64,000 nucleotides of DNA, from the NCBI GenBank assembly GCA_045534635.1, contig JAZSKB010000038.1, positions 7,778 through 71,777 on the forward strand, written 5' to 3'. Shown here in pieces: positions 1-64,000 of this stretch (positions are counted from its first letter, which is position 1; each line of letters starts with the position of its first letter). Made by a program: the position numbers and the translations under genes. The notes under the pieces were generated by a model that worked only from the letters and a program-made list of their open reading frames with translations, was not told the origin of the DNA and ran no database searches. This DNA comes from Bacteroidales bacterium (GTDB lineage Bacteria; Bacteroidota; Bacteroidia; Bacteroidales; WCHB1-69).

Positions 1-221
1 ACTATTTTCGGTCTTTGCCGCTACATAGCAGCCAACAGGAGACAGAACGCAATGAGCACTATTCGCTTTTTTCCTACCGCTTGAAACCCACTTTTGATTT
101 TATGCAGGAACTGCTTTCCCATGGCAGTACCGTGGAAGTGCTCCAACCACTCTCTTTAAGAAAAGATATAGCAGACGAAATACGCGAAATGGCAAAACAT
201 TATCAAACAAGGAAGAAATGA
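1..221 (+). CDS. 3' end of a WYL-type transcriptional regulator (C-terminal extension only). The 5' part lies outside the window.
   Basis: The frame is open to the window edge and stops at 219-221. The tail GSTVEVLQPLSLRKDIADEIREMAKHY resembles the conserved C-terminal end of WYL/YafY/BrxR-like regulators. Recognised from memory only. Confidence 0.4.
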   Translation, partial: YFRSLPLHSSQQETERNEHYSLFSYRLKPTFDFMQELLSHGSTVEVLQPLSLRKDIADEIREMAKHYQTRKK

Positions 222-237
222 ATAAAAGTAGCAAAAA

Positions 238-319
238 TTGCATTACGACCGTGCAAAATTTTGAAAAAATTGCACGATGGCTAAGCATTTTTTAAGAAAA
301 TTTGCATTACGACCATGCA
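238..319. repeat. Two 18-bp direct repeats, TTGCATTACGACC(G/A)TGCA at 238-255 and 302-319, flank a degenerate inverted copy at 269-286.
   Basis: Read directly. The two direct copies match at 17/18. The middle element TGCACGATGGCTAAGCA matches the reverse complement at about 12/17. CGTGCAA (250-256) and TTGCACG (270-276) also form a 7-bp inverted repeat. Confidence 0.6.
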
Positions 320-328
320 CTTTTTTGT

Positions 329-358
329 AAAAAAAATAGGCGGAAGTATGTTCCGCCT
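329..358 (-). terminator. Rho-independent terminator downstream of the 376..1503 gene.
   Basis: Perfect 8-bp stem AGGCGGAA (338-345) / TTCCGCCT (351-358) with loop GTATG. On the minus strand it is followed by a T-run (plus-strand A-run 329-337). Confidence 0.6.
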
Positions 359-375
359 AAAAGTATTGTTACCGC

Positions 376-1503
376 CTAAATCTTTTTTGCTATATTTATA
401 ATTGTTTCAAATGTCTTTTTTGCGGTATTAATATCTTCCACATCAAAATCTTCGTATAAAATATAGTCTTCGTGTTTGGTTAAAACTTTTCGAATTTCTT
501 TAATTTCATAAATTTTGCTGCTTTTTAAATTTATATCTCTCTCTTGTTTTTCTAAACAACAGCTCAAAGTTTCATAAGTATCATTCAAACTTATATATAA
601 CCAATAATCTTTTTTATTTATTTTCAAATCCTTGACTAAAATATCAATATCTTTTTTTGTAACATTATGATTTTGCTCATTTTCAGGAATCCATTTTTTA
701 ACTTCATCTTTTAGTCTCTCTCGTATGAAATTAATGAATTCATCATTAAAATTTTGTACTTTATTTTGTTCTACTATGAGTGTTTTTAAGTCATTTCCAT
801 ATTTTTCTTCAAAAAAAACTTTCATGTTTTTATCCATTTCATCTCCTTTTTTTAATATTTCTAAATAATTTACATACTGTTCTAATGCACTTCTCAATTC
901 AATTTCTTTGCACGGCAAGATGTCGAGTTCTTTTTTTAACCACAACAAAATGTCATACATATAGGAAAGATTTAAAAAGCGAGCAGAATATTCGCTTTCC
1001 TCTCTTTTTGAACTCCATGTATCACTACTTGGACTTTGATAATATTTAGTCAGATAAACTATATAAATATCGGCTTTACTATATTCTTTTTTCTGAATTC
1101 TGTCAATGTATCTTGATAGTTGTTTATCTTGATCAACTGCCCCACAGATCTTATTCTCAATTATTATTGCACTATCTTTGTTCATAATCAGAACATCAAT
1201 TCTGTCTTTTTCCTGCGTGATTTCTGGAGAGACAATATTTATTTTTGAAAAATCACAACTAGAACCTTCCTTATCATTAATATACTCCAACAACGACTCC
1301 AAAAACACATATTTCCTTTCTTGGTCTCTATATTGCAGGATTTTAGCTAAAATACGGCTATGTGCATTCTCATTTATATGCAACTCCTCAATAATATTGA
1401 GATGGTAGGGTTGTTTCTCTTTTACTTCGTCCAATTTTTGACAGTAATCCTCCGCAAATTGGAGAATCTGTGCGGCTGTAATATCTTGCTGTTCTTTACT
1501 CAT
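376..1503 (-). CDS. PD-(D/E)XK nuclease family protein (PDDEXK_4-like).
   Basis: N-terminal ENAHSRILAKILQY motif, then RIDVLIMNKDSAIIIENK (D...ExK core) and QLSRYID. Paralog of the next gene. Confidence 0.7.
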   Translation of the reverse strand: MSKEQQDITAAQILQFAEDYCQKLDEVKEKQPYHLNIIEELHINENAHSRILAKILQYRDQERKYVFLESLLEYINDKEGSSCDFSKINIVSPEITQEKDRIDVLIMNKDSAIIIENKICGAVDQDKQLSRYIDRIQKKEYSKADIYIVYLTKYYQSPSSDTWSSKREESEYSARFLNLSYMYDILLWLKKELDILPCKEIELRSALEQYVNYLEILKKGDEMDKNMKVFFEEKYGNDLKTLIVEQNKVQNFNDEFINFIRERLKDEVKKWIPENEQNHNVTKKDIDILVKDLKINKKDYWLYISLNDTYETLSCCLEKQERDINLKSSKIYEIKEIRKVLTKHEDYILYEDFDVEDINTAKKTFETIINIAKKI

Positions 1504-1552
1504 TCTATTGTTGTTTTAATTAATCAAAATCAATTTCGCAAATTGTTTTTTA

Positions 1553-2749
1553 TCATTTTCTTAAAGACTTCAATTCTTCAAGTATTTTTTCTATAAATTC
1601 ATATAATTTGTCCTCTTCAAAAAAACTAAAATGTTTTTCACATCGGAGTTTATCTTCTTCCTTGATAACAAAACCTTTTAGTGAAGTTGGACCTTCTATA
1701 AAATTTGAAAATAATTCTTCTGATATTTTGTCATAAGATTTATCATTTGGTGCCCAAAATTGTACACTATATCCATCTTCGAAGCACCAAATATCCATTT
1801 TGTAATATACATTATTAACTATAGCTCCCTCAAAAACAGCATCATTGTTTGAATAAATCCATATTTTAGAGAAAGGGGAGCAATTTCCACTAAACTTTTC
1901 TTGAATGCGAAAGGCTAAATACTTTGGTATTTCATTCATCATATTCCTGATTGATTGTGCTGTTTGCAGATTGTCTTTCTGCAATAATTCTTTGTAAAAT
2001 TTTTCTAAAACAATATTATCCATAATATTACGATTTAATTTCTTTATTAAGATTGTATATTGTCGCAATGTAGAAACAACATCTATATCATTTGACAATA
2101 GGATAGATGGTTGTAACCAATCCTTAACCAAATTGATTTCTCCAGATTTATCATAAGCCGGTATTATAACCAGTAGTGGATTCACATTGTCTTTATCTTC
2201 TTGAGTCCAATCATCTATACTTGGCTTTTTATGAATATCTAATGGAATATACACGATTACATCAACAATATATGAGTTTTGAGTAACATAGTCATAATAA
2301 CGAGGTATTTGCCGTTGCATATCAACAGCATTGTTGATTTTATTCTCAATAATAATAGCCTTTTTAGTGGTATTAGATTTTATAAGTATATCAATCTTCC
2401 CCTCTTCTCGAGTAGCTTCAACATCTTGATAATCATTAGAATCTATATTTTTCGCTTTTTTATTGAGCATTTCAATGAATGTGTTAAGATATACACTTCC
2501 TCCTCCATGTTTTTCTTTAGGATTTAAGAAGAAAGAAATAATATCTGAATGAAAGTTCTCCCTATAATACAAATCGGAGACGAGGTGAAAGACATTAAAT
2601 ATTTCCTTTTGATCGTCTTCCTTTGATTTGATATAATCTTTGCTAATAGAGGAACACTTATTCAATAAGCCTGACACAATATCAATATGTTTATTGATTT
2701 GTAGTTGCCATGTCTTTAATAATTCTATTTCTTTTTCCATTGAAATCAT
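1553..2749 (-). CDS. PD-(D/E)XK nuclease family protein (PDDEXK_4-like), divergent tandem paralog.
   Basis: RENFHSDIISFFLNPKEKHGGG, then KIDILIKSNTTKKAIIIENK and QIPRYYDY. The motif order is the same as in 376..1503. Confidence 0.7.
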   Translation of the reverse strand: MISMEKEIELLKTWQLQINKHIDIVSGLLNKCSSISKDYIKSKEDDQKEIFNVFHLVSDLYYRENFHSDIISFFLNPKEKHGGGSVYLNTFIEMLNKKAKNIDSNDYQDVEATREEGKIDILIKSNTTKKAIIIENKINNAVDMQRQIPRYYDYVTQNSYIVDVIVYIPLDIHKKPSIDDWTQEDKDNVNPLLVIIPAYDKSGEINLVKDWLQPSILLSNDIDVVSTLRQYTILIKKLNRNIMDNIVLEKFYKELLQKDNLQTAQSIRNMMNEIPKYLAFRIQEKFSGNCSPFSKIWIYSNNDAVFEGAIVNNVYYKMDIWCFEDGYSVQFWAPNDKSYDKISEELFSNFIEGPTSLKGFVIKEEDKLRCEKHFSFFEEDKLYEFIEKILEELKSLRK

Positions 2750-2768
2750 AACAATTATTTTCCAATCG

Positions 2769-2776
2769 CAAAATTA
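2769..2776 (-). promoter_or_regulatory. Bacteroidota -7 box (TAATTTTG on the minus strand) for the PD-(D/E)XK gene pair.
   Basis: The plus strand reads CAAAATTA, 20 nt upstream of the ATG at 2749. No comparable box lies in the 49-nt gap before the second paralog. Confidence 0.45.
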
Positions 2777-2912
2777 CAACTTTTTCAAATACTTTTTGCA
2801 AAATACTGATTTTTTTTTAGTTACACATTTCACCTTTTTGTCATAAAACAATATCCAACCTACTACAAAGGATTGTTTTGTTAGGATTTAATCCGTCCGG
2901 ATATTTCATTTT

Positions 2913-3521
2913 TTAATTTTTGTTATTAGGAAGAAAGTACAAGCTTTCATGGGATTTTTCAAGTATGCGATGAACTCCGTGGGTGATTACGTCGGGTTCA
3001 TCGTTAAAATGTACCGGAAGATGGGTTATTTGGGTTATTTTATTTCCCATGTTTTTAAATCGGTCGTCGTATCTGGTCATATAGATGCCGTTTCCGTCAA
3101 TAATGTCTGCAGAAACTTGTAGCGGAGCTTCTTCCAAAAAACGGAGAATGTCGTTTGCTATTGATTCGGCTTTAAGATTGTTGCCGATCATGTCACATAT
3201 AATTCCGCCTAAAGCAACAATAGCTGCTTCGTAAAAGTCTTGTTCAATGTTCACTATCAAATTGCCTTCCGCTATGTCAGCCACACTCAATTCCATACCA
3301 TAGGCTATCGCCATGATGGTGTGTAAGATGTTACAGTGCTCGTAGCCTGAAATTTCTGCAGCTTTTCTTAAATGGCATACATCTTCTTTACAAAAATTTA
3401 TCGAAATGCAAATGATGACACCATTCTCGCGTTCAATTACATGTATTTGTTTTTTAATATCCTTATTAACATCGTTTAAATGTTGAAAGAATAAATCTAA
3501 TTTTTGATTTTTGTTGTCCAT
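2913..3521 (-). CDS. Hypothetical protein, distal partner of the AAA+ ATPase.
   Basis: 202-aa ORF lying 39 nt downstream of the AAA+ gene on the same strand. I recognise no family. There is a weak actin/Hsp70-fold-like stretch, RKAAEISGYEHCNILHTIMAIAYGME. Confidence 0.55.
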   Translation of the reverse strand: MDNKNQKLDLFFQHLNDVNKDIKKQIHVIERENGVIICISINFCKEDVCHLRKAAEISGYEHCNILHTIMAIAYGMELSVADIAEGNLIVNIEQDFYEAAIVALGGIICDMIGNNLKAESIANDILRFLEEAPLQVSADIIDGNGIYMTRYDDRFKNMGNKITQITHLPVHFNDEPDVITHGVHRILEKSHESLYFLPNNKN

Positions 3522-3560
3522 AATTTGTCTTATTTTATATTTAACATTTTATCTTTATTT

Positions 3561-5210
3561 CTAAAATCCTATTCTTCGTTTTTCCGATTTGTCTAAACAT
3601 TCGTTGTTGCAATGCTCGATTAATTTTTCCAAAGAAACGGTTTTCTCACCTTGCAACACGGTGTCTATGGTATAATGCCGGGCGACATTTTCTATCTGTC
3701 CGCCGCTAAAGTCGTATTTCTCCGCCAAAATTTTTATGTCGGCTTCCGGCAAATCGGGAAGCATGGATTGCCATATTTGCATTCTGGCCTTCAAGGCAGG
3801 CTTGTTGAATTTGATTTTATAGAGAAACCTGCGTTCAAAAGCCCTGTCCATGTTTTGGGCGAGATTGGTGGTGGCAATGAGTATGCCGTTGAGCGTTTCC
3901 ATCTCTTGCAGGATGATGTTCTGAATAGCATTCTCCATCTTGTCAACCGCATCTGAGGCACTTTCTTTACGCATGCCGATAATGGCATCTGCCTCGTTGA
4001 AAAGCAAAATGGGCGTCATATCAGATTTTTCCACATTCGAGCGGTACTTGTCGAAAATCTGCTTGATGTTTTTTTCACTTTCTCCCACCCACATACTCTT
4101 GATTTTGGAAATATTCACCTGCATGATGTCGCGTCCTGCTTGGCGGGCCAATTGCAAGACGGTTTCCGTCTTGCCGGTGCCGGGTGCACCATAAAACAAG
4201 CAGGAAAAACCGCTATTGAAACCTTTTTCCTTTAATTGATGACAAATGTGGTGATAATTGTCTCCTTCCAAAAGTTGGCCAAGATTACTAATCTGATTGG
4301 CTATCTCTTGATCATAGAAAAGCTGTTTTTTCTGAATATCCTCATAACGAAGAAATTGCTGACGATCGTTAGACATCATATTTAATTGTAGTTCAGAAAA
4401 AAGTGTCTGTTTGGCCGCCCATGTCAGACAAAATGAATTAGCGTCAGCAAAACCATTGTTATTGACATATTCTATCAATTTGGCATCTTGCAAGGGATGT
4501 ATATTAAATTTAAGTTTTGCTTTAAGTGTTCTAAATTCACTTTTTTTGTCGTAAAAGAATTCCAAGTCATAATAATGGACATTGTCATCGCTATTGTTAA
4601 CAAATAAGTGGGCAAACAATACCAACAGGTTTTCTTCGGCTTTATTTAATTTGAAACTTTTCAATTTTTGAACAAAAACCAAATGTTTGTTTTTCTCCAA
4701 CAATTCCTGTATGCGATTGGAAGCTAAGGCTGTAGTCGTTTCCTCATCTTCCCGCAACACCATGATTTCTCCTATCCTATTGAACAACTCATCACAACTA
4801 AGATTTGAATAATCCTTTGGCGTGTATTTCTCATTGTTTTTAAAAGCCTCTATCACATCCCACGGAACACGGTAACTCAAACCCATATTAGAGCGTTTTC
4901 CACAAATTAAACCTTTGCTTTCCAATACGTCAATGTCTTTCATAAACCGAATGATGCGAATGGTACTGCATTTGAGTTGCTTGGCAAAATCACTTATGCA
5001 AATGCTTGCATCACTGCTGTTATCCATAAAAAGTGCCATCATAAGGCTTTGCTCCTTGGTAATATCCAGTTGGGAGGAAAGATATTTCAATGGTTTTGAC
5101 AGTTTTTTAAAAAACGCTGCATCAAACTGCGAAGTTTTGGAAAATTCTACAATTTCTTCCACAGCGCTTAACATATCCATTTTTTGTTTTGCATTTTTCT
5201 TCGTTTCCAT
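3561..5210 (-). CDS. AAA+ ATPase (classic CDC48/FtsH-type module) with an N-terminal wHTH-like region.
   Basis: Walker A is GAPGTGKT and Walker B is ILLFNEADAI. Sensor and arginine-finger region: ATTNLAQNMDRAFERRF. The N-terminal part contains STIRIIRFMKDIDVLESKGLI. Confidence 0.85.
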   Translation of the reverse strand: METKKNAKQKMDMLSAVEEIVEFSKTSQFDAAFFKKLSKPLKYLSSQLDITKEQSLMMALFMDNSSDASICISDFAKQLKCSTIRIIRFMKDIDVLESKGLICGKRSNMGLSYRVPWDVIEAFKNNEKYTPKDYSNLSCDELFNRIGEIMVLREDEETTTALASNRIQELLEKNKHLVFVQKLKSFKLNKAEENLLVLFAHLFVNNSDDNVHYYDLEFFYDKKSEFRTLKAKLKFNIHPLQDAKLIEYVNNNGFADANSFCLTWAAKQTLFSELQLNMMSNDRQQFLRYEDIQKKQLFYDQEIANQISNLGQLLEGDNYHHICHQLKEKGFNSGFSCLFYGAPGTGKTETVLQLARQAGRDIMQVNISKIKSMWVGESEKNIKQIFDKYRSNVEKSDMTPILLFNEADAIIGMRKESASDAVDKMENAIQNIILQEMETLNGILIATTNLAQNMDRAFERRFLYKIKFNKPALKARMQIWQSMLPDLPEADIKILAEKYDFSGGQIENVARHYTIDTVLQGEKTVSLEKLIEHCNNECLDKSEKRRIGF

Positions 5211-5231
5211 TATTTGAATTTTTTACTTGTA

Positions 5232-5275
5232 AAACGCTGCAAAATTAGCACATGACTATGCAAAATTTTGGCATA
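5232..5275 (-). promoter_or_regulatory. Conserved promoter cassette, copy 1 (upstream of the AAA+ gene).
   Basis: GCTGCAAAATTAG...ACTATGCAAAA.TTTGGCATA. It contains CAAAATTA (5240-5247), which is TAATTTTG on the minus strand, about 30 nt before the ATG at 5210. Confidence 0.5.
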
Positions 5276-5299
5276 ATTATAAAAATAAAAAACGGCCAC

Positions 5300-5872
5300 C
5301 TATTTTTTGATTTCCCTCCTCGGCTGTATCATGCATTTGGAGTCAAGTTTTAATTTCATGGCAATGGCGGCACATGCTTCCGCATCGGCTAATGCATAAT
5401 GGTGGTTTTCCATGTGGTAGCCGCAAGCCTCCGCAACGGTATGCAGCTGATGATTTTCCAAATTCCGCAAATTAAGTCGCGAAGCTTTCAGCGTACAATA
5501 AAAGCGGCGGCAGCTCCATAATTCCCAGTCCATCCTGTACATTTCCATCACAGCCTGCAAACAAGCCCTGTCAAACGGGGCATTGTGGGCGACAAGCGGA
5601 AGTCCCTTTATCTTGGACGCTATTTTTCCCCAAACCAAAGGAAACACCTCGGCATTGTCGGTGTCTTCGTGCCCGAGCCCGTGAACGCTTCGGCAAATGC
5701 GACTATAATAATTGGGGTCCGGTTTGATAAGACTGTAGAATTTTTCTTTTATCTCTCCGTTTCTAACTATCACTATTCCCACACTGCACACGCTTGAACG
5801 TTGTCCGTTGGCTGTCTCAAAATCTATAGCGGCAAAATTTTTCATTTCTTTTTCAATTCTATTAAAAAACAA
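5300..5872 (-). CDS. DEDDh 3'-5' exonuclease (DnaQ/epsilon-like).
   Basis: ExoI is AIDFETAN, ExoII is AHNAPFDRACL, and ExoIII is HHYALADAEACA. The start may instead be the internal Met at 5845. Confidence 0.8.
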   Translation of the reverse strand: MFFNRIEKEMKNFAAIDFETANGQRSSVCSVGIVIVRNGEIKEKFYSLIKPDPNYYSRICRSVHGLGHEDTDNAEVFPLVWGKIASKIKGLPLVAHNAPFDRACLQAVMEMYRMDWELWSCRRFYCTLKASRLNLRNLENHQLHTVAEACGYHMENHHYALADAEACAAIAMKLKLDSKCMIQPRREIKK

Positions 5873-5874
5873 AC

Positions 5875-6249
5875 TTACTCATCATGAGAAAAATATACAA
5901 TTTGATACGGTTTGCTTGTCATTTTGCATAACTCAATATCATGTTTAGTCCCTTTTGATTCTCCGTCCCAAAATGCAATGCAAAAATCACACTTTGAGAT
6001 TATTTCCTCGTTCCGAATATAGCCTGCCATTTTTCCCAGTTGTTTCCATTGCGGTTTTATCACCTCTATAGGAATTTGGTGCTCTTCGGCATATCTTTCC
6101 GCCAAAGTGTCGGCTCCTCTGGCACCTCCCGAAACAATGGTTTTAAAACTGATAGTCTGCAATTTTTGAGATAACAACTCGTAATCCATAAAACTTTTGG
6201 AACCTACTACCGCTAAAACGGAATAGCTCTTTTTTTCTTGTGTTTCCAT
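5875..6249 (-). CDS. SLOG-superfamily protein (DUF2493/YspA-like, DprA-type Rossmann fold).
   Basis: VVGSKSF...IVSGGARGADTLAERYAEEH is a glycine-rich nucleotide-binding motif typical of DUF2493. It ends 2 nt before the exonuclease start. Confidence 0.6.
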   Translation of the reverse strand: METQEKKSYSVLAVVGSKSFMDYELLSQKLQTISFKTIVSGGARGADTLAERYAEEHQIPIEVIKPQWKQLGKMAGYIRNEEIISKCDFCIAFWDGESKGTKHDIELCKMTSKPYQIVYFSHDE

Positions 6250-6275
6250 ATCTTTCTTATTAATACTTAATTGAT

Positions 6276-6320
6276 TTACGGCTGCAAAATTAGAAACCGA
6301 CTATGCAAAAGTATGGCATA
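6276..6320 (-). promoter_or_regulatory. Conserved promoter cassette, copy 2 (upstream of SLOG-exonuclease).
   Basis: TTACGGCTGCAAAATTAGAAACCGACTATGCAAAAGTATGGCATA, matching copy 3 at 42/45. The -7 box is at 6285-6292. Confidence 0.55.
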
Positions 6321-6389
6321 AATTGTAAATTTTCATTCCTCCTTTAACCTGTCACACAAAAAAGTGGCTCGGAAAAATGTATTTTTTAA

Positions 6390-7043
6390 TTACATAAAAT
6401 CCAAGTCCACTTTCACTTCACAATAAAACTCACGGCAGTAAATAAAATCGGTGATGGCGAATTTGGTATGGTCGAACAGATTGTGGAAGGCAGATGTCAG
6501 ATGAAGGTCTTTGGTCAGTTCTTGGTCAAGACCTTCGTTCCAGTTGGGCGGAGGACAATTCATACCGATAAAATCGTCAAAGTCGTTGGAAGAAAGATCA
6601 TTAAATCCTGACAATCCTAATCCGAGAGGGAAAGTTACACCGCTATCGTACAATGGATTCCAACCGGAATCCTGCAGGGCATCCCAAAGTTCCTGACGAT
6701 TCTCTCCTTGCAAAGGATGGAGAACCGGATAATCTCTGCCCAAGAAGCAATAAGCCTCCACCTCTATATCTTTGCTGAAATCTTTGTTGGCTTCGTATAT
6801 AGCATGAGCTTTGTCAAACATTTTTCGCAAAGCTTCACTCATGGCATCATTAAAAGCAATGATATCGGGCAAAAGCAATTCCTGATATTGCAACACACGC
6901 CGATTAATGATATTTTGTCTGACTTCCAACAAACTTTGTTCGTTTGTATAGTCGTGGTCTTTGCTCCATCTTCCACACGACAAAATAATTTGGTCTTCAA
7001 GTACCTTTAAGGCATCATCTTGTAATAAATCTTTGATGTTCAT
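6390..7043 (-). CDS. Acidic hypothetical protein (217 aa with the corrected start).
   Basis: The ORF track starts at 7091, but the -7 box at 7076-7083 lies inside that extension. The Met at 7043 (MNIKDLLQDD) is the likely start. I recognise no family. Confidence 0.55.
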   Translation of the reverse strand: MNIKDLLQDDALKVLEDQIILSCGRWSKDHDYTNEQSLLEVRQNIINRRVLQYQELLLPDIIAFNDAMSEALRKMFDKAHAIYEANKDFSKDIEVEAYCFLGRDYPVLHPLQGENRQELWDALQDSGWNPLYDSGVTFPLGLGLSGFNDLSSNDFDDFIGMNCPPPNWNEGLDQELTKDLHLTSAFHNLFDHTKFAITDFIYCREFYCEVKVDLDFM

Positions 7044-7066
7044 TGTATTATTATTGTTTAATGTTT

Positions 7067-7111
7067 TTACGGCTGCAAAATTAGAAACCAATTATGCAAA
7101 AGTGTGGCATA
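7067..7111 (-). promoter_or_regulatory. Conserved promoter cassette, copy 3.
   Basis: TTACGGCTGCAAAATTAGAAACCAATTATGCAAAAGTGTGGCATA, with the -7 box at 7076-7083. Confidence 0.55.
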
Positions 7112-7198
7112 GACTCAAAAAAGAATATTTTATGCAATATTTTTCCCTTTTGTCGTGTATTTTGACAATAATGGCAGAAAAAGTTTATTAAAATTTTC

Positions 7199-7771
7199 TT
7201 AATCTATCGGATCGCTGCAATATTCCCGCCGTTTGCAGGTTTTGCAGTGCAGTCCCATCCATACCTCGTCGTATTGCTTTATGGCTTGTTCCACTATTTC
7301 GGGCTCATCGGTAAGGATGCCCGCTTCGAAATTGCGGGTATTTTCTCCTTTCATGCCGATGCCGGCACCGGTAAGGTTGGCACTTCCGATGTAAACTTCT
7401 TTACAATCAAAGACTATCATTTTAAAATGAACTCTTGGACAGAGCACTCGCTCCAAGCGGTCGAACAGCACAGGGTATTTGTCAAAATCCTCTTGGAAAG
7501 CCGGACCCGGCTCCTTGGCGTGAATGAGCCTTACCTCCACACCCTTTCGGATAAGTTGGGCAATGATAGCCAAAAACGGCTTTTTCTCTCCTCCTGCCTC
7601 CACATACAAGTCCTTGATATCGGCAGTGCCAATCCATAGCGTCTGCTTTACTGACTTTACCCGCGAAAGCACTTCTTTGTAATGGTCAATATTGGAGATG
7701 TAGGTGAGCATAGGGAAGTTATTCACAAATCTTGTTTTGACAATCATCGTAGCAAGGTTTGTTTTGTTCAT
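7199..7771 (-). CDS. Single-HKD phospholipase D-superfamily nuclease (Nuc-like) with a C-terminal Cys cluster.
   Basis: HFKMIVFDCKEVYIGSANLT fits HxK(x)4D(x)6GSxN. The tail is HCKTCKRREYC. The start is ambiguous: 7771 overlaps the upstream gene by 53 nt, and 7711 (MLTYISN) leaves a 7-nt gap. Confidence 0.8.
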   Translation of the reverse strand: MNKTNLATMIVKTRFVNNFPMLTYISNIDHYKEVLSRVKSVKQTLWIGTADIKDLYVEAGGEKKPFLAIIAQLIRKGVEVRLIHAKEPGPAFQEDFDKYPVLFDRLERVLCPRVHFKMIVFDCKEVYIGSANLTGAGIGMKGENTRNFEAGILTDEPEIVEQAIKQYDEVWMGLHCKTCKRREYCSDPID

Positions 7772-10223
7772 CTGCTTCGACTTGGTGGATTAGGCAGTCA
7801 AGCATTTTCGTAAAAATATCGGATGTGGTATTTTCATCTACTCGAAAGCAATAATATTCGTCCTCATCAGTACCTTTATCTGTTGTTTTTGAGTGTTTTT
7901 GGTACTCCTCCCAATTATCTGTCATCAAATAAATATCCAACTCTTTTGCATTCGGACTGCCCCACCATTGGAAGAAGTGATTGTTATATTTAAAGTTAAC
8001 ATTCTTGTTCTCACATTTATAGTATCGACACCCCTCTATCTTATTCTTCTCGCTATAGTCAATAGTATTATCGTATTTCAACTGTGCTAAAATTGGATTT
8101 AGTACGATCTGAGATGATGGATACCCACTTTGCCAAATAGCATGAAAACCATGGTATGTACTTCGAATCCACGCACCTGACATTTTATCGCAAACGTAAT
8201 CCATCAATCCATCTTCAACGATGTTTTTTATATATTGATCGTTTTCGTTTATTTCGGCTATGAACTTACTCGTTACATCATCAGTTATCTCCGTTCCCAT
8301 TATGGCATCAACTGCAGCTCTCCAATTGCTAGAGGTGAGTATGCGTTTCCACCGATTTGCATCATTTGAAAATTCAAAATGCCACCAAATCTTATTTCCG
8401 AAATCATCACAATTTGCCAGTAATGATTTCATTAATAAGGCATTGGACTTGAATTTTTCTTTTCCATCTTTTGCTCCATCTTTGTCAAAATACTCACGTG
8501 CATTTTTCCATTTAGTATCAAAGTGCTCCCAATCATCTCCAATTTTTTCTTTTGTAAACAAGCATCGTATTGCACCTTTGAAGAAGGCGTATCTCTCAGC
8601 CTCAATGATAATTTCTTCCCAAGTTTTTTCATCCGTGCGTTGTCCTCCGTTAAGGATTTGTGTGGCTTTTGCGATTTCTTCTGCTACTTGCTCTTGGGCG
8701 TGGTATTGATTTCCTAATTCAAAGGATTCAAACACATTTGCCAAAGCATTGTAGATTGTATGGCTTTTTGCTGAGAGTTTTTCTATCAGCCTTAATGCAG
8801 CGTGATATGTATCAGAACTGTCTATTGTTGAATTTTCAATGATGTTCCAAACTATACGCATCCATTGTGACAATGTTGTTTTAGTTTCTCTGTTCTCAAC
8901 ACTAAAATATCTCAACAATGCATAAAATGCTACACGAGAAGGATAGGTTTCGCTGTTTTCTCGATTTCTATCTCCTTCAAATAGTTTCCATTTGATTTCA
9001 ATGTCTCTATTCCAAACAGCCTGACAATCTTCTTCGATATTGTTTTGCTTGCTTAACGTATCCCAAATATTGAATATTGGAGATAGACAATCTTCAACGC
9101 CGCATTTACCAATCACATATTCATAAATATCAAAAGAGACAAAATTATCCTTTGTCGGATACAATGGCATTTCTTCTTGAATCCTTTTATTAAATTCATC
9201 CTGCTCATCCTGCTCTTTCTTCTGTTCATCATTCAAAGAGTTTCGTTCTTTTTCTGTTTTGGAATTATTCTCATACCAACACCGCCAGACATTCATAAAA
9301 TGACGGTTGAAGAAACTCATCATTAGGGTATCGGGCAAATTCTTCTCTTTTTTATCTTTGTTTGCGACTTCCCAAAATAAGTCTAGCCAAGTCCCATCAA
9401 TTCCCGTATATTTTTGTAATGCCTTGTCATATTCACCTTTCAATCTACATAGTAAAACCCTGTATTTTCCTTGTAATTCAACAGAAAGATTTTCAGATTT
9501 TGATTTTTCTTCAAGATACTGCTCTAAACTTGCCTTGAAGTTTTCAAAAGGAGTCAATGTTTTCCCACGAGCATTCATCTTCACATATGTCTCATCAGAC
9601 ATTTTATGCTCGCCCATATCAACAAAATGAAACGTAATCGGACAGTTGCAACCACTTGTTAGTTTCTCGGCAAATGTTTTGAAATCGGTTTCGTTTTTCA
9701 TTTGGCAATGAATTTCATCAAGCATTGTAAGCATACCCATTATAGTTGGGTCTTTTTCCCAGTCAGGATAGAACCACGATTGTTTTTTTATATTGTCCGT
9801 TAATGAATTGCCAGATATAATTTTCTCTTGCACCAATTTCTCACAAAATTCCCGTGAAGACTGCCGTGTGGCATAAGAAAACCTGCCGAGTATGTCTCCG
9901 CAAGAGCAATTGTCTTTATGGTTGCAACCTGAATCAGACTGACATTTTTCAAAAATATATTTATGAAAAAGAAAGAGTGTTGTTAGACGTTGCTGTCCAT
10001 CAAATGGAATGAACTTGTTGTTGTCCACTCGCCCGTAAACAAAGTCAAAAAACAAAGGTTTGTTTTCTTCTACTGCTACTGCCTTTATCATATTATCAAC
10101 AAGAGATTTCCTTACATCCGCAGCTTTAGGATTATTGTGCCCTTGAGCATAATCTCTTTGTATGATTGGTATTTCTATCTGATATTTGCTAATCAGTTGA
10201 TAGAATGAATATATGTCGTTCAT
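7719..10223 (-). CDS. DUF262 (GmrS/ParB-like NTPase) protein with a long C-terminal region and no recognisable DUF1524/His-Me nuclease.
   Basis: IPIIQRDYAQG and DGQQRLTTLFLF are near the N-terminus, followed by a Cys-rich insert, CQSDSGCNHKDNCSCG. I see no (E/D)HI...N...N motif in the remaining ~600 aa. Confidence 0.75.
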   Translation of the reverse strand: MNDIYSFYQLISKYQIEIPIIQRDYAQGHNNPKAADVRKSLVDNMIKAVAVEENKPLFFDFVYGRVDNNKFIPFDGQQRLTTLFLFHKYIFEKCQSDSGCNHKDNCSCGDILGRFSYATRQSSREFCEKLVQEKIISGNSLTDNIKKQSWFYPDWEKDPTIMGMLTMLDEIHCQMKNETDFKTFAEKLTSGCNCPITFHFVDMGEHKMSDETYVKMNARGKTLTPFENFKASLEQYLEEKSKSENLSVELQGKYRVLLCRLKGEYDKALQKYTGIDGTWLDLFWEVANKDKKEKNLPDTLMMSFFNRHFMNVWRCWYENNSKTEKERNSLNDEQKKEQDEQDEFNKRIQEEMPLYPTKDNFVSFDIYEYVIGKCGVEDCLSPIFNIWDTLSKQNNIEEDCQAVWNRDIEIKWKLFEGDRNRENSETYPSRVAFYALLRYFSVENRETKTTLSQWMRIVWNIIENSTIDSSDTYHAALRLIEKLSAKSHTIYNALANVFESFELGNQYHAQEQVAEEIAKATQILNGGQRTDEKTWEEIIIEAERYAFFKGAIRCLFTKEKIGDDWEHFDTKWKNAREYFDKDGAKDGKEKFKSNALLMKSLLANCDDFGNKIWWHFEFSNDANRWKRILTSSNWRAAVDAIMGTEITDDVTSKFIAEINENDQYIKNIVEDGLMDYVCDKMSGAWIRSTYHGFHAIWQSGYPSSQIVLNPILAQLKYDNTIDYSEKNKIEGCRYYKCENKNVNFKYNNHFFQWWGSPNAKELDIYLMTDNWEEYQKHSKTTDKGTDEDEYYCFRVDENTTSDIFTKMLDCLIHQVEADEQNKPCYDDCQNKICE

Positions 10224-12061
10224 TTTTGTCCTCCTTTCAGTTTAATACCATATTGGAATTCTTCGTTTTCATTTTGCAGAATTGGTTCAAGTTGCAAGTA
10301 TGCAGCCACAACTTTTGTCATCGCAGTGACGTACTCTTTTCCTGCCTGCTCATCCCATAGCAAGGGATTGGTTGAATTAGGCGAATAGTGTTTGAAAAAT
10401 ACGTTTCTTGTGCATATCGGCACAAACAACGATTCTCTTTCAACGTTTTCGTATTCAGCCAATTTTGCTCTTTTTTCAGGATATAGTTTATTGTTGAAAG
10501 CTGCGTTTTTGTCGCCTTGCAAAAGTGCCATATTTGTTAGGTGGTCATCTTTTTCAAACTCAGAAGTGAAAGTTATACTTCCATCGTCATTTGTATGTGA
10601 CTGAACATTCTTCCCCATAAACGCTCCCATAATAGCTTTGTATGTGTTGTCATCTATACTTTCACTTGTTTCTTTGTCTTTCAAGTAGTTATTGAAGTCA
10701 TCTATTCCTTCTACAGAAATTTTTTCCAAATACCCTTTTATTTGGTCAAATTGCTCTTTGTTCCAATTCGCTTTTTTCTCATTTTGGGCGTGAATATGTT
10801 CCAATGACCATTTCTTTTTTGCCGCTTCAAAGTGCTTGTCAAACGGATAACGAGACAGTTCGCTTATTTGATTTTGAGTGGTTGCAAGATTAAACAACAA
10901 TAAGACATTGTGAATTTCATTGTTGTTTTTGTTATATTCCCAATCCGAAAAATTCTTTAGAGTTATTTCCTTCCCATCTTTTTGCTTAACACCAATACCA
11001 ATTGATTGCTGACAACGCTTTATCAAAGAAGATAAAAACTCATCTTTGGGCTTATCTGCTTCGCATAATAATTTCCGAAGCGTTGTCATTTTGTTTTCCC
11101 CGTTTAGATTCATCAAATAACCTACATAGTGGTATAATTGTCGGTTATCGTACCACGATTTCATTATTCTGAAGAATTTTTGAATGTTACTCCATTGCTT
11201 TTCCCAACCTTCTTTGATATGTTCAGAATAAGTCGAAAAAATGAAGTAATCATTTTGTTTTAACTCATTTTCAATGTCGTATTTGAATTCATTTTTATCA
11301 TTCTTCTCGCAACTCAGAACCATTTCCAAAAGGAAATCAATTCGTGTGCAGTTGAATCTCGCATCTTCTGGTTTGGGGTTTATAAAGTACCAAAACGAAT
11401 TGTCGTGAAGTGTTTGCTCCATCCTGTCCCATTCGCCAGCCATTTCCAATTGTTTGAGACGCAGAGCATCAGAATTCAATCCGTTGAAATTGTCATCTTT
11501 AAGTAAAAGGGCTTTCACCAATTCGGCATTACTCAATGAAATTTTGCCAGAATTAAGGCGTTTGAAAACTTCGTAGGCATTATCTTGGGTTTCATACCAT
11601 ATTACTTTGCAATTTTCTTTGAGTTTTTGTGCAAGATTTTCTTTGTTCCCAGTCCATTCTTTTATAGTTTTCTTTGCTCCAATCATAAAATCATAATCAA
11701 TGTTTTCAGCATTTTGGTCATCATTTTTAATCTTTTGCAGAAAAGTTTCGCTACCAGGACGCGTTTGGTATTTTAGAGATAATGCACTTTCAGGCTCCAG
11801 CAGATTTAGTATTATGAAAATTGTAGTCAATCTCTGCTGCCCGTCAATCACCTCATACCAATCTTTTTTTTCAATTTCTTTTTCTAAACGAGAATCCGTT
11901 TCGTCCATTTTTCTAACAACCAAAGGTTGCAAACAATACCAAGTGTCTTCTTTACCTTCATCTTTCTCTGGTTTGAACTCATTCACGTCATTTAACAAGT
12001 CCTTCACCTGCTGCTCTGTCCACCTATATCCTCGCTGGTAACTTGGTATAAAGAACTTCAT
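10220..12061 (-). CDS. GmrSD-family type IV restriction-like protein (DUF262 + DUF1524).
   Basis: N-terminal FIPSYQRGYRW and DGQQRLTT. C-terminal WSLEHIHAQN and NMALLQGDKNAAFNNK (His-Me finger). Its stop overlaps the start of the next gene as ATGA at 10220-10223. Confidence 0.85.
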   Translation of the reverse strand: MKFFIPSYQRGYRWTEQQVKDLLNDVNEFKPEKDEGKEDTWYCLQPLVVRKMDETDSRLEKEIEKKDWYEVIDGQQRLTTIFIILNLLEPESALSLKYQTRPGSETFLQKIKNDDQNAENIDYDFMIGAKKTIKEWTGNKENLAQKLKENCKVIWYETQDNAYEVFKRLNSGKISLSNAELVKALLLKDDNFNGLNSDALRLKQLEMAGEWDRMEQTLHDNSFWYFINPKPEDARFNCTRIDFLLEMVLSCEKNDKNEFKYDIENELKQNDYFIFSTYSEHIKEGWEKQWSNIQKFFRIMKSWYDNRQLYHYVGYLMNLNGENKMTTLRKLLCEADKPKDEFLSSLIKRCQQSIGIGVKQKDGKEITLKNFSDWEYNKNNNEIHNVLLLFNLATTQNQISELSRYPFDKHFEAAKKKWSLEHIHAQNEKKANWNKEQFDQIKGYLEKISVEGIDDFNNYLKDKETSESIDDNTYKAIMGAFMGKNVQSHTNDDGSITFTSEFEKDDHLTNMALLQGDKNAAFNNKLYPEKRAKLAEYENVERESLFVPICTRNVFFKHYSPNSTNPLLWDEQAGKEYVTAMTKVVAAYLQLEPILQNENEEFQYGIKLKGGQK

Positions 12062-12157
12062 CCCAAGAAGATTTTAGTTCAATCTTATTTTCTGCCATAT
12101 AGTATAATAACTTTTCAAATTCAAAATCACTTGTAAAATTATATTTCACAAACGTTG

Positions 12158-12165
12158 CAAAGATA
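12158..12165 (-). promoter_or_regulatory. -7 box (TATCTTTG on the minus strand) for the DUF262 operon.
   Basis: The plus strand reads CAAAGATA, about 95 nt upstream of the ATG at 12061. Confidence 0.4.
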
Positions 12166-12397
12166 CAACTTTTTTTTATACAAAATCATAAAGTGTTGAT
12201 TTTTTTTTGTTACGTTTTTTATAATAAAAATAAAGCTTTTGTAAGTATCAGAAAACATCTGAAATTGTTTTATTTTTTAGATATAATTTTTGTTACTAAA
12301 AAAAATTATAAAAAAATAATTTATTAAAGATAATTATGAAATAAAAATGTTATCTTTGCAGATATTTATAAAACATAACAAGTAATAAATAATATTT

Positions 12398-12811
12398 ATG
12401 AGAAATATAATAAAAATAATGTTTGCTATAACGATGGTATTAAGTATGGCAAGTTGTGTAAAATCAAGCGAAGAAAAAATACAAGGCAATTGGGACCGCT
12501 ATAATACTAGTTTAGACCCATTTGTTGTTGACACTAATCAACAGGAGATGTGGAAATTTAATAAAGGAGATTTAAAAATATATAAAAGAAGTGCAAGTTC
12601 AGGTTTGGTTTTAGTAGCAGATTTGAATTATTCGATGAGATTGTCCAAAGGCAAAGTAGCAATGTTTATCGAAGCCGATGATAAGAACAAAATAACTCCA
12701 TTAATAAAAGAATCCTATCTTGGCGAATCAAGAATATATCGTCTCCAAGAAGATAATTTTGCGATGAAAGGCGTTGAAACCTTGATATATTACGAGTTTT
12801 ACAGACCTTAA
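12398..12811 (+). CDS. Small lipoprotein, function unknown.
   Basis: Signal peptide with lipobox (LSMASC). A TATCTTTG box at 12351-12358 precedes it. Confidence 0.6.
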   Translation: MRNIIKIMFAITMVLSMASCVKSSEEKIQGNWDRYNTSLDPFVVDTNQQEMWKFNKGDLKIYKRSASSGLVLVADLNYSMRLSKGKVAMFIEADDKNKITPLIKESYLGESRIYRLQEDNFAMKGVETLIYYEFYRP

Positions 12812-12817
12812 AAATAT

Positions 12818-14176
12818 ATGGGCAAAACAAAAAGTATTTATTATTGTCAAAATTGTGGAGCACAATCAGCAACATGGTTAGGCAAGTGTAACAATTGCGG
12901 ACAATGGAATACCTTTGTAGAAGAAATTATCCAACATTCGGCCTCTGCTAAAAAGTCGAATGCTGTTTCATTTGATAGTGTACCTCATCTATTGAGTGAA
13001 GTAAAAGAATCATCACTCAATAGAATACATTCAGGAATGAAAGAATTAGATAGAGTCCTCGGAGGAGGTATAGTACCGGGTTCTATCATTTTGCTGGGCG
13101 GCGACCCCGGAATAGGAAAATCAACATTAATGCTACAATTGGCATTGTGTTTGAAAAATATCAAAGTATTGTATGTCTCTGGCGAAGAAAGTGTATCGCA
13201 AATAAAATTACGAGCCTCTCGTCTGAAAAATGAAACAACAAACGATTGTTATATCCTTAATGAAACAAATTTACAAGCAATTTTTTCACATATCGAAAAT
13301 ATAAAACCACAATTGTTGATAGTAGATTCTATTCAAACATTACAATCATCGTTGATAGAATCTTCTGCTGGTTCAGTTTCTCAAATAAGAGAAACAGCAT
13401 CAGAATTGCAACAATTTGCCAAACAAAGCTCAACCCCAGTATTCCTTGTAGGACATATTACCAAAGATGGAATGTTGGCAGGACCCAAAATATTAGAACA
13501 TATTGTAGATGTCGTTTTGCAATTTGAAGGAGATAGCAATTATATATATCGTTTGGTACGTGCCGCCAAAAATAGATTTGGTTCTATAGCAGAAATAGGC
13601 ATTTTTGAAATGTTGCAATCAGGATTACGAGAAGTAGAAAATCCATCGGAAATTCTTGTTTCTCATCGCGATGAAGATACATCTGGAGTAGCTATTGCCG
13701 CAACAATGGAAGGTCTGCGACCATTGCTGATAGAAATACAAACTTTGGTAACAAAAGCAGTTTATGGCAATCCACAACGGTCATCAACAGGTTTTGATAT
13801 TCGTAGATTGAATATGCTTTTAGCCGTTTTGGATAAAAAATGTGGACAACATTTTGGCACACACGATGTTTTTCTCAATGTTGCTGGAGGCATTCGTACA
13901 GATGATACCGCAGTAGATTTGTCAATAATAGCCGCATTGATTTCATCAGTAACAGATATCCCCTTGAGTGCAAAAGATTGTTTTGTTGGAGAATTGAGTT
14001 TATCGGGCGAAATTCGTCCAGTAAGTCGTATAGAACAACGTATTGCCGAAGCACAAAAATTGGGATACAATCGTATTTTTATATCTTCTGGCAATCAACA
14101 ATTGGGAACATTCCCCTCAATAAAAGTAATAAAAATATCGAAAGTTTCAGAAATGTTGAAATTTTTGTTTGAATAA
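12818..14176 (+). CDS. radA: DNA repair protein RadA/Sms.
   Basis: Zinc finger CQNCGAQSATWLGKCNNCGQWNTF, Walker A GDPGIGKST, KNRFG motif, and a Lon-like C-terminal domain. Confidence 0.95.
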   Translation: MGKTKSIYYCQNCGAQSATWLGKCNNCGQWNTFVEEIIQHSASAKKSNAVSFDSVPHLLSEVKESSLNRIHSGMKELDRVLGGGIVPGSIILLGGDPGIGKSTLMLQLALCLKNIKVLYVSGEESVSQIKLRASRLKNETTNDCYILNETNLQAIFSHIENIKPQLLIVDSIQTLQSSLIESSAGSVSQIRETASELQQFAKQSSTPVFLVGHITKDGMLAGPKILEHIVDVVLQFEGDSNYIYRLVRAAKNRFGSIAEIGIFEMLQSGLREVENPSEILVSHRDEDTSGVAIAATMEGLRPLLIEIQTLVTKAVYGNPQRSSTGFDIRRLNMLLAVLDKKCGQHFGTHDVFLNVAGGIRTDDTAVDLSIIAALISSVTDIPLSAKDCFVGELSLSGEIRPVSRIEQRIAEAQKLGYNRIFISSGNQQLGTFPSIKVIKISKVSEMLKFLFE

Positions 14177-14263
14177 AAAAGGAAACTTAATATCTTTTTT
14201 TCTGGTATTGAATTTTTTAGTAATTTTGCAAAGTTTTTATGATAATAATTAAAGATTAAAAAT

Positions 14264-14974
14264 ATGGGAAGAGCATTTGAATATAGAAAAGCAAGAAAAT
14301 TTAAACGTTGGGGAAATATGGCAAAAGTATTTACCCGAATTGGTAAAGAAATAACAATGGCTGTAAAAGCAGGAGGACCAGACCCTGATGCCAATCCTCG
14401 TTTACGATTGTTGATTCAAAATGCACGTTCTGAAAATATGCCCAAAGAAAATGTAGAACGTGCCATAAAAAGAGCATTTGAAAAAGATACTTCCGACTAT
14501 AAAGAAATAGTTTATGAAGGATATGCACCTCATGGTATCGCAATAGTAATAGAAACAGCAACCGACAATCATCAACGAACAGTTGCTAATTTACGTTCTT
14601 ATTTTACCAAATTAGGAGGAAGCCTTGGAACTCAAGGAATGTTGGATTTTCTTTTTGATAGAAAATGTAGTTTTAGGGTTGTAAAAAAAGATGATGTAGA
14701 TTTAGAAGAATTAGAACTTTTGTTGATAGATTATGGAGTAGAAGAAGTTTTTGAAGATGATGACGATATAATGATTTATGCAGAATTTCAAGCATTTGGT
14801 CCTATTCAAAAATATTTAGAAGACAATAATTTTGAAATAAAATCTTTCCAATTTGAAAGAATCCCTAATGATACAAAAGAAATCTCTGATGCTGAACGAG
14901 AAGAGGTTGAAAAATTGATAGAAAAAATAGAAGAAGATGATGATGTTACCAATGTTTTCCACAATATGAAGTAA
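14264..14974 (+). CDS. yebC: YebC/PmpR-family transcriptional regulator.
   Basis: MGRAFEYRKARKFKRWGNMAKVFTRIGKEI...GGPDPDANPRLR is the family signature. A TAATTTTG box lies at 14221-14228. Confidence 0.9.
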   Translation: MGRAFEYRKARKFKRWGNMAKVFTRIGKEITMAVKAGGPDPDANPRLRLLIQNARSENMPKENVERAIKRAFEKDTSDYKEIVYEGYAPHGIAIVIETATDNHQRTVANLRSYFTKLGGSLGTQGMLDFLFDRKCSFRVVKKDDVDLEELELLLIDYGVEEVFEDDDDIMIYAEFQAFGPIQKYLEDNNFEIKSFQFERIPNDTKEISDAEREEVEKLIEKIEEDDDVTNVFHNMK

Positions 14975-14995
14975 TATTTTTATAGAATTAAAAAA

Positions 14996-15022
14996 AAGGT
15001 AGCCCCAAAGGTTACCTTTTTT
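14996..15022 (+). terminator. Rho-independent terminator after yebC.
   Basis: Stem AAGGTAGCC / GGTTACCTT (one G-U pair), loop CCAAA, then a T-run. Confidence 0.6.
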
Positions 15023-15075
15023 ATTTTTTCAAAGTAAATGAACTAAAAATAATAAAAAAAATTGTACAGACAAAA

Positions 15076-15118
15076 ATAAAAAGAATCAGTGCGAATTTTA
15101 TTCGCACTGATTCTTTTT
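15076..15118 (-). terminator. Rho-independent terminator after the giant T9SS gene.
   Basis: Perfect 15-bp stem AAGAATCAGTGCGAA (15081-15095) / TTCGCACTGATTCTT (15101-15115), flanked by A- and T-rich runs. Confidence 0.7.
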
Positions 15119-15156
15119 CGCCTAATTTTTATAGGCTTATTTTGGATTATCAAAAA

Positions 15157-18100
15157 TTATTTTTTGATAGTCATCTTCTTCGTTAGACGTTGTCCGTTGA
15201 AGTCCATGGTGTAGAAATAAATACCAGCAGCAAGATTTGCAGTATTGAATTCAATGCTGTTTACTCCTGCTTCAGATTCAACTTCTTGAGTATGTAATAT
15301 TTGTCCTGTAATGCTTGCAATAGTAAATACTACTTTGCCTTGACTTGGAATAGTATAATTAACTATTGCCATTTCATTAGCAGGGTTAGGAATATTTTGA
15401 CTCATACCGATAGTGTTAATATCTGTTTCGCTAATACCTAAATTGATACATTTTGTAATTGATAATGTATCATTGTTGTTAGCATCATCAACTTTATCAA
15501 TATAAACATCAATAGTATAATCATTTTCTTCTGGAATAGTAAACGATTGAGCAAAAGTGAAATCAATAGATGTTCCAGCACTAATTTCGTCAATTGTTGT
15601 TCTCCACGCGTTGATTTGGTTTCCATTAGAAGATATAATAGCATGGATAGTAATACCTGACATATCTACATTAGGATTTTTGTTGCTAATCTTAACCGTA
15701 ACATTTTGTTTGTCTCCAACATTTGAACAATCTGCATTGTCTTCTGGAACAACAAATGAAACAAGTTCAATGTCTGTTAAATCAACACATTCTGTAACAT
15801 AGTTTACATACTTGAAGTTGTTGTCGCACAAAGGACTAACGATAACTTCAACATTGTATGTTTCGTCTTCTGGTACTATGTACGCCTTGGTAAATGTATA
15901 TGTAAGTTCTTGTCCAACAGGGAAATCTCCATTGATAGTATCATTATATGTTTGAACAATAACACCAGAAACATCGTAGATATTGAGCGTTAATAAAATA
16001 TCGGTCATATCCATATTTCCAGAATTGCTGATATTCACTTCTTGGAAAACTTCAGAACCAATTGCAACACAATTTGCAAAAGATGTTCCTCCTGTTATTT
16101 GAGTAGGTGCTACAGAAATATTAGGATTAATTTCTATAGTATCAAGGACGAAATCATTTGCTTGATTGCTATCTATTGCCGTAGCAATACTTGCTGAAAT
16201 ATAATATGTTCCTGGTATGAAATCAAAGTTGTTGTCTATAACTAATGTATCAAAAGCCAATCCTTCAATTATACCATTGTTGAGAGGTAAAGTGTAAGAT
16301 GCATTTTTAGCACCAGAAATATTAACTTGCAATTCTGTAGGCATTGAAGAAAAGTCAATATTTAAAGAAGTGGTAGCATTTAATACTACACCCAAAGAAC
16401 GACCTGTTAGGTTACAAATATCGTAATCTGAAGAAATAATTTCACTAATAGCAAGGTCATGTTTTCCATAAATTCTGATTCTATCAATAAGTTGTTCACC
16501 GTTATAATCATCTGTAGTCCATCTCATTGCTGAAAAAGAAACAATAACACAAGGAGCATTAAAATTATCTAAAGGTAAACTATAGTAAGTCCAACCAGAA
16601 TTAGAACCATCATTCTTTCTTATTATTGCGATAGTTTGGAATGAAGCACCACCATCTAAAGAAATCTTAACATTGGTATAATCCATAGTGCTGGCAGTGT
16701 TATCGTGCCAATACCAGAAATCAAGTTTTGGTTCAGAAGTTTTAGAAAGGTCTATTTGACGAGTGTAAATAGCGGAAATCGCTCCACGAGAACCTTTAAA
16801 TGACAACATGTTAGTTCCATATTGTGGTAAAATAGTACCATCGCTATTTGTATTAACTATTTCCCATGTATTTTCAGAATTACATTCTTCTAAAGTAAAT
16901 GAAGAAGACCATCCTTGAGAGAAATTTTCGTCAAAAGGTAATGAAATTTTGTGAATAGTATAAGAAGTAAACAAACTATCATCAACATTAATAGTATCAT
17001 AACCATTTGAAATCCATGCAGATATATAATAATCTCCAGAATCAACAAGTTCAAAGTTATTCATAATAGGAATAGTAATTTTTTGTAGAATAGGCAAAGT
17101 ACCTTTATTCCAAATAACAACAGTATCCCAATTTTTTGTACCAGAAATATTGAGATGTAAATATAATGTATCTGTAGGGAAGTTTACTGTTACAGCCCCT
17201 TTTCCTGTAATAACATAAGATATAGTTGAAGGTCCTGAAGAACAACGGTCATTGCTATCTGGTAAACCAAGAATTTCAACTAATTCAATAGATTTACCAT
17301 CGATAGTTTCCATAGAGTAAGCACCTAAAACGGTAGTTTCACCTCTTCTTCTTCCTCTAATATCATAATCAATATCTGCAAGGTTAGGACATGCGAAAGG
17401 AGAGTAATCATAAACATCAAGATTAATATTTGTATCAATAAATATTGGATTAACACTTATAGAATTTACATCTTGATAAGTTGCATTTCTCAATGCTGCC
17501 ATAGAAGTCATAGCAGTACCAATATATCCAACAGTATTTTGATTGCTGGAATAATTATTGTAATCAAGAGTTGTTCCATTTGTCGTTGTTGCATAAGTTG
17601 CTGTACTCGCATAAATAGGATAATTAGATCCTGTTGTGGTAGTTGAGTGAAGCATATTCGCTAAAAATCTTAAATTATAAGAAGATGTTTGATTTCCTAT
17701 ATAAAGACCATAACAAGTTCCTGACGTACTCGTTAAATAAACACTATTATTCAAAATATTGGCTGTAGTGTAATAAGAATAAATACCATATTTAGTTCCT
17801 GTTCCTAATTGAGTAGGATTTTGACGAATTTCATTATTCACAATATATGCCAATGTTCTTGGACTAGTGCTTCCTTTTATATTGTAATAATTATTATAAT
17901 ATAATCTAATACCATACTGAGTTCCTGTACTATTCATACTAATGATATTATTTTGCATAGTATCAATAGTAACATAATAATATGCATTGAGATGATATTG
18001 TGTACTTGTTCCAGTACGAGAAGATAACATATTATAAGAAACACTTGGATAATATCCATAATAATATAAATAGATACCATAATAATAATAATCTGTAATA

Positions 18101-21100
18101 TTATTGCTATCTATTCTTACACTACTATTTCCAATTACAGAACCACTATTCGCTACATAATATAAGTAGAAACTATAGTATCCACCACTAATATTATTTT
18201 TAACGAAATTAACATCGTACAATGTAGTTCCAGAAGAGCTAGAATTATAATATCTTACAGCAACAGAGGTAGAAGCTGTTGATGTAGGAGATGCTTTAAT
18301 ATTACATTGATAGAAATCAATATGTGAGTTATCATTAACAAAACACACTCCGATATTTCCTGCTGTTGCATCAAAAGTAAGATTGGTAAATCTTAAATGA
18401 GCAGCATTATTTAGAACAAGTGCTGTATCTCCTGTCATAGCAACAAATTCAACATCATCAGCATTACCAGTAGCAGAAGTAAAGGTAATAGTATTAATAG
18501 TTGAAGCTCCAGGAATATTTCCATAAACATTGAAAGTAGAATAAGTTCCTGTTGCTATATTGAATGTAACAGGAGCAGATACACCACATTGTGATAATTC
18601 ATACAATGCATCATCAATAGTAAGATAATCAGATGCAGAATCTCCAACAGTGTATGTTCCTGCAAGAGGAGCTCCACATGCAAAGAAATCGCTAATGATA
18701 GTATCGTTGTATTGATTATTATCAATACCTATACCATTAACATCGCTTAGCCAAATTTCAATAAAATGTTTACCTTTTGTTGTAGATCCTAATGAAATAG
18801 AGGTAACATCAGAGAAATTAGCAAGGTTGCCTGTCCAATTGAAAGGTGTTTGAAGAACACTATCAAGTGTCCAAAGAATAGTAGCACTATTGATAGCCAT
18901 TTGTCCTAAATTCAAAAAATCTACATTAATTGTTGAAACTCCATTATCTGTAGTAATTTCAAAATTTCCTAATGCCAAATCTAAACTATCAGGAATAATA
19001 CTATATGCACCAACAGTCGTTTGTCCATAACGAGGATTACCTTTTATATCGGTATTAACTCCAATATTAGGCACAAGCAAATCTAAATGATTGTAAACAT
19101 CAAATTCTGTAGGCTTAATCCATTCTGGTTGAATTTTCATTGAATGTACATCTTGTTTTGTCTTATCTTGTAACGCTCCAATGCTTGTTAATGCTCCACC
19201 AACATAACCAACATTTGTAGTAGAATAATAATTGTTGTAATCTAATGTTACTCCATAACTTTGTAATACGTAATTCGTATTAGATGCATACAGAGGATAT
19301 TTTGTACTGCTTGTTTGAGAAATAAGCATATTGTTCTTAATAACAGCGTTGTAAGTAGAACTCATTGTACTTAAATACAAACAATAATCGGTACCAGAGC
19401 CTCTTCCTACTATCGTATTGTGGAATACATCCATATTAGAATAATATACATAAATACCATAAAACGTTCCAGCATTTCGTTTTGAAATAACATTATTCGC
19501 TATTAAAGCATTGTTTGTAGCTCCAGTATTTCCATGATTTAAATAATAAGGATAAATACCATAAGATGTAGAAGTACCTTGCATTTCAATAGTATTTCCA
19601 ATAATACCACTATCTACACGATTATAATAATAAATATACATACCATATTGAGCAGCAGAAGCATTTCTGGAAGTGATAGTATTGTTACTAATAAAGTCAT
19701 AACGTCCGTAATAATAAGCATATATACCATAATAATAGAAATTATTAATAGTATTTCCTTTAATAGTAGCAATGCCTGGATTGTTGGCTATGCTTGTAGA
19801 GTTAGGATGTAAATAATATAATCGAATACCATAATATCCCCCATTAATCGTATTGTTTAAAATACGAAGGTCTCCATTGGCTGTTTTAGAACTAGAACCA
19901 TAGTAACAAATTCCTATACTTGTAGATGATGTTGCTGTAGGTGATGCATTAATAATACAATTATTAATTTCAATATTATCACAAGGATGTGTAAATAATA
20001 CTCCTATCATACTCGTTTTTGAAGATACATCAATAGTTATATTTTGGATATAAATATTTTTGTTTTTCGCTAAGACAAATCCACTATCAGAAAAAATAAT
20101 ACGAACGTCACTTGGGTCTCCAGATACAGAAGTAATAATAAGTGTATCTGTTATATCCATTCTCTCTGCAATCAATGTTAAATTACATGATGCTTGATAA
20201 TATTCACCATCATTTATTTCTAAAACTGTCGTTCCATTCAAACCACATTCACTAACAATTTTAACAAAATCTGCAAGATTGGTAAAATCACTACCCGAAT
20301 GTCCCATAGTATAGTGATTAACTGTAGAGGCAGGACAAGTAAGTATTTTCGTAGATATAGTATCATCAAAGAATGAAGTACTATCAATAATATCATTAGG
20401 CATTGACACCCATACTTTAATGTCATAGAAAAAACTATTTGTAACCACAGAACCTATATTTACAGTATCAATAAAATCAGGTGGTAAAAATCCTGTCCAT
20501 GCTATAGCTGGTTGTTCTACTCCATTGACACTCCAATTGATATCACAACTTTCTAAATTATTAGTCCCCATATTTCGAATAACTACAGAAACTGGATGTG
20601 TCCCTGCAGGAAGGGTTGTTGTAGGTGTTGCGAAAGATTGTATTGCAACAGAATTTTCAACCTCTTCTCTTGTTTCGATAAGATGAAATCTTGTAATTGG
20701 ACGCCAATCGTACCAACCTTCTGTATCCATCTGTTGGTCTCCACCCCAAGATACACATAAATGATTATCTATACTATTCATAGAAGAATACCAATATAAA
20801 TCACTATTATATGTTCCATCTTCGCAAAGCCAATAAACAAGTAAATTCATGTGAGAAGGAACAAAAAATGGCACATCCAGAGGAATATCTAACCAAACAT
20901 TCTGAATAGCATTAAGATTACCACTCCATACCAATGTCGCATTATCTTTAATTGGGTCTATGTATTCTTCCGAATCAATAACGCTATCTGTAACGAGTTT
21001 CATATAACATGAAATATTATAAGTAGGTCCATTACCATAACGTTCACTCGGTTTGTATGCGATTGTATTGATGATATGGTCTCCCCCATTAACAGTGAGT

Positions 21101-23379
21101 TCGTTACTCTTATAAAGAATTCTACCCCAACTATAATCATATAAATCGGCGAAAGGAACATTTTCTACTATATAAGATGTATTAGTATCTTCTACATATA
21201 CATAATGAAATTGTCCTCCCGATGGTAATCTATTAATGAAATAATCTTCACTAATAGATACTATATTATTGAGACTATCGTTGATAGTTACACTAAATTC
21301 AACATTATGATGGTATAATACATTAGGTATATATACTGACCATATATTGTTGTTGGTATATGTCATAGGCAATGATAAATTACTATCAACAACAGTACCA
21401 GTAGTATCAACATAACGATAAACTAAATTTAAATCAGGTATAGGTTGTTCTGAAAGAGAATATGCTTTCAGTTTTATATTATGAGGACCTGTTGTATATA
21501 CAGTATCTTGAGGACGATTAACCCAACCAAATACAATATCTGCACTTCCAAATGAAATAATACAAGTAGTATCGTCCCAAGTAGTTGTGTCAACTGCTCC
21601 ATTAGGCATACTTACCCATGCTATAATAGTATCGTATTGATTGATACGAGGAGTATAATTTCCAATAGTATCTATACAGTAATAATCATCAGGCATGTTT
21701 CCTGTCCAATTGTATGTAGTTTGAGGTATTCCATTGAGTGTCCAATTGATAGTTGCGGATGTAAGATTTGCAAATCCTTTGTTATGTATTTTTACTGCAA
21801 CAGGAACTTGTAGTGTTGGATAGGTGATTACAGTATCGTTAAGATAAATTTCTGTTAATCCAACAGAATTATCATCAGAAGAATTTCCTATCAAATTTAA
21901 ACGAATATTTGGTCGTGAAGTACTAGCTGTTCCTGCACTTGTAGGGAATGAACCATCTGCATATTTATAATAACACATATTGGTAGCAGGGGCAGGAGAA
22001 GTTGTCCAAGTAACAGCCCCATTGCCACTATAAGAACCATCATTACTAATTACATATATCAATAAGTTTTGTCCAGGAGGAAGCATAAATCTATTATGCA
22101 ATTCTAAATCATACCAACCTACATTAGGAATACATGTTCCAGACCATACCAAAGAGGCTCCATCTTGAATAGGGTCAACATAAGTACTATTTAATACATT
22201 GTCTTTTGTCGCTTTAAAATAAATAGAAATACTATCGTTTCTATTAGAAGTTGACATTACTTGATAGGCTAAATTGGAAATTAATCCACCTTGTTCTGTA
22301 GAAGATACTTCTGAACTTAAATACAATGTTTTAGTCCAACTATAATCATAATTATAATAATAAGGAACGTAATTTGTAGTTGTTGTAGATGTAGTATCTC
22401 CTATATATGTCATTCCTGATATGCCTCCAGTGGCATGATGTGAGACAAATGTATTTTGATTGTCATAATAATTACCAGCAGAATCTTCTGCATGTATAGA
22501 ATATTTAATAGTTGTTCCAAAAATATGTTGAGGAATTGTTGCTGTCCACAAAGAATCTCCTTCATAAGCAGTCATGGCTATAGTTTCAGTATGCACTCTT
22601 GCAACAGGATGCGAAGCAGTATATACTAAAGATGGTGGCAATATAGGAGCAGATGTTCTTGTTGCTACTTTTGCTTTAATAGTATATGGTCCTGTATTGT
22701 AAACAGTATCACTGACATTACTTATAAATTCACAAACAGGAGCATCTATCTCAAATGATGAACCTAAAACTTTAAAATCATCTATCAACCAACCATAAGA
22801 AATATCAGAACCTATAACGTCTCTTTTCTTAATAATAAAACGAAATTGAACTTTTGCAAATGATGCTTGATTTGATAAATTGAATACTTCATTTTTCCAC
22901 CATGAATTTGAAGGGATAGCCGTACTATCTGCATTATTCCATATAGTATAGCTTTGGGCATTAAATCCAGAACTTGCATAATTTGAAGCCTTGCCTCTGT
23001 ATGCAGATGAAGGTATATCCTTCCAAGTTTCTCCAACATAATCTGGTCTGTATTGTATCCGTACTAAATCTGACGGAGATACTTTACAGATGTGGCTAAA
23101 TTGTAAAGCTACAAATTCGTATGCTTCACAATCGTAAACTGGAGTTGTTACAATGATAGAATCTCCCGAAACAATTGGAACCAACATCCATAATGATTTC
23201 GAATTACTTAATGAATAATTGTTGTCTACTATTGCTCCTCCAGAAGAAGAGATAGTAAATTGATGTGGGGGACCATCAAAATTTTCACTCCCCACAATTA
23301 CAGGCTGTGCATGTGTTGTTTGTATTATTAAATACAACAAACACAAAAAATTAAAAATCTTTTTCATTGTATATTGCAT
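15157..23379 (-). CDS. Giant (2740 aa) T9SS-secreted surface protein with duplicated parallel beta-helix modules and Ig/MAM-like domains.
   Basis: Signal peptide MKKIFNFLCLLYLIIQTTHAQ. Two long blocks rich in YYGIY/YYY rungs. C-terminal sorting domain IPNPANEMAIVNY...GIYFYTMDFNGQRLTKKMTIKK. The alternative start is 23367. Confidence 0.85.
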   Translation of the reverse strand: MQYTMKKIFNFLCLLYLIIQTTHAQPVIVGSENFDGPPHQFTISSSGGAIVDNNYSLSNSKSLWMLVPIVSGDSIIVTTPVYDCEAYEFVALQFSHICKVSPSDLVRIQYRPDYVGETWKDIPSSAYRGKASNYASSGFNAQSYTIWNNADSTAIPSNSWWKNEVFNLSNQASFAKVQFRFIIKKRDVIGSDISYGWLIDDFKVLGSSFEIDAPVCEFISNVSDTVYNTGPYTIKAKVATRTSAPILPPSLVYTASHPVARVHTETIAMTAYEGDSLWTATIPQHIFGTTIKYSIHAEDSAGNYYDNQNTFVSHHATGGISGMTYIGDTTSTTTTNYVPYYYNYDYSWTKTLYLSSEVSSTEQGGLISNLAYQVMSTSNRNDSISIYFKATKDNVLNSTYVDPIQDGASLVWSGTCIPNVGWYDLELHNRFMLPPGQNLLIYVISNDGSYSGNGAVTWTTSPAPATNMCYYKYADGSFPTSAGTASTSRPNIRLNLIGNSSDDNSVGLTEIYLNDTVITYPTLQVPVAVKIHNKGFANLTSATINWTLNGIPQTTYNWTGNMPDDYYCIDTIGNYTPRINQYDTIIAWVSMPNGAVDTTTWDDTTCIISFGSADIVFGWVNRPQDTVYTTGPHNIKLKAYSLSEQPIPDLNLVYRYVDTTGTVVDSNLSLPMTYTNNNIWSVYIPNVLYHHNVEFSVTINDSLNNIVSISEDYFINRLPSGGQFHYVYVEDTNTSYIVENVPFADLYDYSWGRILYKSNELTVNGGDHIINTIAYKPSERYGNGPTYNISCYMKLVTDSVIDSEEYIDPIKDNATLVWSGNLNAIQNVWLDIPLDVPFFVPSHMNLLVYWLCEDGTYNSDLYWYSSMNSIDNHLCVSWGGDQQMDTEGWYDWRPITRFHLIETREEVENSVAIQSFATPTTTLPAGTHPVSVVIRNMGTNNLESCDINWSVNGVEQPAIAWTGFLPPDFIDTVNIGSVVTNSFFYDIKVWVSMPNDIIDSTSFFDDTISTKILTCPASTVNHYTMGHSGSDFTNLADFVKIVSECGLNGTTVLEINDGEYYQASCNLTLIAERMDITDTLIITSVSGDPSDVRIIFSDSGFVLAKNKNIYIQNITIDVSSKTSMIGVLFTHPCDNIEINNCIINASPTATSSTSIGICYYGSSSKTANGDLRILNNTINGGYYGIRLYYLHPNSTSIANNPGIATIKGNTINNFYYYGIYAYYYGRYDFISNNTITSRNASAAQYGMYIYYYNRVDSGIIGNTIEMQGTSTSYGIYPYYLNHGNTGATNNALIANNVISKRNAGTFYGIYVYYSNMDVFHNTIVGRGSGTDYCLYLSTMSSTYNAVIKNNMLISQTSSTKYPLYASNTNYVLQSYGVTLDYNNYYSTTNVGYVGGALTSIGALQDKTKQDVHSMKIQPEWIKPTEFDVYNHLDLLVPNIGVNTDIKGNPRYGQTTVGAYSIIPDSLDLALGNFEITTDNGVSTINVDFLNLGQMAINSATILWTLDSVLQTPFNWTGNLANFSDVTSISLGSTTKGKHFIEIWLSDVNGIGIDNNQYNDTIISDFFACGAPLAGTYTVGDSASDYLTIDDALYELSQCGVSAPVTFNIATGTYSTFNVYGNIPGASTINTITFTSATGNADDVEFVAMTGDTALVLNNAAHLRFTNLTFDATAGNIGVCFVNDNSHIDFYQCNIKASPTSTASTSVAVRYYNSSSSGTTLYDVNFVKNNISGGYYSFYLYYVANSGSVIGNSSVRIDSNNITDYYYYGIYLYYYGYYPSVSYNMLSSRTGTSTQYHLNAYYYVTIDTMQNNIISMNSTGTQYGIRLYYNNYYNIKGSTSPRTLAYIVNNEIRQNPTQLGTGTKYGIYSYYTTANILNNSVYLTSTSGTCYGLYIGNQTSSYNLRFLANMLHSTTTTGSNYPIYASTATYATTTNGTTLDYNNYSSNQNTVGYIGTAMTSMAALRNATYQDVNSISVNPIFIDTNINLDVYDYSPFACPNLADIDYDIRGRRRGETTVLGAYSMETIDGKSIELVEILGLPDSNDRCSSGPSTISYVITGKGAVTVNFPTDTLYLHLNISGTKNWDTVVIWNKGTLPILQKITIPIMNNFELVDSGDYYISAWISNGYDTINVDDSLFTSYTIHKISLPFDENFSQGWSSSFTLEECNSENTWEIVNTNSDGTILPQYGTNMLSFKGSRGAISAIYTRQIDLSKTSEPKLDFWYWHDNTASTMDYTNVKISLDGGASFQTIAIIRKNDGSNSGWTYYSLPLDNFNAPCVIVSFSAMRWTTDDYNGEQLIDRIRIYGKHDLAISEIISSDYDICNLTGRSLGVVLNATTSLNIDFSSMPTELQVNISGAKNASYTLPLNNGIIEGLAFDTLVIDNNFDFIPGTYYISASIATAIDSNQANDFVLDTIEINPNISVAPTQITGGTSFANCVAIGSEVFQEVNISNSGNMDMTDILLTLNIYDVSGVIVQTYNDTINGDFPVGQELTYTFTKAYIVPEDETYNVEVIVSPLCDNNFKYVNYVTECVDLTDIELVSFVVPEDNADCSNVGDKQNVTVKISNKNPNVDMSGITIHAIISSNGNQINAWRTTIDEISAGTSIDFTFAQSFTIPEENDYTIDVYIDKVDDANNNDTLSITKCINLGISETDINTIGMSQNIPNPANEMAIVNYTIPSQGKVVFTIASITGQILHTQEVESEAGVNSIEFNTANLAAGIYFYTMDFNGQRLTKKMTIKK

Positions 23380-23944
23380 TTTTTATTACACCTACTCTTT
23401 TTTATGGATTTTCGGCTTCCTCCTTCTCGATTTTTGACACCTCAAAAATAATAAAAAAATATATACAAAGTATCAAAATAAAAAAATTTTTTTTTTTATT
23501 ATAAAACAATAAATTACACAATAAAAAAATTATAATTTTACAAAAAGTTTGAAATTTTATGACGCTGAAAACAATTAATATGTAGAAATTCGTTTATACC
23601 CCCTTTCTTAATTGATTATTTACAAATCGTAGGGAAAATTTACAATTTCTGATTTCTCTTGTTCTAAAAAAGTTTCCTAAATTTAAATTGTATATTATGA
23701 CCATAATGAAAAAAATCATCGAAAAAGAGTTTGGGAAAACGTTAGTTTAAATCTATAATTATTCTATCATAAATTAAAATTCCGAAATATGAAAACATTT
23801 AGTGTCAAACAATAATATACATATTACTTGATATCTACAATGCTATATAAAAATTTACAAATATTGAAATAATTTATCTTTACATTTTGGACATATAAAA
23901 TTGAATATTTATTTTTTAGTACTATTTTATATTAAAAAAAATGT

Positions 23945-23952
23945 TATCTTTG
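23945..23952 (+). promoter_or_regulatory. -7 box TATCTTTG for the sulfur-relay operon.
   Basis: It lies 22 nt upstream of the ATG at 23974, at the end of a 590-bp AT-rich non-coding region. Confidence 0.45.
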
Positions 23953-23973
23953 CAAATTATATAGTACAAAAAT

Positions 23974-24216
23974 ATGGATAAAATGAAAAAAGAGTGTCCA
24001 AACATGGCTAATTGTCAGATAATAAAAGAAAAAGGATTTGTTCCAGATGAACAAATAAAACAACAGTATGTTAGTCATTATTGTATAGCAGGCGAAGAAA
24101 ATTTTTCAATATGCAAACGTTATCAGACGAAACAAACTTTAGGTTTTTGTCCAGATTTTGTATTTCCAGATTCTACATATAATATAGATGAAATCATGGA
24201 AAAGTGTGAACAATAA
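23974..24216 (+). CDS. Small Cys-rich protein (80 aa, 6 Cys), unknown family.
   Basis: CPNMANC, HYC, SIC, GFC and EKC are all present. It is the first gene of a tightly spaced same-strand cluster. Confidence 0.5.
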   Translation: MDKMKKECPNMANCQIIKEKGFVPDEQIKQQYVSHYCIAGEENFSICKRYQTKQTLGFCPDFVFPDSTYNIDEIMEKCEQ

Positions 24217-24239
24217 ATTTATTTATAAAATCAATAATT

Positions 24240-24533
24240 ATGGCAGATTTGAATTTTGATGGAGATGGATTTTTAACGAATCCTGAAATATGGAATGAAG
24301 AAGTTGCAAAACAAATTGCAGAACAAGATGGTATTAACATGACAGACCAACATTGGGCAATTGTTCGCGTAATTAGAAATAATTACAATGAAAAAGGAAA
24401 TGCTCCAATGATTAGAACTATTTGTAAAGAAACAGGTTTGAAATTGAAAGATATATACGAGTTGTTTCCATTAGGTCCAGCCAGAGGAGCCTGTCGAGTG
24501 GCAGGGCTACCCAAACCAGATGGTTGTGTATAA
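24240..24533 (+). CDS. DsrC/TusE-family sulfur carrier carrying both C-terminal cysteines.
   Basis: The C-terminus is ARGACRVAGLPKPDGCV. It has a penultimate Cys and a second Cys exactly 10 residues upstream, which is the DsrC-type Cys-x10-Cys arm. Confidence 0.8.
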   Translation: MADLNFDGDGFLTNPEIWNEEVAKQIAEQDGINMTDQHWAIVRVIRNNYNEKGNAPMIRTICKETGLKLKDIYELFPLGPARGACRVAGLPKPDGCV

Positions 24534-24567
24534 TGCTAAATATTTAATTATCAAAAAAAATAGTATT

Positions 24568-25197
24568 ATGATTTGGTATCATTATTTTAGTTTAGCCGCC
24601 TTATTGGTTTGTATTATTGTAATGTTGATACGCTTTATCCATTTGATAAAAATGGGTAATCCAAAAGATTTATCTCAAAAAAAAGGAAATATTTTTCAAT
24701 CGGAGGTTTATTCTTATACGATAGCGATGATGCCAAACAAAAAAGAATCGGCGTATTTACATATTTTTTCTTTTACCGCAGGTGTATTATTTCACATTGC
24801 TACATTATTGAGTTTTGTTCTCTTTGTGCTATTCTTTTTTATTGCCCCACAAGCAATGTTATGGAATATACGTTGGATATTATCATTGATAATATTAATA
24901 GGTGCATTTAGTGGTTTTGCACTATTTATCAAACGAATGTTAGTAAAAAAAATGAGAAATTTGTCAAATTTAGACGATTATTTGTCAAATTTTTTAACAA
25001 CATTTTTTCAAATGTGTACAATTTTGTATTTATTATTAGGAAATAATATTGCACCATTGTATTATATTGTATTTGGAATTTTATGTTTGTATATGCCAAT
25101 AGGAAAATTGAAACATGTATTGTATTTTTTTGCAGCACGTTATCATTTAGGATTTTTCTATGGTTGGCGAGGTTCTTGGCCTCCTAAAAAACATTAA
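24568..25197 (+). CDS. Polytopic membrane protein, NarI/DsrM/HdrE-like candidate (about 5 TM helices with His pairs).
   Basis: The start is corrected to MIWYHYF. About five hydrophobic helices are visible. His pairs sit in helix 2 (LHIFSFTAGVLFH) and the last helix (KHVLYFFAARYH). The family call is inferred from context. Confidence 0.5.
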   Translation: MIWYHYFSLAALLVCIIVMLIRFIHLIKMGNPKDLSQKKGNIFQSEVYSYTIAMMPNKKESAYLHIFSFTAGVLFHIATLLSFVLFVLFFFIAPQAMLWNIRWILSLIILIGAFSGFALFIKRMLVKKMRNLSNLDDYLSNFLTTFFQMCTILYLLLGNNIAPLYYIVFGILCLYMPIGKLKHVLYFFAARYHLGFFYGWRGSWPPKKH

Positions 25198-25202
25198 TTA
25201 TT

Positions 25203-26513
25203 ATGAGCAAATTGACAAAAGAACAAATAGAAAATGCAATATCTGTATTGAAAATAAGACCAGATACAAAATTGGAATCTTATTTAAGTGCATGTGTGCA
25301 TTGTGGTTTATGTGCAAAAAGTTGTATGTATTACAAAACAATGCACGAAGATAAATTTATTCCAGCAAGAAAAGTAGAATTAGTGGCTTCGTTGTATCGT
25401 TATTATTGTACAACAATAGGAAGAATACTTCCTTTTTTGGTAAATGCTCGTCCTTTGGACAATAAAATGGCAGCAGATATGATAGATTCACTTTTTGGTG
25501 CTTGTACCATGTGTGGTCGTTGTGTTAAACATTGTTCCGTTGGTGTTGATATTGCTTATGTCGTTCATTTTGGTAGAAGAATGTTGTCAGCAATGGATTT
25601 GGTTCCTCAATCATTACAATCTACTGTAGATGCTGCTTTGGAAACAGGCAACAATATGGCAATTCCTACAGAAGATTTTGTTGATACCATTAAATGGATG
25701 GAAGAAGATTTGCAAGATGAATGCGGTCCAAAAGCTACAATTCCTTTAGATGAAACGGATAAAAATATACTTTATACCCTTAATCCTCGAGAAGCAAAAT
25801 TTTTTCCGCTTTCTATTGCCGCAGCGGCAAAAATATTTTATGCCGCCAAAGAAAGTTGGACATTATCAACACACATGTATGATGTTACCAATTATGGACT
25901 TTTTAGTGGTAATAACGAACATGCTGCTTGTATTGCCAAACGTTTACACGATGAAGTAATTCTGAAACGATGTAACGAATTAGTGTTGGGAGAATGCGGT
26001 CATGGTTCTCGTGCTAATCGCTGGGAAGCCCCCAATTATTTAAATCAATCGTTTGAATATAATACCATTACAATGGTAGAATTAATTAATAATTATATCC
26101 GAACAAAGCGTATTTATTTAGATAAATCGCTTAACAATGAATTGGTAACTTTGCACGACCCTTGTAATTTAGTACGTAATGGAGGTCTGCTCAATGAATT
26201 ACGCTTTGCCGTTAAAAGTTCAGCAAATCATTTCGTAGAAATGACACCTCATGGAATGGATAATTTTTGTTGTGGTGGTGGCGGTGGTCAATTAGCAATG
26301 AGTGAATACAATGAAAGACGACTTAAAATTGGTGAAATTAAAGCCGAACAAATTAGAAAAACTGGTGCTAAAATTGTAGTTACTCCTTGTCACAATTGTG
26401 TTGACCAACTTTCACAACTAAATCAAGTATATAAATTAAACATTAAAATAAAAACCATAGCCGAACTTGTTGCTGATGCTTTGGTAATAAATAATATCGA
26501 AATAGAAAAATAA
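25203..26513 (+). CDS. DsrK/HdrD-like Fe-S protein (2x[4Fe-4S] ferredoxin motifs + CCG domain).
   Basis: CVHCGLCAKSC and CTMCGRCVKHC, then the C-terminal FCCGGGGGQL...TPCHNC (CCG...CxxC signature). Confidence 0.8.
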   Translation: MSKLTKEQIENAISVLKIRPDTKLESYLSACVHCGLCAKSCMYYKTMHEDKFIPARKVELVASLYRYYCTTIGRILPFLVNARPLDNKMAADMIDSLFGACTMCGRCVKHCSVGVDIAYVVHFGRRMLSAMDLVPQSLQSTVDAALETGNNMAIPTEDFVDTIKWMEEDLQDECGPKATIPLDETDKNILYTLNPREAKFFPLSIAAAAKIFYAAKESWTLSTHMYDVTNYGLFSGNNEHAACIAKRLHDEVILKRCNELVLGECGHGSRANRWEAPNYLNQSFEYNTITMVELINNYIRTKRIYLDKSLNNELVTLHDPCNLVRNGGLLNELRFAVKSSANHFVEMTPHGMDNFCCGGGGGQLAMSEYNERRLKIGEIKAEQIRKTGAKIVVTPCHNCVDQLSQLNQVYKLNIKIKTIAELVADALVINNIEIEK

Positions 26514-26536
26514 TAGTAATATAAAAAATATTAATT

Positions 26537-27691
26537 ATGATATATTTAGACAATTCTGCAACAACATATCCAAAACCAGATGTTGTTTATGATTTTATGA
26601 TAAATTTTTATCGTAAACATGGTGTAAACCCCGGACGTTCTGGATTTGATGCCGCTATTGAAACAGAAGAAATTGTTTTTAATACAAGAAAAATGCTTAC
26701 TGAATTGTTTAATGGTGGCGATGACCCAAATCGTTTGACATTTAGTTACAATGCAACTGATTCGTTGAATATTATTTTGCAAGGTCTTGCAGAAAAAGGA
26801 ACTCATGTTATTACCACAATGTTAGAACACAATTCTGTACTGCGTCCATTGCATTGTATGCAAGAACAAGGCATTATAGATGTAACTTACGTTCCTTTTG
26901 ATGAAAATGGATATGTTCATCCTGAAGATATAAAAAAGGCTATTCGTAAAAATACCAAATTTGTAGTTTGTACACATAGTTCCAATGTGATAGGTACAAT
27001 ACAACCATTAGCAGAAATAGGAAAAATTTGCAAAGAAAATGGTCTTATTTTTGTTGTTGATGGTAGCCAAGGAGCGGGAGCCTGTGAAGTGGATATGGTA
27101 GCAGCAGGAATAGATGTTTATGTTTTTACTGGTCACAAATGTTTAATGGGACCAACGGGAATAGGTGGTTCTTATGTTAGAGAAGGCGTTGAAATTCGTC
27201 ATACTCGTTTTGGTGGAACAGGTGTAAGAAGTGCAATAAAAACACATCTTGATGAATATCCTTATCGATTGGAAGCCGGCACATTAAACCTTTTAGGTGT
27301 TGCTGGTTTGAATGCTGGTGTTAAATGGATTAAAGAACAAGGTATTTCTAAACTTCATCAACAAGAAATACTTTTGTGGGACCGTTTGCGTAAAGGCTTA
27401 CAAAATATTGATGGCGTAAAAACATATTGTGCTGTTGATACTGCAAATCAAAATCCTGTTTTAAGTTTCAATATCAATGGATTTGAAGCAGGTGATGTTG
27501 GTATGATGTTAGATGTTGATTATGACATTGCTTGTCGTACTGGTTTGCAATGTGCTCCAAAAGTGCATGAAAATATTGGTACTTTTGATATTCATGGAAC
27601 AGTACGTTTTAGCGTAGGAGCATTTACTACAGAACAAGATATTGACACAGCAATACAAGCCGTAAAAGAAATTGCTGCTATCAAAAATTAG
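26537..27691 (+). CDS. Class V aminotransferase-fold cysteine desulfurase (SufS/CsdA-like).
   Basis: PLP lysine in FTGHKCLMGPTGIGG. Candidate catalytic Cys in ACRTGLQCAP. Confidence 0.8.
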   Translation: MIYLDNSATTYPKPDVVYDFMINFYRKHGVNPGRSGFDAAIETEEIVFNTRKMLTELFNGGDDPNRLTFSYNATDSLNIILQGLAEKGTHVITTMLEHNSVLRPLHCMQEQGIIDVTYVPFDENGYVHPEDIKKAIRKNTKFVVCTHSSNVIGTIQPLAEIGKICKENGLIFVVDGSQGAGACEVDMVAAGIDVYVFTGHKCLMGPTGIGGSYVREGVEIRHTRFGGTGVRSAIKTHLDEYPYRLEAGTLNLLGVAGLNAGVKWIKEQGISKLHQQEILLWDRLRKGLQNIDGVKTYCAVDTANQNPVLSFNINGFEAGDVGMMLDVDYDIACRTGLQCAPKVHENIGTFDIHGTVRFSVGAFTTEQDIDTAIQAVKEIAAIKN

Positions 27692-27740
27692 TAACTATAG
27701 TCTATTCAAATATTCTTTTTAACAAAATATTTATAAAAAT

Positions 27741-27774
27741 AATTACGACTCAAAAGGAATTTTGAGTCGTAATT
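27741..27774. terminator. Strong hairpin between convergent genes (probably a bidirectional terminator).
   Basis: AATTACGACTCAAAA (27741-27755) / TTTTGAGTCGTAATT (27760-27774), a perfect 15-bp stem with loop GGAA. Confidence 0.55.
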
Positions 27775-27859
27775 GCTTATTTAAACTTATTTAAAGAATG
27801 AAACGTATTATTCAAAAATGAAGATTAAAGGTAACAAAAGCATTAAATAAAAAAAGATG

Positions 27860-28135
27860 CTATTCTTCTTCTGTTTTTTCTGCTTTATCAGCGGCTTTGC
27901 CAGTAGCTTCGGTTACTATTATGTTACGACCCTGAACTTCTGTTCCGTTTAACATTTCAATAGCCTTGCGACCGTTTTCTTCTTCCATTTCAACAAATCC
28001 ATAACCTTTACTTCTTCTATTGACTTTGTTGATAATTACTCTCGCTGCTGTTACTTCTCCATAGGGTTTGAACAACTCTTCTAAATCTTTTCCTTTTCTT
28101 AATGCAAAAGGAAGGTTTCCAATAAAAATATTCAT
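27860..28135 (-). CDS. RRM-type RNA-binding protein.
   Basis: RNP-2 is IFIGNL and RNP-1 is KGYGFVEM. The -7 box is at 28162-28169 (minus strand TACCTTTG). Confidence 0.9.
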   Translation of the reverse strand: MNIFIGNLPFALRKGKDLEELFKPYGEVTAARVIINKVNRRSKGYGFVEMEEENGRKAIEMLNGTEVQGRNIIVTEATGKAADKAEKTEEE

Positions 28136-28208
28136 CTTTTTATTATTTTTTAAGTGATATGCAAAGGTAACATTTTTTTTTATAAAAATAAAAAAAATGA
28201 TTATTTTT

Positions 28209-28790
28209 TTACAGACGTTGTTCTATTTCGTTCCAATTGATTATTTGCCAAAGTGCTTTCAAATGGTCTGCTCTACGATTTTGATAATCAATATAATACG
28301 CGTGTTCCCATACATCAAAAGTTAGAAGGGGTTTCAAACCTTTTTGTATAGGATTGGAAGCGTTGGTTTCTTGAGTAATAATCAATTTTTCATTTGTGTC
28401 AACAGAAAGCCATACCCAACCAGAGCCGAACAGAGTAACACCTTTATTGACAAATTCTGTTTGAAATGCTTCAAAAGAACCAAATTGTTCAATGAACATT
28501 TTTTCAAGTCGTTTTGTTGGTTTGTTATTTGTTTTTGGGGCTTGAAATTGAGCAAAATAGAGATTATGATTCAATATTTGTCCAGCATTGTTAAGCATAC
28601 CTGCTTCGGCTTTCATTACAATATCATGCAAAGTCATATTTGCAAAAGGTGTTCCTTCTATTGAAGAAATTAAATTATTAACGTAAGTTTGTAAGTGTTT
28701 GCCATAGTGGAAATTAATGGTTTGCTCGGAAATAATAGGTTCTAACGCTTTTGTAGAATAAGGCAAGGTAATTGATTTTAGTGTATTCAT
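28209..28790 (-). CDS. sod: Fe/Mn superoxide dismutase.
   Basis: MNTLKSITLPYSTKALEPIISEQTINFHYGKHLQTYV...DVWEHAYYIDYQNRR. The start is set at 28790, because the 78-codon upstream extension in the ORF track is F/K/N-rich AT-tract translation. Confidence 0.9.
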   Translation of the reverse strand: MNTLKSITLPYSTKALEPIISEQTINFHYGKHLQTYVNNLISSIEGTPFANMTLHDIVMKAEAGMLNNAGQILNHNLYFAQFQAPKTNNKPTKRLEKMFIEQFGSFEAFQTEFVNKGVTLFGSGWVWLSVDTNEKLIITQETNASNPIQKGLKPLLTFDVWEHAYYIDYQNRRADHLKALWQIINWNEIEQRL

Positions 28791-28815
28791 AATATTAAGT
28801 TTTAAAGTTATTTTG

Positions 28816-28823
28816 CAAAAGTA
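28816..28823 (-). promoter_or_regulatory. -7 box (TACTTTTG on the minus strand) for sod.
   Basis: The plus strand reads CAAAAGTA, 26 nt upstream of the 28790 ATG and inside the rejected N-terminal extension. Confidence 0.5.
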
Positions 28824-29011
28824 GTTTTTTTTTAGAAATAAAAAAGAAAAAAAATTTTTTTTTATAAAAAAATGAATACTATTTTTTGAAAATCTAAATT
28901 TTTGTAAAAAAAAATTATACATTTGCAAGTTGAAATAAAGAAAGTTTTTTTTAAGAAAATTTAGATAAAAATAGTTAAAGAATAAAAAAGTAAAACTAAT
29001 AAAAAGTAAGT

Positions 29012-29686
29012 ATGAAAGGTCCAAAGTACATTATTATTCAGGGAGTTCTAATTTTAGGTATTATTGTGGTTTCTGTATTGATATATCGTTCTATAATGCG
29101 ACCACAGAAGTTTAACAATATTTACGAAGCAAGAAAAGCAGAAGTAGTTGTTAAATTAAAGGATATTCGTTCATTGCAAGCCTATTACAAAACAGAAAAA
29201 GGTTCTTATGCTCAATCTTTTGAACAATTGCGTGATTTTTGGAATAATGGAACAATGACAGTAGTTGTCAAAGAAGGCAACGTTCCAGATACGCTAACAG
29301 AGGCAGAGGCTTTGAAAATAGGTATCATCAAAAGGGATACTGTTATTGTAAACGCAAAAACCGAAATGTTGAAAACTTTACCAGATTTGGATATTGATAA
29401 GTTTGACATTATCCCATTTTCTGATGGTGAACGTTTCCATATAGCAGCAGATACCATCAAACGTTCAAATATTCCTGTATGTGTTTACGAAGTAAGAGCA
29501 GAGAAAAAACAATATTTGAAAAATTTGGACAATGACCCACGCGTAAAAAATGCTTTTATGGGAACATTGCTTTATTCTGGTTTGCAAGAGGAATTTTTAG
29601 GTCCAAATTTTGATTTTAAAGACAATATCAAAGATATTATATTAGGTTCTCTTACAGAGCCTTCCACAGACGGTAATTGGGAATAA
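29012..29686 (+). CDS. Membrane-anchored hypothetical protein.
   Basis: Single N-terminal TM helix (YIIIQGVLILGIIVVSVLIY). A TACATTTG box lies at 28918-28925. Confidence 0.6.
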   Translation: MKGPKYIIIQGVLILGIIVVSVLIYRSIMRPQKFNNIYEARKAEVVVKLKDIRSLQAYYKTEKGSYAQSFEQLRDFWNNGTMTVVVKEGNVPDTLTEAEALKIGIIKRDTVIVNAKTEMLKTLPDLDIDKFDIIPFSDGERFHIAADTIKRSNIPVCVYEVRAEKKQYLKNLDNDPRVKNAFMGTLLYSGLQEEFLGPNFDFKDNIKDIILGSLTEPSTDGNWE

Positions 29687-29687
29687 T

Positions 29688-30485
29688 ATGCCAAATGTTT
29701 CTTCTAATTTGCTATACGAGTACACAGCAATAAAAACTGACCAAAAACCAACAAAGAAAATAATTCGTTTGTCGGTAGATAGTTTTTGTATTGCTTTGCT
29801 TTGTCAAGAGCAAATTTTAACATTGAAACATTATGGTTTTATGTCTCAACAAATGTCTTTTGCAGAAAAAATCAATGCCATTCTTGCTGTTGATGAGCAG
29901 TACAATGGCATTGATGATTTTATTTTTTCTTATCATACCTATGCCAATATACAAATTCCTCAAAAAGTATATACTTCGCAAATGTGTTTACCTGCAATGC
30001 AATTGTTGCTCAATGAGGCAGATAAATATGAATTTATAGAAGAAAATGTAGTAAATTTTGATTTGGTAAATGTTTCTGCATGGGAAAAAGATTTATTATC
30101 TACTATCAAAGAAGTTTTTCCAAATTATAAATTACAATCGCTTTCTTCTACATTGTTACATTTGCTTTATTCGCTCAAAGGCAATACTTTGCTTTTTATT
30201 GATAGCAACAAATTAACAATATTGGCAAAAAAAGGAAATAATTTATTGGGAATGAATACTTTTATGTTTCAAAATGAAACCGATGCTTGTTATTATACGT
30301 TGGCTTTTTTGCGTAAAATGTTTGTAAATATATCGGAAGTAGAATTGTTTTTATGTGGCAATTTTAGTCATTCTTCTCCAATATATACAGCATTGCAACG
30401 ATATTTTCCGAATATGCAATCTTGGCAATCTTCTCAAAAAATATTTGATTTGGAATATCGTTATTGTGATATATTAACATATTGA
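29688..30485 (+). CDS. DUF3822-like protein.
   Basis: N-terminal IRLSVDSFCIAL motif and its position immediately upstream of rsmD. Both are recalled as typical of Bacteroidota DUF3822. Confidence 0.5.
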   Translation: MPNVSSNLLYEYTAIKTDQKPTKKIIRLSVDSFCIALLCQEQILTLKHYGFMSQQMSFAEKINAILAVDEQYNGIDDFIFSYHTYANIQIPQKVYTSQMCLPAMQLLLNEADKYEFIEENVVNFDLVNVSAWEKDLLSTIKEVFPNYKLQSLSSTLLHLLYSLKGNTLLFIDSNKLTILAKKGNNLLGMNTFMFQNETDACYYTLAFLRKMFVNISEVELFLCGNFSHSSPIYTALQRYFPNMQSWQSSQKIFDLEYRYCDILTY

Positions 30486-31027
30486 TTATGAGAATTATTA
30501 GTGGAAATCGGAGAGGAAAAAAAATTGTTGCTCCTAAAAATTTACCGGTGCGACCAACAACCGATTTTGCCAAAGAAAGTTTGTTTAATATTTTAAACAA
30601 TTATTTCAATTTAGATGCAATTCGTGTTTTAGATTTATTTGCAGGAACAGGAAATATAAGTTATGAATTTGCCGCAAGAGGAGCAGAAAATGTTGTTTCT
30701 ATAGATAATTCGGAGGCTTGTACCAATTTCATTAGAAGAACTGCTAATAGTCTTCAATTTGACAATATCAATGTTTTTAATGTTGATGCGGTTGCATTTT
30801 TAAAGACTTGTAAAATGCAATTTAATGTTATTTTTGCAGACCCTCCGTACGATTGGAATGGTTATCATTCTATTCCTGAATTGGTTTTCAACAATAATTT
30901 GTTGTTGCCTGATGGTTTTTTGGTGATAGAACATTCTGAACAAATTTCGTTCAAAGATTATCAAAAATTTTATCAACAGCGAAACTATGGAAAAGTTAAT
31001 TTTTCCATATTTGCAGAAAATTTGTAG
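30482..31027 (+). CDS. rsmD: 16S rRNA (guanine966-N2)-methyltransferase RsmD.
   Basis: MRIISGNRRGKKI..P....RPTTDFAKESLFNIL, the SAM motif DLFAGTGNIS, and DPPY. Confidence 0.9.
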   Translation: MIMRIISGNRRGKKIVAPKNLPVRPTTDFAKESLFNILNNYFNLDAIRVLDLFAGTGNISYEFAARGAENVVSIDNSEACTNFIRRTANSLQFDNINVFNVDAVAFLKTCKMQFNVIFADPPYDWNGYHSIPELVFNNNLLLPDGFLVIEHSEQISFKDYQKFYQQRNYGKVNFSIFAENL

Positions 31028-31030
31028 AGT

Positions 31031-31900
31031 ATGATTAAATCAATGACAGGCTTTGGTAGCGTAGTTTGCCGTTATGGCAATCGCTCTTACAATATAGAAA
31101 TTCGGTCTATAAATTCCAAATCTTTGGATATTAATACAAAAATACCTGCTGAATTTAAAGAAAAAGAATTGGAGATTCGTACAAAAATAGCCCAATTGTT
31201 GGAAAGAGGAAAAATTGATGTTGTTTTTACAATGGAACAAGGTTTTGATACTTCCATTACCTTAGATGCCAATGCGGTAAAAATACATTATACTGAACTA
31301 AAGGAAATTGCAGATTCTCTGAACATTAAATACCATGATTCAGAACTTTTTTCTATGGCTTTGCATATTGGTGATGCATTGATTCCTAAAAAAGATGTTT
31401 TTTCGGAAGAAGATTATCTTAATGTATTGAAGCATATCGAAATCGCTTGTTTATCAGTAAACAAAAGCAGAATTGAAGAAGGCAAAGCATTGGAAAAAGA
31501 TTTTATTTTACGGATATCTCTTATTGAAAAATATTTAGAACAAATCGAACCAATAGAATCTATTAGAATCAATAATATTAAAGAACGTTTGCAAAAACAA
31601 TTGGCAGCAATTGATGTCAATTTCGACCAAAATCGTTTTGAACAAGAATTGATATTTTATCTTGAAAAATTTGATTTCACTGAAGAAAAAATTCGGTTAC
31701 GAAAACATTGCAATTATTTCAAAGAAACAATGACCGAAGAAATTCAAAATGGGAAAAAATTGGCTTTTATTTCTCAAGAAATTGGACGAGAAATCAATAC
31801 TTTAGGTTCTAAAGCCTCTGATGCAGAAATTCAAAAATTGGTAGTGCAAATGAAAGATGAGTTAGAAAAAATTAAAGAACAATTGGCTAATGTTTTATAA
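31031..31900 (+). CDS. yicC: YicC-family stress-induced protein/endoribonuclease.
   Basis: N-terminal SMTGFG and the C-terminal EIGREINTLGSKA motif. Confidence 0.9.
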   Translation: MIKSMTGFGSVVCRYGNRSYNIEIRSINSKSLDINTKIPAEFKEKELEIRTKIAQLLERGKIDVVFTMEQGFDTSITLDANAVKIHYTELKEIADSLNIKYHDSELFSMALHIGDALIPKKDVFSEEDYLNVLKHIEIACLSVNKSRIEEGKALEKDFILRISLIEKYLEQIEPIESIRINNIKERLQKQLAAIDVNFDQNRFEQELIFYLEKFDFTEEKIRLRKHCNYFKETMTEEIQNGKKLAFISQEIGREINTLGSKASDAEIQKLVVQMKDELEKIKEQLANVL

Positions 31901-32900
31901 AAAATCGAGTTTTGCGATAGCGTTTGTTTTATTTTTGTTCGTTTTCAATGCTGTTTTTGCTCAAGATTTGGATTCGTTGAATAATAAAAAAAATGTGAAA
32001 AGCATTCATGCCCAGATGCTAATTCCCTCCAATATTGTACAAAAAAAAGGAAAAATTATCTCATTTGATACCATTGCTCTAAAAGAAAACATTATTTATT
32101 ATTACGATACAATGGGTAATCTTCTTTCTGATTTTCGTTATTCAAAAGATGGAAAACCTATAGAAGGTTACAATTATACTTATAATGCTAAAAATCAACT
32201 ATTAGAAAAACGGCGAACTTTCAATCAAACATTATATGGCGGGAAAACTATCTATTCATATAAAAACAACGGAACTCTTTTGTATTCAACTATTTATGAT
32301 GCTGATAACAATGTATATCGTTATATAGGATATGTTTATGAAGACAATCGTTTAATTAAAGAAGAAATTTTCAATTCGGCAAGAATCGTTATTGCTAATC
32401 AAGAATTTAAATATGATGAAAATGGACGTATAATAGAATTCATTAATAATGACTTTTATAAAAAAGATAAAAATTATTCTTATAAACAATTTTACAAAGA
32501 TAGTTTGTTGATACGAAAAGAATATTTTGGAGCAGATGGAGAATTGCTTCTATTCTGGATATATCTTTACGATGAAAAAAATCGTTTGATAGAAGAAAAA
32601 CAATACGATTATGAAGAAACTATGCTTACCGCAGAATACAAAACCTACGATAAAATAGGAAATATGATTGTAAATCATCGAATTGATACTCAAATTTCCA
32701 AACGAATGAAAATGGTTTATACATATTGGTCAGATGGTAACTACAAATCTTTGAAAGTTTATATTGATGATTCTAAACGACCACAATACTACAAAGAATG
32801 TTTTTACGATGAACGTGGCAATTGGATTTTATGGAAAGAAAGCGATAATAACAAGAAAATTATTGCTATTGGTTGTCGTTCTATTGAATATTTTGACTAA
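31890..32900 (+). CDS. Secreted protein built from YD/Rhs-like beta-hairpin repeats.
   Basis: Signal peptide FAIAFVLFLFVFNAVFAQ. Repeated Y.YD..G.L / Y.Y..N.L units (YYYDTMGNLL, YTYNAKNQLL, FKYDENGRII, YLYDEKNRLI). It overlaps the yicC stop by 11 nt. Confidence 0.6.
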   Translation: MFYKKSSFAIAFVLFLFVFNAVFAQDLDSLNNKKNVKSIHAQMLIPSNIVQKKGKIISFDTIALKENIIYYYDTMGNLLSDFRYSKDGKPIEGYNYTYNAKNQLLEKRRTFNQTLYGGKTIYSYKNNGTLLYSTIYDADNNVYRYIGYVYEDNRLIKEEIFNSARIVIANQEFKYDENGRIIEFINNDFYKKDKNYSYKQFYKDSLLIRKEYFGADGELLLFWIYLYDEKNRLIEEKQYDYEETMLTAEYKTYDKIGNMIVNHRIDTQISKRMKMVYTYWSDGNYKSLKVYIDDSKRPQYYKECFYDERGNWILWKESDNNKKIIAIGCRSIEYFD

Positions 32901-33021
32901 TTTTTCCATAGAATAACAGATTTTTTAATTTTTAACTAGTTTTTAATAAAGATTTTACAACTAAAAATGACGGTTGATAAATTTTTTTTGAAAAAATTGT
33001 CAATGGTATGTTTTTTTTTTA

Positions 33022-33029
33022 TACTTTTG
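33022..33029 (+). promoter_or_regulatory. -7 box TACTTTTG for tRNA-Cys.
   Basis: It lies 13 nt upstream of the tRNA 5' end. Confidence 0.5.
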
Positions 33030-33042
33030 CAAATCATTAGAA

Positions 33043-33113
33043 GGTACCATGGCCGAGGGGCTAGGCAGAAGTCTGCAAAACTTTCTACGGCGGTTCGAAT
33101 CCGTCTGGTACCT
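33043..33113 (+). tRNA. tRNA-Cys (anticodon GCA).
   Basis: Hand-folded cloverleaf. Acceptor GGTACCA/TGGTACC. D-arm GCC-GAGGGGCTA-GGC. Anticodon arm GAAGT-CTGCAAA-ACTTT. T-arm GGCGG-TTCGAAT-CCGTC. Discriminator T. CCA is not encoded. Confidence 0.9.
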
Positions 33114-33147
33114 CTGGGGAATATGGTAAGTGATACTTACTAAAAAA

Positions 33148-33176
33148 AGAGACTGAGTTTCAGTCTCTTTTTTTTA
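33148..33176. terminator. Bidirectional terminator between tRNA-Cys and rsmE.
   Basis: AGAGACTG / CAGTCTCT stem with loop AGTTT, flanked by an A-run on one side and a T-run on the other. Confidence 0.7.
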
Positions 33177-33887
33177 TTGATTGACCATTGCTGTTACTGC
33201 ACAAGTAAACATTGCTGCTGTTTCTGTGCGTAATCGCATGGAACCCAAGGTTATTGGCAAAAAACCTTTTGCAAGAGCAAGATTAACTTCTCTTTCTGAA
33301 AAATCACCCTCTGGTCCTATTAAAACTAAAGCCTTTCCATTTTTTTGAAGTGCATCTTTTAATAATATTTTGGGTTGTGAAGTTTCTCCACAATAGGCTA
33401 TCAATTTGGTACAATTTTCATTATCGTATTGGGATAGCAAATTCTCAAAAGGAATATTGCTTTCAAAAGTTGGCAAAAAAGTTCTTAACGATTGTTTCAT
33501 TGCGGCTACCATTACACGTTTTATCCGTTCTGTTTTTAAAAAAGCACGTTCTGAATTTTCACATGTAATTGTATATATGTTGCTTACGCCTATTTCTACC
33601 GCTTTTTCAGCAAACCATTCCATACGTTCGGTATTTTTGGTTGGGGCTACTGCTATGTCCAAACTATATGATAATTTACCATAATCAACTATCTCTTCCA
33701 ATATCGATACTTGACAATATTTTATATCTGCAGTAAGAATTTTTGCTTTGTACAAAATACCTTTACCATTGGTTAAAAATATTTCATCGCCAACTTTAAG
33801 TCGCAAGGATTTTAAACAATGAATTGCTTCTTCTTGTGGTAATACATATTGATTACCAATTATTTCTGGTGCATAAAACAACAACAT
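33174..33887 (-). CDS. rsmE: 16S rRNA (uracil1498-N3)-methyltransferase RsmE.
   Basis: MLLFYAP..., LIGPEGDFSEREV and LGSMRLRTETA motifs. Confidence 0.9.
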   Translation of the reverse strand: MLLFYAPEIIGNQYVLPQEEAIHCLKSLRLKVGDEIFLTNGKGILYKAKILTADIKYCQVSILEEIVDYGKLSYSLDIAVAPTKNTERMEWFAEKAVEIGVSNIYTITCENSERAFLKTERIKRVMVAAMKQSLRTFLPTFESNIPFENLLSQYDNENCTKLIAYCGETSQPKILLKDALQKNGKALVLIGPEGDFSEREVNLALAKGFLPITLGSMRLRTETAAMFTCAVTAMVNQ

Positions 33888-34094
33888 CTTTTTTTTGCAA
33901 AGGTAACATTTTTTTATAAAACAATAAAAATTACCATCCTATTCTGCTGGATTATAAATTCAGCAACTCAACGCAGGCGGATTGCAAATCCTCCTGAACG
34001 ATAATTCGGTAGAAAAAAAATAATCTAAAAATTAAAAATGTATTATATTTTTTTATACTTTTGCATTTTAAAAGTATAAATTAAAAAATACTAT

Positions 34095-34102
34095 TATCTT
34101 TG
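34095..34102 (+). promoter_or_regulatory. -7 box TATCTTTG heading the Rhs locus.
   Basis: It lies 35 nt upstream of the ATG at 34137. Confidence 0.45.
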
Positions 34103-34136
34103 TAAAAAAAAATATTGCATTTAAATCAACAAGAGT

Positions 34137-34588
34137 ATGAAAAGAATAATTTTTACAATCATCGGTAGTACATTTTTTCTACAAGCCCATTCGCAGACGG
34201 TATTACCGAGAGAATACGAATACGACAATGCTGGCAATCGTATAGTAAGAAAGGTTATCACATTGTCTTCTATTCAAAATGAAGACAATAATACTGTTGA
34301 CAAACAAGAAGAAAATACAGCATTTACTATCAAGATAATCTTTCGGATATGGATATTTTAATTTATCCGAGTGCGACAAGTTCAGAAGTTAAAATTGTTG
34401 TACAAAATGGTAATAATGAGATAAAAGGACAAGCACAAGTTTACAACTCATTAGGAGTGAAAGTTTTTGAAAAAAACATATTTGGAGAGATTACCCAACT
34501 CAATTTCAATGAATTATCAAAAGGAATTTATTATATAGTTTTACAAATCAACGGAAAAGAAACACAATGGAAAATTATAAAAAAATAA
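34137..34588 (+). pseudogene. Frameshifted small secreted protein: signal peptide + single YD repeat + T9SS C-terminal sorting domain.
   Basis: ORF 34137..34361 carries the signal peptide and YEYDNAGNRIVRK. The second frame is open from 34301 and encodes DILIYPSATSSEVKIVV...GIYYIVLQINGKETQWKIIKK (CTD). The two frames differ by -1, which is consistent with a 1-nt deletion or slippage within 34301-34361. Confidence 0.65.
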
Positions 34589-37500
34589 GTAAAAAATACA
34601 TTCTTGTATTATTTTGTATTTCAAGTATTTTAAGTATTCAGGGACAATCATTTGTAGGAACACAAATAGAGGTAAACAACACCGACCAAGGCGGATTACA
34701 ATGTCGGATACCATTGTCTTTGCCTTCTGGAGGAGCGGGATTAACCCCAGAATTGTCAATTGTTTACAATAGTCAATCACATAGTGGTATTATTGGTAAT
34801 GGTTGGGATTTAGGTGGTTTGTCGGCAATAGTTCGCACTCCCAAAAACCTATATTACGATGGAAAAATTTCGGCTATCACTTTAGATACTTTCGACAGAT
34901 TTTCGTTAGATGGTCAACGTTTGCTTGTCACCAATAAAAAACAATATGGAAACGAAAGTTGTATTTACGGAACAGAAGAAGAAAGTTTTGTAAGAATTAC
35001 TTCCAAAAATTATAGTTACCATGTACCACAATATTTTATAGCAACAATGGACAATGGCAACGTTGCAAGATACCAAGCCTCTGAAATGAATGCCAAATTA
35101 CATTGGTACATAGATAGTTTAGCCGATAAAAATGGCAATTACATTCGTTATCATTTCAAATCAGAAAACAACTTTTTACGAATAGATTCCATTGCTTATA
35201 CGGGCAATCATTTTGCGGGAATAAAACCATACAATAAAATAGAATTCTTATACGATACTTGCCTCAATTTCAACAACATACGTTATGTTGCTCAAATGGA
35301 AATTATTCAAAGATTTCTTTTAAAAGAAATTGTTGTCAAAAGTCAAGGCGAAATTGTTCGCAGGTATCAACTTAAATATGAAAACTTTAACAATTCATTT
35401 CCGCGTTTGATTCAAGTATTAGAAATAGGAAGCGACAATAAACCTTTTAAACCAATAAAATTAGAATATCTTTATAATAATTCAGAATTTCAACAATGGG
35501 AAGATGAAGGATTTAAAATCACCTCACCAGTACAACGGCTTATGTGTGGTAATTTTTATAGTAGCGACACTACAACATTTATTCGAGCAAGATTGTACGA
35601 AGGCAAAATTCTCTACGGCGATAAAAACGAAAAAGGCGGTATTATTGGACCATGGAGACATCCTGCTGGAGGCAATTATTTAGCGGTAACATTCAATGCT
35701 TTTACTTGTGATATTGATGCCAATCATTCCGATGAAATTTTGTTTAATGTCGCCATTAGCACAAAAAATAATTCTATTTACGACAAAGGAATGGTTTATT
35801 GGTGTCGATATGAGAACAATGGAGGAAAATACCAATGGACTGCCCGACAACTTCAAGAAAATACAAATCCTAACCAAGTTGTTTTTGGTAATTTCGATGA
35901 TAATCCTCTACTTGATTATATTTTTGTTAAAGATGGTAAATTATACGTACATCCTAATTTTTGTGATAGTAGATATACGGCAAGTGCTACCACTATATCC
36001 ATCAGTGAATATGAAAAATTAGAATCTGTGGACATCAATGGTGATGGTGTTTTAGAATTGATGGTCATTCCCCCTTCAAATGGAGGACGCGTTTATAAAA
36101 ATGCCAATTCTGTAAATATTAATTTTCAGATTTTAAATTGTAATATTCCTAATCTTTTTTTTAATCGAGACTATAGGTTTCATGTTTACTTTGGTGATGT
36201 CAATGGTGATGGTATTTCTGATATGATAAGACCTCTTCCAAAAAGAAACTGGATACCAGAAGACACTATTTTTTGGAGTGTCAATCTTGGAACGGGAAAT
36301 GGATTTTCTTCTGTTGTATATTCCTCTTCTATAAGATTTTACCCAACTCATTCAGAATCAACATCTTTACAATTGCTTGACCTCAACGGAGACGGTTGCG
36401 ATGATTTTATTGTTGGCTCTGATATTAAGGGACTTAACTCTTATACTGCCATTTCTGCATATATCAGCAATAGTTTTTGCCTTACTAATATGATGTTACG
36501 AGAATTTCACACTACACAAATTATGAACTCTACTTTCAATCTTATTGCCAAAGATAATATGATGAATGTACCTTATTGTTACACAGATATTAATAACGAT
36601 GGCATTGTTGATTTTACTTGTGTTCACTATAAAGAAGGACATCTTATCGGTGTTATTTCCAAAAAATATCCAATGACTTTACTCAATAAAATTACGGATA
36701 CTTGGGGAAATATTTACACCATTACTTATGAACACAAAAATCTCAGACCTGCTTTTAATGGAAAAGTCAACAAAATTCATCACGGACAAAAAACAAATGT
36801 CGTTTTGCTCAAAAATATCAAACTAACAAAAAATGACGAAGCGAAAACCATTATCTTTAATAAACATTTCACTTACAATTCTTCTGTTTATAACTATAAT
36901 AAACGTGCATTTTTAGGTTTTCTTAATATTCAAACGATAGATACTATACAAGCATACCAAGAAATTTCTACTTACGAATACAATTCTTCTTTTCAACGAG
37001 TTTTACCAAAAACATACAGAAAAACGGCTATTGCTTCGGAAAACATTCTCAATAACAATATTATACACAATTACACTTATACTAATGCAATTCAAGGGCT
37101 TACCAATGGATTGACAAAAACATATCAATCGGCTATCAATCTAATAGATAATGGAATAAGTAAAACAATGACGACTTCTATTGATATTTCTTCTGGAAGA
37201 ATTTCAAAAACAACTTCTGCGTACAATGGACAATGGAAAGAAGAAACTTCTTTTACATACGGAGAAGCCGCACTTGCTGACGGTAGAAAATTGACAAAAG
37301 TTGTTCAAGAAAGACATTGGAAACAAATCGCAAACACATTGGAAAACAATTATTTAAAAGACACAACCTTTTATATTTACAACAATGGTGACCCTATTGT
37401 TGTACAAACTCGACAAGATGGACAAATGTTCACCACACGTTTCGATTACGATTTTACTTTTGGCGTATTAAAAAGCAAATCTATCGGTTCTACTACGTCA

Positions 37501-40500
37501 AAATCAGAATTTTACGATTACGATTCTTTAAAAAGATTTGTTACTGTCAAAAGAACTCTGTACAATTTTACTGAATTTTGGGATTACGATTGTTGGGGAA
37601 ATATTTTGACTTACACCGATATAAACAACAATACAACAAGTTACGATTACGATGGTTTTGGCAGAATCAAAAATATTTATTATCCTGACGGAGTTCATGA
37701 ACATTTTACCTATTCTATGGATAATCTTTTAGGTATTGACATTGCTGACATCAAATATTCTATTATGAAAAGAAGAAACAATACTATTGTTTCTATTGCT
37801 TATTTTGATGCTCTTCTCAATGAAATTTTAACAAAAAATATCAATAGTTTTGTTAGAAAAAAATACGATATTAAAGGAAGATTGATTGCGGTTTCTTATC
37901 CTTTTATTGCAAGTAAATCTCCAACAAATTGGCATACATATACTTACAATGCTATGGACTTGCTTCAAAGGGAAGTTTCGCCTTTGGTTAACTATCAATA
38001 TAATTATCAATGTTTTGCTTCTAATAACACTATTAAAACTTCTATTAATGATAAGTTAAGGGAAACTATCAGCACTAAAACGGTTTTAGCTAATGGTTTG
38101 GTTGATAAAATTGAAATTGATGTCAACGGGGACAATTACAACGTTACTTCTTTTAGTTATTCCGCTGAAAAAGTAAACAATATTTCTGTTATGAAAACTT
38201 CTATCGTTACCAATAACGCTTCTTCGACTTCTATTTTTACCGATTTCAGAAATAGACAAATTAAAACCGTTGATTCTGACGCTGGTACAACAAATTCCTC
38301 TTACAACGATTTCGATGAACTTGTTGCTCACACCGATGCTAACAATATCACGGCTTATTATACTTACGATAGCATTAGCAGAGTTACTTCCATTGCTTAC
38401 GACGATGGCTCGGTGATTGAATACACTTACGATAGTAACAATTGTAAAGGAACGCTTTCTAAAGAAGTTTTTAACAATAACGCTATTGAGTATTTTTACG
38501 ATTCTTTGGCAAGAATTTTAAGAAAAACATATATTGTTGACAATCTGAATTTTACATACAATTATGCTTACGATAATCTGGGTAGATTGAATCAAATCGT
38601 TTATCCTAATAATATAAAAATCAATTATTTACATAACTCTTACGACCAACTTGAAGAAATTAAACTCAATGATGAAAGTATTTATAAAATTATAACAAGA
38701 GATGCTCGCTATCTTAAACCAACTTCTTTACAATTGGGAAAAAATCACGGAAAAGCATTTACTTTCAATCATTTAGGTCAATTGACGGAAAATGTTTGCA
38801 AAAAAGGAAAAACAAACACCATTTTTAATAACAATAATCAACATTATCAAGAGGTTAACTCCGCTAAAATTGAAGAGGTTAAGTTAAAAAACAACAAACA
38901 AAAATCTTTCCTTTCTAATTCTGCCTCTATGAATTTACCAACTTCTTTTACATTTACAGATACTACTATCTTTGAAAAATATTATTATTATAATCTATTC
39001 ATTCCTAATAGATTATCATCAATTTCAGAGAACAAACCGATAAATTTGCCCTCAGAACAGCCTATTAATGCTTATGATACAAAACCTTTTCAATCTGAAG
39101 AGTATTTTAGATACGATAATTTAGATAGATTAACGACAAATGAACGGAATATTGTCCGTGATGTTTGGATAGCAAGATTTGACAATCCGACGAATGGATT
39201 TTATGTTAAAATGGACGGAAGAGATACTTTGCAAGAACTTCTCTACGATAAAACAAAAATGATTGAAAATTCTGCTGTCGGCACTTTCTCTTATGATAAT
39301 AAATCTCACGCTATCAATTCGGTACAACCAATAAATGATTCTGTTATTAGTCCCGCTACTTGCAATATTGCTTACAACATTTTTAACAAAACACAAACAA
39401 TAACAGAAGATAAAAAACGTTATGATATTACATATTTCCCTAACCAACAGCGGGCTATGACAACTTACACGTTTAACGGTATAGAGCAAGAAAAGAAAAT
39501 TTATGCAGGTGTGGAGTTTGAGAAAAATCTCTCTTCCAACACCACATATTCTTATATCTACGCTGGAAATGAACCGATTGCCGTTTATATACAAAACGAT
39601 AGCAACAAACTTTATTATTTGCATTCGGTTCTCAATGGTAGCATCTCTTATATTACTGATACAGAAGGAAATAAAGTGGATACACTTTCTTACACGCCTT
39701 TTGGACAAAGAAGAATGTTCTCCGATTGGAGCAAAACAGACACCGCTAAACACCTTATTGACAGAGGTTTTACTGGACAGCAACATTTGGATAACTTTGC
39801 CCTTATTAACTTTAACGGTAGAATGTACGACCCTGTTTTGGCTCACTTTTTAAGTCCTGACCCGTACATACAAAACCCAGAAAACCCACTAAACCACAAT
39901 AGATATTCCTATTGCTTGTTCTCTCCGCTGCAATATGTGGACCCGACAGGATTGCTGATATGGCATCCCGATAAAAATGGTAATTTAGTAGCAGACCCAG
40001 GAGATGATTATAATACTTTAAAAACATATTTAATCACTATATATGGAGATGAAAGTAAAATCCCTGCCTCTGAATGGGATTACTTTAAATCTCAAATTGA
40101 TAATTATCTACTCTCTACTGGTGGAACTGATTTAACAGGTATGCAACTTTCTTCAGAAATGGGAACATTTGAAAATTTAGTCGGAAAATTTCTTGTAACA
40201 AGATTTAATGAAAATCAAGATTGGGGTCTTCCAGAAAATCCTGATTATCATGAATGTTCTCCTACTACATTCAATAGAGTAAATTTGGCAACCGAATTTG
40301 TTTATGGAAAGAAAATGTTAGGTAAATTTGGTTGGAATAATTCCATTTATAGTAGTTGGAATGGACATTCCAAAGATAGTTATCCAACATGGGGAGCTCC
40401 AATAATTGCACATTTAGGGTTAGGGCAGTCTGTAAACAAAAATGATTTTCAAAGTGGATTACTACCTGGTGCTATAATTGGATTACAGAGTATTTATTAT

Positions 40501-40641
40501 AATGGAGGTCATTCATCAATTTTTATTGGATATCTAGGGAATAGCATAATTGAATGGGGACATACTGGAAAATATATAAGAAATATTAATGATAGTGATT
40601 TCCATAGTAAGAGAATAGTGAGAGCAACAAATTTCAAATGA
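34567..40641 (+). CDS. Rhs/YD-repeat polymorphic toxin, fused TcB-TcC-like (SpvB N-domain, FG-GAP repeats, Rhs shell, core, variable C-terminal toxin).
   Basis: Signal peptide. SpvB-like GGLQCRIPLSLPSGGAGLTPELSIVYNSQ. FG-GAP DINGDGVLE/DVNGDGISD/DLNGDGCDD/DINNDGIVD. Many YD repeats (YDYDGFGRI, YTYDSISRV). Core end DPVLAHFLSPDPY...YVDPTGL (to 39954). CT domain at 39955-40641 with HECSPTTF and GGHSSIFIGY. Confidence 0.9.
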   Translation: MENYKKISKKYILVLFCISSILSIQGQSFVGTQIEVNNTDQGGLQCRIPLSLPSGGAGLTPELSIVYNSQSHSGIIGNGWDLGGLSAIVRTPKNLYYDGKISAITLDTFDRFSLDGQRLLVTNKKQYGNESCIYGTEEESFVRITSKNYSYHVPQYFIATMDNGNVARYQASEMNAKLHWYIDSLADKNGNYIRYHFKSENNFLRIDSIAYTGNHFAGIKPYNKIEFLYDTCLNFNNIRYVAQMEIIQRFLLKEIVVKSQGEIVRRYQLKYENFNNSFPRLIQVLEIGSDNKPFKPIKLEYLYNNSEFQQWEDEGFKITSPVQRLMCGNFYSSDTTTFIRARLYEGKILYGDKNEKGGIIGPWRHPAGGNYLAVTFNAFTCDIDANHSDEILFNVAISTKNNSIYDKGMVYWCRYENNGGKYQWTARQLQENTNPNQVVFGNFDDNPLLDYIFVKDGKLYVHPNFCDSRYTASATTISISEYEKLESVDINGDGVLELMVIPPSNGGRVYKNANSVNINFQILNCNIPNLFFNRDYRFHVYFGDVNGDGISDMIRPLPKRNWIPEDTIFWSVNLGTGNGFSSVVYSSSIRFYPTHSESTSLQLLDLNGDGCDDFIVGSDIKGLNSYTAISAYISNSFCLTNMMLREFHTTQIMNSTFNLIAKDNMMNVPYCYTDINNDGIVDFTCVHYKEGHLIGVISKKYPMTLLNKITDTWGNIYTITYEHKNLRPAFNGKVNKIHHGQKTNVVLLKNIKLTKNDEAKTIIFNKHFTYNSSVYNYNKRAFLGFLNIQTIDTIQAYQEISTYEYNSSFQRVLPKTYRKTAIASENILNNNIIHNYTYTNAIQGLTNGLTKTYQSAINLIDNGISKTMTTSIDISSGRISKTTSAYNGQWKEETSFTYGEAALADGRKLTKVVQERHWKQIANTLENNYLKDTTFYIYNNGDPIVVQTRQDGQMFTTRFDYDFTFGVLKSKSIGSTTSKSEFYDYDSLKRFVTVKRTLYNFTEFWDYDCWGNILTYTDINNNTTSYDYDGFGRIKNIYYPDGVHEHFTYSMDNLLGIDIADIKYSIMKRRNNTIVSIAYFDALLNEILTKNINSFVRKKYDIKGRLIAVSYPFIASKSPTNWHTYTYNAMDLLQREVSPLVNYQYNYQCFASNNTIKTSINDKLRETISTKTVLANGLVDKIEIDVNGDNYNVTSFSYSAEKVNNISVMKTSIVTNNASSTSIFTDFRNRQIKTVDSDAGTTNSSYNDFDELVAHTDANNITAYYTYDSISRVTSIAYDDGSVIEYTYDSNNCKGTLSKEVFNNNAIEYFYDSLARILRKTYIVDNLNFTYNYAYDNLGRLNQIVYPNNIKINYLHNSYDQLEEIKLNDESIYKIITRDARYLKPTSLQLGKNHGKAFTFNHLGQLTENVCKKGKTNTIFNNNNQHYQEVNSAKIEEVKLKNNKQKSFLSNSASMNLPTSFTFTDTTIFEKYYYYNLFIPNRLSSISENKPINLPSEQPINAYDTKPFQSEEYFRYDNLDRLTTNERNIVRDVWIARFDNPTNGFYVKMDGRDTLQELLYDKTKMIENSAVGTFSYDNKSHAINSVQPINDSVISPATCNIAYNIFNKTQTITEDKKRYDITYFPNQQRAMTTYTFNGIEQEKKIYAGVEFEKNLSSNTTYSYIYAGNEPIAVYIQNDSNKLYYLHSVLNGSISYITDTEGNKVDTLSYTPFGQRRMFSDWSKTDTAKHLIDRGFTGQQHLDNFALINFNGRMYDPVLAHFLSPDPYIQNPENPLNHNRYSYCLFSPLQYVDPTGLLIWHPDKNGNLVADPGDDYNTLKTYLITIYGDESKIPASEWDYFKSQIDNYLLSTGGTDLTGMQLSSEMGTFENLVGKFLVTRFNENQDWGLPENPDYHECSPTTFNRVNLATEFVYGKKMLGKFGWNNSIYSSWNGHSKDSYPTWGAPIIAHLGLGQSVNKNDFQSGLLPGAIIGLQSIYYNGGHSSIFIGYLGNSIIEWGHTGKYIRNINDSDFHSKRIVRATNFK
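39829..39960 (+). repeat. Rhs core-end recombination box, copy 1 (in the main gene).
   Basis: This 132 bp encodes DPVLAHFLSPDPYIQNPENPLNHNRYSYCLFSPLQYVDPTGLLI. It is repeated at 41476-41607 and partly at 43585-43671. Confidence 0.85.
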
Positions 40642-41417
40642 AAAAAATTTATTTTATACAAATTTTGTTAGTCGTTAGTATTGTTTGTACAGGACAATCC
40701 AAAATTATCATTGACGAATATCTGATAAAAAGAACGATAACCAATGATATTTTTTACCAATGGAACATCAATGGCATTACATTTACACTTGAATCAGCAG
40801 ATATAGCAATTCATCCACATAATAAGGGATTGGATACCATTTATTTTCAAAAAACAGTGAACGCACATACATACTATGACACTATTTTCTGCAACATACC
40901 TAACAATACATCGTTACTCATGACCATTGGATGTTGTGATGATGGGTTTGACATGGTCAAAAAAGAAGATTATGACCAACTTTGCAAAAAACAATCCTTA
41001 GATAGTGATTCTGCATATTCTCTATATCTTAATTCTTTGGATTATGGATGGTTGAAATTTGTGGTAAAAAATAAGCCCAAATCAGACACGTTGATTTTCA
41101 CTTATAACAAACCCTATGTAAATTTTGGTCAAATGATTACAACAAAAAAAGATTATGGTTGGGTAACACCTTGTAAATTTGGATATATTGACAACATTAT
41201 ACGCATAGACATCTTCAAAAAGACTAAAAACATGTCTTTGACAACTTATGCGGACGATTTAGATTGCTCTAAAGGAACAGATGTTATGGTATGGGATATA
41301 GAAGATGAATCTCATGAAAGTATAAAATCATTCGGCTTACGTATATTTGACAAAAAAAATGTTATCATTCAATATGATTATGCTAATGGAGAATTACAAT
41401 TACAAATCGATGAATAA
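40638..41417 (+). CDS. Candidate cognate immunity protein (exported).
   Basis: ATGA overlap with the rhs stop. Signal peptide MKKIYFIQILLVVSIVCTGQS. Its position immediately 3' of the toxin tip is typical of immunity genes. Confidence 0.6.
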   Translation: MKKIYFIQILLVVSIVCTGQSKIIIDEYLIKRTITNDIFYQWNINGITFTLESADIAIHPHNKGLDTIYFQKTVNAHTYYDTIFCNIPNNTSLLMTIGCCDDGFDMVKKEDYDQLCKKQSLDSDSAYSLYLNSLDYGWLKFVVKNKPKSDTLIFTYNKPYVNFGQMITTKKDYGWVTPCKFGYIDNIIRIDIFKKTKNMSLTTYADDLDCSKGTDVMVWDIEDESHESIKSFGLRIFDKKNVIIQYDYANGELQLQIDE

Positions 41418-41426
41418 AACAAATAT

Positions 41427-42221
41427 ATGCAAATCTTTTATACACTATACAACACAACAACAACCGACCCTGTTTTAGCACACTTCCTCTCCCCTGACCC
41501 TTATATCCAATCCCCCGAAAACCCGCTGAACTACAATAGATATTCTTATTGTTTGTTTTCTCCATTGCAATATGTTGACCCGAGCGGATTGCTGATAGAT
41601 GAATGGGAAGTTAATATTAATGGTAAAATAAAGTGGGTAAGAGAAAGTAAAACTCATGTTTTATATTCTGTTGATGCCAATGGTGACCGTACAGGAGAAT
41701 TTGTTGTTCTAAAAAATAGAGATATTCTTGACCAACTTGTTGAATCTGGAAAGCAAAATAAATATAAACTTTCTTTTGCAATTGGCTCCGAATCTGACCA
41801 AACTGATATGATAAAAGCATTCAAATTTTTGGCTGACCATACGGATGTTGAATGGCGTTTAGACAGATTCCGCAACGAAAACGGAGGCAATGACTATTCT
41901 ATTGGGACATCACATGATGCAGATATATCACCTTCCGCCAGTGATATGGGACACTCAAGTTCTTCTGTGATAGCTTTAATTCATTCTCATCCAAATATTA
42001 CTCCTATAAATGAAAAAGCTAGTATGGGCTTTAAAATAGGAAATGTCACGTATGGAGATATGGCTGTTAAATATAATACTTATCCCAATAGTCTTTATTA
42101 TATGTATGCTCCTACTTCTGGAAATATATGGGAAATTCGCAATTATGGTCAATCTCCCCGTTTCATTAAACAAACCCATAATTATAAAGATTTTCTTTTT
42201 GGAACATTAAACACTCGATAA
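41427..42221 (+). CDS. Orphan rhs C-terminal cassette 1 (core-end box + alternative toxin domain).
   Basis: It begins with DPVLAHFLSPDPYIQSPENPLNYNRYSYCLFSPLQYVDPSGL, then an unrelated ~200-aa domain containing ALIHSHPNITPINEKAS. Confidence 0.75.
   Translation: MQIFYTLYNTTTTDPVLAHFLSPDPYIQSPENPLNYNRYSYCLFSPLQYVDPSGLLIDEWEVNINGKIKWVRESKTHVLYSVDANGDRTGEFVVLKNRDILDQLVESGKQNKYKLSFAIGSESDQTDMIKAFKFLADHTDVEWRLDRFRNENGGNDYSIGTSHDADISPSASDMGHSSSSVIALIHSHPNITPINEKASMGFKIGNVTYGDMAVKYNTYPNSLYYMYAPTSGNIWEIRNYGQSPRFIKQTHNYKDFLFGTLNTR
41476..41607 (+). repeat. Rhs core-end recombination box, copy 2.
   Basis: It aligns colinearly with 39829-39960, 132 bp each. The encoded 44 aa differ at 3 positions. Confidence 0.85.
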
Positions 42222-42223
42222 GT

Positions 42224-42832
42224 ATGTACAAATTAATAATAATCTTTCTTTTCTCTCTTTTTTTTATTGTTAGTAGTTGTCATAGAGAAAATATTTATGA
42301 TGAAAAAATAATTTCCAATTCAGATTTTTCTTTAGAAAAAGATATTTCCAAGTTTTCTGAAACGATGAAAGACGAGGATACTATATTCGTTTGTGCAGAT
42401 TTATCTGTTTGCATGCTAAGACTGAAATATTACAATCGTATAACAAAGAATCATGATACCATATATATAGAAACAACATCCATAGACAATACAGAAAACA
42501 ATGATGGAATTATAATTAATCATGGAAAAACAATTTATACAAAAAATCCCAATGATTCCCTAAATTTAGAAGATATGATTTGCTATATACAAAAAAACGC
42601 AAATAAAGACAAAGATTTATATCGTCCAACATTACAAATCACACATAATAATGATACGCTTTCATATCAATTAAATGGTATATTAAAAATTTTAGACCTT
42701 ACACATTATTATATTACCATCATGGAAAAATTTTATCCAATAGAAGAAATATATCCATTTTATGAAATCATAAACAATGAAAAAAATAATCATAAAATTG
42801 ATAGTATTGTTCCTCATTATGAAATAAAATAA
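42224..42832 (+). CDS. Candidate immunity lipoprotein for orphan cassette 1.
   Basis: It starts 2 nt after the orphan stop. Signal peptide with lipobox (FFIVSSC). Confidence 0.55.
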   Translation: MYKLIIIFLFSLFFIVSSCHRENIYDEKIISNSDFSLEKDISKFSETMKDEDTIFVCADLSVCMLRLKYYNRITKNHDTIYIETTSIDNTENNDGIIINHGKTIYTKNPNDSLNLEDMICYIQKNANKDKDLYRPTLQITHNNDTLSYQLNGILKILDLTHYYITIMEKFYPIEEIYPFYEIINNEKNNHKIDSIVPHYEIK

Positions 42833-42847
42833 TAAAAAAGTAGAAAA

Positions 42848-43561
42848 ATGAAATTAAAAAAACTTTTTTTATCTGTAACAATAAATATAGTGTTGATAAT
42901 CGCATTATCTATTAGTTTATATTGTATTATAAAGCAAAGGCAGGTCATAAGAACTACTATTGAAATAATAGAAGAAATGACAAAAGAAACAAAAGAAGAC
43001 TTTGCTAATGATTTTCAATATTTTGAAATGCAAAAATCTTTCATTGAAGAAGATATAGATTCTTTTTATCTGAAAAAAAATGAAAATATTGATAATGTAA
43101 AAAAGTATTATGAAGCAACAATAGGTTTTCATACTGAAAATAAATTGGTTTTTAACACAATAAAACGGATGTCTCCACAATCAATGCATTATGAATTATT
43201 CTCAAAACTAATAGAATATCAATTCATTACAAGAATAACAAAAAAGGGCTATACAAGTTTCTTTTGGTTAGATGGTGTTGGAATAAATATCATATCCAAA
43301 CAAGATACGATTAATTTAGGGGAAAAGTATGTATCTGAATTTATTCTTTCGGGAGATATTTTTAACAAAAAACAAAATCCTATAATTGTAATGGACAGTG
43401 ATACACTGATGGTTTATGACAACTTTTTTTATGGTTCTTATCAATTTATGGAAAACACTGAAAAAAGAGGAACTATCAAACATCAAGGTTATATGACATT
43501 TTTTCATCCGTCAATGGGGACAACTAAACTTCCTATAGATTTTGAATATTATGTAAAATAA
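42848..43561 (+). CDS. Membrane-anchored hypothetical protein (second immunity-like gene with no adjacent toxin).
   Basis: N-terminal TM helix (LFLSVTINIVLIIALSISLYCII). It lies between immunity candidate 2 and orphan fragment 2. Confidence 0.5.
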   Translation: MKLKKLFLSVTINIVLIIALSISLYCIIKQRQVIRTTIEIIEEMTKETKEDFANDFQYFEMQKSFIEEDIDSFYLKKNENIDNVKKYYEATIGFHTENKLVFNTIKRMSPQSMHYELFSKLIEYQFITRITKKGYTSFFWLDGVGINIISKQDTINLGEKYVSEFILSGDIFNKKQNPIIVMDSDTLMVYDNFFYGSYQFMENTEKRGTIKHQGYMTFFHPSMGTTKLPIDFEYYVK

Positions 43562-43566
43562 TAAAA

Positions 43567-43845
43567 ATGACAAATACTTTCACCTATATCCAATCCCCCG
43601 AAAACCCACTAAAACACAATAGATATTCCTATTGCCTGTTCTCACCTTTGCAGTATGTTGACCCGAGTGGGGAGATGTATAACCCTATTTTTGATTGGCA
43701 AGGCAATTTTCTTGGAACTGACGATAGAGGAATACAAGGAGAAGCAATTATTATGAATAAATGGGATTTTGTTCAAAACATGTCTCACGAAGAGACTTTG
43801 AAAAAAGGAATTAAAAGAAGCGAATTGCCTGAAATCGAATTCTAA
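43567..43845 (+). pseudogene. Truncated orphan rhs C-terminal cassette 2.
   Basis: It retains only YIQSPENPLKHNRYSYCLFSPLQYVDPSG, then 57 aa, then a stop. No immunity ORF follows. Confidence 0.6.
43585..43671 (+). repeat. Rhs core-end recombination box, copy 3 (5'-truncated).
   Basis: This 87 bp aligns to the 3' two-thirds of copies 1 and 2. Confidence 0.8.
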
Positions 43846-43892
43846 TGTAATAACCTATCTCAAAAAATATCGTAAAAAAATTCAGCAATTTT

Positions 43893-45074
43893 TTAAAACC
43901 ATGCAAGCAAATACGAAAGAGCAACACCTAAATAAGTTCCTACAGCATAACCTACCAATCCAATAACGAGACCACTTATCAATACTTTTTTATTTCCCAT
44001 TGCCCCTACCACAGGAGGAACAAAAGGAGGAGAACACAATAATGCAATATTCGATACGGTAAACAAATCTCCATCAATTTTTACAAAACGACAAAATAAA
44101 ATATGTAAAACAACGGCAGTCAACATTATAAACAAAATAAAACAAAGCAATGTAAATGCCGAAGTATTTAATGCTGTAATATCAAATTGAGAGGCTACAA
44201 CAATACTAAAAATTAATATCAATAGCATTCCTAATTCAAATGTTTTTGGCAAATTACGTATTTTTTTTGAACAAGAGGCTACAATTGCCAATGTTGTTAC
44301 TGTCATTATAATTATCAATTCACTCAATTTACCTGTTAAATATATTGATAGACAAACTCCTACCAACAAAAATACTATTGACAAAAGAAATGCAAACATT
44401 GTTTTTGGAAAAATATTTTTATTCAACATATTTGCATAATTTTCTTCTCCACAATCTATAGTTGTTACATCTTTTTCTTCTGATTTTATTTGTATTTTAT
44501 TTGAAAATGGCAACAAACGACGAAATAATTTATATCCACCTGCTACTATAAACAATATTAAAGGGAATGTTACCAACATTTCAAAAGTATAAACCAAAGT
44601 AACAATATTTGAATTGACATGAAGAATTGAAGCCAAAGCAAAAAAATTCATAGAACCTCCTGTATAAATACCCACCATCATTGATGAAACATTTGCCAAA
44701 TCGGTGATTCCTTTATCTTGGAATACAAAAAATGCTAATACAATTGCTATTACAATAGAAATAATTCCTCCAGCAAGTGTTATCATTGTTTTGGGTAAAG
44801 ATTTTGACCATAATTTAAAATCCGAACCAAACAACATTAATGGTATTGCTAATGGTACTGTCAAATTCATTATCCATTTTTGAATTGTTGACAATGTTAC
44901 AAACTCTGCCGAACCTATTTCAAAAGCAACCATTCCCGTCAACGACATTAACAATCCCACAAAATAAGACATTATTACCGTACCTATCTTTTGAAAAAAT
45001 TTCCACTTGTGAAAAATTGATACTATAATGATTGGAAATATTAAATAAATGGTTGTTATGAGAATCAATCGCAT
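43893..45074 (-). CDS. Polytopic membrane protein, DUF819-like.
   Basis: About 10-12 hydrophobic helices. The N-terminal pattern FHKWKFFQKIGTVIMSYFVGL is recalled as DUF819-like. The family call is tentative. Confidence 0.5.
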   Translation of the reverse strand: MRLILITTIYLIFPIIIVSIFHKWKFFQKIGTVIMSYFVGLLMSLTGMVAFEIGSAEFVTLSTIQKWIMNLTVPLAIPLMLFGSDFKLWSKSLPKTMITLAGGIISIVIAIVLAFFVFQDKGITDLANVSSMMVGIYTGGSMNFFALASILHVNSNIVTLVYTFEMLVTFPLILFIVAGGYKLFRRLLPFSNKIQIKSEEKDVTTIDCGEENYANMLNKNIFPKTMFAFLLSIVFLLVGVCLSIYLTGKLSELIIIMTVTTLAIVASCSKKIRNLPKTFELGMLLILIFSIVVASQFDITALNTSAFTLLCFILFIMLTAVVLHILFCRFVKIDGDLFTVSNIALLCSPPFVPPVVGAMGNKKVLISGLVIGLVGYAVGTYLGVALSYLLAWF

Positions 45075-45176
45075 AAATATTTATATTTTTTACAAATCTT
45101 TAAATTATTGCATTTGTTTACAACTATTTTTTGACTATTTGCAAAAGTAGCAAAAAAAATATTACCTTTGCAAAAG

Positions 45177-46217
45177 ATGAATAAGAAAAAAATTTTTATA
45201 ATTATTGCCTTTATGGCACTGATTTTTACCACAATAGCAATTGTTGGTGCTTATATTGCTTATCGTTCTATTTTCAAAGACAATATCAAAAAAAGTAACG
45301 ATACGTTGTTTTACATTCCTACTGGTGCAAATTTTGAAGACATTGTTTTACAATTACAAAATGAAGATTTGCTCATTGATGAAAATTCTTTTATATGGGT
45401 AGCCCAAAAGAAAAATTATCCTCAAAAAATAAAAAGTGGTTGCTATCTCATTAAAGCTAATATGAGCAACAACGAATTGGTGAATATGCTTCGTGGAGGA
45501 TTACAAAATCCTATCAAACTAACATTCAATAACATACGAACAAAAGAAGATTTTTCCAAATGTATTGCAGCACAATTGGAATTTTCTGAAGAAGAATTAT
45601 TGTCATTGCTCAACAACGATACTTTTTTGTTGCAATATGGTTTAAACAGCGAAACAGCATTAACACTTTTTTTACCTAATACTTACGAATTTTGGTGGAA
45701 TACCTCTGCAAAGAAATTCATTGAAAGAATGAATCAAGAATTTCATAAATTTTGGAACAAAAGTCGCTCTTCTAAAGCTGCCGCTATTCCATTTTCCCCA
45801 ATAGAAGTAAGTATTTTAGCGGCTATTGTCGAAGAAGAAAACTCACTTTCTGACGAACAACCTATCATTGCTGGATTGTATATCAATCGATTACGAAAAG
45901 GAATGTTGTTACAAGCAGACCCAACATTAAAATATGCTCTCGGCGATTTTGCCATAAAACGATTGCTTAACAAAGATAAAACAATAGACTCGCCATACAA
46001 TACTTATCTTTATGCTGGTTTGCCTCCAGGACCTATCAGAATTCCTTCTATACAAGCCATTGAGGCAGTATTGAATTACGAACGACATAATTATTTGTAT
46101 ATGTGTGCAAAAGAAGATTTTTCTGGACAACATAATTTTGCGGTATCCTTATCCGCTCATGAAAACAATGCTCAGAAATATCGCAATGCTCTCAATCAAA
46201 AAGGAATAAAAAGATAA
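45177..46217 (+). CDS. mltG: Endolytic murein transglycosylase MltG (YceG-like).
   Basis: N-terminal TM helix. ILAAIVEEE, LQADPTLKYALGD and SPYNTYLYAGLPPGPIRIPS motifs. The start is set at ATG 45177, because the TACCTTTG box at 45163-45170 overlaps the track's TTG start. Confidence 0.85.
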   Translation: MNKKKIFIIIAFMALIFTTIAIVGAYIAYRSIFKDNIKKSNDTLFYIPTGANFEDIVLQLQNEDLLIDENSFIWVAQKKNYPQKIKSGCYLIKANMSNNELVNMLRGGLQNPIKLTFNNIRTKEDFSKCIAAQLEFSEEELLSLLNNDTFLLQYGLNSETALTLFLPNTYEFWWNTSAKKFIERMNQEFHKFWNKSRSSKAAAIPFSPIEVSILAAIVEEENSLSDEQPIIAGLYINRLRKGMLLQADPTLKYALGDFAIKRLLNKDKTIDSPYNTYLYAGLPPGPIRIPSIQAIEAVLNYERHNYLYMCAKEDFSGQHNFAVSLSAHENNAQKYRNALNQKGIKR

Positions 46218-46220
46218 ACA

Positions 46221-46784
46221 ATGAAAATATATACCAAAACCGGTGATACAGGAGAAACCTCTCTTATTGATAACGTTAGAGTTCCAAAAGATGATATTCG
46301 TGTGGAAGCATACGGAACTGTTGACGAACTCAATGCTCATATTGCATTAATTTCAACGCTTACAAGTGATAATAATTGCAAACAAATTTTACTTGATATT
46401 GAAAAAACATTGTTTGTTGTCCAAACTCATTTGGCTATAAACGACAAAAACAATTGCAATATCCCTATCGTTGATATTAACGAAATTAAACCACAAAATT
46501 TAGAATCTGCTATTGATGAAATGCAAGCGATTTTGCCTAAAAATCATTCTTTTATATTGCTTAGTGCTAATGAAATTGCTGCCCAATGCCATATCGCAAG
46601 AACAATTTGCCGACGTTGCGAAAGAAGACTTGTTTCGCTTAATAGACAAAAAAACGTTGATAGCATTATCATGTGTTATATCAATCGATTATCCGATTTT
46701 CTTTTTATTTTGGCTCGCTATTTCACTTTTGTTAACAATAACAACGAATCTGAACTTTCTCTTAGAAAAAACAACAAACAATAA
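46221..46784 (+). CDS. PduO-type ATP:cob(I)alamin adenosyltransferase.
   Basis: MKIYTKTGDTGETSL is the N-terminal signature of the family. Confidence 0.85.
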   Translation: MKIYTKTGDTGETSLIDNVRVPKDDIRVEAYGTVDELNAHIALISTLTSDNNCKQILLDIEKTLFVVQTHLAINDKNNCNIPIVDINEIKPQNLESAIDEMQAILPKNHSFILLSANEIAAQCHIARTICRRCERRLVSLNRQKNVDSIIMCYINRLSDFLFILARYFTFVNNNNESELSLRKNNKQ

Positions 46785-46975
46785 TGCAAGTTTTGTTGTA
46801 AATACAATTTTTTTAAAACATTTCTTTTTCTATTTTGTTTTTAAAACATTAAAAAACAACAAATTAATAAATTATTTAATTTGTTATTTTGTATTTTTCT
46901 TCACTTTTTTTCAAAAATCAACAACTTTGGCACGGAATTTGCTATGTAAAAAATAGTAACTAAAAAATTTATATT

Positions 46976-49864
46976 ATGAACACTTTAAAAAAATATTTTT
47001 TCGGTATTTCATTAGTCGTTTTTGCCCTAACAAATACGCTGGCCCAAAACATGTCTAACTACATTACACTCAACGTAAAAGCAAACGAAGATGTAGGTTT
47101 TGAAATTTTGGGAGATAGTCCAAACGATTCCGCCAGAGTTGTTTGCGGTAAAATGGACACCTCTTTTCTTCTTTCATCAAATATATTTGTTGATATAACT
47201 TTTACTACACAAGATAGCATACTTACCATTTACGGAAACGTAAGAGTTTTTTCTTGTTCTTTTAATGATTATATTAGAAGCATTGACTTTTCTAATAATC
47301 CTAATTTAAAAGAAATTTCTTGTGACTATTTAGATTCGCTTACATCTTTGAATGTTAGCAACAATCCTGCAATAACTCATTTATCGTGTACAAACTGCCC
47401 AAAACTAACAGTTTTAGATATTAGTAGTTGCTCAAACTTAACATACTTGAATTGCAATAATAACAATTTAACTTCTTTAACTTTTCCTAAAAGTTCGTCA
47501 ATTTTTGAGTTATCTTGTTTTGATAATAAATTGACTTCTTTAAATCTTACAAATTGTACTTCTTTAGTATCTATTAATTGTTCCAACAATTTACTAACAT
47601 CTCTTGATGTTAGCAACAATCCTCAATTAAGAGATATATCCTGCGACAACAACAATTTAACATCTTTACATATTCACAATAATTATTATTTACAAACAAT
47701 TAATTGTTCTGGTAATTCATTTACTACACAAGCATTTGACGATTTGATGTGTTCTTTACCAGCAACTAATGGAGTCTTATATCCTCTTTACAACCAAAAT
47801 GATAAAAATTATGCCGAATTTATGGCAAGTAATGCAAAAAATGCAAATGCAAAACATTGGTCTGTAGAATATTATGAGAATAATTCTTCTATTATTGATA
47901 GTACAACTGGAAATTTTGTTTGTAACAATACATATTTTGTTGATACGAATTACCGCATCACATTATATCATAAAACCAATAAGAATTTACAATTTATGCT
48001 TTCCTCAAACAAACTTGACAATATGGCAAGAATTGTTAATGGTAATTTAGACACATTGGTTTTTTTAGGAACATATCTTTATTATGGACTCAATGTTGAA
48101 GAGGCGGTTACTACCATTTACGGAAATATCAATGGTTTTGAATGTAATAACAATGATATTGATTCTATTGATATTACTAAAAATACATTATTAGAATATT
48201 TATTTTGCCGAAACAATAATTTATCCTCATTAGATGTAAGTAAACATACAAAGTTAATAGAATTGGACTGCGGTGAAAATAATTTAACAAATTTAGATGT
48301 TACTAAAAATACAATGTTACGTTCTTTGATGTGTAACGATTGTAAACTTACCTCCTTGAATATTACTGCTTGTTCTGCATTAATATCTTTAGTTTGTTCT
48401 AACAATCAATTATCTGATTTAGACCTAACTAAAAATACAGCATTAGAAGTATTGTTTTGCGATAGAAATAAATTAACTTCATTAAATATTAGTACTTGTA
48501 TTGCATTGAGATACTTGTATTGTAATGACAATCTCCTTACTGAACTTGACCTAAGTAATTGTACAATGTTAAGAGATTTATCTTGTCAAAATAATGAATT
48601 AACAACATTAAACGTTAACAAATGTCATGATTTAAGCGAATTACATTGTAACAACAATAAATTAACATCTTTAGATTTAAGTACAAATGGAATAGGCTAT
48701 GCATCTATTTACAATAATCCATTCACAACAGATGTTTTCAACGATATAATGTGTTCTTTACCTTCAGTAAGTTGGGGCACTCTTTATGTTCTTGAAAACG
48801 ATAAGGACACAAATGCTTCCATATTCGAGGCTTCTAATGGTAATATAGCAATAGACAAAGGTTATTCTCTTCGCTATGCTGAAACTTCAAATGATATTCC
48901 TGCGACAAATGGTACTTTTACTTGTACTCCATTAATATTAGATAGTAGCGAATACATTACACTAAATATCCGAAAAGGAGAAAATGTTAATTTTTATTTT
49001 GCTTCCCCAATAAACAATACTCCTATTAAAATTAAAAATGGAAACGATATATCTTATTTAGTTAGCGGAGCAAACGGTAACTCTTATTCTTCTACAATGG
49101 ATTCTGATACATTAATCATTTATGGAAATATACATTCTTTTGAATGTAATTATAATCTTGCTCTCTCCAATGTTGATATTAGTACTGCTCCTTCTTTAAT
49201 AGAACTTAGATTATATTTCACTAATTTAACTTCATTGGATATAAGTAAAAACATTGCTCTAACAAAATTAAACATTGAAGGCAATAAATTAACTTCATTA
49301 GACGTAAGCAATAATACAGCATTACGAGAATTAAATTGTACAAATAATCAGTTAACAAAATTGGAATTAAAAAATAACACTAATTTAAAAGAAGTTTCTT
49401 GTTTTGAAAATGCTTTCACTACCCAAGCCTTTGATGATATAATGTGTTCTTTACCAAAAGTAAATGGACAAGGTATATTTATTCCATTATTTTCTACAAA
49501 TGATAAAAATACCGCTGCATTTATGGCAAGTAATTCCGCTAATGCAATAGCAAAAAATTGGCAAATAACTTATGCCAGAGGTGAAGAAATTCCAGCAACA
49601 AATGGTTCTTATTCTTGTAGTGGAGGTAATGCTATTACAGAAACACCAAATTCATCAATAGTGTTGTATCCTAATCCGACTAAAACAATGCTAAATATTG
49701 AAAACGTAACAGGAAATGTACAAATTTTCGATATTACCGGTCGTGTGGTAATGAGTGCAACCAATAATGGAGAAACATTGTTACAAATCAATGTGTCTAA
49801 TTTATTTAAAGGTATGTATTTTGTAAAAATAGGGAATCATACTACAAAATTTATTAAAGAGTAA
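46976..49864 (+). CDS. Three-module leucine-rich-repeat surface protein with a T9SS CTD.
   Basis: Signal peptide. Three repeats of [YITLNV...TIYGN head + runs of ~23-aa LRRs (NxLTSLDVSxNxxL) + cap FTTQAFDDxMCSLP...AKNW]. The CTD is LYPNPTKTMLNIENVTGNVQIFDITGR...FVKIGNHTTKFIKE. Confidence 0.85.
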   Translation: MNTLKKYFFGISLVVFALTNTLAQNMSNYITLNVKANEDVGFEILGDSPNDSARVVCGKMDTSFLLSSNIFVDITFTTQDSILTIYGNVRVFSCSFNDYIRSIDFSNNPNLKEISCDYLDSLTSLNVSNNPAITHLSCTNCPKLTVLDISSCSNLTYLNCNNNNLTSLTFPKSSSIFELSCFDNKLTSLNLTNCTSLVSINCSNNLLTSLDVSNNPQLRDISCDNNNLTSLHIHNNYYLQTINCSGNSFTTQAFDDLMCSLPATNGVLYPLYNQNDKNYAEFMASNAKNANAKHWSVEYYENNSSIIDSTTGNFVCNNTYFVDTNYRITLYHKTNKNLQFMLSSNKLDNMARIVNGNLDTLVFLGTYLYYGLNVEEAVTTIYGNINGFECNNNDIDSIDITKNTLLEYLFCRNNNLSSLDVSKHTKLIELDCGENNLTNLDVTKNTMLRSLMCNDCKLTSLNITACSALISLVCSNNQLSDLDLTKNTALEVLFCDRNKLTSLNISTCIALRYLYCNDNLLTELDLSNCTMLRDLSCQNNELTTLNVNKCHDLSELHCNNNKLTSLDLSTNGIGYASIYNNPFTTDVFNDIMCSLPSVSWGTLYVLENDKDTNASIFEASNGNIAIDKGYSLRYAETSNDIPATNGTFTCTPLILDSSEYITLNIRKGENVNFYFASPINNTPIKIKNGNDISYLVSGANGNSYSSTMDSDTLIIYGNIHSFECNYNLALSNVDISTAPSLIELRLYFTNLTSLDISKNIALTKLNIEGNKLTSLDVSNNTALRELNCTNNQLTKLELKNNTNLKEVSCFENAFTTQAFDDIMCSLPKVNGQGIFIPLFSTNDKNTAAFMASNSANAIAKNWQITYARGEEIPATNGSYSCSGGNAITETPNSSIVLYPNPTKTMLNIENVTGNVQIFDITGRVVMSATNNGETLLQINVSNLFKGMYFVKIGNHTTKFIKE

Positions 49865-49903
49865 TCTTATATTTTTTTTTCATGTTTCTTTCACAAATTT
49901 TTT

Positions 49904-49929
49904 GACCCGCAGGGCTGCGGGTCTTTTTT
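49904..49929 (+). terminator. Rho-independent terminator.
   Basis: GACCCGCAGGGCTGCGGGTC hairpin followed by TTTTTT. Confidence 0.75.
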
Positions 49930-50096
49930 ATTTTTAGAAAAATGCTATGTTATATTTCCCTATTGTATCAAAATACACTTGTTGAAAAAATAAAGAATTA
50001 AGCAAAATCAATATTTTCAATAGGTCTATTAAAGAAAATATTAAAATAGAAAAGATATTTTTTTCTTGTTTTTTTTGTTTTAAGTAAAAAAAATGT

Positions 50097-50104
50097 TAAT
50101 TTTG
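50097..50104 (+). promoter_or_regulatory. -7 box TAATTTTG for ricT.
   Basis: It overlaps the ATG at 50093 used by the ORF track. This argues for the start at 50126 (MDKTKQ). Confidence 0.45.
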
Positions 50105-50125
50105 CAAGTTATTAACATAAAGATA

Positions 50126-51304
50126 ATGGATAAAACAAAGCAAATAGAGAAGACAAATTTTTTAAACGAAAATATAGATTTAGAAGAAGATATAAACATC
50201 TCGTGTGCTCATAGTTACGAAGCAGATGCAATAGCCGCCAATAAATTCCTTAGTAGAGGATTGTCGGCACCTCCAAAAGCAGAAGGTTCTAACAATACAC
50301 TTTTTAGTCATAATTGTTGCAAATTAGGCACATACAATTGGATGAAAGATGTAGAAGTATTGGATTCCGAACAAATCTATGCTGAAGTACAATTCAAAAA
50401 TAGTCATAAAGATTTTTTTGTTTTGCCTTCTGAAGAACCATTTGAAGAAGGAGATATTGTTGTGACAGAAGCAACAACTGGCTTTGATATTGGAATAATT
50501 TCACTTTTGGGCAAAGCGGTTCTTTTACAAATGAAAAACAAAAAAGTAAAAGAAGTTAGCAAAAAAATATACAGAAGAGCCAAAGCCGCTGATATAGAAA
50601 AATGGGTGTCTGTTGTTAATAAAGAAGACGATACCATGATGAAATCTCGCTATATTGCTTGGGACATCAATTTAGATATGAAAATAAATGATGTTGAATA
50701 TCAAGGAGATGGAACAAAAGCAGTTTTTTATTATTCGTCAGAAGATAGGGTTGATTTTCGAGAATTGATAAAAATATTGGCAGAAAAATTTCATATTCGT
50801 ATAGAAATGCGTCAAATAGGAGTACGACAAGAAGCAGCCCGTTTGGGCGGTTTAGGTTGTTGTGGAAGAGAAATCTGTTGTGCCTCATGGTTGAACAATT
50901 TCCAAACAGTATCAACAAGTACAGCGAGAACACAACAATTGTCGCTCAATCCTCAAAAATTGGCAGGACAATGTGGAAAATTGAAATGTTGTTTAAATTT
51001 TGAAAACGAAGCATACCAAGAAGAATTGAAATTGTTTCCCGATATTCATACACAAATAAAAACAGAAAAAGGAGATGCATATTGTCATAAAATAGACATA
51101 TTTAAAAAATTGATGTGGTATTCTTATAAACAAGATTCTTCGCATATGTCGTATGCAATATCAACCGAAAAAGTAAAAGAAATCATTCAAATAAACAAAC
51201 AAAATAAATTAATATCTGCTTTGGAAGAATATGCAGCAATCAATCAAGGAAAAAATGAAGAAAATTCATATAATATAGAGGATTTAAAATCAATAAATGA
51301 TTAA
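50126..51304 (+). CDS. ricT: PSP1-domain protein (RicT/YaaT-like).
   Basis: VEYQGDGTKAVFYYSSEDRVDFRELIKILAEKFHIRIEMRQIGVRQEA and the Cys cluster GCCGREICC. Confidence 0.8.
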   Translation: MDKTKQIEKTNFLNENIDLEEDINISCAHSYEADAIAANKFLSRGLSAPPKAEGSNNTLFSHNCCKLGTYNWMKDVEVLDSEQIYAEVQFKNSHKDFFVLPSEEPFEEGDIVVTEATTGFDIGIISLLGKAVLLQMKNKKVKEVSKKIYRRAKAADIEKWVSVVNKEDDTMMKSRYIAWDINLDMKINDVEYQGDGTKAVFYYSSEDRVDFRELIKILAEKFHIRIEMRQIGVRQEAARLGGLGCCGREICCASWLNNFQTVSTSTARTQQLSLNPQKLAGQCGKLKCCLNFENEAYQEELKLFPDIHTQIKTEKGDAYCHKIDIFKKLMWYSYKQDSSHMSYAISTEKVKEIIQINKQNKLISALEEYAAINQGKNEENSYNIEDLKSIND

Positions 51305-51307
51305 AAT

Positions 51308-51805
51308 ATGAAAAGGATAATATATATTGTTTTCATTTTTTTAGGCATAATAAATATTTCCTGTCATTCGGAAGTAAATTATGTGATGAGAGAAAATCAA
51401 GATATTCCTAATATGCAATGGATATTTTCGGAAAAACCTTCGTTTAATATAGATATTCAAGACACAACCGAAAATTACATTTTAGGATTTTGTATCAGAT
51501 ACAACAATGATTATCCAGATGCGAATATTTATTTATTTGTACATACCCAATTTCCAGAAGGAGAAAAATCAATAGACACTTTATCCATAGATTTGTTCTA
51601 TCCCGATGGGAGTCCAACAGGAAGTGGAAAATATATAAAAGAATTGAATGTAAATGTAAGTCAAGTTCGATTTCCACAAATTGGTAGATACATTTTAGAT
51701 ATAGAACAAGCCAGTCGGCGAGACACTTTACAAGGTATTGCCGCAGTAGGTGTATATTTATTGTCTGATTCAAAAAATGAAGGTTATGGCAAAGAAGAAA
51801 AATAA
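51308..51805 (+). CDS. gldH: Gliding-motility/T9SS-associated lipoprotein GldH (tentative).
   Basis: Lipobox GIINISC, about 165 aa. The position between PSP1/ricT and PBP1A is recalled as the conserved Bacteroidota arrangement. Confidence 0.5.
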   Translation: MKRIIYIVFIFLGIINISCHSEVNYVMRENQDIPNMQWIFSEKPSFNIDIQDTTENYILGFCIRYNNDYPDANIYLFVHTQFPEGEKSIDTLSIDLFYPDGSPTGSGKYIKELNVNVSQVRFPQIGRYILDIEQASRRDTLQGIAAVGVYLLSDSKNEGYGKEEK

Positions 51806-54032
51806 ATTATCGTTTGTAAAAACATTATGGATACTTTTTGGTTGTTTTTGGGGTATCATAGTTGTTTTTTTTACATTAATATCTTTGGGTTGGTTGGGTT
51901 TTATGCCATCATTTGAGGAATTAGAAAATCCTCGTACCAATTTAGCAACCGAAATTATTTCTGAAGATGGATATGTTTTAGGAAAATATTATGTAGAAAA
52001 TCGTTCGAGTATTCCATACAATCAACTGTCTCCCAATTTAACAAATGCCTTGATAGCCACAGAAGATATTCGCTTTTACAAACATTCTGGCATAGATTTA
52101 AGAGCATTGTTTCGTGTGGCAAGCGGAGTATTGTTAGGAGGAAATCGAGGAGGAGGAAGCACAATAAGTCAACAATTAGCAAAAAATCTTTTCCCAAGAG
52201 AAAGCGACCGAAATATTTTTGAAGTTTCTTTTGCAAAATTTAAAGAATGGATTGTTGCCGTAAAATTAGAAAAAGCATATTCTAAAGAAGAAATTATTGC
52301 AATGTATTTTAATACTGTAGATTTTGGAAATCTTTCTCATGGTATAAATTCTGCAGCAAAAACATATTTCGACAAAACACCTTTGGAATTAACAACAGAA
52401 GAAAGTGCTTTGTTAGTAGGTATGTTGAAAGCACCATCAAAATATAATCCTCGAAGAAATCCAGATTTGGCACTCAAAAGAAGAAATACAGTGTTGAATC
52501 AAATGTATAAATACGATTACCTTACAAAAGAAGAATACGATTCTTTAAAAAATATCCCTATTGATATGTCTCGATTTAGATTACAAGACCACAAAGCTGG
52601 AATTGCAACCTATTTTAGAGAATATCTTCGTCAAGAACTTACTCAATGGATTAAAGAAAATCCAAAACCAGACGGAAGCAAATGGAATATTTATAAAGAT
52701 GGTTTAAAAATATATACTACCATCAATTATAAAATGCAAAAATATGCAGAAGAAGCTGTTTATGAATGGATTTGTAAAGAATTACAACCTCGTTTTTTCA
52801 GAGAAATGAGAAATAACAAAAATGCTCCATTTGTTAATTTATCGAAAGAACAAACCGAAAATATTATGCGTAGGGCAATGAAAAACTCAGAAAGATATAA
52901 AACTTTAAAAGATGATGGTTTTTCAGAGTCGGAAATTCAAAAAATATTCAATGAACCTGTAAGAATGTGGATACATTCTTGGGAAGGAGAAAAAGATACC
53001 ATAATGTCTCCTATGGATTCTTTACGTTATATGAAATCATTTCTCAATTGTGGTTTTATGGCAATGGAACCTCATACTGGACATGTTAAAGCCTATGTAG
53101 GTGGAACTGATTATCAATATTTTCAATACGACCATGTAACCAAAGCACAACGACAAGTTGGTTCTACTTTTAAACCATTTGTATATACTATAGCCATGCA
53201 AGAAGGTGAATATTATCCATGTTCTATGGTTCCTAACTTACCTGTAACCATAGAAACTCCGGGTAGCGAACCTTGGACACCTAAAAATTCAAGTGATTAC
53301 AAAGTAGGACAAATGATAACACTCAGCGAAGCATTGGCTCAATCATTAAATAACATTTCGGCATATCTTATGAAAAGATACGGTCCTTCTGCGGTAGTAC
53401 ACATGGTTCGTAAAATGGGTATGACAAGCGATATTCCAGAAGTCCCCGCTATTTGTTTGGGTGCATGCGAACTTACTCTTTATGAGATGGTTGGTGCTAT
53501 CAACACATTCAACAATAAAGGAATATATGTCAAACCAATATTTATTACCAAAATATGCAACAATAAAGGCAATGTTTTGGCAACATTTAATACAACACAA
53601 GAGGAAGTTATGGACGAATTTTCTGCATACAAAACTGTTCGTTTGATGCAAGGTGTTGTCAATTCAGGTACTGCTATTCGTTTAAATTATCGCTACAAAC
53701 TTAATATGCCTATGGCTGGGAAAACAGGAACAACCGACAACAATTCAGATGGTTGGTTTATGGGATATACGCCAATGTTAACCGCTGGTGCTTGGGTTGG
53801 TTGTGAAGATAGAGCCGCTCATTTTAGAGCAACTGCCGAAGGACAAGGAGCAAATTCGGCTTTGCCTGTTTGGGCTTTATTCATGAAAAAATGTTATGAA
53901 GATGCAAGTTTGAATTTAGAAAAAATTGATTTTCAAATGCCTGAAGGTGAAAATGTTGACCCGACATTATTTAATTGCAAAGAAATCAATAATGCTATCA
54001 ATGCTTCTCAACAACAATTCAATTTTGAATAA
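51786..54032 (+). CDS. mrcA: Class A penicillin-binding protein (PBP1A: glycosyltransferase + transpeptidase).
   Basis: GT51 motifs EDIRFYKHSGID and RGGSTISQQLAKN. TPase motifs STFKP, SLN and KTGTT. The start at MAKKKNK (51786) overlaps gldH by 20 nt. Confidence 0.9.
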   Translation: MAKKKNKLSFVKTLWILFGCFWGIIVVFFTLISLGWLGFMPSFEELENPRTNLATEIISEDGYVLGKYYVENRSSIPYNQLSPNLTNALIATEDIRFYKHSGIDLRALFRVASGVLLGGNRGGGSTISQQLAKNLFPRESDRNIFEVSFAKFKEWIVAVKLEKAYSKEEIIAMYFNTVDFGNLSHGINSAAKTYFDKTPLELTTEESALLVGMLKAPSKYNPRRNPDLALKRRNTVLNQMYKYDYLTKEEYDSLKNIPIDMSRFRLQDHKAGIATYFREYLRQELTQWIKENPKPDGSKWNIYKDGLKIYTTINYKMQKYAEEAVYEWICKELQPRFFREMRNNKNAPFVNLSKEQTENIMRRAMKNSERYKTLKDDGFSESEIQKIFNEPVRMWIHSWEGEKDTIMSPMDSLRYMKSFLNCGFMAMEPHTGHVKAYVGGTDYQYFQYDHVTKAQRQVGSTFKPFVYTIAMQEGEYYPCSMVPNLPVTIETPGSEPWTPKNSSDYKVGQMITLSEALAQSLNNISAYLMKRYGPSAVVHMVRKMGMTSDIPEVPAICLGACELTLYEMVGAINTFNNKGIYVKPIFITKICNNKGNVLATFNTTQEEVMDEFSAYKTVRLMQGVVNSGTAIRLNYRYKLNMPMAGKTGTTDNNSDGWFMGYTPMLTAGAWVGCEDRAAHFRATAEGQGANSALPVWALFMKKCYEDASLNLEKIDFQMPEGENVDPTLFNCKEINNAINASQQQFNFE

Positions 54033-55150
54033 TGGATAGAAATACAGACATTTTCTACACTATTGCACTTTTGCAAATACCGATGGTCGGTTGTATTACT
54101 TTTCATCGTCTTGTGGAGGCTTTAGGTAATGCCGAAAATGTACTGAATGCTTCAAAAAAAACATTGCTCGAAATTGAACATATCAACAAATCTGTTGTTA
54201 ATCAAATATTTGAAAACAAATCTATTGCATTGCAATCGGCTGAAAATGAGGTTCATTTTTTACAAAAAAATAATATTACAACATTATTAATTAGTGACAA
54301 AAATTATCCTAAACGATTGAAAGAATGTGTAGATGCTCCGCCAATTTTGTTTGCTCGTGGCAATTTCGACAGTAATGCAAAAAAATGTATCGCCATTGTT
54401 GGAACACGACATTGCACTTCGTATGGTGCCAAAATGACAAAAAAAATAATCGAAGAATTAGCACAATATAATGTAATGGTTATTAGCGGATTAGCCGCTG
54501 GAATTGATACTATTGCTCATCAAACAGCTCTCGAACAAGGGTTAACAACTATTGGTATCTTGGGACATGGTTTAAAATATATATATCCTGTAAATAATCG
54601 ACGATTAGCCAAAACAATGATTGAAAATGGTGGTGTTGTTACCGAATATTTTAGCAATACTCCTGGAGATGTTGGCAATTTTCCTCGTCGTAATCGGATT
54701 ATTGCTGGAATGAGCGATGCTATTCTTGTGGTAGAATCTCGAATTAGAGGCGGTGCTTTGATTACTGCAGATTTAGGTTTTTCTTACGACAGAGATGTTT
54801 TTGCTGTTCCCGGACGGGCTTCCGATATTGCTTCTGAAGGCTGTAACAAACTTATTTTTCAAAATAAAGCCGCTTTAGTTACTTCTGGTGAAGATATTGC
54901 CAAATTGTTGAATTGGACAGGGAAAACTAAAACAAATAAAAAAAATGAATTAAATTCTTCTTTATTGCAAAATCTTAATAAAGAAGAGCTTATGATAATC
55001 AATATTTTAAAAGAAAAAACAGAATTAAATATCGATGAATTATCCTTGGCAACCAATCTAAATATGTTAACATTGACAAATACATTATTATCGTTAGAAT
55101 TTAAAGGCTGTATAGAGTGTTTGCCCGGAAAACGTTATCACTTAATATAA
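54032..55150 (+). CDS. dprA: DNA-processing protein DprA/Smf.
   Basis: GTRHCTSYG, SGLAAGIDTIAHQ and FPRRNRIIAG...GGALITA motifs. There is a TAATG overlap with the PBP1A stop. Confidence 0.9.
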   Translation: MDRNTDIFYTIALLQIPMVGCITFHRLVEALGNAENVLNASKKTLLEIEHINKSVVNQIFENKSIALQSAENEVHFLQKNNITTLLISDKNYPKRLKECVDAPPILFARGNFDSNAKKCIAIVGTRHCTSYGAKMTKKIIEELAQYNVMVISGLAAGIDTIAHQTALEQGLTTIGILGHGLKYIYPVNNRRLAKTMIENGGVVTEYFSNTPGDVGNFPRRNRIIAGMSDAILVVESRIRGGALITADLGFSYDRDVFAVPGRASDIASEGCNKLIFQNKAALVTSGEDIAKLLNWTGKTKTNKKNELNSSLLQNLNKEELMIINILKEKTELNIDELSLATNLNMLTLTNTLLSLEFKGCIECLPGKRYHLI

Positions 55151-55156
55151 TAAAAA

Positions 55157-55603
55157 ATGGAAACAAAATATTTGAATAAGGTAAAATTTTATGTAATTCA
55201 GTTATTTACAACAACATTTGCAATTATTTTTGCCGCATGGCTGTTACAAAAAGGCATTCATATTGAAAGTCCTAAATTAATAACAGGAATTGTTGTTGCA
55301 GTTGTGCTTTTATTGGTTAATATGTTTGTTCGTCCAATTTTAATTATGTTAACCGTTCCGATAACAATAAGCACTTTTGGAATTTTCTTGTTGGTTATCA
55401 ACGCATTGACAATTATGATAGTTGATTTTTTTGTAGAAAAATTTATTGTAGATAGTTTTGGTTGGGCATTATTGTTTAGTCTTATTGTTTCTGCAACAAC
55501 ATCAATTATGGAAACAATTTCCAAAACAAAAATAATCCGTATTCATCGCGACAATAATACCAAAGACGATGATAATGGATTTTCCGATTATGAAGAAATT
55601 TAA
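55157..55603 (+). CDS. Small 4-TM membrane protein (phage-holin-IV/DUF360-like).
   Basis: Four hydrophobic helices and an acidic tail. The family call is from general resemblance only. Confidence 0.5.
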   Translation: METKYLNKVKFYVIQLFTTTFAIIFAAWLLQKGIHIESPKLITGIVVAVVLLLVNMFVRPILIMLTVPITISTFGIFLLVINALTIMIVDFFVEKFIVDSFGWALLFSLIVSATTSIMETISKTKIIRIHRDNNTKDDDNGFSDYEEI

Positions 55604-55723
55604 TTATTGAAAAAGAAATAATTATTGTTCTGCTATATTTATAATCAGCCAAATAAATTAGTTATTCTTGGTAATTCTCATTCATACAAGTTCCATTTGT
55701 AATGCGAAAAAAAATATCATTGC

Positions 55724-55755
55724 AAAAAACAATCCCCGCAAGGCTGCGAGGATTG
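55724..55755 (-). terminator. Rho-independent terminator of the C10 protease gene.
   Basis: CAATCCCCGCAAGGCTGCGAGGATTG hairpin. On the minus strand it is followed by a T-run (plus-strand AAAAAA at 55724-55729). Confidence 0.7.
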
Positions 55756-55990
55756 AAATATTTATATATTAAATTAAAAAAAATGCGTTTTCAATTATTC
55801 TTTCACAAACTTGGTTGTATAGTTGCCTATTTTTACTAAATACAAACCATTTGCTAAATTAGCAACATTGATTTGCAACAAGTTTGTTTCTTTATTTTCT
55901 ACATTGATAAGCAAACGACCACTAATATCGAATATTTGAACGTTTTCTGTAGCATTTTCGATAGTAAGCATTGTTTTCGCTGGGTTTGGA
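55724..55990. repeat. 267-bp near-identical repeat, copy A (terminator + 3' UTR + T9SS CTD coding region of the C10 protease).
   Basis: It aligns without gaps to 58098-58364, with about 12-13 mismatches by eye. Confidence 0.85.
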
Positions 55991-57978
55991 CAAACAATTA
56001 CTTGGTTCAACAAAGGTTCTACTATATCAACAGAAGATTTTACTTCAAACTTTTTAGTACTTGAATAATTTCCATTTGGCAATGCAATCCACTGTTTATT
56101 AATACTATATAAAATTTTTACACTATAACTACCTTCAGGAAGTCCCGTACAAGTAAAATTTTTAATAACTTGAAATCCTCTGGGTAAAGAAAAATCGTTT
56201 ATTTCTTCTATCGTTGATATCAATGTATTATCTTTATAAATACAAACTTTTATTCCTCCTATGTATTTATAACTACTATAATTAGCAATTTTTGCAGATA
56301 TAGTAAATTGAGATTCTGGTTCAATATCTTTTGGGACAATTGATATTTCATCTGCCATTTGGATATCTCCATTTATTGGGGAAGTCAATTTAAATTGTAA
56401 TAAATTGGAATAGAAATCATTCTCTTCTACAAAAAACCACTTATTTGATGAATTTCCCCCTTGTTGATAACAAACTGAAGCATAATATGTTCCCGGGGTT
56501 AACATTGATAATCCTGTTGTTGAGAATATTATAGAATCGTAATACATTGACCTCAAAGTTTTATTGCTTTTGCTATCCATCCAACAACAAAAATCTCCTA
56601 TACTATCAAAAATACCTATAGCGTAACTACCTGAAAAATCATTACTACCATAATTTGCTATACATACAGCAATAGAAAAAGATTCGTTGTTAGCAACTAT
56701 TGTTGAAGGTTTCATAATCATATTGCTATATAGACGCAAATCTGACATAGACACAGAATCTGGGTAAATATTAATAATCGCTCTTTGATTTTCTGAAAAC
56801 CCCCCACCTGTACCACCTCCTATACCTGTTCCTATAGGGTCAATAGATGATACAAAAAAATATCCATCGTATGCTCCTCCCCATCCAAAATTAAAATGAA
56901 ATCTATCGTCTGCATCGTATCCATCACAAACAAAAGCATGACCTCCTCCATCTCCACTTCCTGCATAATAGATAGGGCGACCATTGTCTAATTCATTTTT
57001 TAGCATTGTTATCCAGTCGGAATTTGTATAATCTTCTTTGTATTTACCAACAACATCACTATATTTGAAATGTGTTTTCAAAGCAGTAGGGACATCTCTA
57101 TATCCATAATCTATATATTCTTGTGACAATAAAGAGTATGCTCCACTTCCTCCTTCTGAAGAAACATTATAATCCATTGCTACTGATACTCCACAATGAT
57201 ACATCAATGTTGCAACAGCATTTTTAGAAGAAGAAGAACTATTAGAATTTAATTTTTTTGGCATATCTGCCCATTGATATGTAGTATTGGCAAAATTAGC
57301 AGATAATGTTCCGTAATATGAATTTGTTGTTGGAATATAAGAATATGACCCTTCCCCATTTTGTGGGTAATTCCAATATTTTAAAATTTGAGCCATCGCT
57401 GTTGCTACGCAACCTGTAACTGCACGCTCTTGATAGTTTGAATCGTAAGGACATAAATCGTTATAGTATGGTGCTTGATTCCATGTTGTTGTCAACAATG
57501 GAAATTCAACAGATTTTTGCCTTTTCGTTTCTTGAAATATTGTATTATTTATATATTGATTCCATAAATTGATTCTTTCTTTTGAAGCACTTTCTTCAAT
57601 CTTGCATACATAATCTAATTCTTTTTGATATGTTTCAAACCAATATTTTACATTGGCTGGCAGGTTTGTTGTATCAAAAGCATTTGCCGTTGAATAGGCT
57701 AAAATTGGCAACATTCGTTTATCTCCTCCAACAACAACAAAACTACTATCTGTATTGAATACATAATAATAAGTTGTATTTTTTGTGCTTTTTTGTAGTG
57801 GTGTTGCTACTTTTATTTGATACAAACTACAATTTGATGTATTTTTTTGTAAATTGCTTTTCGAAAGAAAATTTTCTGCCACTGCTGTTGCTTCTACAAG
57901 TGTAACCGATTGAGCATATAATTCTGATAATACGCTAAATAACAATACAATAATCCATATTTGATTTTTCATATTCAT
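55795..57978 (-). CDS. C10-family (streptopain/PrtT-like) cysteine protease with a T9SS CTD.
   Basis: Signal peptide, then a propeptide-like N-terminus. Catalytic Cys region TGCVATAMAQILKYW and His region GGHAFVCDGYD...FNFGWGG. The CTD is PNPAKTMLTIENATENVQIFDISGRLL... Confidence 0.85.
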   Translation of the reverse strand: MNMKNQIWIIVLLFSVLSELYAQSVTLVEATAVAENFLSKSNLQKNTSNCSLYQIKVATPLQKSTKNTTYYYVFNTDSSFVVVGGDKRMLPILAYSTANAFDTTNLPANVKYWFETYQKELDYVCKIEESASKERINLWNQYINNTIFQETKRQKSVEFPLLTTTWNQAPYYNDLCPYDSNYQERAVTGCVATAMAQILKYWNYPQNGEGSYSYIPTTNSYYGTLSANFANTTYQWADMPKKLNSNSSSSSKNAVATLMYHCGVSVAMDYNVSSEGGSGAYSLLSQEYIDYGYRDVPTALKTHFKYSDVVGKYKEDYTNSDWITMLKNELDNGRPIYYAGSGDGGGHAFVCDGYDADDRFHFNFGWGGAYDGYFFVSSIDPIGTGIGGGTGGGFSENQRAIINIYPDSVSMSDLRLYSNMIMKPSTIVANNESFSIAVCIANYGSNDFSGSYAIGIFDSIGDFCCWMDSKSNKTLRSMYYDSIIFSTTGLSMLTPGTYYASVCYQQGGNSSNKWFFVEENDFYSNLLQFKLTSPINGDIQMADEISIVPKDIEPESQFTISAKIANYSSYKYIGGIKVCIYKDNTLISTIEEINDFSLPRGFQVIKNFTCTGLPEGSYSVKILYSINKQWIALPNGNYSSTKKFEVKSSVDIVEPLLNQVIVCPNPAKTMLTIENATENVQIFDISGRLLINVENKETNLLQINVANLANGLYLVKIGNYTTKFVKE

Positions 57979-58097
57979 TACTTTTATTGTTTACTTTTAA
58001 AATCCAAACTAATCTTATTGTTTTTGCAAATTTATGAAAAAAACTATTTGACATTTATCTGAAAAAACAACTTTGCAAAAGTATCATTTTTTTCTAT

Positions 58098-58129
58098 AAA
58101 AAACAATCCCCGCAAGGCTGCGAGGATTG
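58098..58129 (-). terminator. Rho-independent terminator of the LRR gene (identical hairpin to 55730-55755).
   Basis: Same CAATCCCCGCAAGGCTGCGAGGATTG hairpin plus a T-run on the minus strand. Confidence 0.7.
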
Positions 58130-58364
58130 AAATATTTATATATTAACGTTAAAAAAATGCGTTTTCAATTATTCTTTCACAAACTTGGTTGTATAGTTGC
58201 CTATTTTTACAAAATACAAATCATTTGCTAAGTTAGCAACATTGATTTGTAACAAGTTTGTTTCTTTATTTTCTACATTGATAAGCAAACGACCACTAAT
58301 ATCAAATATTTGAACATTTTCTGTTGCATTTTCGATAGTAAGCATTGTTTTTGCTGGGTTTGGA
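58098..58364. repeat. 267-bp near-identical repeat, copy B (terminator + 3' UTR + CTD coding region of the LRR protein).
   Basis: See copy A. Homology stops abruptly upstream of the CTD, at GGGTTTGGA. Confidence 0.85.
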
Positions 58365-60157
58365 TATAATTCTATATTAGAAAGTTTGATTTCTGAAATA
58401 TTTGTTGGGTCTTCTCCGCCTCCGCCGTTACAATCGTAATCTCCTGTTGTTGCTGGAATTTCTTCACCAGACAAGTCAACCACTTCCCAATTTTTTGCTG
58501 TGGCATTTTTTGCATTAGTTGCCATAAATACATTGTAATTTGCATCACTTGCATCATAAATTGAAATAAATGCTGCTCCGTCTGCAGTATCTCTCATTGG
58601 CAATGAACACATTAATGAATCAAAACCTGCTGTTGTAAATGGATTAAGTGCTACTGCTAATAAATATAAATTTTTATTGTTACTTATATCTAAACTACTT
58701 AATTCATTGTCAAAAGCCATTAACACATACAATTCTGGACAATTACTTACATCTAAGGTCGTTAAATGATTTGTCCAACAACCAACTTCTTCCAATGCTA
58801 CACAACCATTTAAATTCAATGAAGTTAATTCATTGTTAAAACATATAAGTGTCACTAAATTTGGATTGTTACTTAAATCCAATGTTGTTAAACTATTTTC
58901 ATAGCAAGACAAGTCTTCCAGTTTTGTACAGCCACTTACATCTAAAAATGTTAAATCATTGCTATCGCAATATAAAACTTCTAATAGTTCATTATGGCTT
59001 GCATCTAATCCAATAATATTCAAATTATTACCATTGCAATCAAAACCTATTACATCTCCGTAAATTACTATACTATCGGCATGGGCATAAAAATTCATAG
59101 TTTCTGTCCAGTCTGTTCCAGTTACTATCGTTGTATCCCAATCTCCACTAACTATTTTTACTGGTATATCGTTTGTTCCTGTGTATATATCAAAAGCGAT
59201 TGATTCATCTTTTGTTACATTTAAAGTAATGTAATTCAACATATTTACTCCGCTACAATCGTAATTTCCATTTGTCATAGGAATTTCATTAGCTAAAATA
59301 TAATTTACTTTCCAATTTTTTGCTTTAGCATTTAAAGAATTTGCTTCCATAAATCTGATAGCATTCGTATCATTTGCATCTTCAAGAGGGTAAAATCTTG
59401 CATTATCAATAGTGTCTTTCATTGGCATTGAACACATTAACTTATCGTAGGCTACTGTTGTAAAAGGGATTCCATAACAATACAAATATCCTAACGATGT
59501 ATTGTTTCTTACATCTAACGATGTTAAATTATTGTAACAACAATTCAAAGACAGTAATTCCGTATTATTGCTTACATCCAAAAAACTTAAATTGTTATTC
59601 TCACAAGACAACAGAGATAATTTACTACAATTACTTACATCTATAGCATCTAAATTATTGTGATGACAAGACACGTTTGTTATACTATTATTTAAAATTA
59701 AAGATGTTAAATTATTATAAGAACAAGACAAATATGTCAATGCACTACAATTACTTACATCTAAAGTATCTAAATTATTGTCTGTACAAGCCAAGAATGT
59801 TAATGTATTATTACTACTTACATTTATTTTTGTGATATTGGTCTTGTTAGAACTACAAGTAAGTTGTTTTACATCTCCGTAAATTGTCATAGTATCGGCA
59901 CCTGCTTTATATTCTTTTGGAGCTGTTGAAGTATTAGTAATATTGTAAATGCTATCTCCGCTAACGATTTGTATCGGGGTATTGGCATCTGCTACTAATG
60001 TTATTTTAATTAGAGAGTCTTTCATAACGTTAAGCGTTATATAATGGGTCATGTTTTGGGCATGTATCAACCCACCAAATAGGAAAATACTACTTAGTAA
60101 TAGTAAAGAGCATCTTTTTGCACCTTTGTACCATAATTTTAAATACTGAATTTTCAT
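58169..60157 (-). CDS. Two-module leucine-rich-repeat surface protein with a T9SS CTD, paralog of 46976..49864.
   Basis: Same head/LRR/cap module grammar: YITLNV...TIYGD, NNLTSLDV..., FTTVAYDKLMCSMP...AKNW. It occurs twice, followed by the CTD. Confidence 0.85.
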   Translation of the reverse strand: MKIQYLKLWYKGAKRCSLLLLSSIFLFGGLIHAQNMTHYITLNVMKDSLIKITLVADANTPIQIVSGDSIYNITNTSTAPKEYKAGADTMTIYGDVKQLTCSSNKTNITKINVSSNNTLTFLACTDNNLDTLDVSNCSALTYLSCSYNNLTSLILNNSITNVSCHHNNLDAIDVSNCSKLSLLSCENNNLSFLDVSNNTELLSLNCCYNNLTSLDVRNNTSLGYLYCYGIPFTTVAYDKLMCSMPMKDTIDNARFYPLEDANDTNAIRFMEANSLNAKAKNWKVNYILANEIPMTNGNYDCSGVNMLNYITLNVTKDESIAFDIYTGTNDIPVKIVSGDWDTTIVTGTDWTETMNFYAHADSIVIYGDVIGFDCNGNNLNIIGLDASHNELLEVLYCDSNDLTFLDVSGCTKLEDLSCYENSLTTLDLSNNPNLVTLICFNNELTSLNLNGCVALEEVGCWTNHLTTLDVSNCPELYVLMAFDNELSSLDISNNKNLYLLAVALNPFTTAGFDSLMCSLPMRDTADGAAFISIYDASDANYNVFMATNAKNATAKNWEVVDLSGEEIPATTGDYDCNGGGGEDPTNISEIKLSNIELYPNPAKTMLTIENATENVQIFDISGRLLINVENKETNLLQINVANLANDLYFVKIGNYTTKFVKE

Positions 60158-60551
60158 CTTTTAAAAATTTTAATTATTACTTTATTTTATTATTTTAATT
60201 TATTCAAAAAAAAATGCAGGTACCCCAAAAGGACATCTGCATTTTTTACTCAATTAGCAAGTTTATAAAAAACAAACTACTAATTTTTATTTTGCAAAGG
60301 TATAATTTTTTTTTATACAAAAGTGCTTTTTTTGTAAAGATTTTTAACATTTTTAATCTATGTGTGGGGATAAAAACATTATGTATCAATTAGTTGCGAA
60401 TGCAAAAAAAACACAAATACGGACACACGCAGTGTGTTCATATAATTGAGACAACAAAAAATATAACTGCAACATTGTTGATAAAAACGTTGCCAACAAG
60501 TAAAAAAAACAACTCATTTATTTTCTTTATTAAGAATACAAAAAAAAATGT

Positions 60552-60559
60552 TACCTTTG
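60552..60559 (+). promoter_or_regulatory. -7 box TACCTTTG for the FG-GAP gene.
   Basis: It lies inside the track's N-terminal extension, 21 nt upstream of the in-frame GTG at 60580. Confidence 0.45.
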
Positions 60560-60579
60560 TCAAAGAAAAAATAGATAAC

Positions 60580-62835
60580 GTGAGAGTCAGATATAAAATA
60601 TTTTTTTTATTGTGTTGTTTATATAACTATATAGAGGCACAAAATAGTTATCCATACGGATTTTCTTATTCCGATGGAGTTGTCGTGCTATCGCAAAATG
60701 GTCAACAATTACAATATCCATTTGCTGGTGGTATTAATGGAACACAATTCGCTTTGTTGGATTGCAATTTCGATGGGGTAAAAGATTTAGTATGTTTTGA
60801 TGTTCAAGGAGAAAATATAAGAATATTTCTTCGAAAAGGAAACACTTGGGAATATTCTCCTCAATATTCAAGATATTTTCCTCAATTACATGGCTTTATG
60901 CAACTGCACGACTTTGATAAAGACGGGAAAGAAGATATTTTTACCAATTCTACAGCGGGGATAGCAGTTTATAAAAACATTTCCGATAATATATTAAAAT
61001 TTGAATTGTTTACCTCGAGAATCAATTCCATTTATTATGAAAACCAAAACCCTATCAATATATTTTGTACACCAGCCGATTATGTAATCATCAAAGATAT
61101 GGACAATGATGGCGATTTAGAAATACTTTCATTTGGAGCATTGGGAAAATATATTGAATATCACAAAAATATATCAATGGAAAAATATGGCAATTGTCAA
61201 CATTTAGAATATCAAGTTCTTGATAGATGTTGGGGGAAATTTTCAGAAAGTGGCGAAGATAACCAAATAATCTTAAACGATAATTGCAATTATAAATCTG
61301 CTTTTCCCACAACAAAATCATTTCGGCATACAGGCTCGTCTATGTTGGCTATGGATTTTGATAACAATGGATTGCAAGATTTGATATTGGGCGATATGGA
61401 TTTTCCTTTCTTATTTCTATTGTCCAATGGTGGCACAGCAGATTCTACCCATTTTGTATCAGTAGATACGCTTTTTCCTTCTCAAAATGTACCAGTAAAT
61501 TTGTATTCAATGCCTTGTCCTATGTTACTGAATCTATCTTCTGATACAGTACAAGATTTATTGGTATCGCCAATAGATTTAAGTTTATTGAAATCTGAAA
61601 ATAAAGCAAGTGTTTGGTATTACAAAAATTATGGTTCAACACAAATTCCAGACTTTCGTTTAATCACTAAATCTTTTTTACAAGAAGAAATGTTAGATTT
61701 TGGCTCTGGTGCAATTCCAATTTTAGCGGATATAAATCAAGATGGCTTAATAGATTTACTTGTTGGCAATTATGGTTATTACGATAGTGCGGTCAAAACT
61801 CCAGACAATTTAACTTGTTTTTATTCTTCTTCTATTGCTTATTTACAAAATATTGGAAACGAAAAAAATCCTGTTTTTCAATTAATCACAGAAGATTTAT
61901 GCAATTTACGAGAAATGGGATATCTATCTCTTTATCCTGCTGTTGCAGACCTAAATAACGATAAAAAACCAGATATTTTACTTTCTGATTCTCGTGGAAA
62001 ATTATTGTACTTAATCAATAATAGCACTGATAGTTTACATTTTATAGTGGATTCTACTTATTTTGATACTCATATAGTTGAAGATACCCCTGTAAGTAGA
62101 GAATTTTCCTCAATTGCATTGTCGGATATAGACAAAGACGGAAAAATAGATATGATTTGTGGAACACAAAAAGGCTCTTTGTTATATTATCAAAATATCG
62201 GAACATTGGAAAAACCTCATTTTAATTTAACTACATTACAATGGGGAGCTATTGATAAAAGAAATGATTGTTGCGATGATTTTTATGGATATGCTACTGT
62301 GGCAGTAAAAGATAGTTGTTTATTTGTTGGCAGTGCATGCGGAAAAATTGCTTGTTATGCTATTTCCCAACAAGATACGTTTGTAGAATTGATACCAGAA
62401 TTGTTTGTCGTTGATAACAATAAAGGTTATTCTATTAAAGAAGGAATTCGTACATCTGTCTCTGTCGCTGATTTAGATAATGATGGTTATGCAGAAATGA
62501 TTGTCGGCAATTTTTCTGGAGGATTGACTTATTATAAAGGAATAATACCTCCTCAAAAAAATATTGATGTTGATGTTAAAATTGTTGAAAAAGAAAATGT
62601 CAATGAAATATGTTTTTTTCCAAATCCAACTTACGGACAAATACAATGTTCTAATATTCAAAAAATTACAAAAATAAGTATTTTCAACACTATCGGACAA
62701 TGTGTCTTTGAAAGTACCGATTTTAATATTTGGAATAATATTTTGAATATAAACAATTTAAAATCAGGATTTTATATTATTTGCGGAAAACTAAAAAACG
62801 GAGAATCTTTTTCTCAAAAAATCATTAAACTATGA
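60580..62835 (+). CDS. FG-GAP/VCBS-repeat protein with a T9SS CTD.
   Basis: With a GTG start the N-terminus is a signal peptide, (M)RVRYKIFFLLCCLYNYIEAQ. Repeats are DCNFDGVKDL, DFDKDGKEDI, DMDNDGDLEI, DINQDGLIDL, DIDKDGKIDM and DLDNDGYAEM. The CTD is FFPNPTYGQIQ... Confidence 0.8.
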   Translation: MRVRYKIFFLLCCLYNYIEAQNSYPYGFSYSDGVVVLSQNGQQLQYPFAGGINGTQFALLDCNFDGVKDLVCFDVQGENIRIFLRKGNTWEYSPQYSRYFPQLHGFMQLHDFDKDGKEDIFTNSTAGIAVYKNISDNILKFELFTSRINSIYYENQNPINIFCTPADYVIIKDMDNDGDLEILSFGALGKYIEYHKNISMEKYGNCQHLEYQVLDRCWGKFSESGEDNQIILNDNCNYKSAFPTTKSFRHTGSSMLAMDFDNNGLQDLILGDMDFPFLFLLSNGGTADSTHFVSVDTLFPSQNVPVNLYSMPCPMLLNLSSDTVQDLLVSPIDLSLLKSENKASVWYYKNYGSTQIPDFRLITKSFLQEEMLDFGSGAIPILADINQDGLIDLLVGNYGYYDSAVKTPDNLTCFYSSSIAYLQNIGNEKNPVFQLITEDLCNLREMGYLSLYPAVADLNNDKKPDILLSDSRGKLLYLINNSTDSLHFIVDSTYFDTHIVEDTPVSREFSSIALSDIDKDGKIDMICGTQKGSLLYYQNIGTLEKPHFNLTTLQWGAIDKRNDCCDDFYGYATVAVKDSCLFVGSACGKIACYAISQQDTFVELIPELFVVDNNKGYSIKEGIRTSVSVADLDNDGYAEMIVGNFSGGLTYYKGIIPPQKNIDVDVKIVEKENVNEICFFPNPTYGQIQCSNIQKITKISIFNTIGQCVFESTDFNIWNNILNINNLKSGFYIICGKLKNGESFSQKIIKL

Positions 62836-64000
62836 GAAAAAAAGGAGAAACATTATTATTTGCTATTTTTGTTACATTCTTTTGCGTATGCTTACTTTTA
62901 AACAAAAAAATAGGTGACGAAAAAAAATATAATTTTAATACTTTTGAAGAAATTCAACAAGAAAAAATATTACGCGTTGGTATTTTGCACAATTATTCTG
63001 ATTATTATCTAAATAATGGAAAAATTGAAGGATTTCAATATGAAATGACAGAAAAATTAGCCGAAAAATACAATTTAAATGTTCATTATCTTGTTGCAGA
63101 AAATCAAAATGATTTATACATTTTATTGCTCAACAATGAAGTAGATATGCTTGCAATAGATGTTTGTAATACACCATTGATGTCTTTATTTTTCTCTTTG
63201 ACAAAATCACATTCTTATTCGGATATTGTTGTTGTACAAAACAAAAAACACAAAGTTGTAACTTTCAAAAACAATAATTTGTTAGTTTTAGATACCCAAT
63301 GTCGATTTTTTTATCCTCTGATAGCCACCGATAATTTCAATTTTAATTTTAACCAATATTTATCTGACACTTCAATAAAATATTGCTTTCACAATACAAA
63401 ATCTATTGTTGATATGTTGCAATATATAGACACAAGTCGTACAAATTTTAGTTTTGCATTGTCCAAAACATTCACAGCGTATGCTCCGTTGTTTCAACAC
63501 CTTGACGCAAATATTCGTTTAGGAGAAAAAATAAGTCAACATTGGATTGTTGCAAAAAGAAATATTTCTTTGAAAAATAATATTGATTTATGGCTTGAAG
63601 AATATATGAAAACAATAGAATATCGGCTATTGCTAAAAAAATATAATCAACAAAAAAAATCGAAACAACAAATACATCTTACCAAAGAATTCCGAAAAGG
63701 AAATCGAATTTCAAAAAAAGATGATATTTTTAAAAAGTATGGAAAAAAATACCATATTGATTGGCGTTTTTTGGCAGCAGTCGCCTATCATGAATCACGA
63801 TTTGATGCAAATGCAATTGGTTTAGGTCAAACAATCGGAATAATGCAAATGAAACCAAGTACCGCTTCAGATTTAGGCAATTACGATTTAAGCAATGAAG
63901 AACATCAAATTCAAGCAGGAGCACATTTGATAGCAGAATTATTAAAACGATTTGAAAAAATAAATGTTTATCCTCAAGATAAATATGCTTTTGTTTTGGC
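62832..64000 (+). CDS. MltF-like membrane-bound lytic transglycosylase (solute-binding-like domain + SLT domain). The 3' end lies outside the window.
   Basis: It is not in the ORF track because no stop falls in the window. Hand translation from ATG 62832 (ATGA overlap with the upstream stop) is open to position 64000. The SLT motif is AVAYHESRFDANAIGLGQTIGIMQM. Confidence 0.7.
   Translation, partial: MRKKGETLLFAIFVTFFCVCLLLNKKIGDEKKYNFNTFEEIQQEKILRVGILHNYSDYYLNNGKIEGFQYEMTEKLAEKYNLNVHYLVAENQNDLYILLLNNEVDMLAIDVCNTPLMSLFFSLTKSHSYSDIVVVQNKKHKVVTFKNNNLLVLDTQCRFFYPLIATDNFNFNFNQYLSDTSIKYCFHNTKSIVDMLQYIDTSRTNFSFALSKTFTAYAPLFQHLDANIRLGEKISQHWIVAKRNISLKNNIDLWLEEYMKTIEYRLLLKKYNQQKKSKQQIHLTKEFRKGNRISKKDDIFKKYGKKYHIDWRFLAAVAYHESRFDANAIGLGQTIGIMQMKPSTASDLGNYDLSNEEHQIQAGAHLIAELLKRFEKINVYPQDKYAFVL

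What the first reader, a model, noticed from the sequence alone, without database searches (positions are those of the whole stretch)
7199..12061. Coupled GmrSD-like + DUF262-only + single-HKD PLD nuclease operon: candidate three-component modification-dependent defence system
Three minus-strand genes share one promoter (-7 box at 12158-12165). Gene A (613 aa) is a complete GmrSD architecture, with DUF262 motifs QRGYRW and DGQQRLTT plus DUF1524 motifs LEHIHAQN...NAAFNN. Gene B (834 aa) starts inside A's stop codon (ATGA at 10220-10223) and has the DUF262 motifs QRDYAQG and DGQQRLTT. It then has about 600 aa with no nuclease motif I can recognise. Gene C follows within -53 to +7 nt and is a minimal Nuc-like PLD nuclease (HFKMIVFD......GSAN) with a Cys-rich tail. 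My reading is that B and C form a split sensor-NTPase plus trans-acting nuclease in which PLD replaces the usual His-Me finger. That pair would sit next to a canonical fused GmrSD, perhaps with a different modified-base specificity. I do not recall a named system with this composition. One caveat is composition: spot GC counts are about 55% for the PLD gene (7321-7380) and about 37% for gene B (9001-9060). The PLD gene may therefore belong to the downstream GC-rich block, and the junction at 7711-7771 may be a recombination seam.
Basis: partly seen in the sequence, partly recalled or inferred. Interest (0 to 1): 0.75.

Follow-up and report, generated by a model that had tools for sequence, protein, structure and literature searches.

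The report
GrwAB-type restriction pair plus PLD cassette
The first two genes are a Bacteroidales member of the known two-protein GrwAB restriction system, which cuts phage DNA carrying modified bases, and the small PLD nuclease behind them is a separate, widely shared add-on gene rather than the partner of gene B.

Summary
All three minus-strand ORFs, their motifs, the ATGA overlap and the upstream TAnnTTTG box are real. The proposed wiring (A alone, B+C as a split enzyme) is not supported.

- **A and B are the unit.** An A-like DUF262+DUF1524 gene sits directly before the B-like gene in 76 of 76 genomes with upstream sequence, across many phyla.
- **The pair is already named.** I recovered Vibrio cholerae GrwA and GrwB and confirmed them by the published mutated residues (R81, H431, N521, N530; R86). 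Window A matches GrwA (33% identity, full length, E 2e-92). Window B matches GrwB (30% identity, E 1e-55). The gene order is the same.
- **B has no detectable nuclease** by Pfam, profile-profile comparison or Foldseek.
- **The PLD is an accessory.** It follows B in only about 5 of 80 B-centred loci. Elsewhere the same highly conserved PLD (dN/dS about 0.05) sits tightly behind many other genes, including other GmrSD types, McrC and PD-(D/E)XK nucleases. It follows DUF262 genes more often than chance would give (15/47 against 7%).
- **Gene A may be damaged.** An 11-nt deletion removes its ancestral start codon.

Verdict: a new member of a known kind. The PLD association is a modest open lead.

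The parts
12158..12165 (-). Bacteroidetes-type -7 promoter box TATCTTTG upstream of gene A
   Evidence: Read directly. It is the only TAnnTTTG on the minus strand in the 12062-12397 gap. This is a consensus match only; there is no transcript data.
12024..12098 (-). Remnant of the ancestral 5' end of gene A. ATG 12098-12096 opens a 24-codon out-of-frame ORF (MAENKIELKSSWDEVLYTKLPARI*), created by an 11-nt deletion relative to relatives.
   Evidence: Relatives read MAENxIxLKSVSELLGMKFFIPSYQRGYRW in one frame. The window lacks about 11 nt after AAATC.
10220..12061 (-). Gene A, a GrwA-like subunit: DUF262 NTPase (YQRGYRW, DGQQR with R77), helical linker, and DUF1524 His-Me nuclease (E421-H422, N510, N519). 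It is N-terminally truncated in this genome.
   Evidence: It shares 32.6% identity over 613 columns with V. cholerae GrwA, E 2e-92.
7719..10223 (-). Gene B, a GrwB-like subunit: atypical DUF262 (IQRDYAQG, DGQQR with R79, KMNARGK), a conserved helical middle region (W454, R456, N460, E515, E516, K519, E543), and a variable beta-rich C-terminal region from about residue 570 to 834. No nuclease domain was detected.
   Evidence: It shares 30.2% identity over 572 columns with V. cholerae GrwB, E 1e-55.
7199..7711 (-). PLD cassette: a 170-aa single-HKD phospholipase-D-family nuclease with four invariant Cys. It starts 7 nt after B's stop and has no promoter box in between. It is an accessory gene, not part of the conserved core.
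7072..7111 (-). First of three copies of a 40-nt promoter-like element (TATGCCAnAnTTTTGCATAnTnnnTnnCTAATTTTGCAGC). It marks the start of the next transcription unit (the 217-aa unknown gene) and so the 3' boundary of the A-B-PLD unit.
   Evidence: 3 matches against 0 expected. The other copies are at 6281-6320 and 5236-5275. The element contains TTTG and TAATTTTG boxes.

Best explanation
**Core system.** Genes A and B encode a Bacteroidales member of the GrwAB family, a two-protein GmrSD-like type IV (modification-dependent) restriction system.

**Mechanism, by analogy with V. cholerae GrwAB.** The two proteins act as a complex. Both DUF262 domains bind and hydrolyse NTP and sense hypermodified phage DNA. 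In GrwAB the targets are 7-deazaguanine and sugar-modified hydroxymethylcytosine. The only nuclease is the His-Me (DUF1524) domain of A. B's long C-terminal region is conserved in its helical middle part and variable at the end. I infer that it is a regulatory or specificity module.

**The PLD gene.** It is a separate, very strongly conserved cassette. Here it is co-transcribed as the last gene of the unit. Across gut and rumen bacteria the same cassette is attached to the 3' end of many different, mostly type IV-like, defence genes. It is probably a cytoplasmic homodimeric DNA nuclease with a Cys4 metal site, and it is not required for the A-B mechanism.

**Shown.** Homology of A to GrwA and of B to GrwB, obligate A-B pairing, absence of a detectable nuclease in B, promiscuity of the PLD, and purifying selection on it.

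**Inferred.** Complex formation, target modifications, the role of B's C-terminus, the PLD's substrate, and whether the system works in this genome given A's damaged 5' end.
For: **Pairing.**
- An A-like gene lies directly upstream of the B-like gene in 76/76 species-representative genomes with enough upstream sequence. These span Bacteroidota, Spirochaetota, Bacillota, Verrucomicrobiota, Campylobacterota and others. In 75 of the 76, the A hit reaches the DUF1524 region.
- The pair also occurs on a Pseudoalteromonas plasmid, embedded as hsdM-hsdS-[A][B]-hsdR.
- One natural A-B fusion protein of 1411 aa exists.

**Identity with GrwAB.**
- The V. cholerae locus next to the VSP-II integrase, rpoD and dnaG encodes a 603-aa and an 821-aa protein. 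They carry exactly the published mutated residues: R81, H431, N521 and N530 in the first, R86 in the second (PMC12137116).
- Window A hits GrwA at E 2e-92. Window B hits GrwB at E 1e-55. The cross-hits are at motif level only.

**No nuclease in B.**
- Pfam finds only GmrSD_N in 58 diverse family members.
- hhalign of the B family against the A family aligns DUF262 only.
- Foldseek against PDB gives nothing below E 0.3.
- PDB sequence profiles hit DUF262 only.
- PADLOC and NCBIfam give no hit.

**PLD as accessory.**
- It follows B directly in 5 of 80 B-centred loci and is present somewhere in about 9-10.
- Among close relatives of B it is present in some (86% and 54% identity) and absent in others (74%, 66%, 66%, 55%).
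- In a PLD-centred sample, the 56 tightly coupled upstream genes include 20 DUF262 proteins (12 with DUF1524), 7 PDDEXK_4, 3 McrC, Mrr, AAA_14/DUF4143, Fic and RT.
- Some copies have their own TAnnTTTG box, and 20 of 81 carry a conserved hairpin just after the stop.
- Median pS is 0.80, pN is 0.11 and dN/dS is about 0.05.
Against: - No experiment exists on this locus or on any Bacteroidales homologue. The target modifications are extrapolated from a 30-33% identical system.
- B's C-terminal 270 aa do not align with GrwB in pairwise searches, so the specificity may differ.
- Gene A has lost its ancestral start codon. The system may be impaired here, or the deletion may be an assembly error.
- The PLD is not randomly placed. 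DUF262-family genes are 7.3% of genes in PLD loci but 32% (15/47) of its immediate upstream neighbours (binomial p 7e-7, not corrected for relatedness).
- The B-PLD junction is tight (7 nt) and conserved in the closest relative. The adjacency recurs in a Kiritimatiellia genome with a diverged PLD.
- A functional link between the PLD and GmrSD-type systems is therefore not excluded.
Confidence: 0.8

Rival explanations
1. Three-component variant. GrwAB-like A+B is the sensor and primary nuclease. The co-transcribed PLD is a genuine accessory that works with it, and with other GmrSD-type or type IV enzymes, in trans. For example, it could extend limited cleavage or nicking into degradation, or provide a back-up nuclease against phage inhibitors.
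For: - PLD placement right after DUF262-family genes is enriched: 15/47 against a 7.3% background, or 20/56 by Pfam.
- Gaps are tight or overlapping (-4 to about +30 nt), usually with no promoter.
- The A-B-PLD order occurs in 15 loci whose A and B are only 27-65% identical to the window's.
- The order is conserved in the closest relative.
- PLD domains are established effector modules of modification-dependent enzymes such as SauUSI, BfiI and the END nucleases (PMC12191111).
Against: - About 90% of GrwAB-like pairs lack the PLD, including the experimentally active V. cholerae system.
- About two thirds of PLD copies follow unrelated genes or stand behind their own promoter.
- The very low dN/dS is unlike typical fast-evolving defence partners.
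- The enrichment test is not corrected for shared ancestry or for island composition.
Confidence: 0.15
2. A is a self-sufficient fused GmrSD. B (sensor NTPase) and the PLD (nuclease) form a second, split enzyme in which the PLD replaces the His-Me finger.
For: - B lacks any detectable nuclease.
- The PLD starts 7 nt after B.
- A has the complete single-chain GmrSD domain set.
Against: - B is never found without A directly upstream (76/76) and is usually found without the PLD.
- An A-B fusion exists.
- In GrwAB neither protein works alone, and GrwA nuclease mutants abolish defence (PMC12137116).
- The PLD also follows enzymes with their own nuclease.
Confidence: 0.03
3. Decaying locus. The A-B pair is inactive in this genome because A lost its start and 16 conserved N-terminal residues. 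The PLD and downstream genes are the only functional parts.
For: - The window has an 11-nt deletion relative to relatives.
- A related locus has a fragmented A gene of 75 + 342 aa.
Against: - The remaining 613-codon ORF and the 834-codon B ORF are intact.
- Both are 86.5% identical at DNA level to an intact relative.
- An in-frame Met precedes the first DUF262 motif.
- The deletion could be an assembly error.
Confidence: 0.2

Closest known systems
[quoted passage not shown]
   Same: - Two co-oriented, overlapping genes in the same order.
- The first is DUF262 + helical linker + DUF1524 His-Me.
- The second is DUF262 + a long C-terminus of unknown domains with no nuclease.
- Reciprocal sequence homology: A-GrwA at 33% and B-GrwB at 30%.
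- Same catalytic and NTPase residues and the same H...N(x8)N spacing.
   Different: - Only about 30% identity.
- B's last ~270 residues do not align pairwise with GrwB.
- The host is a low-GC Bacteroidales bacterium, in a co-directional defence array next to radA rather than in VSP-II.
- A PLD gene follows where V. cholerae has the independent Shedu gene VcSduA.
- A's 5' end is damaged here.
- No functional data.
[quoted passage not shown]
   Same: A two-protein GmrSD-like system made of one DUF262-only protein and one DUF262+DUF1524 protein. The ORFs overlap and both proteins are required.
   Different: - Opposite gene order: the DUF262-only protein comes first.
- Only generic DUF262 similarity to the first 400 aa of TgvA and TgvB (A: E about 1e-11 to 1e-13; B: E > 1e-3).
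- A true TgvAB-like pair sits beside a GrwAB-like pair in locus L011, so the two are separate lineages.
Single-chain GmrSD / BrxU / SspE / HEC-06
   Same: Gene A has their DUF262-linker-DUF1524 architecture and motifs. The nearest solved structures (DndI 9jfl, SspE 6jiv) match through DUF262. PADLOC gives weak N-terminal hits to Orf5, HEC-06 and SspE.
   Different: Those enzymes act alone, as homodimers. The A family is always encoded with a B partner, and its characterised homologue GrwA is inactive alone.
Small HKD nucleases: Nuc/NucT, DISARM DrmC, and PLD effector domains of SauUSI, BfiI and END nucleases
   Same: A single HKD motif in a protein of about 170 aa, so a homodimeric active site is expected, as in Nuc. 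It lies in a defence-island context. It gives weak profile hits to DrmC, NucT and PLD3.
   Different: - Scores are far below family cut-offs: DrmC 36 against 133 bits, NucT 21 against 297 bits.
- No DrmA, DrmB or methylase genes nearby.
- No signal peptide is apparent, unlike Nuc.
- It is not fused to a sensor domain.
- It carries four invariant Cys not described for those families.
- It is extremely conserved and sits behind many unrelated genes.

Membership tests
GrwAB | Two adjacent co-oriented genes. The first encodes DUF262 + DUF1524. The second encodes DUF262 + a long C-terminus without a nuclease. | tested here: met
   The ATGA overlap is at 10220-10223.
GrwAB | Sequence homology of each protein to V. 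cholerae GrwA and GrwB respectively | tested here: met
   The V. cholerae pair was recovered and verified by residues R81/H431/N521/N530 and R86. A-GrwA: 32.6% over 613 columns, E 2e-92. B-GrwB: 30.2% over 572 columns, E 1e-55. Cross-hits are motif-level only.
GrwAB | QR, DGQQR and FxxxN-type DUF262 motifs in both proteins, and His-Me H...N...N in the first | tested here: met
   A: Q9-R10, D73-R77, F166...N170, H422, N510, N519. B: Q22-R23, D75-R79, Y213...N217.
GrwAB | Both proteins required, with protection against phages carrying 7-deazaguanine or sugar-hmC DNA | not testable with these tools
   Needs plaque assays. Obligate gene pairing (76/76) and one natural fusion are consistent with a complex.
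GrwAB | Intact full-length first subunit | tested here: not met
   An 11-nt deletion removes the ancestral start and 16 conserved residues of A in this window. It may be an assembly error.
TgvAB | DUF262-only gene first and DUF262+DUF1524 gene second, with homology to TgvA and TgvB | tested here: not met
   The order is reversed. There is only generic DUF262 similarity to TgvA/TgvB residues 1-400 from Table S5 of PMC11411939. No A- or B-type motif occurs in the held part of that table.
Single-chain GmrSD (BrxU/SspE type) for gene B | C-terminal DUF1524 His-Me nuclease | tested here: not met
DISARM (DrmC) for the PLD | Score above the DrmC model cut-off, with neighbouring drmA, drmB and a methylase | tested here: not met
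   NCBIfam gives 35.9 bits against a cut-off of 133. The neighbours are GrwAB-like, an unknown gene, SLOG, DEDDh and AAA.
PLD superfamily nuclease (Nuc-like) | HxK(x4)D(x6)GSxN motif in a single-domain protein | tested here: met
   PLDc_2 at 1.9e-12 and PLDc at 2.9e-05. H95, K97, D102, G109, S110 and N112 are invariant. The fold itself could not be confirmed because the model had pLDDT 45.

The most novel reading that the evidence does not exclude
The 170-aa Cys4 PLD is a previously undescribed, very abundant plug-in nuclease cassette of gut and rumen bacteria. It is recruited preferentially to the 3' end of GmrSD-type two-gene systems (GrwAB-like, TgvAB-like) and other type IV operons. It co-operates with them in trans, often inside a recurring WYL regulator - DEDDh exonuclease - [variable cargo] - PLD frame. 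That would make it a shared accessory module for modification-dependent restriction.
Probability: 0.15. Interest if true: 0.6.

Novelty: new member of a known kind. Interest (0 to 1): 0.3.

Why it matters
- **Wider range for GrwAB.** It places the recently described GrwAB two-protein type IV system, known so far from Vibrio cholerae, in gut and rumen Bacteroidales and many other phyla.
- **Support for a complex.** The two genes are an obligate pair family-wide, and one fusion protein exists. This supports the idea that GmrSD-like enzymes can work as hetero-complexes, whose mechanism is still unknown.
- **Annotation.** Large 'DUF262 domain-containing' pairs can now be annotated as GrwAB-type.
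- **An untested lead.** The small, extremely conserved PLD gene that tends to follow such systems is an untested candidate accessory nuclease.

Tried and rejected
1. **Cryptic DUF1524 or other nuclease in B.** The sequence 'QYHAQEQ' looked like A's 'HIHAQN', but it lies in a helix. Neither hhalign, Pfam on 58 members nor Foldseek supports a nuclease.
2. **TgvAB membership.** Rejected on gene order and sequence.
3. **PADLOC and NCBIfam naming.** No hit for B, and only weak N-terminal hits for A.
4. **GrwAB sequences from the paper's Supplementary Table 6.** The stored file is cut before that table. I recovered the V. cholerae proteins by another route: a Pseudoalteromonas plasmid homologue, then a homology search, then cluster members, then the encoding contig.
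5. **Residue spacing as a GrwA fingerprint.** It varies too much within the family to be decisive.
6. **AlphaFold model of the PLD, to test the Cys4 cluster.** The model had pLDDT 45 because the alignment was too uniform. It was not usable, so no fold search was run.
7. **A conserved recombination or attC-like site at the cargo-PLD junction.** There is none; homology stops at the PLD start codon.
8. **The PLD as a recently spread DNA cassette or homologous-recombination anchor.** Rejected: nucleotide identity is only about 73% and synonymous sites are saturated.
9. **The 40-nt promoter-like repeat as a shared island feature.** It is absent from the 167 related loci that were scanned.
10. **Intrinsic terminators between A and the AAA gene on the minus strand.** None found.
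11. **One call failed on a coordinate error**.
Full report
**1. Observation**

The three minus-strand ORFs exist as described: A at 10220-12061 (613 aa), B at 7719-10223 (834 aa) and C at 7199-7771.
- Pfam finds GmrSD_N (DUF262) and a just-sub-threshold GmrSD_C (DUF1524) in A. It finds GmrSD_N only in B, and PLDc_2/PLDc in C.
- A and B overlap by ATGA.
- Homologues of C start at MLTYISN. The likely start is therefore ATG 7711, 7 nt after B's stop.
- A TATCTTTG box (TAnnTTTG, the Bacteroidetes -7 consensus) lies at 12158-12165. It is the only one on that strand in the 336-nt upstream gap, and there is none between the three genes.
- No terminator-like hairpin lies on the minus strand within the unit.
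The PLD has GC 0.478 and GC3 0.55, against 0.356 for A and B.

**2. What is conserved elsewhere: A with B**

B has hundreds of full-length relatives. A motif scan of one genome per species returned at least 585 relatives, and I examined the best 80.
- In all 76 loci with enough upstream sequence, an A-like gene lies directly before the B-like gene on the same strand. In 75 of them the A hit extends into the DUF1524 region.
- The hosts include Bacteroidota, Spirochaetota, Bacillota, Verrucomicrobiota, Campylobacterota, Elusimicrobiota and others.
- tblastn adds plasmids of Pseudoalteromonas, Paraburkholderia, Bartonella, Bacillus and Rhodococcus.
- On the Pseudoalteromonas plasmid the pair is embedded in a type I RM operon, as hsdM-hsdS-[A][B]-hsdR.
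- B's non-DUF262 part (residues 240-834) defines a family of 738 representative proteins at 50% clustering. Almost all are 740-870 aa long and match at the same position.
- One representative (1411 aa) is an in-frame A-B fusion with a linker of about 30 aa. It comes from a single 4.9-kb contig.

**3. B has no detectable nuclease**
- Pfam finds only GmrSD_N in 58 diverse family members.
- Profile-profile comparison of the B family with the A family aligns the DUF262 domain only.
- PADLOC and NCBIfam give nothing for B.
- PDB sequence profiles hit only DUF262 proteins.
- An AlphaFold2 model (pLDDT 73, confident from about residue 230 to 830, poor in the DUF262 part) found nothing in the PDB below E 0.3.
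- Family-wide conserved residues outside DUF262 are W454, R456, N460, E515, E516, K519 and E543, in a helical region.
- The last ~270 residues are beta-rich and poorly conserved.

**4. Comparison with known systems**

The literature describes two two-protein GmrSD-like systems, both from V. cholerae.
- **TgvAB** has the DUF262-only protein first (PMC11411939, PMC11014532).
- **GrwAB** has GrwA (DUF262+DUF1524) first. [quoted passage not shown]
  - Both proteins are required.
  - GrwA R81A, H431A, N521A and N530A, and GrwB R86A, abolish defence against phages with 7-deazaguanine or sugar-modified hmC DNA (PMC12137116, PMC12409362).

*TgvAB is rejected.* The first 400 aa of TgvA and TgvB (Table S5 of PMC11411939) show only generic DUF262 similarity to A and almost none to B. 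Locus L011 carries a TgvAB-like pair next to an A-B pair.

*GrwAB is confirmed.* The paper's hit table is not held, so I recovered the proteins indirectly.
- A homology search with the Pseudoalteromonas B-like protein and a cluster look-up gave an 821-aa V. cholerae protein (AFC57365.1 and others, seen on 330 contigs).
- Its locus encodes a 603-aa DUF262+DUF1524 protein, then the 821-aa protein, then a 651-aa protein, a transposase, an integrase, rpoD and dnaG. This is the VSP-II position described for grwAB-VcSduA.
- The 603-aa protein has R81, H431, N521 and N530, and the 821-aa protein has R86, exactly as published.
- Window A aligns to this GrwA over its full length (32.6% identity, E 2e-92). 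Window B aligns to GrwB over residues 16-568 (30.2% identity, E 1e-55). The cross-comparisons are motif-level only.

The A-B pair is therefore a member of the GrwAB family.

**5. The PLD**

*It is not specific to B.*
- Close homologues of C occur in only about 9-10 of the 80 B-centred loci. They follow B directly in 5.
- Among close relatives of B, the PLD follows in the 86% and 54% identical ones. It is three genes further on in a 68% relative. It is absent in the 74%, 66%, 66% and 55% relatives.

*It is abundant and strongly constrained.*
- At least 8000 90%-identity clusters exist, and the best 120 are all 81-96% identical and 170 aa long.
- Synonymous sites are saturated (median pS 0.80) with pN 0.11, giving dN/dS about 0.05. 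Nucleotide identity is only about 73%.

*Its upstream neighbours vary.* In 80 PLD-centred metagenome loci the gene is nearly always tightly coupled (-4 to about +30 nt) to a same-strand upstream gene, but that gene differs from locus to locus. Of 56 upstream genes:
- 20 are DUF262 proteins, 12 of them with DUF1524;
- 7 are PDDEXK_4;
- 3 are McrC;
- the rest include Mrr, AAA_14/DUF4143, Fic/RhuM, RT and others.

*Junctions.*
- Homology ends at the PLD start codon, and no junction motif is shared.
- A handful of copies have their own TAnnTTTG box.
- 20 of 81 copies have a conserved GACCTCTGCC...GGCAGAGGTC hairpin followed by a T-run just after the stop. The window's copy does not.

*Placement is still not random.*
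- DUF262-family genes are 7.3% of genes in these loci but 32% of immediate upstream neighbours (15/47, binomial p 7e-7, uncorrected for relatedness).
- A-B-PLD order occurs in 15 loci whose A and B are 27-65% identical to the window's, while the PLD stays at about 80-86%.
- Because the PLD evolves so slowly, this discordance does not by itself prove repeated transfer.

*Closest relative.* The window and its closest relative are collinear over A-B-PLD at 86.5% DNA identity.

**6. Mechanism proposed**
- A and B form a GrwAB-type hetero-complex. Both DUF262 NTPase sites are needed. A's His-Me domain (H422, N510, N519) cuts hypermodified phage DNA. B's helical middle and variable C-terminal domains modulate recognition. 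This is inferred by homology with GrwAB genetics.
- The PLD is a separate cytoplasmic single-HKD nuclease with four invariant Cys (C91, C156, C159, C165), probably a metal site. It is expected to dimerise like Nuc; that expectation rests on established knowledge of single-HKD enzymes and was not tested here.
- In this window the PLD is expressed as the last gene of the unit. The next gene has its own promoter-like element.
- Whether the PLD co-operates with GmrSD-type systems remains open. I give about 0.15 to a true accessory role.

**7. Caveat for this genome**

An 11-nt deletion puts A's ancestral start (ATG 12098) out of frame. The remaining ORF starts at an internal Met and lacks the conserved 'LKSVSELL' segment. 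GrwA is essential in GrwAB, so the system may be impaired here, unless the deletion is an assembly error.

**8. Context**

Reading along the minus strand, the locus lies in a co-directional array:
- A, B and the PLD;
- a 217-aa unknown gene;
- a YspA/SLOG protein;
- a DEDDh exonuclease;
- an IetA-like AAA ATPase with a small MreB-like partner;
- two PDDEXK_4 paralogues.

radA lies on the other side. These genes recur in shuffled order in the related loci. They often fall in a frame of WYL regulator, DEDDh exonuclease, variable cargo and PLD, followed by HAD, PHP-polymerase-like and MoxR-VWA-metallopeptidase genes.

**9. Verdict**

Novelty: a new member of a known kind (GrwAB family), with an open lead on the PLD cassette.

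Noticed in passing
window 12024-12098 (-): An 11-nt deletion relative to close relatives (L001, L006) frameshifts the ancestral 5' end of gene A. It leaves a 24-codon out-of-frame ORF, and A restarts at an internal Met without 16 conserved residues.
   Followed up: yes
window 5236-5275, 6281-6320, 7072-7111 (-): Three copies of a 40-nt promoter-like element (TATGCCAnAnTTTTGCATAnTnnnTnnCTAATTTTGCAGC, containing TTTG and TAATTTTG boxes) lie upstream of the DEDDh exonuclease, the SLOG gene and the 217-aa unknown gene. Zero are expected by chance, and the element is absent from 167 related loci.
   Followed up: partly
related loci, e.g. L119, L124, L138, L094, L125, L015, L036, L048: A recurring frame of WYL/WCX (BrxR-like) regulator - DEDDh exonuclease - [1-3 variable defence genes] - PLD. 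Both upstream genes are present in 16 of 30 PLD-centred loci with at least 5 kb upstream. WYL-EXO-A-B is contiguous in 9 of 80 B-centred genomes, including Bacteroides and Flavobacterium.
   Followed up: partly
L168:295-4530: A 1411-aa natural in-frame fusion of a GrwA-like and a GrwB-like protein with a linker of about 30 aa. It comes from a single metagenome contig and could be a Rosetta-stone hint of a complex.
   Followed up: partly
L175:3125-7451 (Pseudoalteromonas sp. JSTW plasmid NZ_CP058973.1): A GrwAB-like pair embedded between hsdS and hsdR of a type I RM operon. This is the same embedding described for TgvAB.
   Followed up: partly
L011:12714-16259: A TgvAB-like pair lies about 3.4 kb downstream of a GrwAB-like pair in the same Bacteroidales locus, so the two two-gene GmrSD-like lineages coexist.
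   Followed up: partly
window 7719-10223 (-), B residues 94-194: Close relatives of B (at least 50% identity) carry a Cys-rich insert inside the DUF262 domain (C94, C100, C106, C108, C127, C192, C194). Apart from C127, these Cys are not conserved in the wider GrwB family. The region is poorly modelled by AlphaFold2.
   Followed up: partly
related loci, within 120 nt after the PLD stop (e.g. L095, L100, L106, L112, L116): A conserved hairpin GACCTCTGCCAC...TGGCAGAGGTC, followed by a T-run and a CTTTGCA box, occurs in 20 of 81 loci. It looks like a terminator plus promoter travelling with the PLD. It is absent in the window.
   Followed up: partly
window 3561-5210 and 2913-3521 (-): A 549-aa AAA ATPase resembles the anti-phage ATPase IetA (PADLOC 2e-32, below the NCBIfam cut-off). 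It is followed by a 202-aa protein with an MreB/actin-like C-terminal fragment instead of the IetS protease.
   Followed up: no
window 376-1503 and 1553-2749 (-): Two tandem PDDEXK_4 paralogues. Relatives of these are among the genes found directly upstream of the PLD in other loci.
   Followed up: no
L171:3-1267: In a 74%-identical relative of B, the upstream A gene is broken into 75-aa and 342-aa pieces, so decay of the A subunit occurs elsewhere too.
   Followed up: no
PDB entries listed as 20yv/20yw: An 818-aa 'DUF262 domain-containing protein' has been solved. It matches the A and B families only through DUF262. Its identity is unknown to me.
   Followed up: no

Follow-up and report, generated by a model that had tools for sequence, protein, structure and literature searches.

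A five-gene operon of an animal-gut Bacteroidales bacterium, carried on a 64,000-nucleotide stretch of DNA (the window), may encode a DsrAB-independent DsrC sulfur cycle that is fed by cysteine and reset by a membrane module. This reading is tentative and is held at somewhat less than even confidence. The operon brings together a two-Cys DsrC, a NarI-fold membrane protein (M), an iron-sulfur protein (K) and a cysteine desulfurase, all with intact catalytic residues and tightly co-conserved, in genomes where no sulfite reductase is detected. If the reading is true, the operon is a sulfide-producing electron sink that works without sulfite reductase, and the sulfur of cysteine would become sulfide by a route not described before. 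No paper describing a DsrC-M-K-desulfurase operon was found in the literature.

Operon Layout and Boundaries

The five open reading frames, cys80, dsrC, M, K and the desulfurase gene, occupy positions 23974-27691 of the plus strand. The original prediction of five tightly spaced plus-strand genes is borne out, as are all five of its family assignments; profile searches confirm DsrC, K and the desulfurase, and a fold match supports M. Alignment with 61 orthologs indicates that M most likely starts at Met17 (nucleotide 24568) of its open reading frame (24520-25197), and because the start moves to this codon the intergenic gaps become 23, 34, 5 and 23 nt.

The intergenic gap ahead of cys80 is 594 nt long and holds a candidate Bacteroidota-type -7 box, TATCTTTG, at 23945-23952 on the plus strand, 22 nt upstream of the start codon. 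The box is present as predicted; its motif, TAnnTTTG, is scarcely more frequent than chance in this AT-rich window (136 observed versus 115 +/- 11 expected), and a sigma-70 scan gave no signal beyond that of shuffled sequence. Its position alone is suggestive. On the 3' side of the desulfurase gene, the transcription-unit layout ends at a hairpin (27740-27775) with a 16-bp stem and T-rich tails on both strands, likely a bidirectional terminator that separates the desulfurase gene from a convergent gene at 27860-28135.

Components of the Operon

The first gene, cys80 (23974-24216), encodes a helical, Cys-rich protein of 80 residues whose family has no annotation. Pfam and NCBIfam searches return no match, and its AF2 model (pLDDT 94) has no fold match in the PDB. 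The wider family (153 representative clusters at E <= 0.001) retains C8, C14, C37, C47 (inside CKR) and an LP[ND] motif. Besides the window, cys80 stands upstream of dsrC in 12 of 80 related loci and is an optional accessory.

DsrC (24240-24533) is a 97-residue sulfur carrier of PF04358 (E 7e-36; 105 bits on TIGR03342). Its tail, ending ...ACRVAGLPKPDGCV, carries CysB (C85) and CysA (C96). All 56 orthologs keep both, along with C62, an additional Cys specific to this clade. The two-Cys DsrC signature claimed for the protein stands. The TusE equivalog is missed (72 bits against a cut-off of 191), and the best PDB relatives are DsrC proteins of sulfite reducers (E 1e-27 to 1e-21); the sole entry named as a sulfurtransferase, 7syb, is more distant (3.5e-11).

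M (24568-25197) is a 209-residue membrane protein with five helices and a NarI/DsrM fold. No Pfam family matches it, Nitrate_red_gam included, and its only profile match is a weak one to HmcE (17 bits). Its AF2 model (pLDDT 91) matches NarI best (Foldseek probability 1.0, TM about 0.5, Z 10.9), with the membrane domain of EtfD in second place (Z 9.7, 190 residues). Four conserved His, numbered on the 209-residue protein as H65 and H76 in TM2 and H183 and H193 in TM5, are positioned as in NarI; three are invariant and one is kept in 55 of 62 sequences. The predicted DsrM/NarI type is upheld by fold and His residues, although not by a Nitrate_red_gam profile match. M is presumed to be a di-haem cytochrome b.

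K (25203-26513) is a 436-residue cytoplasmic Fe-S protein of the DsrK/HmcF/TmcB group, with Pfam matches to CCG and Fer4_8. It contains two CX2CX2CX3C motifs, a GECGH motif (C265, H267) and one CCG motif (C321...C356-C357-G...C396-x-x-C399), following the GECGH/CCG definition for DsrK, HmcF and TmcB (PMC10861901), and every motif residue is invariant across 81 sequences. The label DsrK/HdrD-like holds for the CCG domain and the two Fe-S motifs, and less well for family rank: K reaches 228 bits on the DsrK equivalog NF045796 (cut-off 400) and scores higher, also below cut-off, on TmcB (280) and HmcF (278). Eight genuine DsrK proteins of the same phylum score about 720 bits on NF045796. They carry Asp where the K clade has Cys399 (CAID versus CHNC), a replacement published for two-subunit dsrMK homologs (PMC10861901). 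The all-Cys CCG ligand set is of the Hdr/two-subunit DsrMK type, and it fits a disulfide or persulfide as substrate rather than an oxygenated intermediate of the kind put forward for Asp-type DsrK. The only sequence match of K in the PDB is the EtfD CCG domain (E 1e-12).

The desulfurase (26537-27691) is a 384-residue SufS-like (group II) enzyme of TIGR01977 (436 bits, cut-off 377); the second-best model, SclA, is missed (331 bits, cut-off 525). The PLP-binding Lys201 is kept in 58 of 60 sequences and the catalytic Cys339 (RTGLQCA) in 57 of 60. K-linked desulfurases are 71-85% identical to the window's member, with a mean column identity of 81%. TIGR01977 paralogs unlinked to K are found in selA-selB-X-yedF-selD operons, where X is the paralog; they share 29-43% identity with the window's enzyme and lie outside the K-linked branch of the tree. 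The same genome encodes a housekeeping SufS and a NifS-like enzyme at other loci, so the operon desulfurase is an extra one.

Conservation and Genomic Context

The order dsrC-M-K-desulfurase is retained in about 50 of 80 related loci, with differing flanking genes. Among 121 Bacteroidales genomes, one per family, 16 carry both K and a high-scoring DsrC (at least 110 bits) and the other 105 carry neither, which affirms the expected co-conservation. TIGR01977 enzymes (E <= 1e-90) are present in 16/16 K-positive and 16/105 K-negative genomes. Each of the 20 lower-scoring DsrC-family proteins retrieved has a single Cys; 17 come from K-negative genomes, and 3 are second copies in K-positive ones. 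Since this TusE-like paralog accompanies the two-Cys DsrC in three genomes (G021, G064 and G109), the two forms are not interchangeable. Some carriers lack the desulfurase at the locus (e.g. L015-L018, L021, L022 and L027), and in some others K has no neighbouring dsrC or M. The description of the cluster as unusual for its phylum was too strong, as K has relatives in 383 species-representative genomes, and 15 of the 120 further Bacteroidales families that were sampled also have one.

The noted lack of DsrAB extends to the whole genome (G000, estimated 97.9% complete), where searches for dsrAB/asrC (NIR_SIR), tusBCD/dsrEFH (DsrE) and molybdopterin reductases found none; the NIR_SIR domain is likewise found in 0 of the 16 K-positive genomes. 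The proposed menaquinol link is not supported in this organism. None of the quinone markers tried there passes its cut-off, and MenA, MenG, MenB, MqnA, NuoH, NqrF, the b558 fumarate reductase cytochrome and cytochrome bd all fall short; the same is true of this set, NqrF aside, in a family-mate (G039) and in G002. The operon is kept in these three genomes though no electron input to M is visible. Most carriers possess fumarate reductase and cytochrome bd, and menaquinol is probably the electron donor in most carriers.

Proposed Mechanism and Alternatives

We infer the transfer steps and the direction of electron flow as follows. The TIGR01977 desulfurase would move sulfur from L-cysteine to a persulfide on Cys339, leaving alanine, and DsrC would then accept the sulfur on Cys96, which sits in its flexible C-terminal arm. 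In one of two possible ways of releasing sulfide, Cys85 would attack to give H2S and an intramolecular DsrC disulfide. K, docked at the cytoplasmic face of di-haem M, would return oxidised DsrC to the dithiol with two electrons delivered through the M haems. The net reaction would be L-cysteine + 2 e- + 2 H+ -> L-alanine + H2S.

Several lines of evidence favour this cysteine-fed cycle: the two-Cys DsrC, the K motifs, the fold and His residues of M, the desulfurase catalytic residues, the linkage in the same 16 of 121 genomes and the existence of a K-linked desulfurase subfamily. The searches for NIR_SIR, DsrE and molybdopterin enzymes reveal no alternative sulfur source, which also counts in its favour. 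Counting against it are the lack of a detected quinone system in three carriers and the loci where the desulfurase is absent or K stands alone. Thermodynamics also disfavours menaquinol as the reductant of a disulfide or persulfide under standard conditions, whereas electron flow from thiol to menaquinone is downhill, which argues for the opposite direction.

Running that way, M-K would oxidise DsrC and send electrons to the membrane, converting the dithiol to a disulfide, or a Cys96 persulfide and Cys85 thiol to a trisulfide; oxidised DsrC would either donate activated sulfur or be discharged by a different thiol. This scheme, modelled on the proposal for DsrMK(JOP) in sulfur oxidisers and on EtfD with ETF, is unlikely. 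The likeness of M to the EtfD membrane domain and the EtfD match of K speak for it, as does the reduction of menaquinone by EtfD (PMC13083937), a fused protein of like architecture whose direction tells against a reductive cycle. However, K differs from EtfD in its single CCG motif, EtfD having two CCG domains and lacking a single-cluster site of the GECGH type; rDsrAB, the acceptor for a DsrC trisulfide, is not found in 16/16 carriers tested, and no quinol oxidase or fumarate reductase that could re-oxidise quinol is detected in this genome. A protective or housekeeping thiol system is comparably improbable. DsrC would here be a membrane-recharged dithiol reductant rather than a bulk electron sink, clearing persulfides and polysulfides, the desulfurase's own persulfide included, in a sulfide-rich gut. 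The chemistry is that of the cysteine-fed cycle, at least 10 studies, with at least 18 animal-gut runs between them, contain DNA of the organism, and a low-flux role fits an operon kept in small genomes where a respiratory chain is not detected. Yet a dedicated persulfide-making desulfurase, as conserved as this one, is odd for persulfide removal, and the spread is patchy (16/121 families) though gut anaerobes commonly meet sulfide.

There is only a slim chance that DsrC belongs to a biosynthetic relay of the IscS-TusA-TusBCD-TusE type, delivering sulfur to a tRNA or cofactor thiolation enzyme while M-K repairs the oxidised carrier. DsrC and TusE form a single family (TIGR03342), relays of this kind as a rule pair a desulfurase with a carrier, and the sister TIGR01977 subfamily adjoins the carrier-like YedF and SelD. 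However, the TusE equivalog score and the lack of detected DsrE/TusBCD proteins argue otherwise, the order has a separate single-Cys TusE-like paralog, and known relays are not perfectly coupled to a membrane redox module. Selenium handling, in which a selenocysteine lyase would act with DsrC and K to reduce a selenotrisulfide to selenide, is highly improbable. SclA is the second-best desulfurase model and paralogs sit in selenium operons, but the SclA cut-off is missed, K-linked enzymes branch apart from selenium-context ones, and no selD was found in the genome (best 50 bits against a cut-off of 125, a level matched by 14 of 14 control genomes).

Comparison with Known Systems

The closest likeness, drawn with PMC10861901 and preprint 10.64898/2026.08.25.746951, is to the two-subunit DsrMK (DsrM-1 type) of Gram-positive and archaeal sulfite/sulfate reducers, with A. 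fulgidus AF0544 and AF0547 as example homologs of the dsrMK arrangement. The two systems share a two-Cys DsrC whose arm reads AGLPKPxGCV, a small di-haem membrane subunit that resembles NarI and has no J, O or P partners, and a K with two cubane motifs, GECGH, one CCG motif and Cys as the last CCG ligand. Unlike that system, the operon's carriers have no detected DsrAB, its K falls below the DsrK cut-off and ranks higher on TmcB/HmcF, its M escapes Nitrate_red_gam, its DsrC has the extra Cys62, and it encodes a cysteine desulfurase as the sulfur source. DsrMKJOP, the menaquinol:DsrC-trisulfide oxidoreductase of Desulfovibrio, Archaeoglobus and Chlorobia, shares a K-type subunit with a conserved non-ligating Cys in C-x-H and DsrC as substrate, whereas the operon lacks J, O and P and has Cys399 in place of Asp.

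The Desulfovibrio transmembrane complexes HmcEF and TmcBC give K its top NCBIfam scores, and M its HmcE match. HmcF/TmcB and K have T/GECGH and a single CCG motif in common (PMC10861901), but the operon scores lie far under the equivalog cut-offs (735, 750 and 275 bits), and the operon includes no gene for a cytochrome c or a periplasmic Fe-S partner. Mycobacterial EtfD and methanogen HdrDE likewise pair a five-helix di-haem membrane domain with cytoplasmic 2x[4Fe-4S] and CCG domains, and among solved structures EtfD alone is matched by both M (fold) and K (sequence). EtfD and HdrD have two CCG domains, however, and EtfD is one fused chain that takes electrons from ETF; the operon has two genes, one CCG motif and DsrC as partner. 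In the IscS-TusA-TusBCD-TusE relay and the selA-selB-[TIGR01977]-yedF-selD operon, as would be the case here, a PLP desulfurase loads a small Cys carrier encoded next to it, and the selenium operon of other Bacteroidales uses the same desulfurase family, at just 29-43% identity. The operon differs from both in that its carrier is a two-Cys DsrC rather than a single-Cys TusE or YedF, and its putative sulfur consumer is a membrane redox module.

Operon Organization and Conservation

Five plus-strand ORFs (23974-27691) form an operon for which the best-supported mechanism is a DsrC cycle that runs independently of dissimilatory sulfite reductase (DsrAB). The first gene (23974-24216) encodes a Cys-rich protein of 80 aa, cys80, and the second (24240-24533) a DsrC protein matching PF04358 and TIGR03342. 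The third, M, encodes a membrane protein of 209 aa whose start was placed at nt 24568 (Met17) by alignment with 61 orthologs; it is followed by K, an Fe-S protein with CCG and dicluster domains, and by a TIGR01977 cysteine desulfurase. With M starting at Met17, the genes are spaced by 23, 34, 5, and 23 nt, and a hairpin with a 16-bp stem (27740-27775) closes the unit. The -7 box of the original prediction is present, as TATCTTTG, 22 nt upstream of the first start codon, but the TAnnTTTG motif occurs 136 times in the window versus 115 +/- 11 expected, barely over chance, and a sigma-70 promoter scan gave a signal no higher than shuffles. The sequence upstream of the candidate promoter varies among strains: in other animal-gut samples, DNA contigs that match the operon at 90-99% part from it immediately upstream of the -7 box candidate (23923-23956).

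The genes are co-conserved, as the original prediction needed them to be. Relatives of K number 383 among species-representative genomes. The best 80 of these belong to Bacteroidales or Bacteroidota MAGs and two Ignavibacteria, and about 50 of the 80 loci retain the order dsrC-M-K-desulfurase. Some K loci lack the desulfurase, and the flanks vary (FTHFS, hisIE, UDP-glucose dehydrogenase, priA). K was looked for in 121 Bacteroidales genomes, one per family and none below 90% completeness, and 16 have it (E <= 1e-60). The same 16, and none of the 105 others, have a DsrC that scores at least 110 bits, and TIGR01977 at E <= 1e-90 is found in 16/16 K-positive versus 16/105 K-negative genomes.

Other neighborhoods were also seen. 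Three loci (L003, L004, L005) have an LplA-type lipoate-protein ligase gene directly upstream of dsrC-M-K-desulfurase, an arrangement that recalls sHdr systems, to which lipoate-binding proteins are linked. Six loci (L045, L046, L048, L050, L051, L069) have a PatB-family C-S lyase (497 bits) directly upstream of K, with no adjacent dsrC or M, and in four of these a BioF/Kbl-type PLP acyltransferase follows K.

The first gene, cys80, is present in the window and at 12 of 80 related loci. It matches no Pfam or NCBIfam family; it has a family of its own, of 153 representative clusters, in which four Cys are conserved. Its model is a small helical domain of confident fold (pLDDT 94), for which Foldseek found no match in the PDB. 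Distant relatives at three loci have unrelated neighbors and no dsr genes nearby; as these loci lie on short contigs, no wider cys80-dsr link is demonstrable.

At least 18 runs of animal-gut origin (sheep, bovine, faeces), spread over at least 10 studies, contain DNA of the operon. Two bovine RNA-type libraries contain short contigs that cover parts of K (25464-25651 and 26052-26392) and of the desulfurase gene (26828-27103). These contigs hint weakly at transcription of both genes, though they could stem from DNA carry-over; the uncovered parts are uninformative.

The DsrC Carrier

DsrC belongs to the DsrC/TusE family, scoring 123 bits against PF04358 (cut-off 24.9, E 7e-36) and 105 bits against TIGR03342 (cut-off 53.5). 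Its C terminus, ACRVAGLPKPDGCV, has a penultimate Cys (Cys96) and another 11 positions earlier (Cys85), and its last residue is Val, like that of the solved DsrC chains compared. The two-Cys signature proposed from the sequence is confirmed by alignment, in which Cys62, Cys85, and Cys96 are invariant in 56/56 orthologs with the tail consensus AC[RK][VIL]AGLPKP[DE]GCV. The DiSCo motif for DsrC, AGLPKPTG(not N)C with one mismatch tolerated (PMC8477390), is present as AGLPKPDGC, with a single change of T to D and with G, not N, preceding the Cys. Among solved structures, DsrC chains from sulfite reducers come closest (E 1e-27 to 1e-21), versus 3.5e-11 for the single chain deposited as a sulfurtransferase. 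Cys62, within TICKETG, is a third Cys in all 56 K-linked sequences and is Thr or Ser in two solved DsrC chains compared; it may serve as an extra relay site.

Lower-scoring relatives have a different tail. In 22 K-negative genomes the DsrC-family protein reaches only 83-102 bits, and all 20 lower-scoring proteins fetched (L129-L148; 17 from K-negative genomes and three second copies from K-positive ones) are about 103 aa long (101-104), end in ...AGIPKPxSCV, and have a single Cys, with Ser, Thr, or Ala at the position of Cys85. Taken together with the restriction of DsrC of at least 110 bits to K-positive genomes, these paralogs indicate that the two-Cys form is specific to the K-linked set. 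A well-conserved single-Cys DsrC/TusE-family protein is also present as a second copy in three K-positive genomes (G021, G064, G109).

The Membrane and Iron-Sulfur Subunits

M had been read as a NarI/DsrM-like heme-b anchor, and this reading stands at the level of fold and residues but not of profile. No Pfam family matches at E <= 0.1, Nitrate_red_gam (PF02665) included, the only profile match is a weak one to HmcE (17 bits, cut-off 275) that falls short of the equivalog, and phmmer finds no PDB match even at E 10. Language-model neighbors of M carry PF02665, which is a lead only. The AF2 model (pLDDT 91) has five long helices, and only NarI matches its fold with confidence (Foldseek probability 1.0, TM ~0.5; Z 10.9). 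Four His (H81, H92, H199, and H209 in full-ORF numbering), two in TM2 and two in TM5 of the model, are putative bis-His ligands of two haems; three of them show no variation among 62 orthologs, and 55 of the 62 have the fourth. A NarI-like topology is also suggested by our reading of the sequence under the positive-inside rule. Quinol-oxidizing DsrM-1 has a continuous TMH3 without a loop insertion and without two occluding Arg, whereas the site of DsrM-2 is occluded (preprint 10.64898/2026.08.25.746951). The third helix of the M model (residues 99-125) is unbroken, an observation confined to helix continuity in the model.

K scores below every equivalog cut-off tried (TmcB 280/735, HmcF 278/750, and DsrK NF045796 228/400 bits). 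Both CX2CX2CX3C motifs, LGECGHG (C265, H267), C321, C356-C357-G358, and C396-H-N-C399 are invariant in 81 sequences, giving K the T/GECGH, the one CCG motif, and the two cubane motifs of the DsrK/HmcF/TmcB group. The original description as a DsrK/HdrD-like subunit with a CCG domain is borne out by these motifs, although K falls short of the DsrK equivalog. An EtfD/HdrD identity, which calls for two CCG domains, was rejected, as K has one CCG motif and the second is reduced to the GECGH Cys. The genome of origin has a second CCG-protein cluster outside the window (contig C40, ~19.5-26 kb; L091-L093), comprising a Fer4 protein of 233 aa, a CCG protein of 353 aa, a Pyr_redox_2 flavoprotein of 339 aa, and a protein of 591 aa in which Fer4 is combined with two CCG domains. 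This cluster appears HdrCB-like, with an added flavoprotein.

The Cysteine Desulfurase

The fifth protein is a TIGR01977 desulfurase (436 bits, cut-off 377). It had been called SufS/CsdA-like, which fits its SufS-type catalytic Cys339 (RTGLQCA, kept in 57/60) and PLP-binding Lys201 (58/60) but not the SufS profile (252/475). Identity to it is 71-85% for K-linked members of other families and 29-43% for K-unlinked TIGR01977 proteins. In a maximum-likelihood tree, with one mis-clustered row (L049) disregarded, the 24 true K-linked rows fall on one branch (support 85/62), so that the K-linked enzyme appears, by sequence, to be a dedicated branch. Elsewhere the same genome encodes a NifS-like enzyme and a SufS that scores 546 bits. 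A complex prediction with two desulfurase copies and DsrC (score 0.12, mark 0.32) was weighed neither for nor against their pairing.

Missing Sulfur Partners and the Electron Donor

The lack of DsrAB noted in the window extends to the genome, which is 2.2 Mb and an estimated 97.9% complete. No NIR_SIR domain (DsrAB, AsrC, or any siroheme sulfite reductase) was found in it, and the 16 K-positive genomes, each at least 94% complete, yielded none either. Searches of the genome of origin also found no DsrE/TusBCD protein (PF02635) and no molybdopterin oxidoreductase, and a thiosulfate, tetrathionate, or polysulfide reductase was rejected as the sulfur source on the latter ground. Desulfurella amilsii, considered as an earlier example of DsrC/DsrMK in an organism lacking DsrAB, was set aside because it has DsrAB.

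The predicted link to menaquinol is plausible for most carriers and unsupported in the genome of origin. Among the 16 K-positive genomes, the fumarate reductase cytochrome b558, cytochrome bd, and MenG are each above cut-off in 12, NuoH in seven, MenA in six, MqnA in five, and MenB in two. On the other hand, none of these seven markers is above cut-off in the genome of origin, its family-mate G039, or G002, and the genome of origin also has no NqrF above cut-off. Its sole quinone-related trace is a divergent MenA-like UbiA-family prenyltransferase ORF (contig C36:13696-14445; L095:1459-2460) that overlaps the start of a radical SAM gene and, at 89 bits, falls short of the cut-offs (at least 264). 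The operon is kept in these reduced genomes without a detectable quinone system, which raises a concrete question: what feeds or drains the putative haem subunit M?

Proposed Mechanism and Alternatives

In the DsrAB-independent cycle, the desulfurase would form a persulfide and pass its sulfur to Cys96 of DsrC. Sulfide would then leave either via Cys85, generating a DsrC disulfide, or via Cys265 of K, and DsrC would be re-reduced by M-K, for a net reaction of Cys + 2[H] -> Ala + H2S. The analysis establishes the parts, their residues, their linkage, and the lack of a detected sulfite reductase, whereas we infer all of the transfers as well as the direction and the electron partner.

Several rival explanations use the same parts. 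Electrons might flow in reverse. Mycobacterial EtfD is the one solved structure to which both subunits correspond, M by fold (Z 9.7) and K through its CCG domain (E 1e-12). It is a fused protein of HdrDE-like type from which electrons go on to menaquinone (PMC13083937), so that the architecture of M and K alone is compatible with either direction. The operon might also encode a thiol system that is protective and runs at low flux. A biosynthetic relay of the TusE kind would draw on the family that DsrC shares with TusE, yet DsrC scores 72 bits against the TusE profile NF008562 (cut-off 191) and its genome yielded no PF02635 partner; identity with TusE was rejected, and an alignment as TusE without the second Cys did not arise.

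Selenium handling is the weakest rival. It has a basis in the desulfurase paralogs, since in K-negative Bacteroidales TIGR01977 proteins lie in selenium operons, as selA-selB-[TIGR01977]-yedF-selD at L150 and yedF-[TIGR01977]-...-selD at L158; these two loci were annotated, and their gene-size pattern is repeated at most other K-unlinked TIGR01977 loci. However, the selenium-context rows form two other clades of the desulfurase tree, the window enzyme falls short of SclA (331 bits versus 525), and no selD above cut-off was found in its genome. A selenium role was set aside because of the last point, and SclA identity was rejected on all three.

Building on the DsrAB-independent DsrC cycle, a bolder and rather doubtful proposal is that gut and sediment Bacteroidales and some Ignavibacteria perform a membrane-coupled "cysteine-sulfur respiration," unrecognized before, in which sulfane sulfur taken from cysteine by the dedicated desulfurase passes to DsrC and on to H2S via a minimal DsrMK-like complex. 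If true, this would provide an energy-linked electron sink and a new sulfite-reductase-independent sulfide source in animal guts.

Comparison with Known Dsr Systems

Finding DsrC and DsrMK is taken as a sign of dissimilatory sulfite reduction or sulfur oxidation. In this case, DsrC and DsrMK-like genes form a conserved unit, with no sulfite reductase detected, in hundreds of Bacteroidales species that include abundant animal-gut ones. If cysteine sulfur is converted to sulfide by this membrane redox module, it would be a new enzymatic source of gut H2S, and dsrC and dsrMK matches in metagenomes would need a different reading. No description of the operon was found in the openly available full-text literature or in the DsrMKJOP, DiSCo, and Dsr-evolution papers.

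The closest comparison is with DsrK itself, for which 30 loci with genuine DsrK, which score ~720 bits on NF045796 and belong to a single family (f137), were assembled and eight of the proteins aligned with the K clade. The GECGH of K aligns exactly with that of all eight, its Cys and His corresponding to C329 and H331 of Archaeoglobus fulgidus DsrK, which are strictly conserved (2026 cryo-EM preprint 10.64898/2026.08.25.746951; 2024 PNAS paper, PMC10861901). The last CCG ligand differs, being Cys (CHNC) in 81/81 K-clade sequences versus Asp (CAID, D500 of A. fulgidus) in 8/8 genuine DsrK. Cys at this position is retained in AF0544 and AF0547, the A. fulgidus DsrK homologs in dsrMK arrangements, and T/GECGH with a single CCG motif is common to HmcF and TmcB (PMC10861901). 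The aligned GECGH and the Cys ligand thus place K in the wider single-cluster DsrK/HmcF/TmcB group; K resembles the two-subunit DsrMK type, and identity with the DsrMKJOP-type DsrK was rejected on its score of 228 bits and its lack of the Asp ligand. The Asp of DsrK is argued to tune its cluster to an oxygenated, sulfite-derived sulfur intermediate (preprint 10.64898/2026.08.25.746951), from which we infer that the all-Cys site of K may suit a disulfide or persulfide substrate. If the module does convert cysteine sulfur to sulfide, K would offer a simple natural system in which a DsrK-type single non-cubane cluster acts on persulfide or disulfide substrates.
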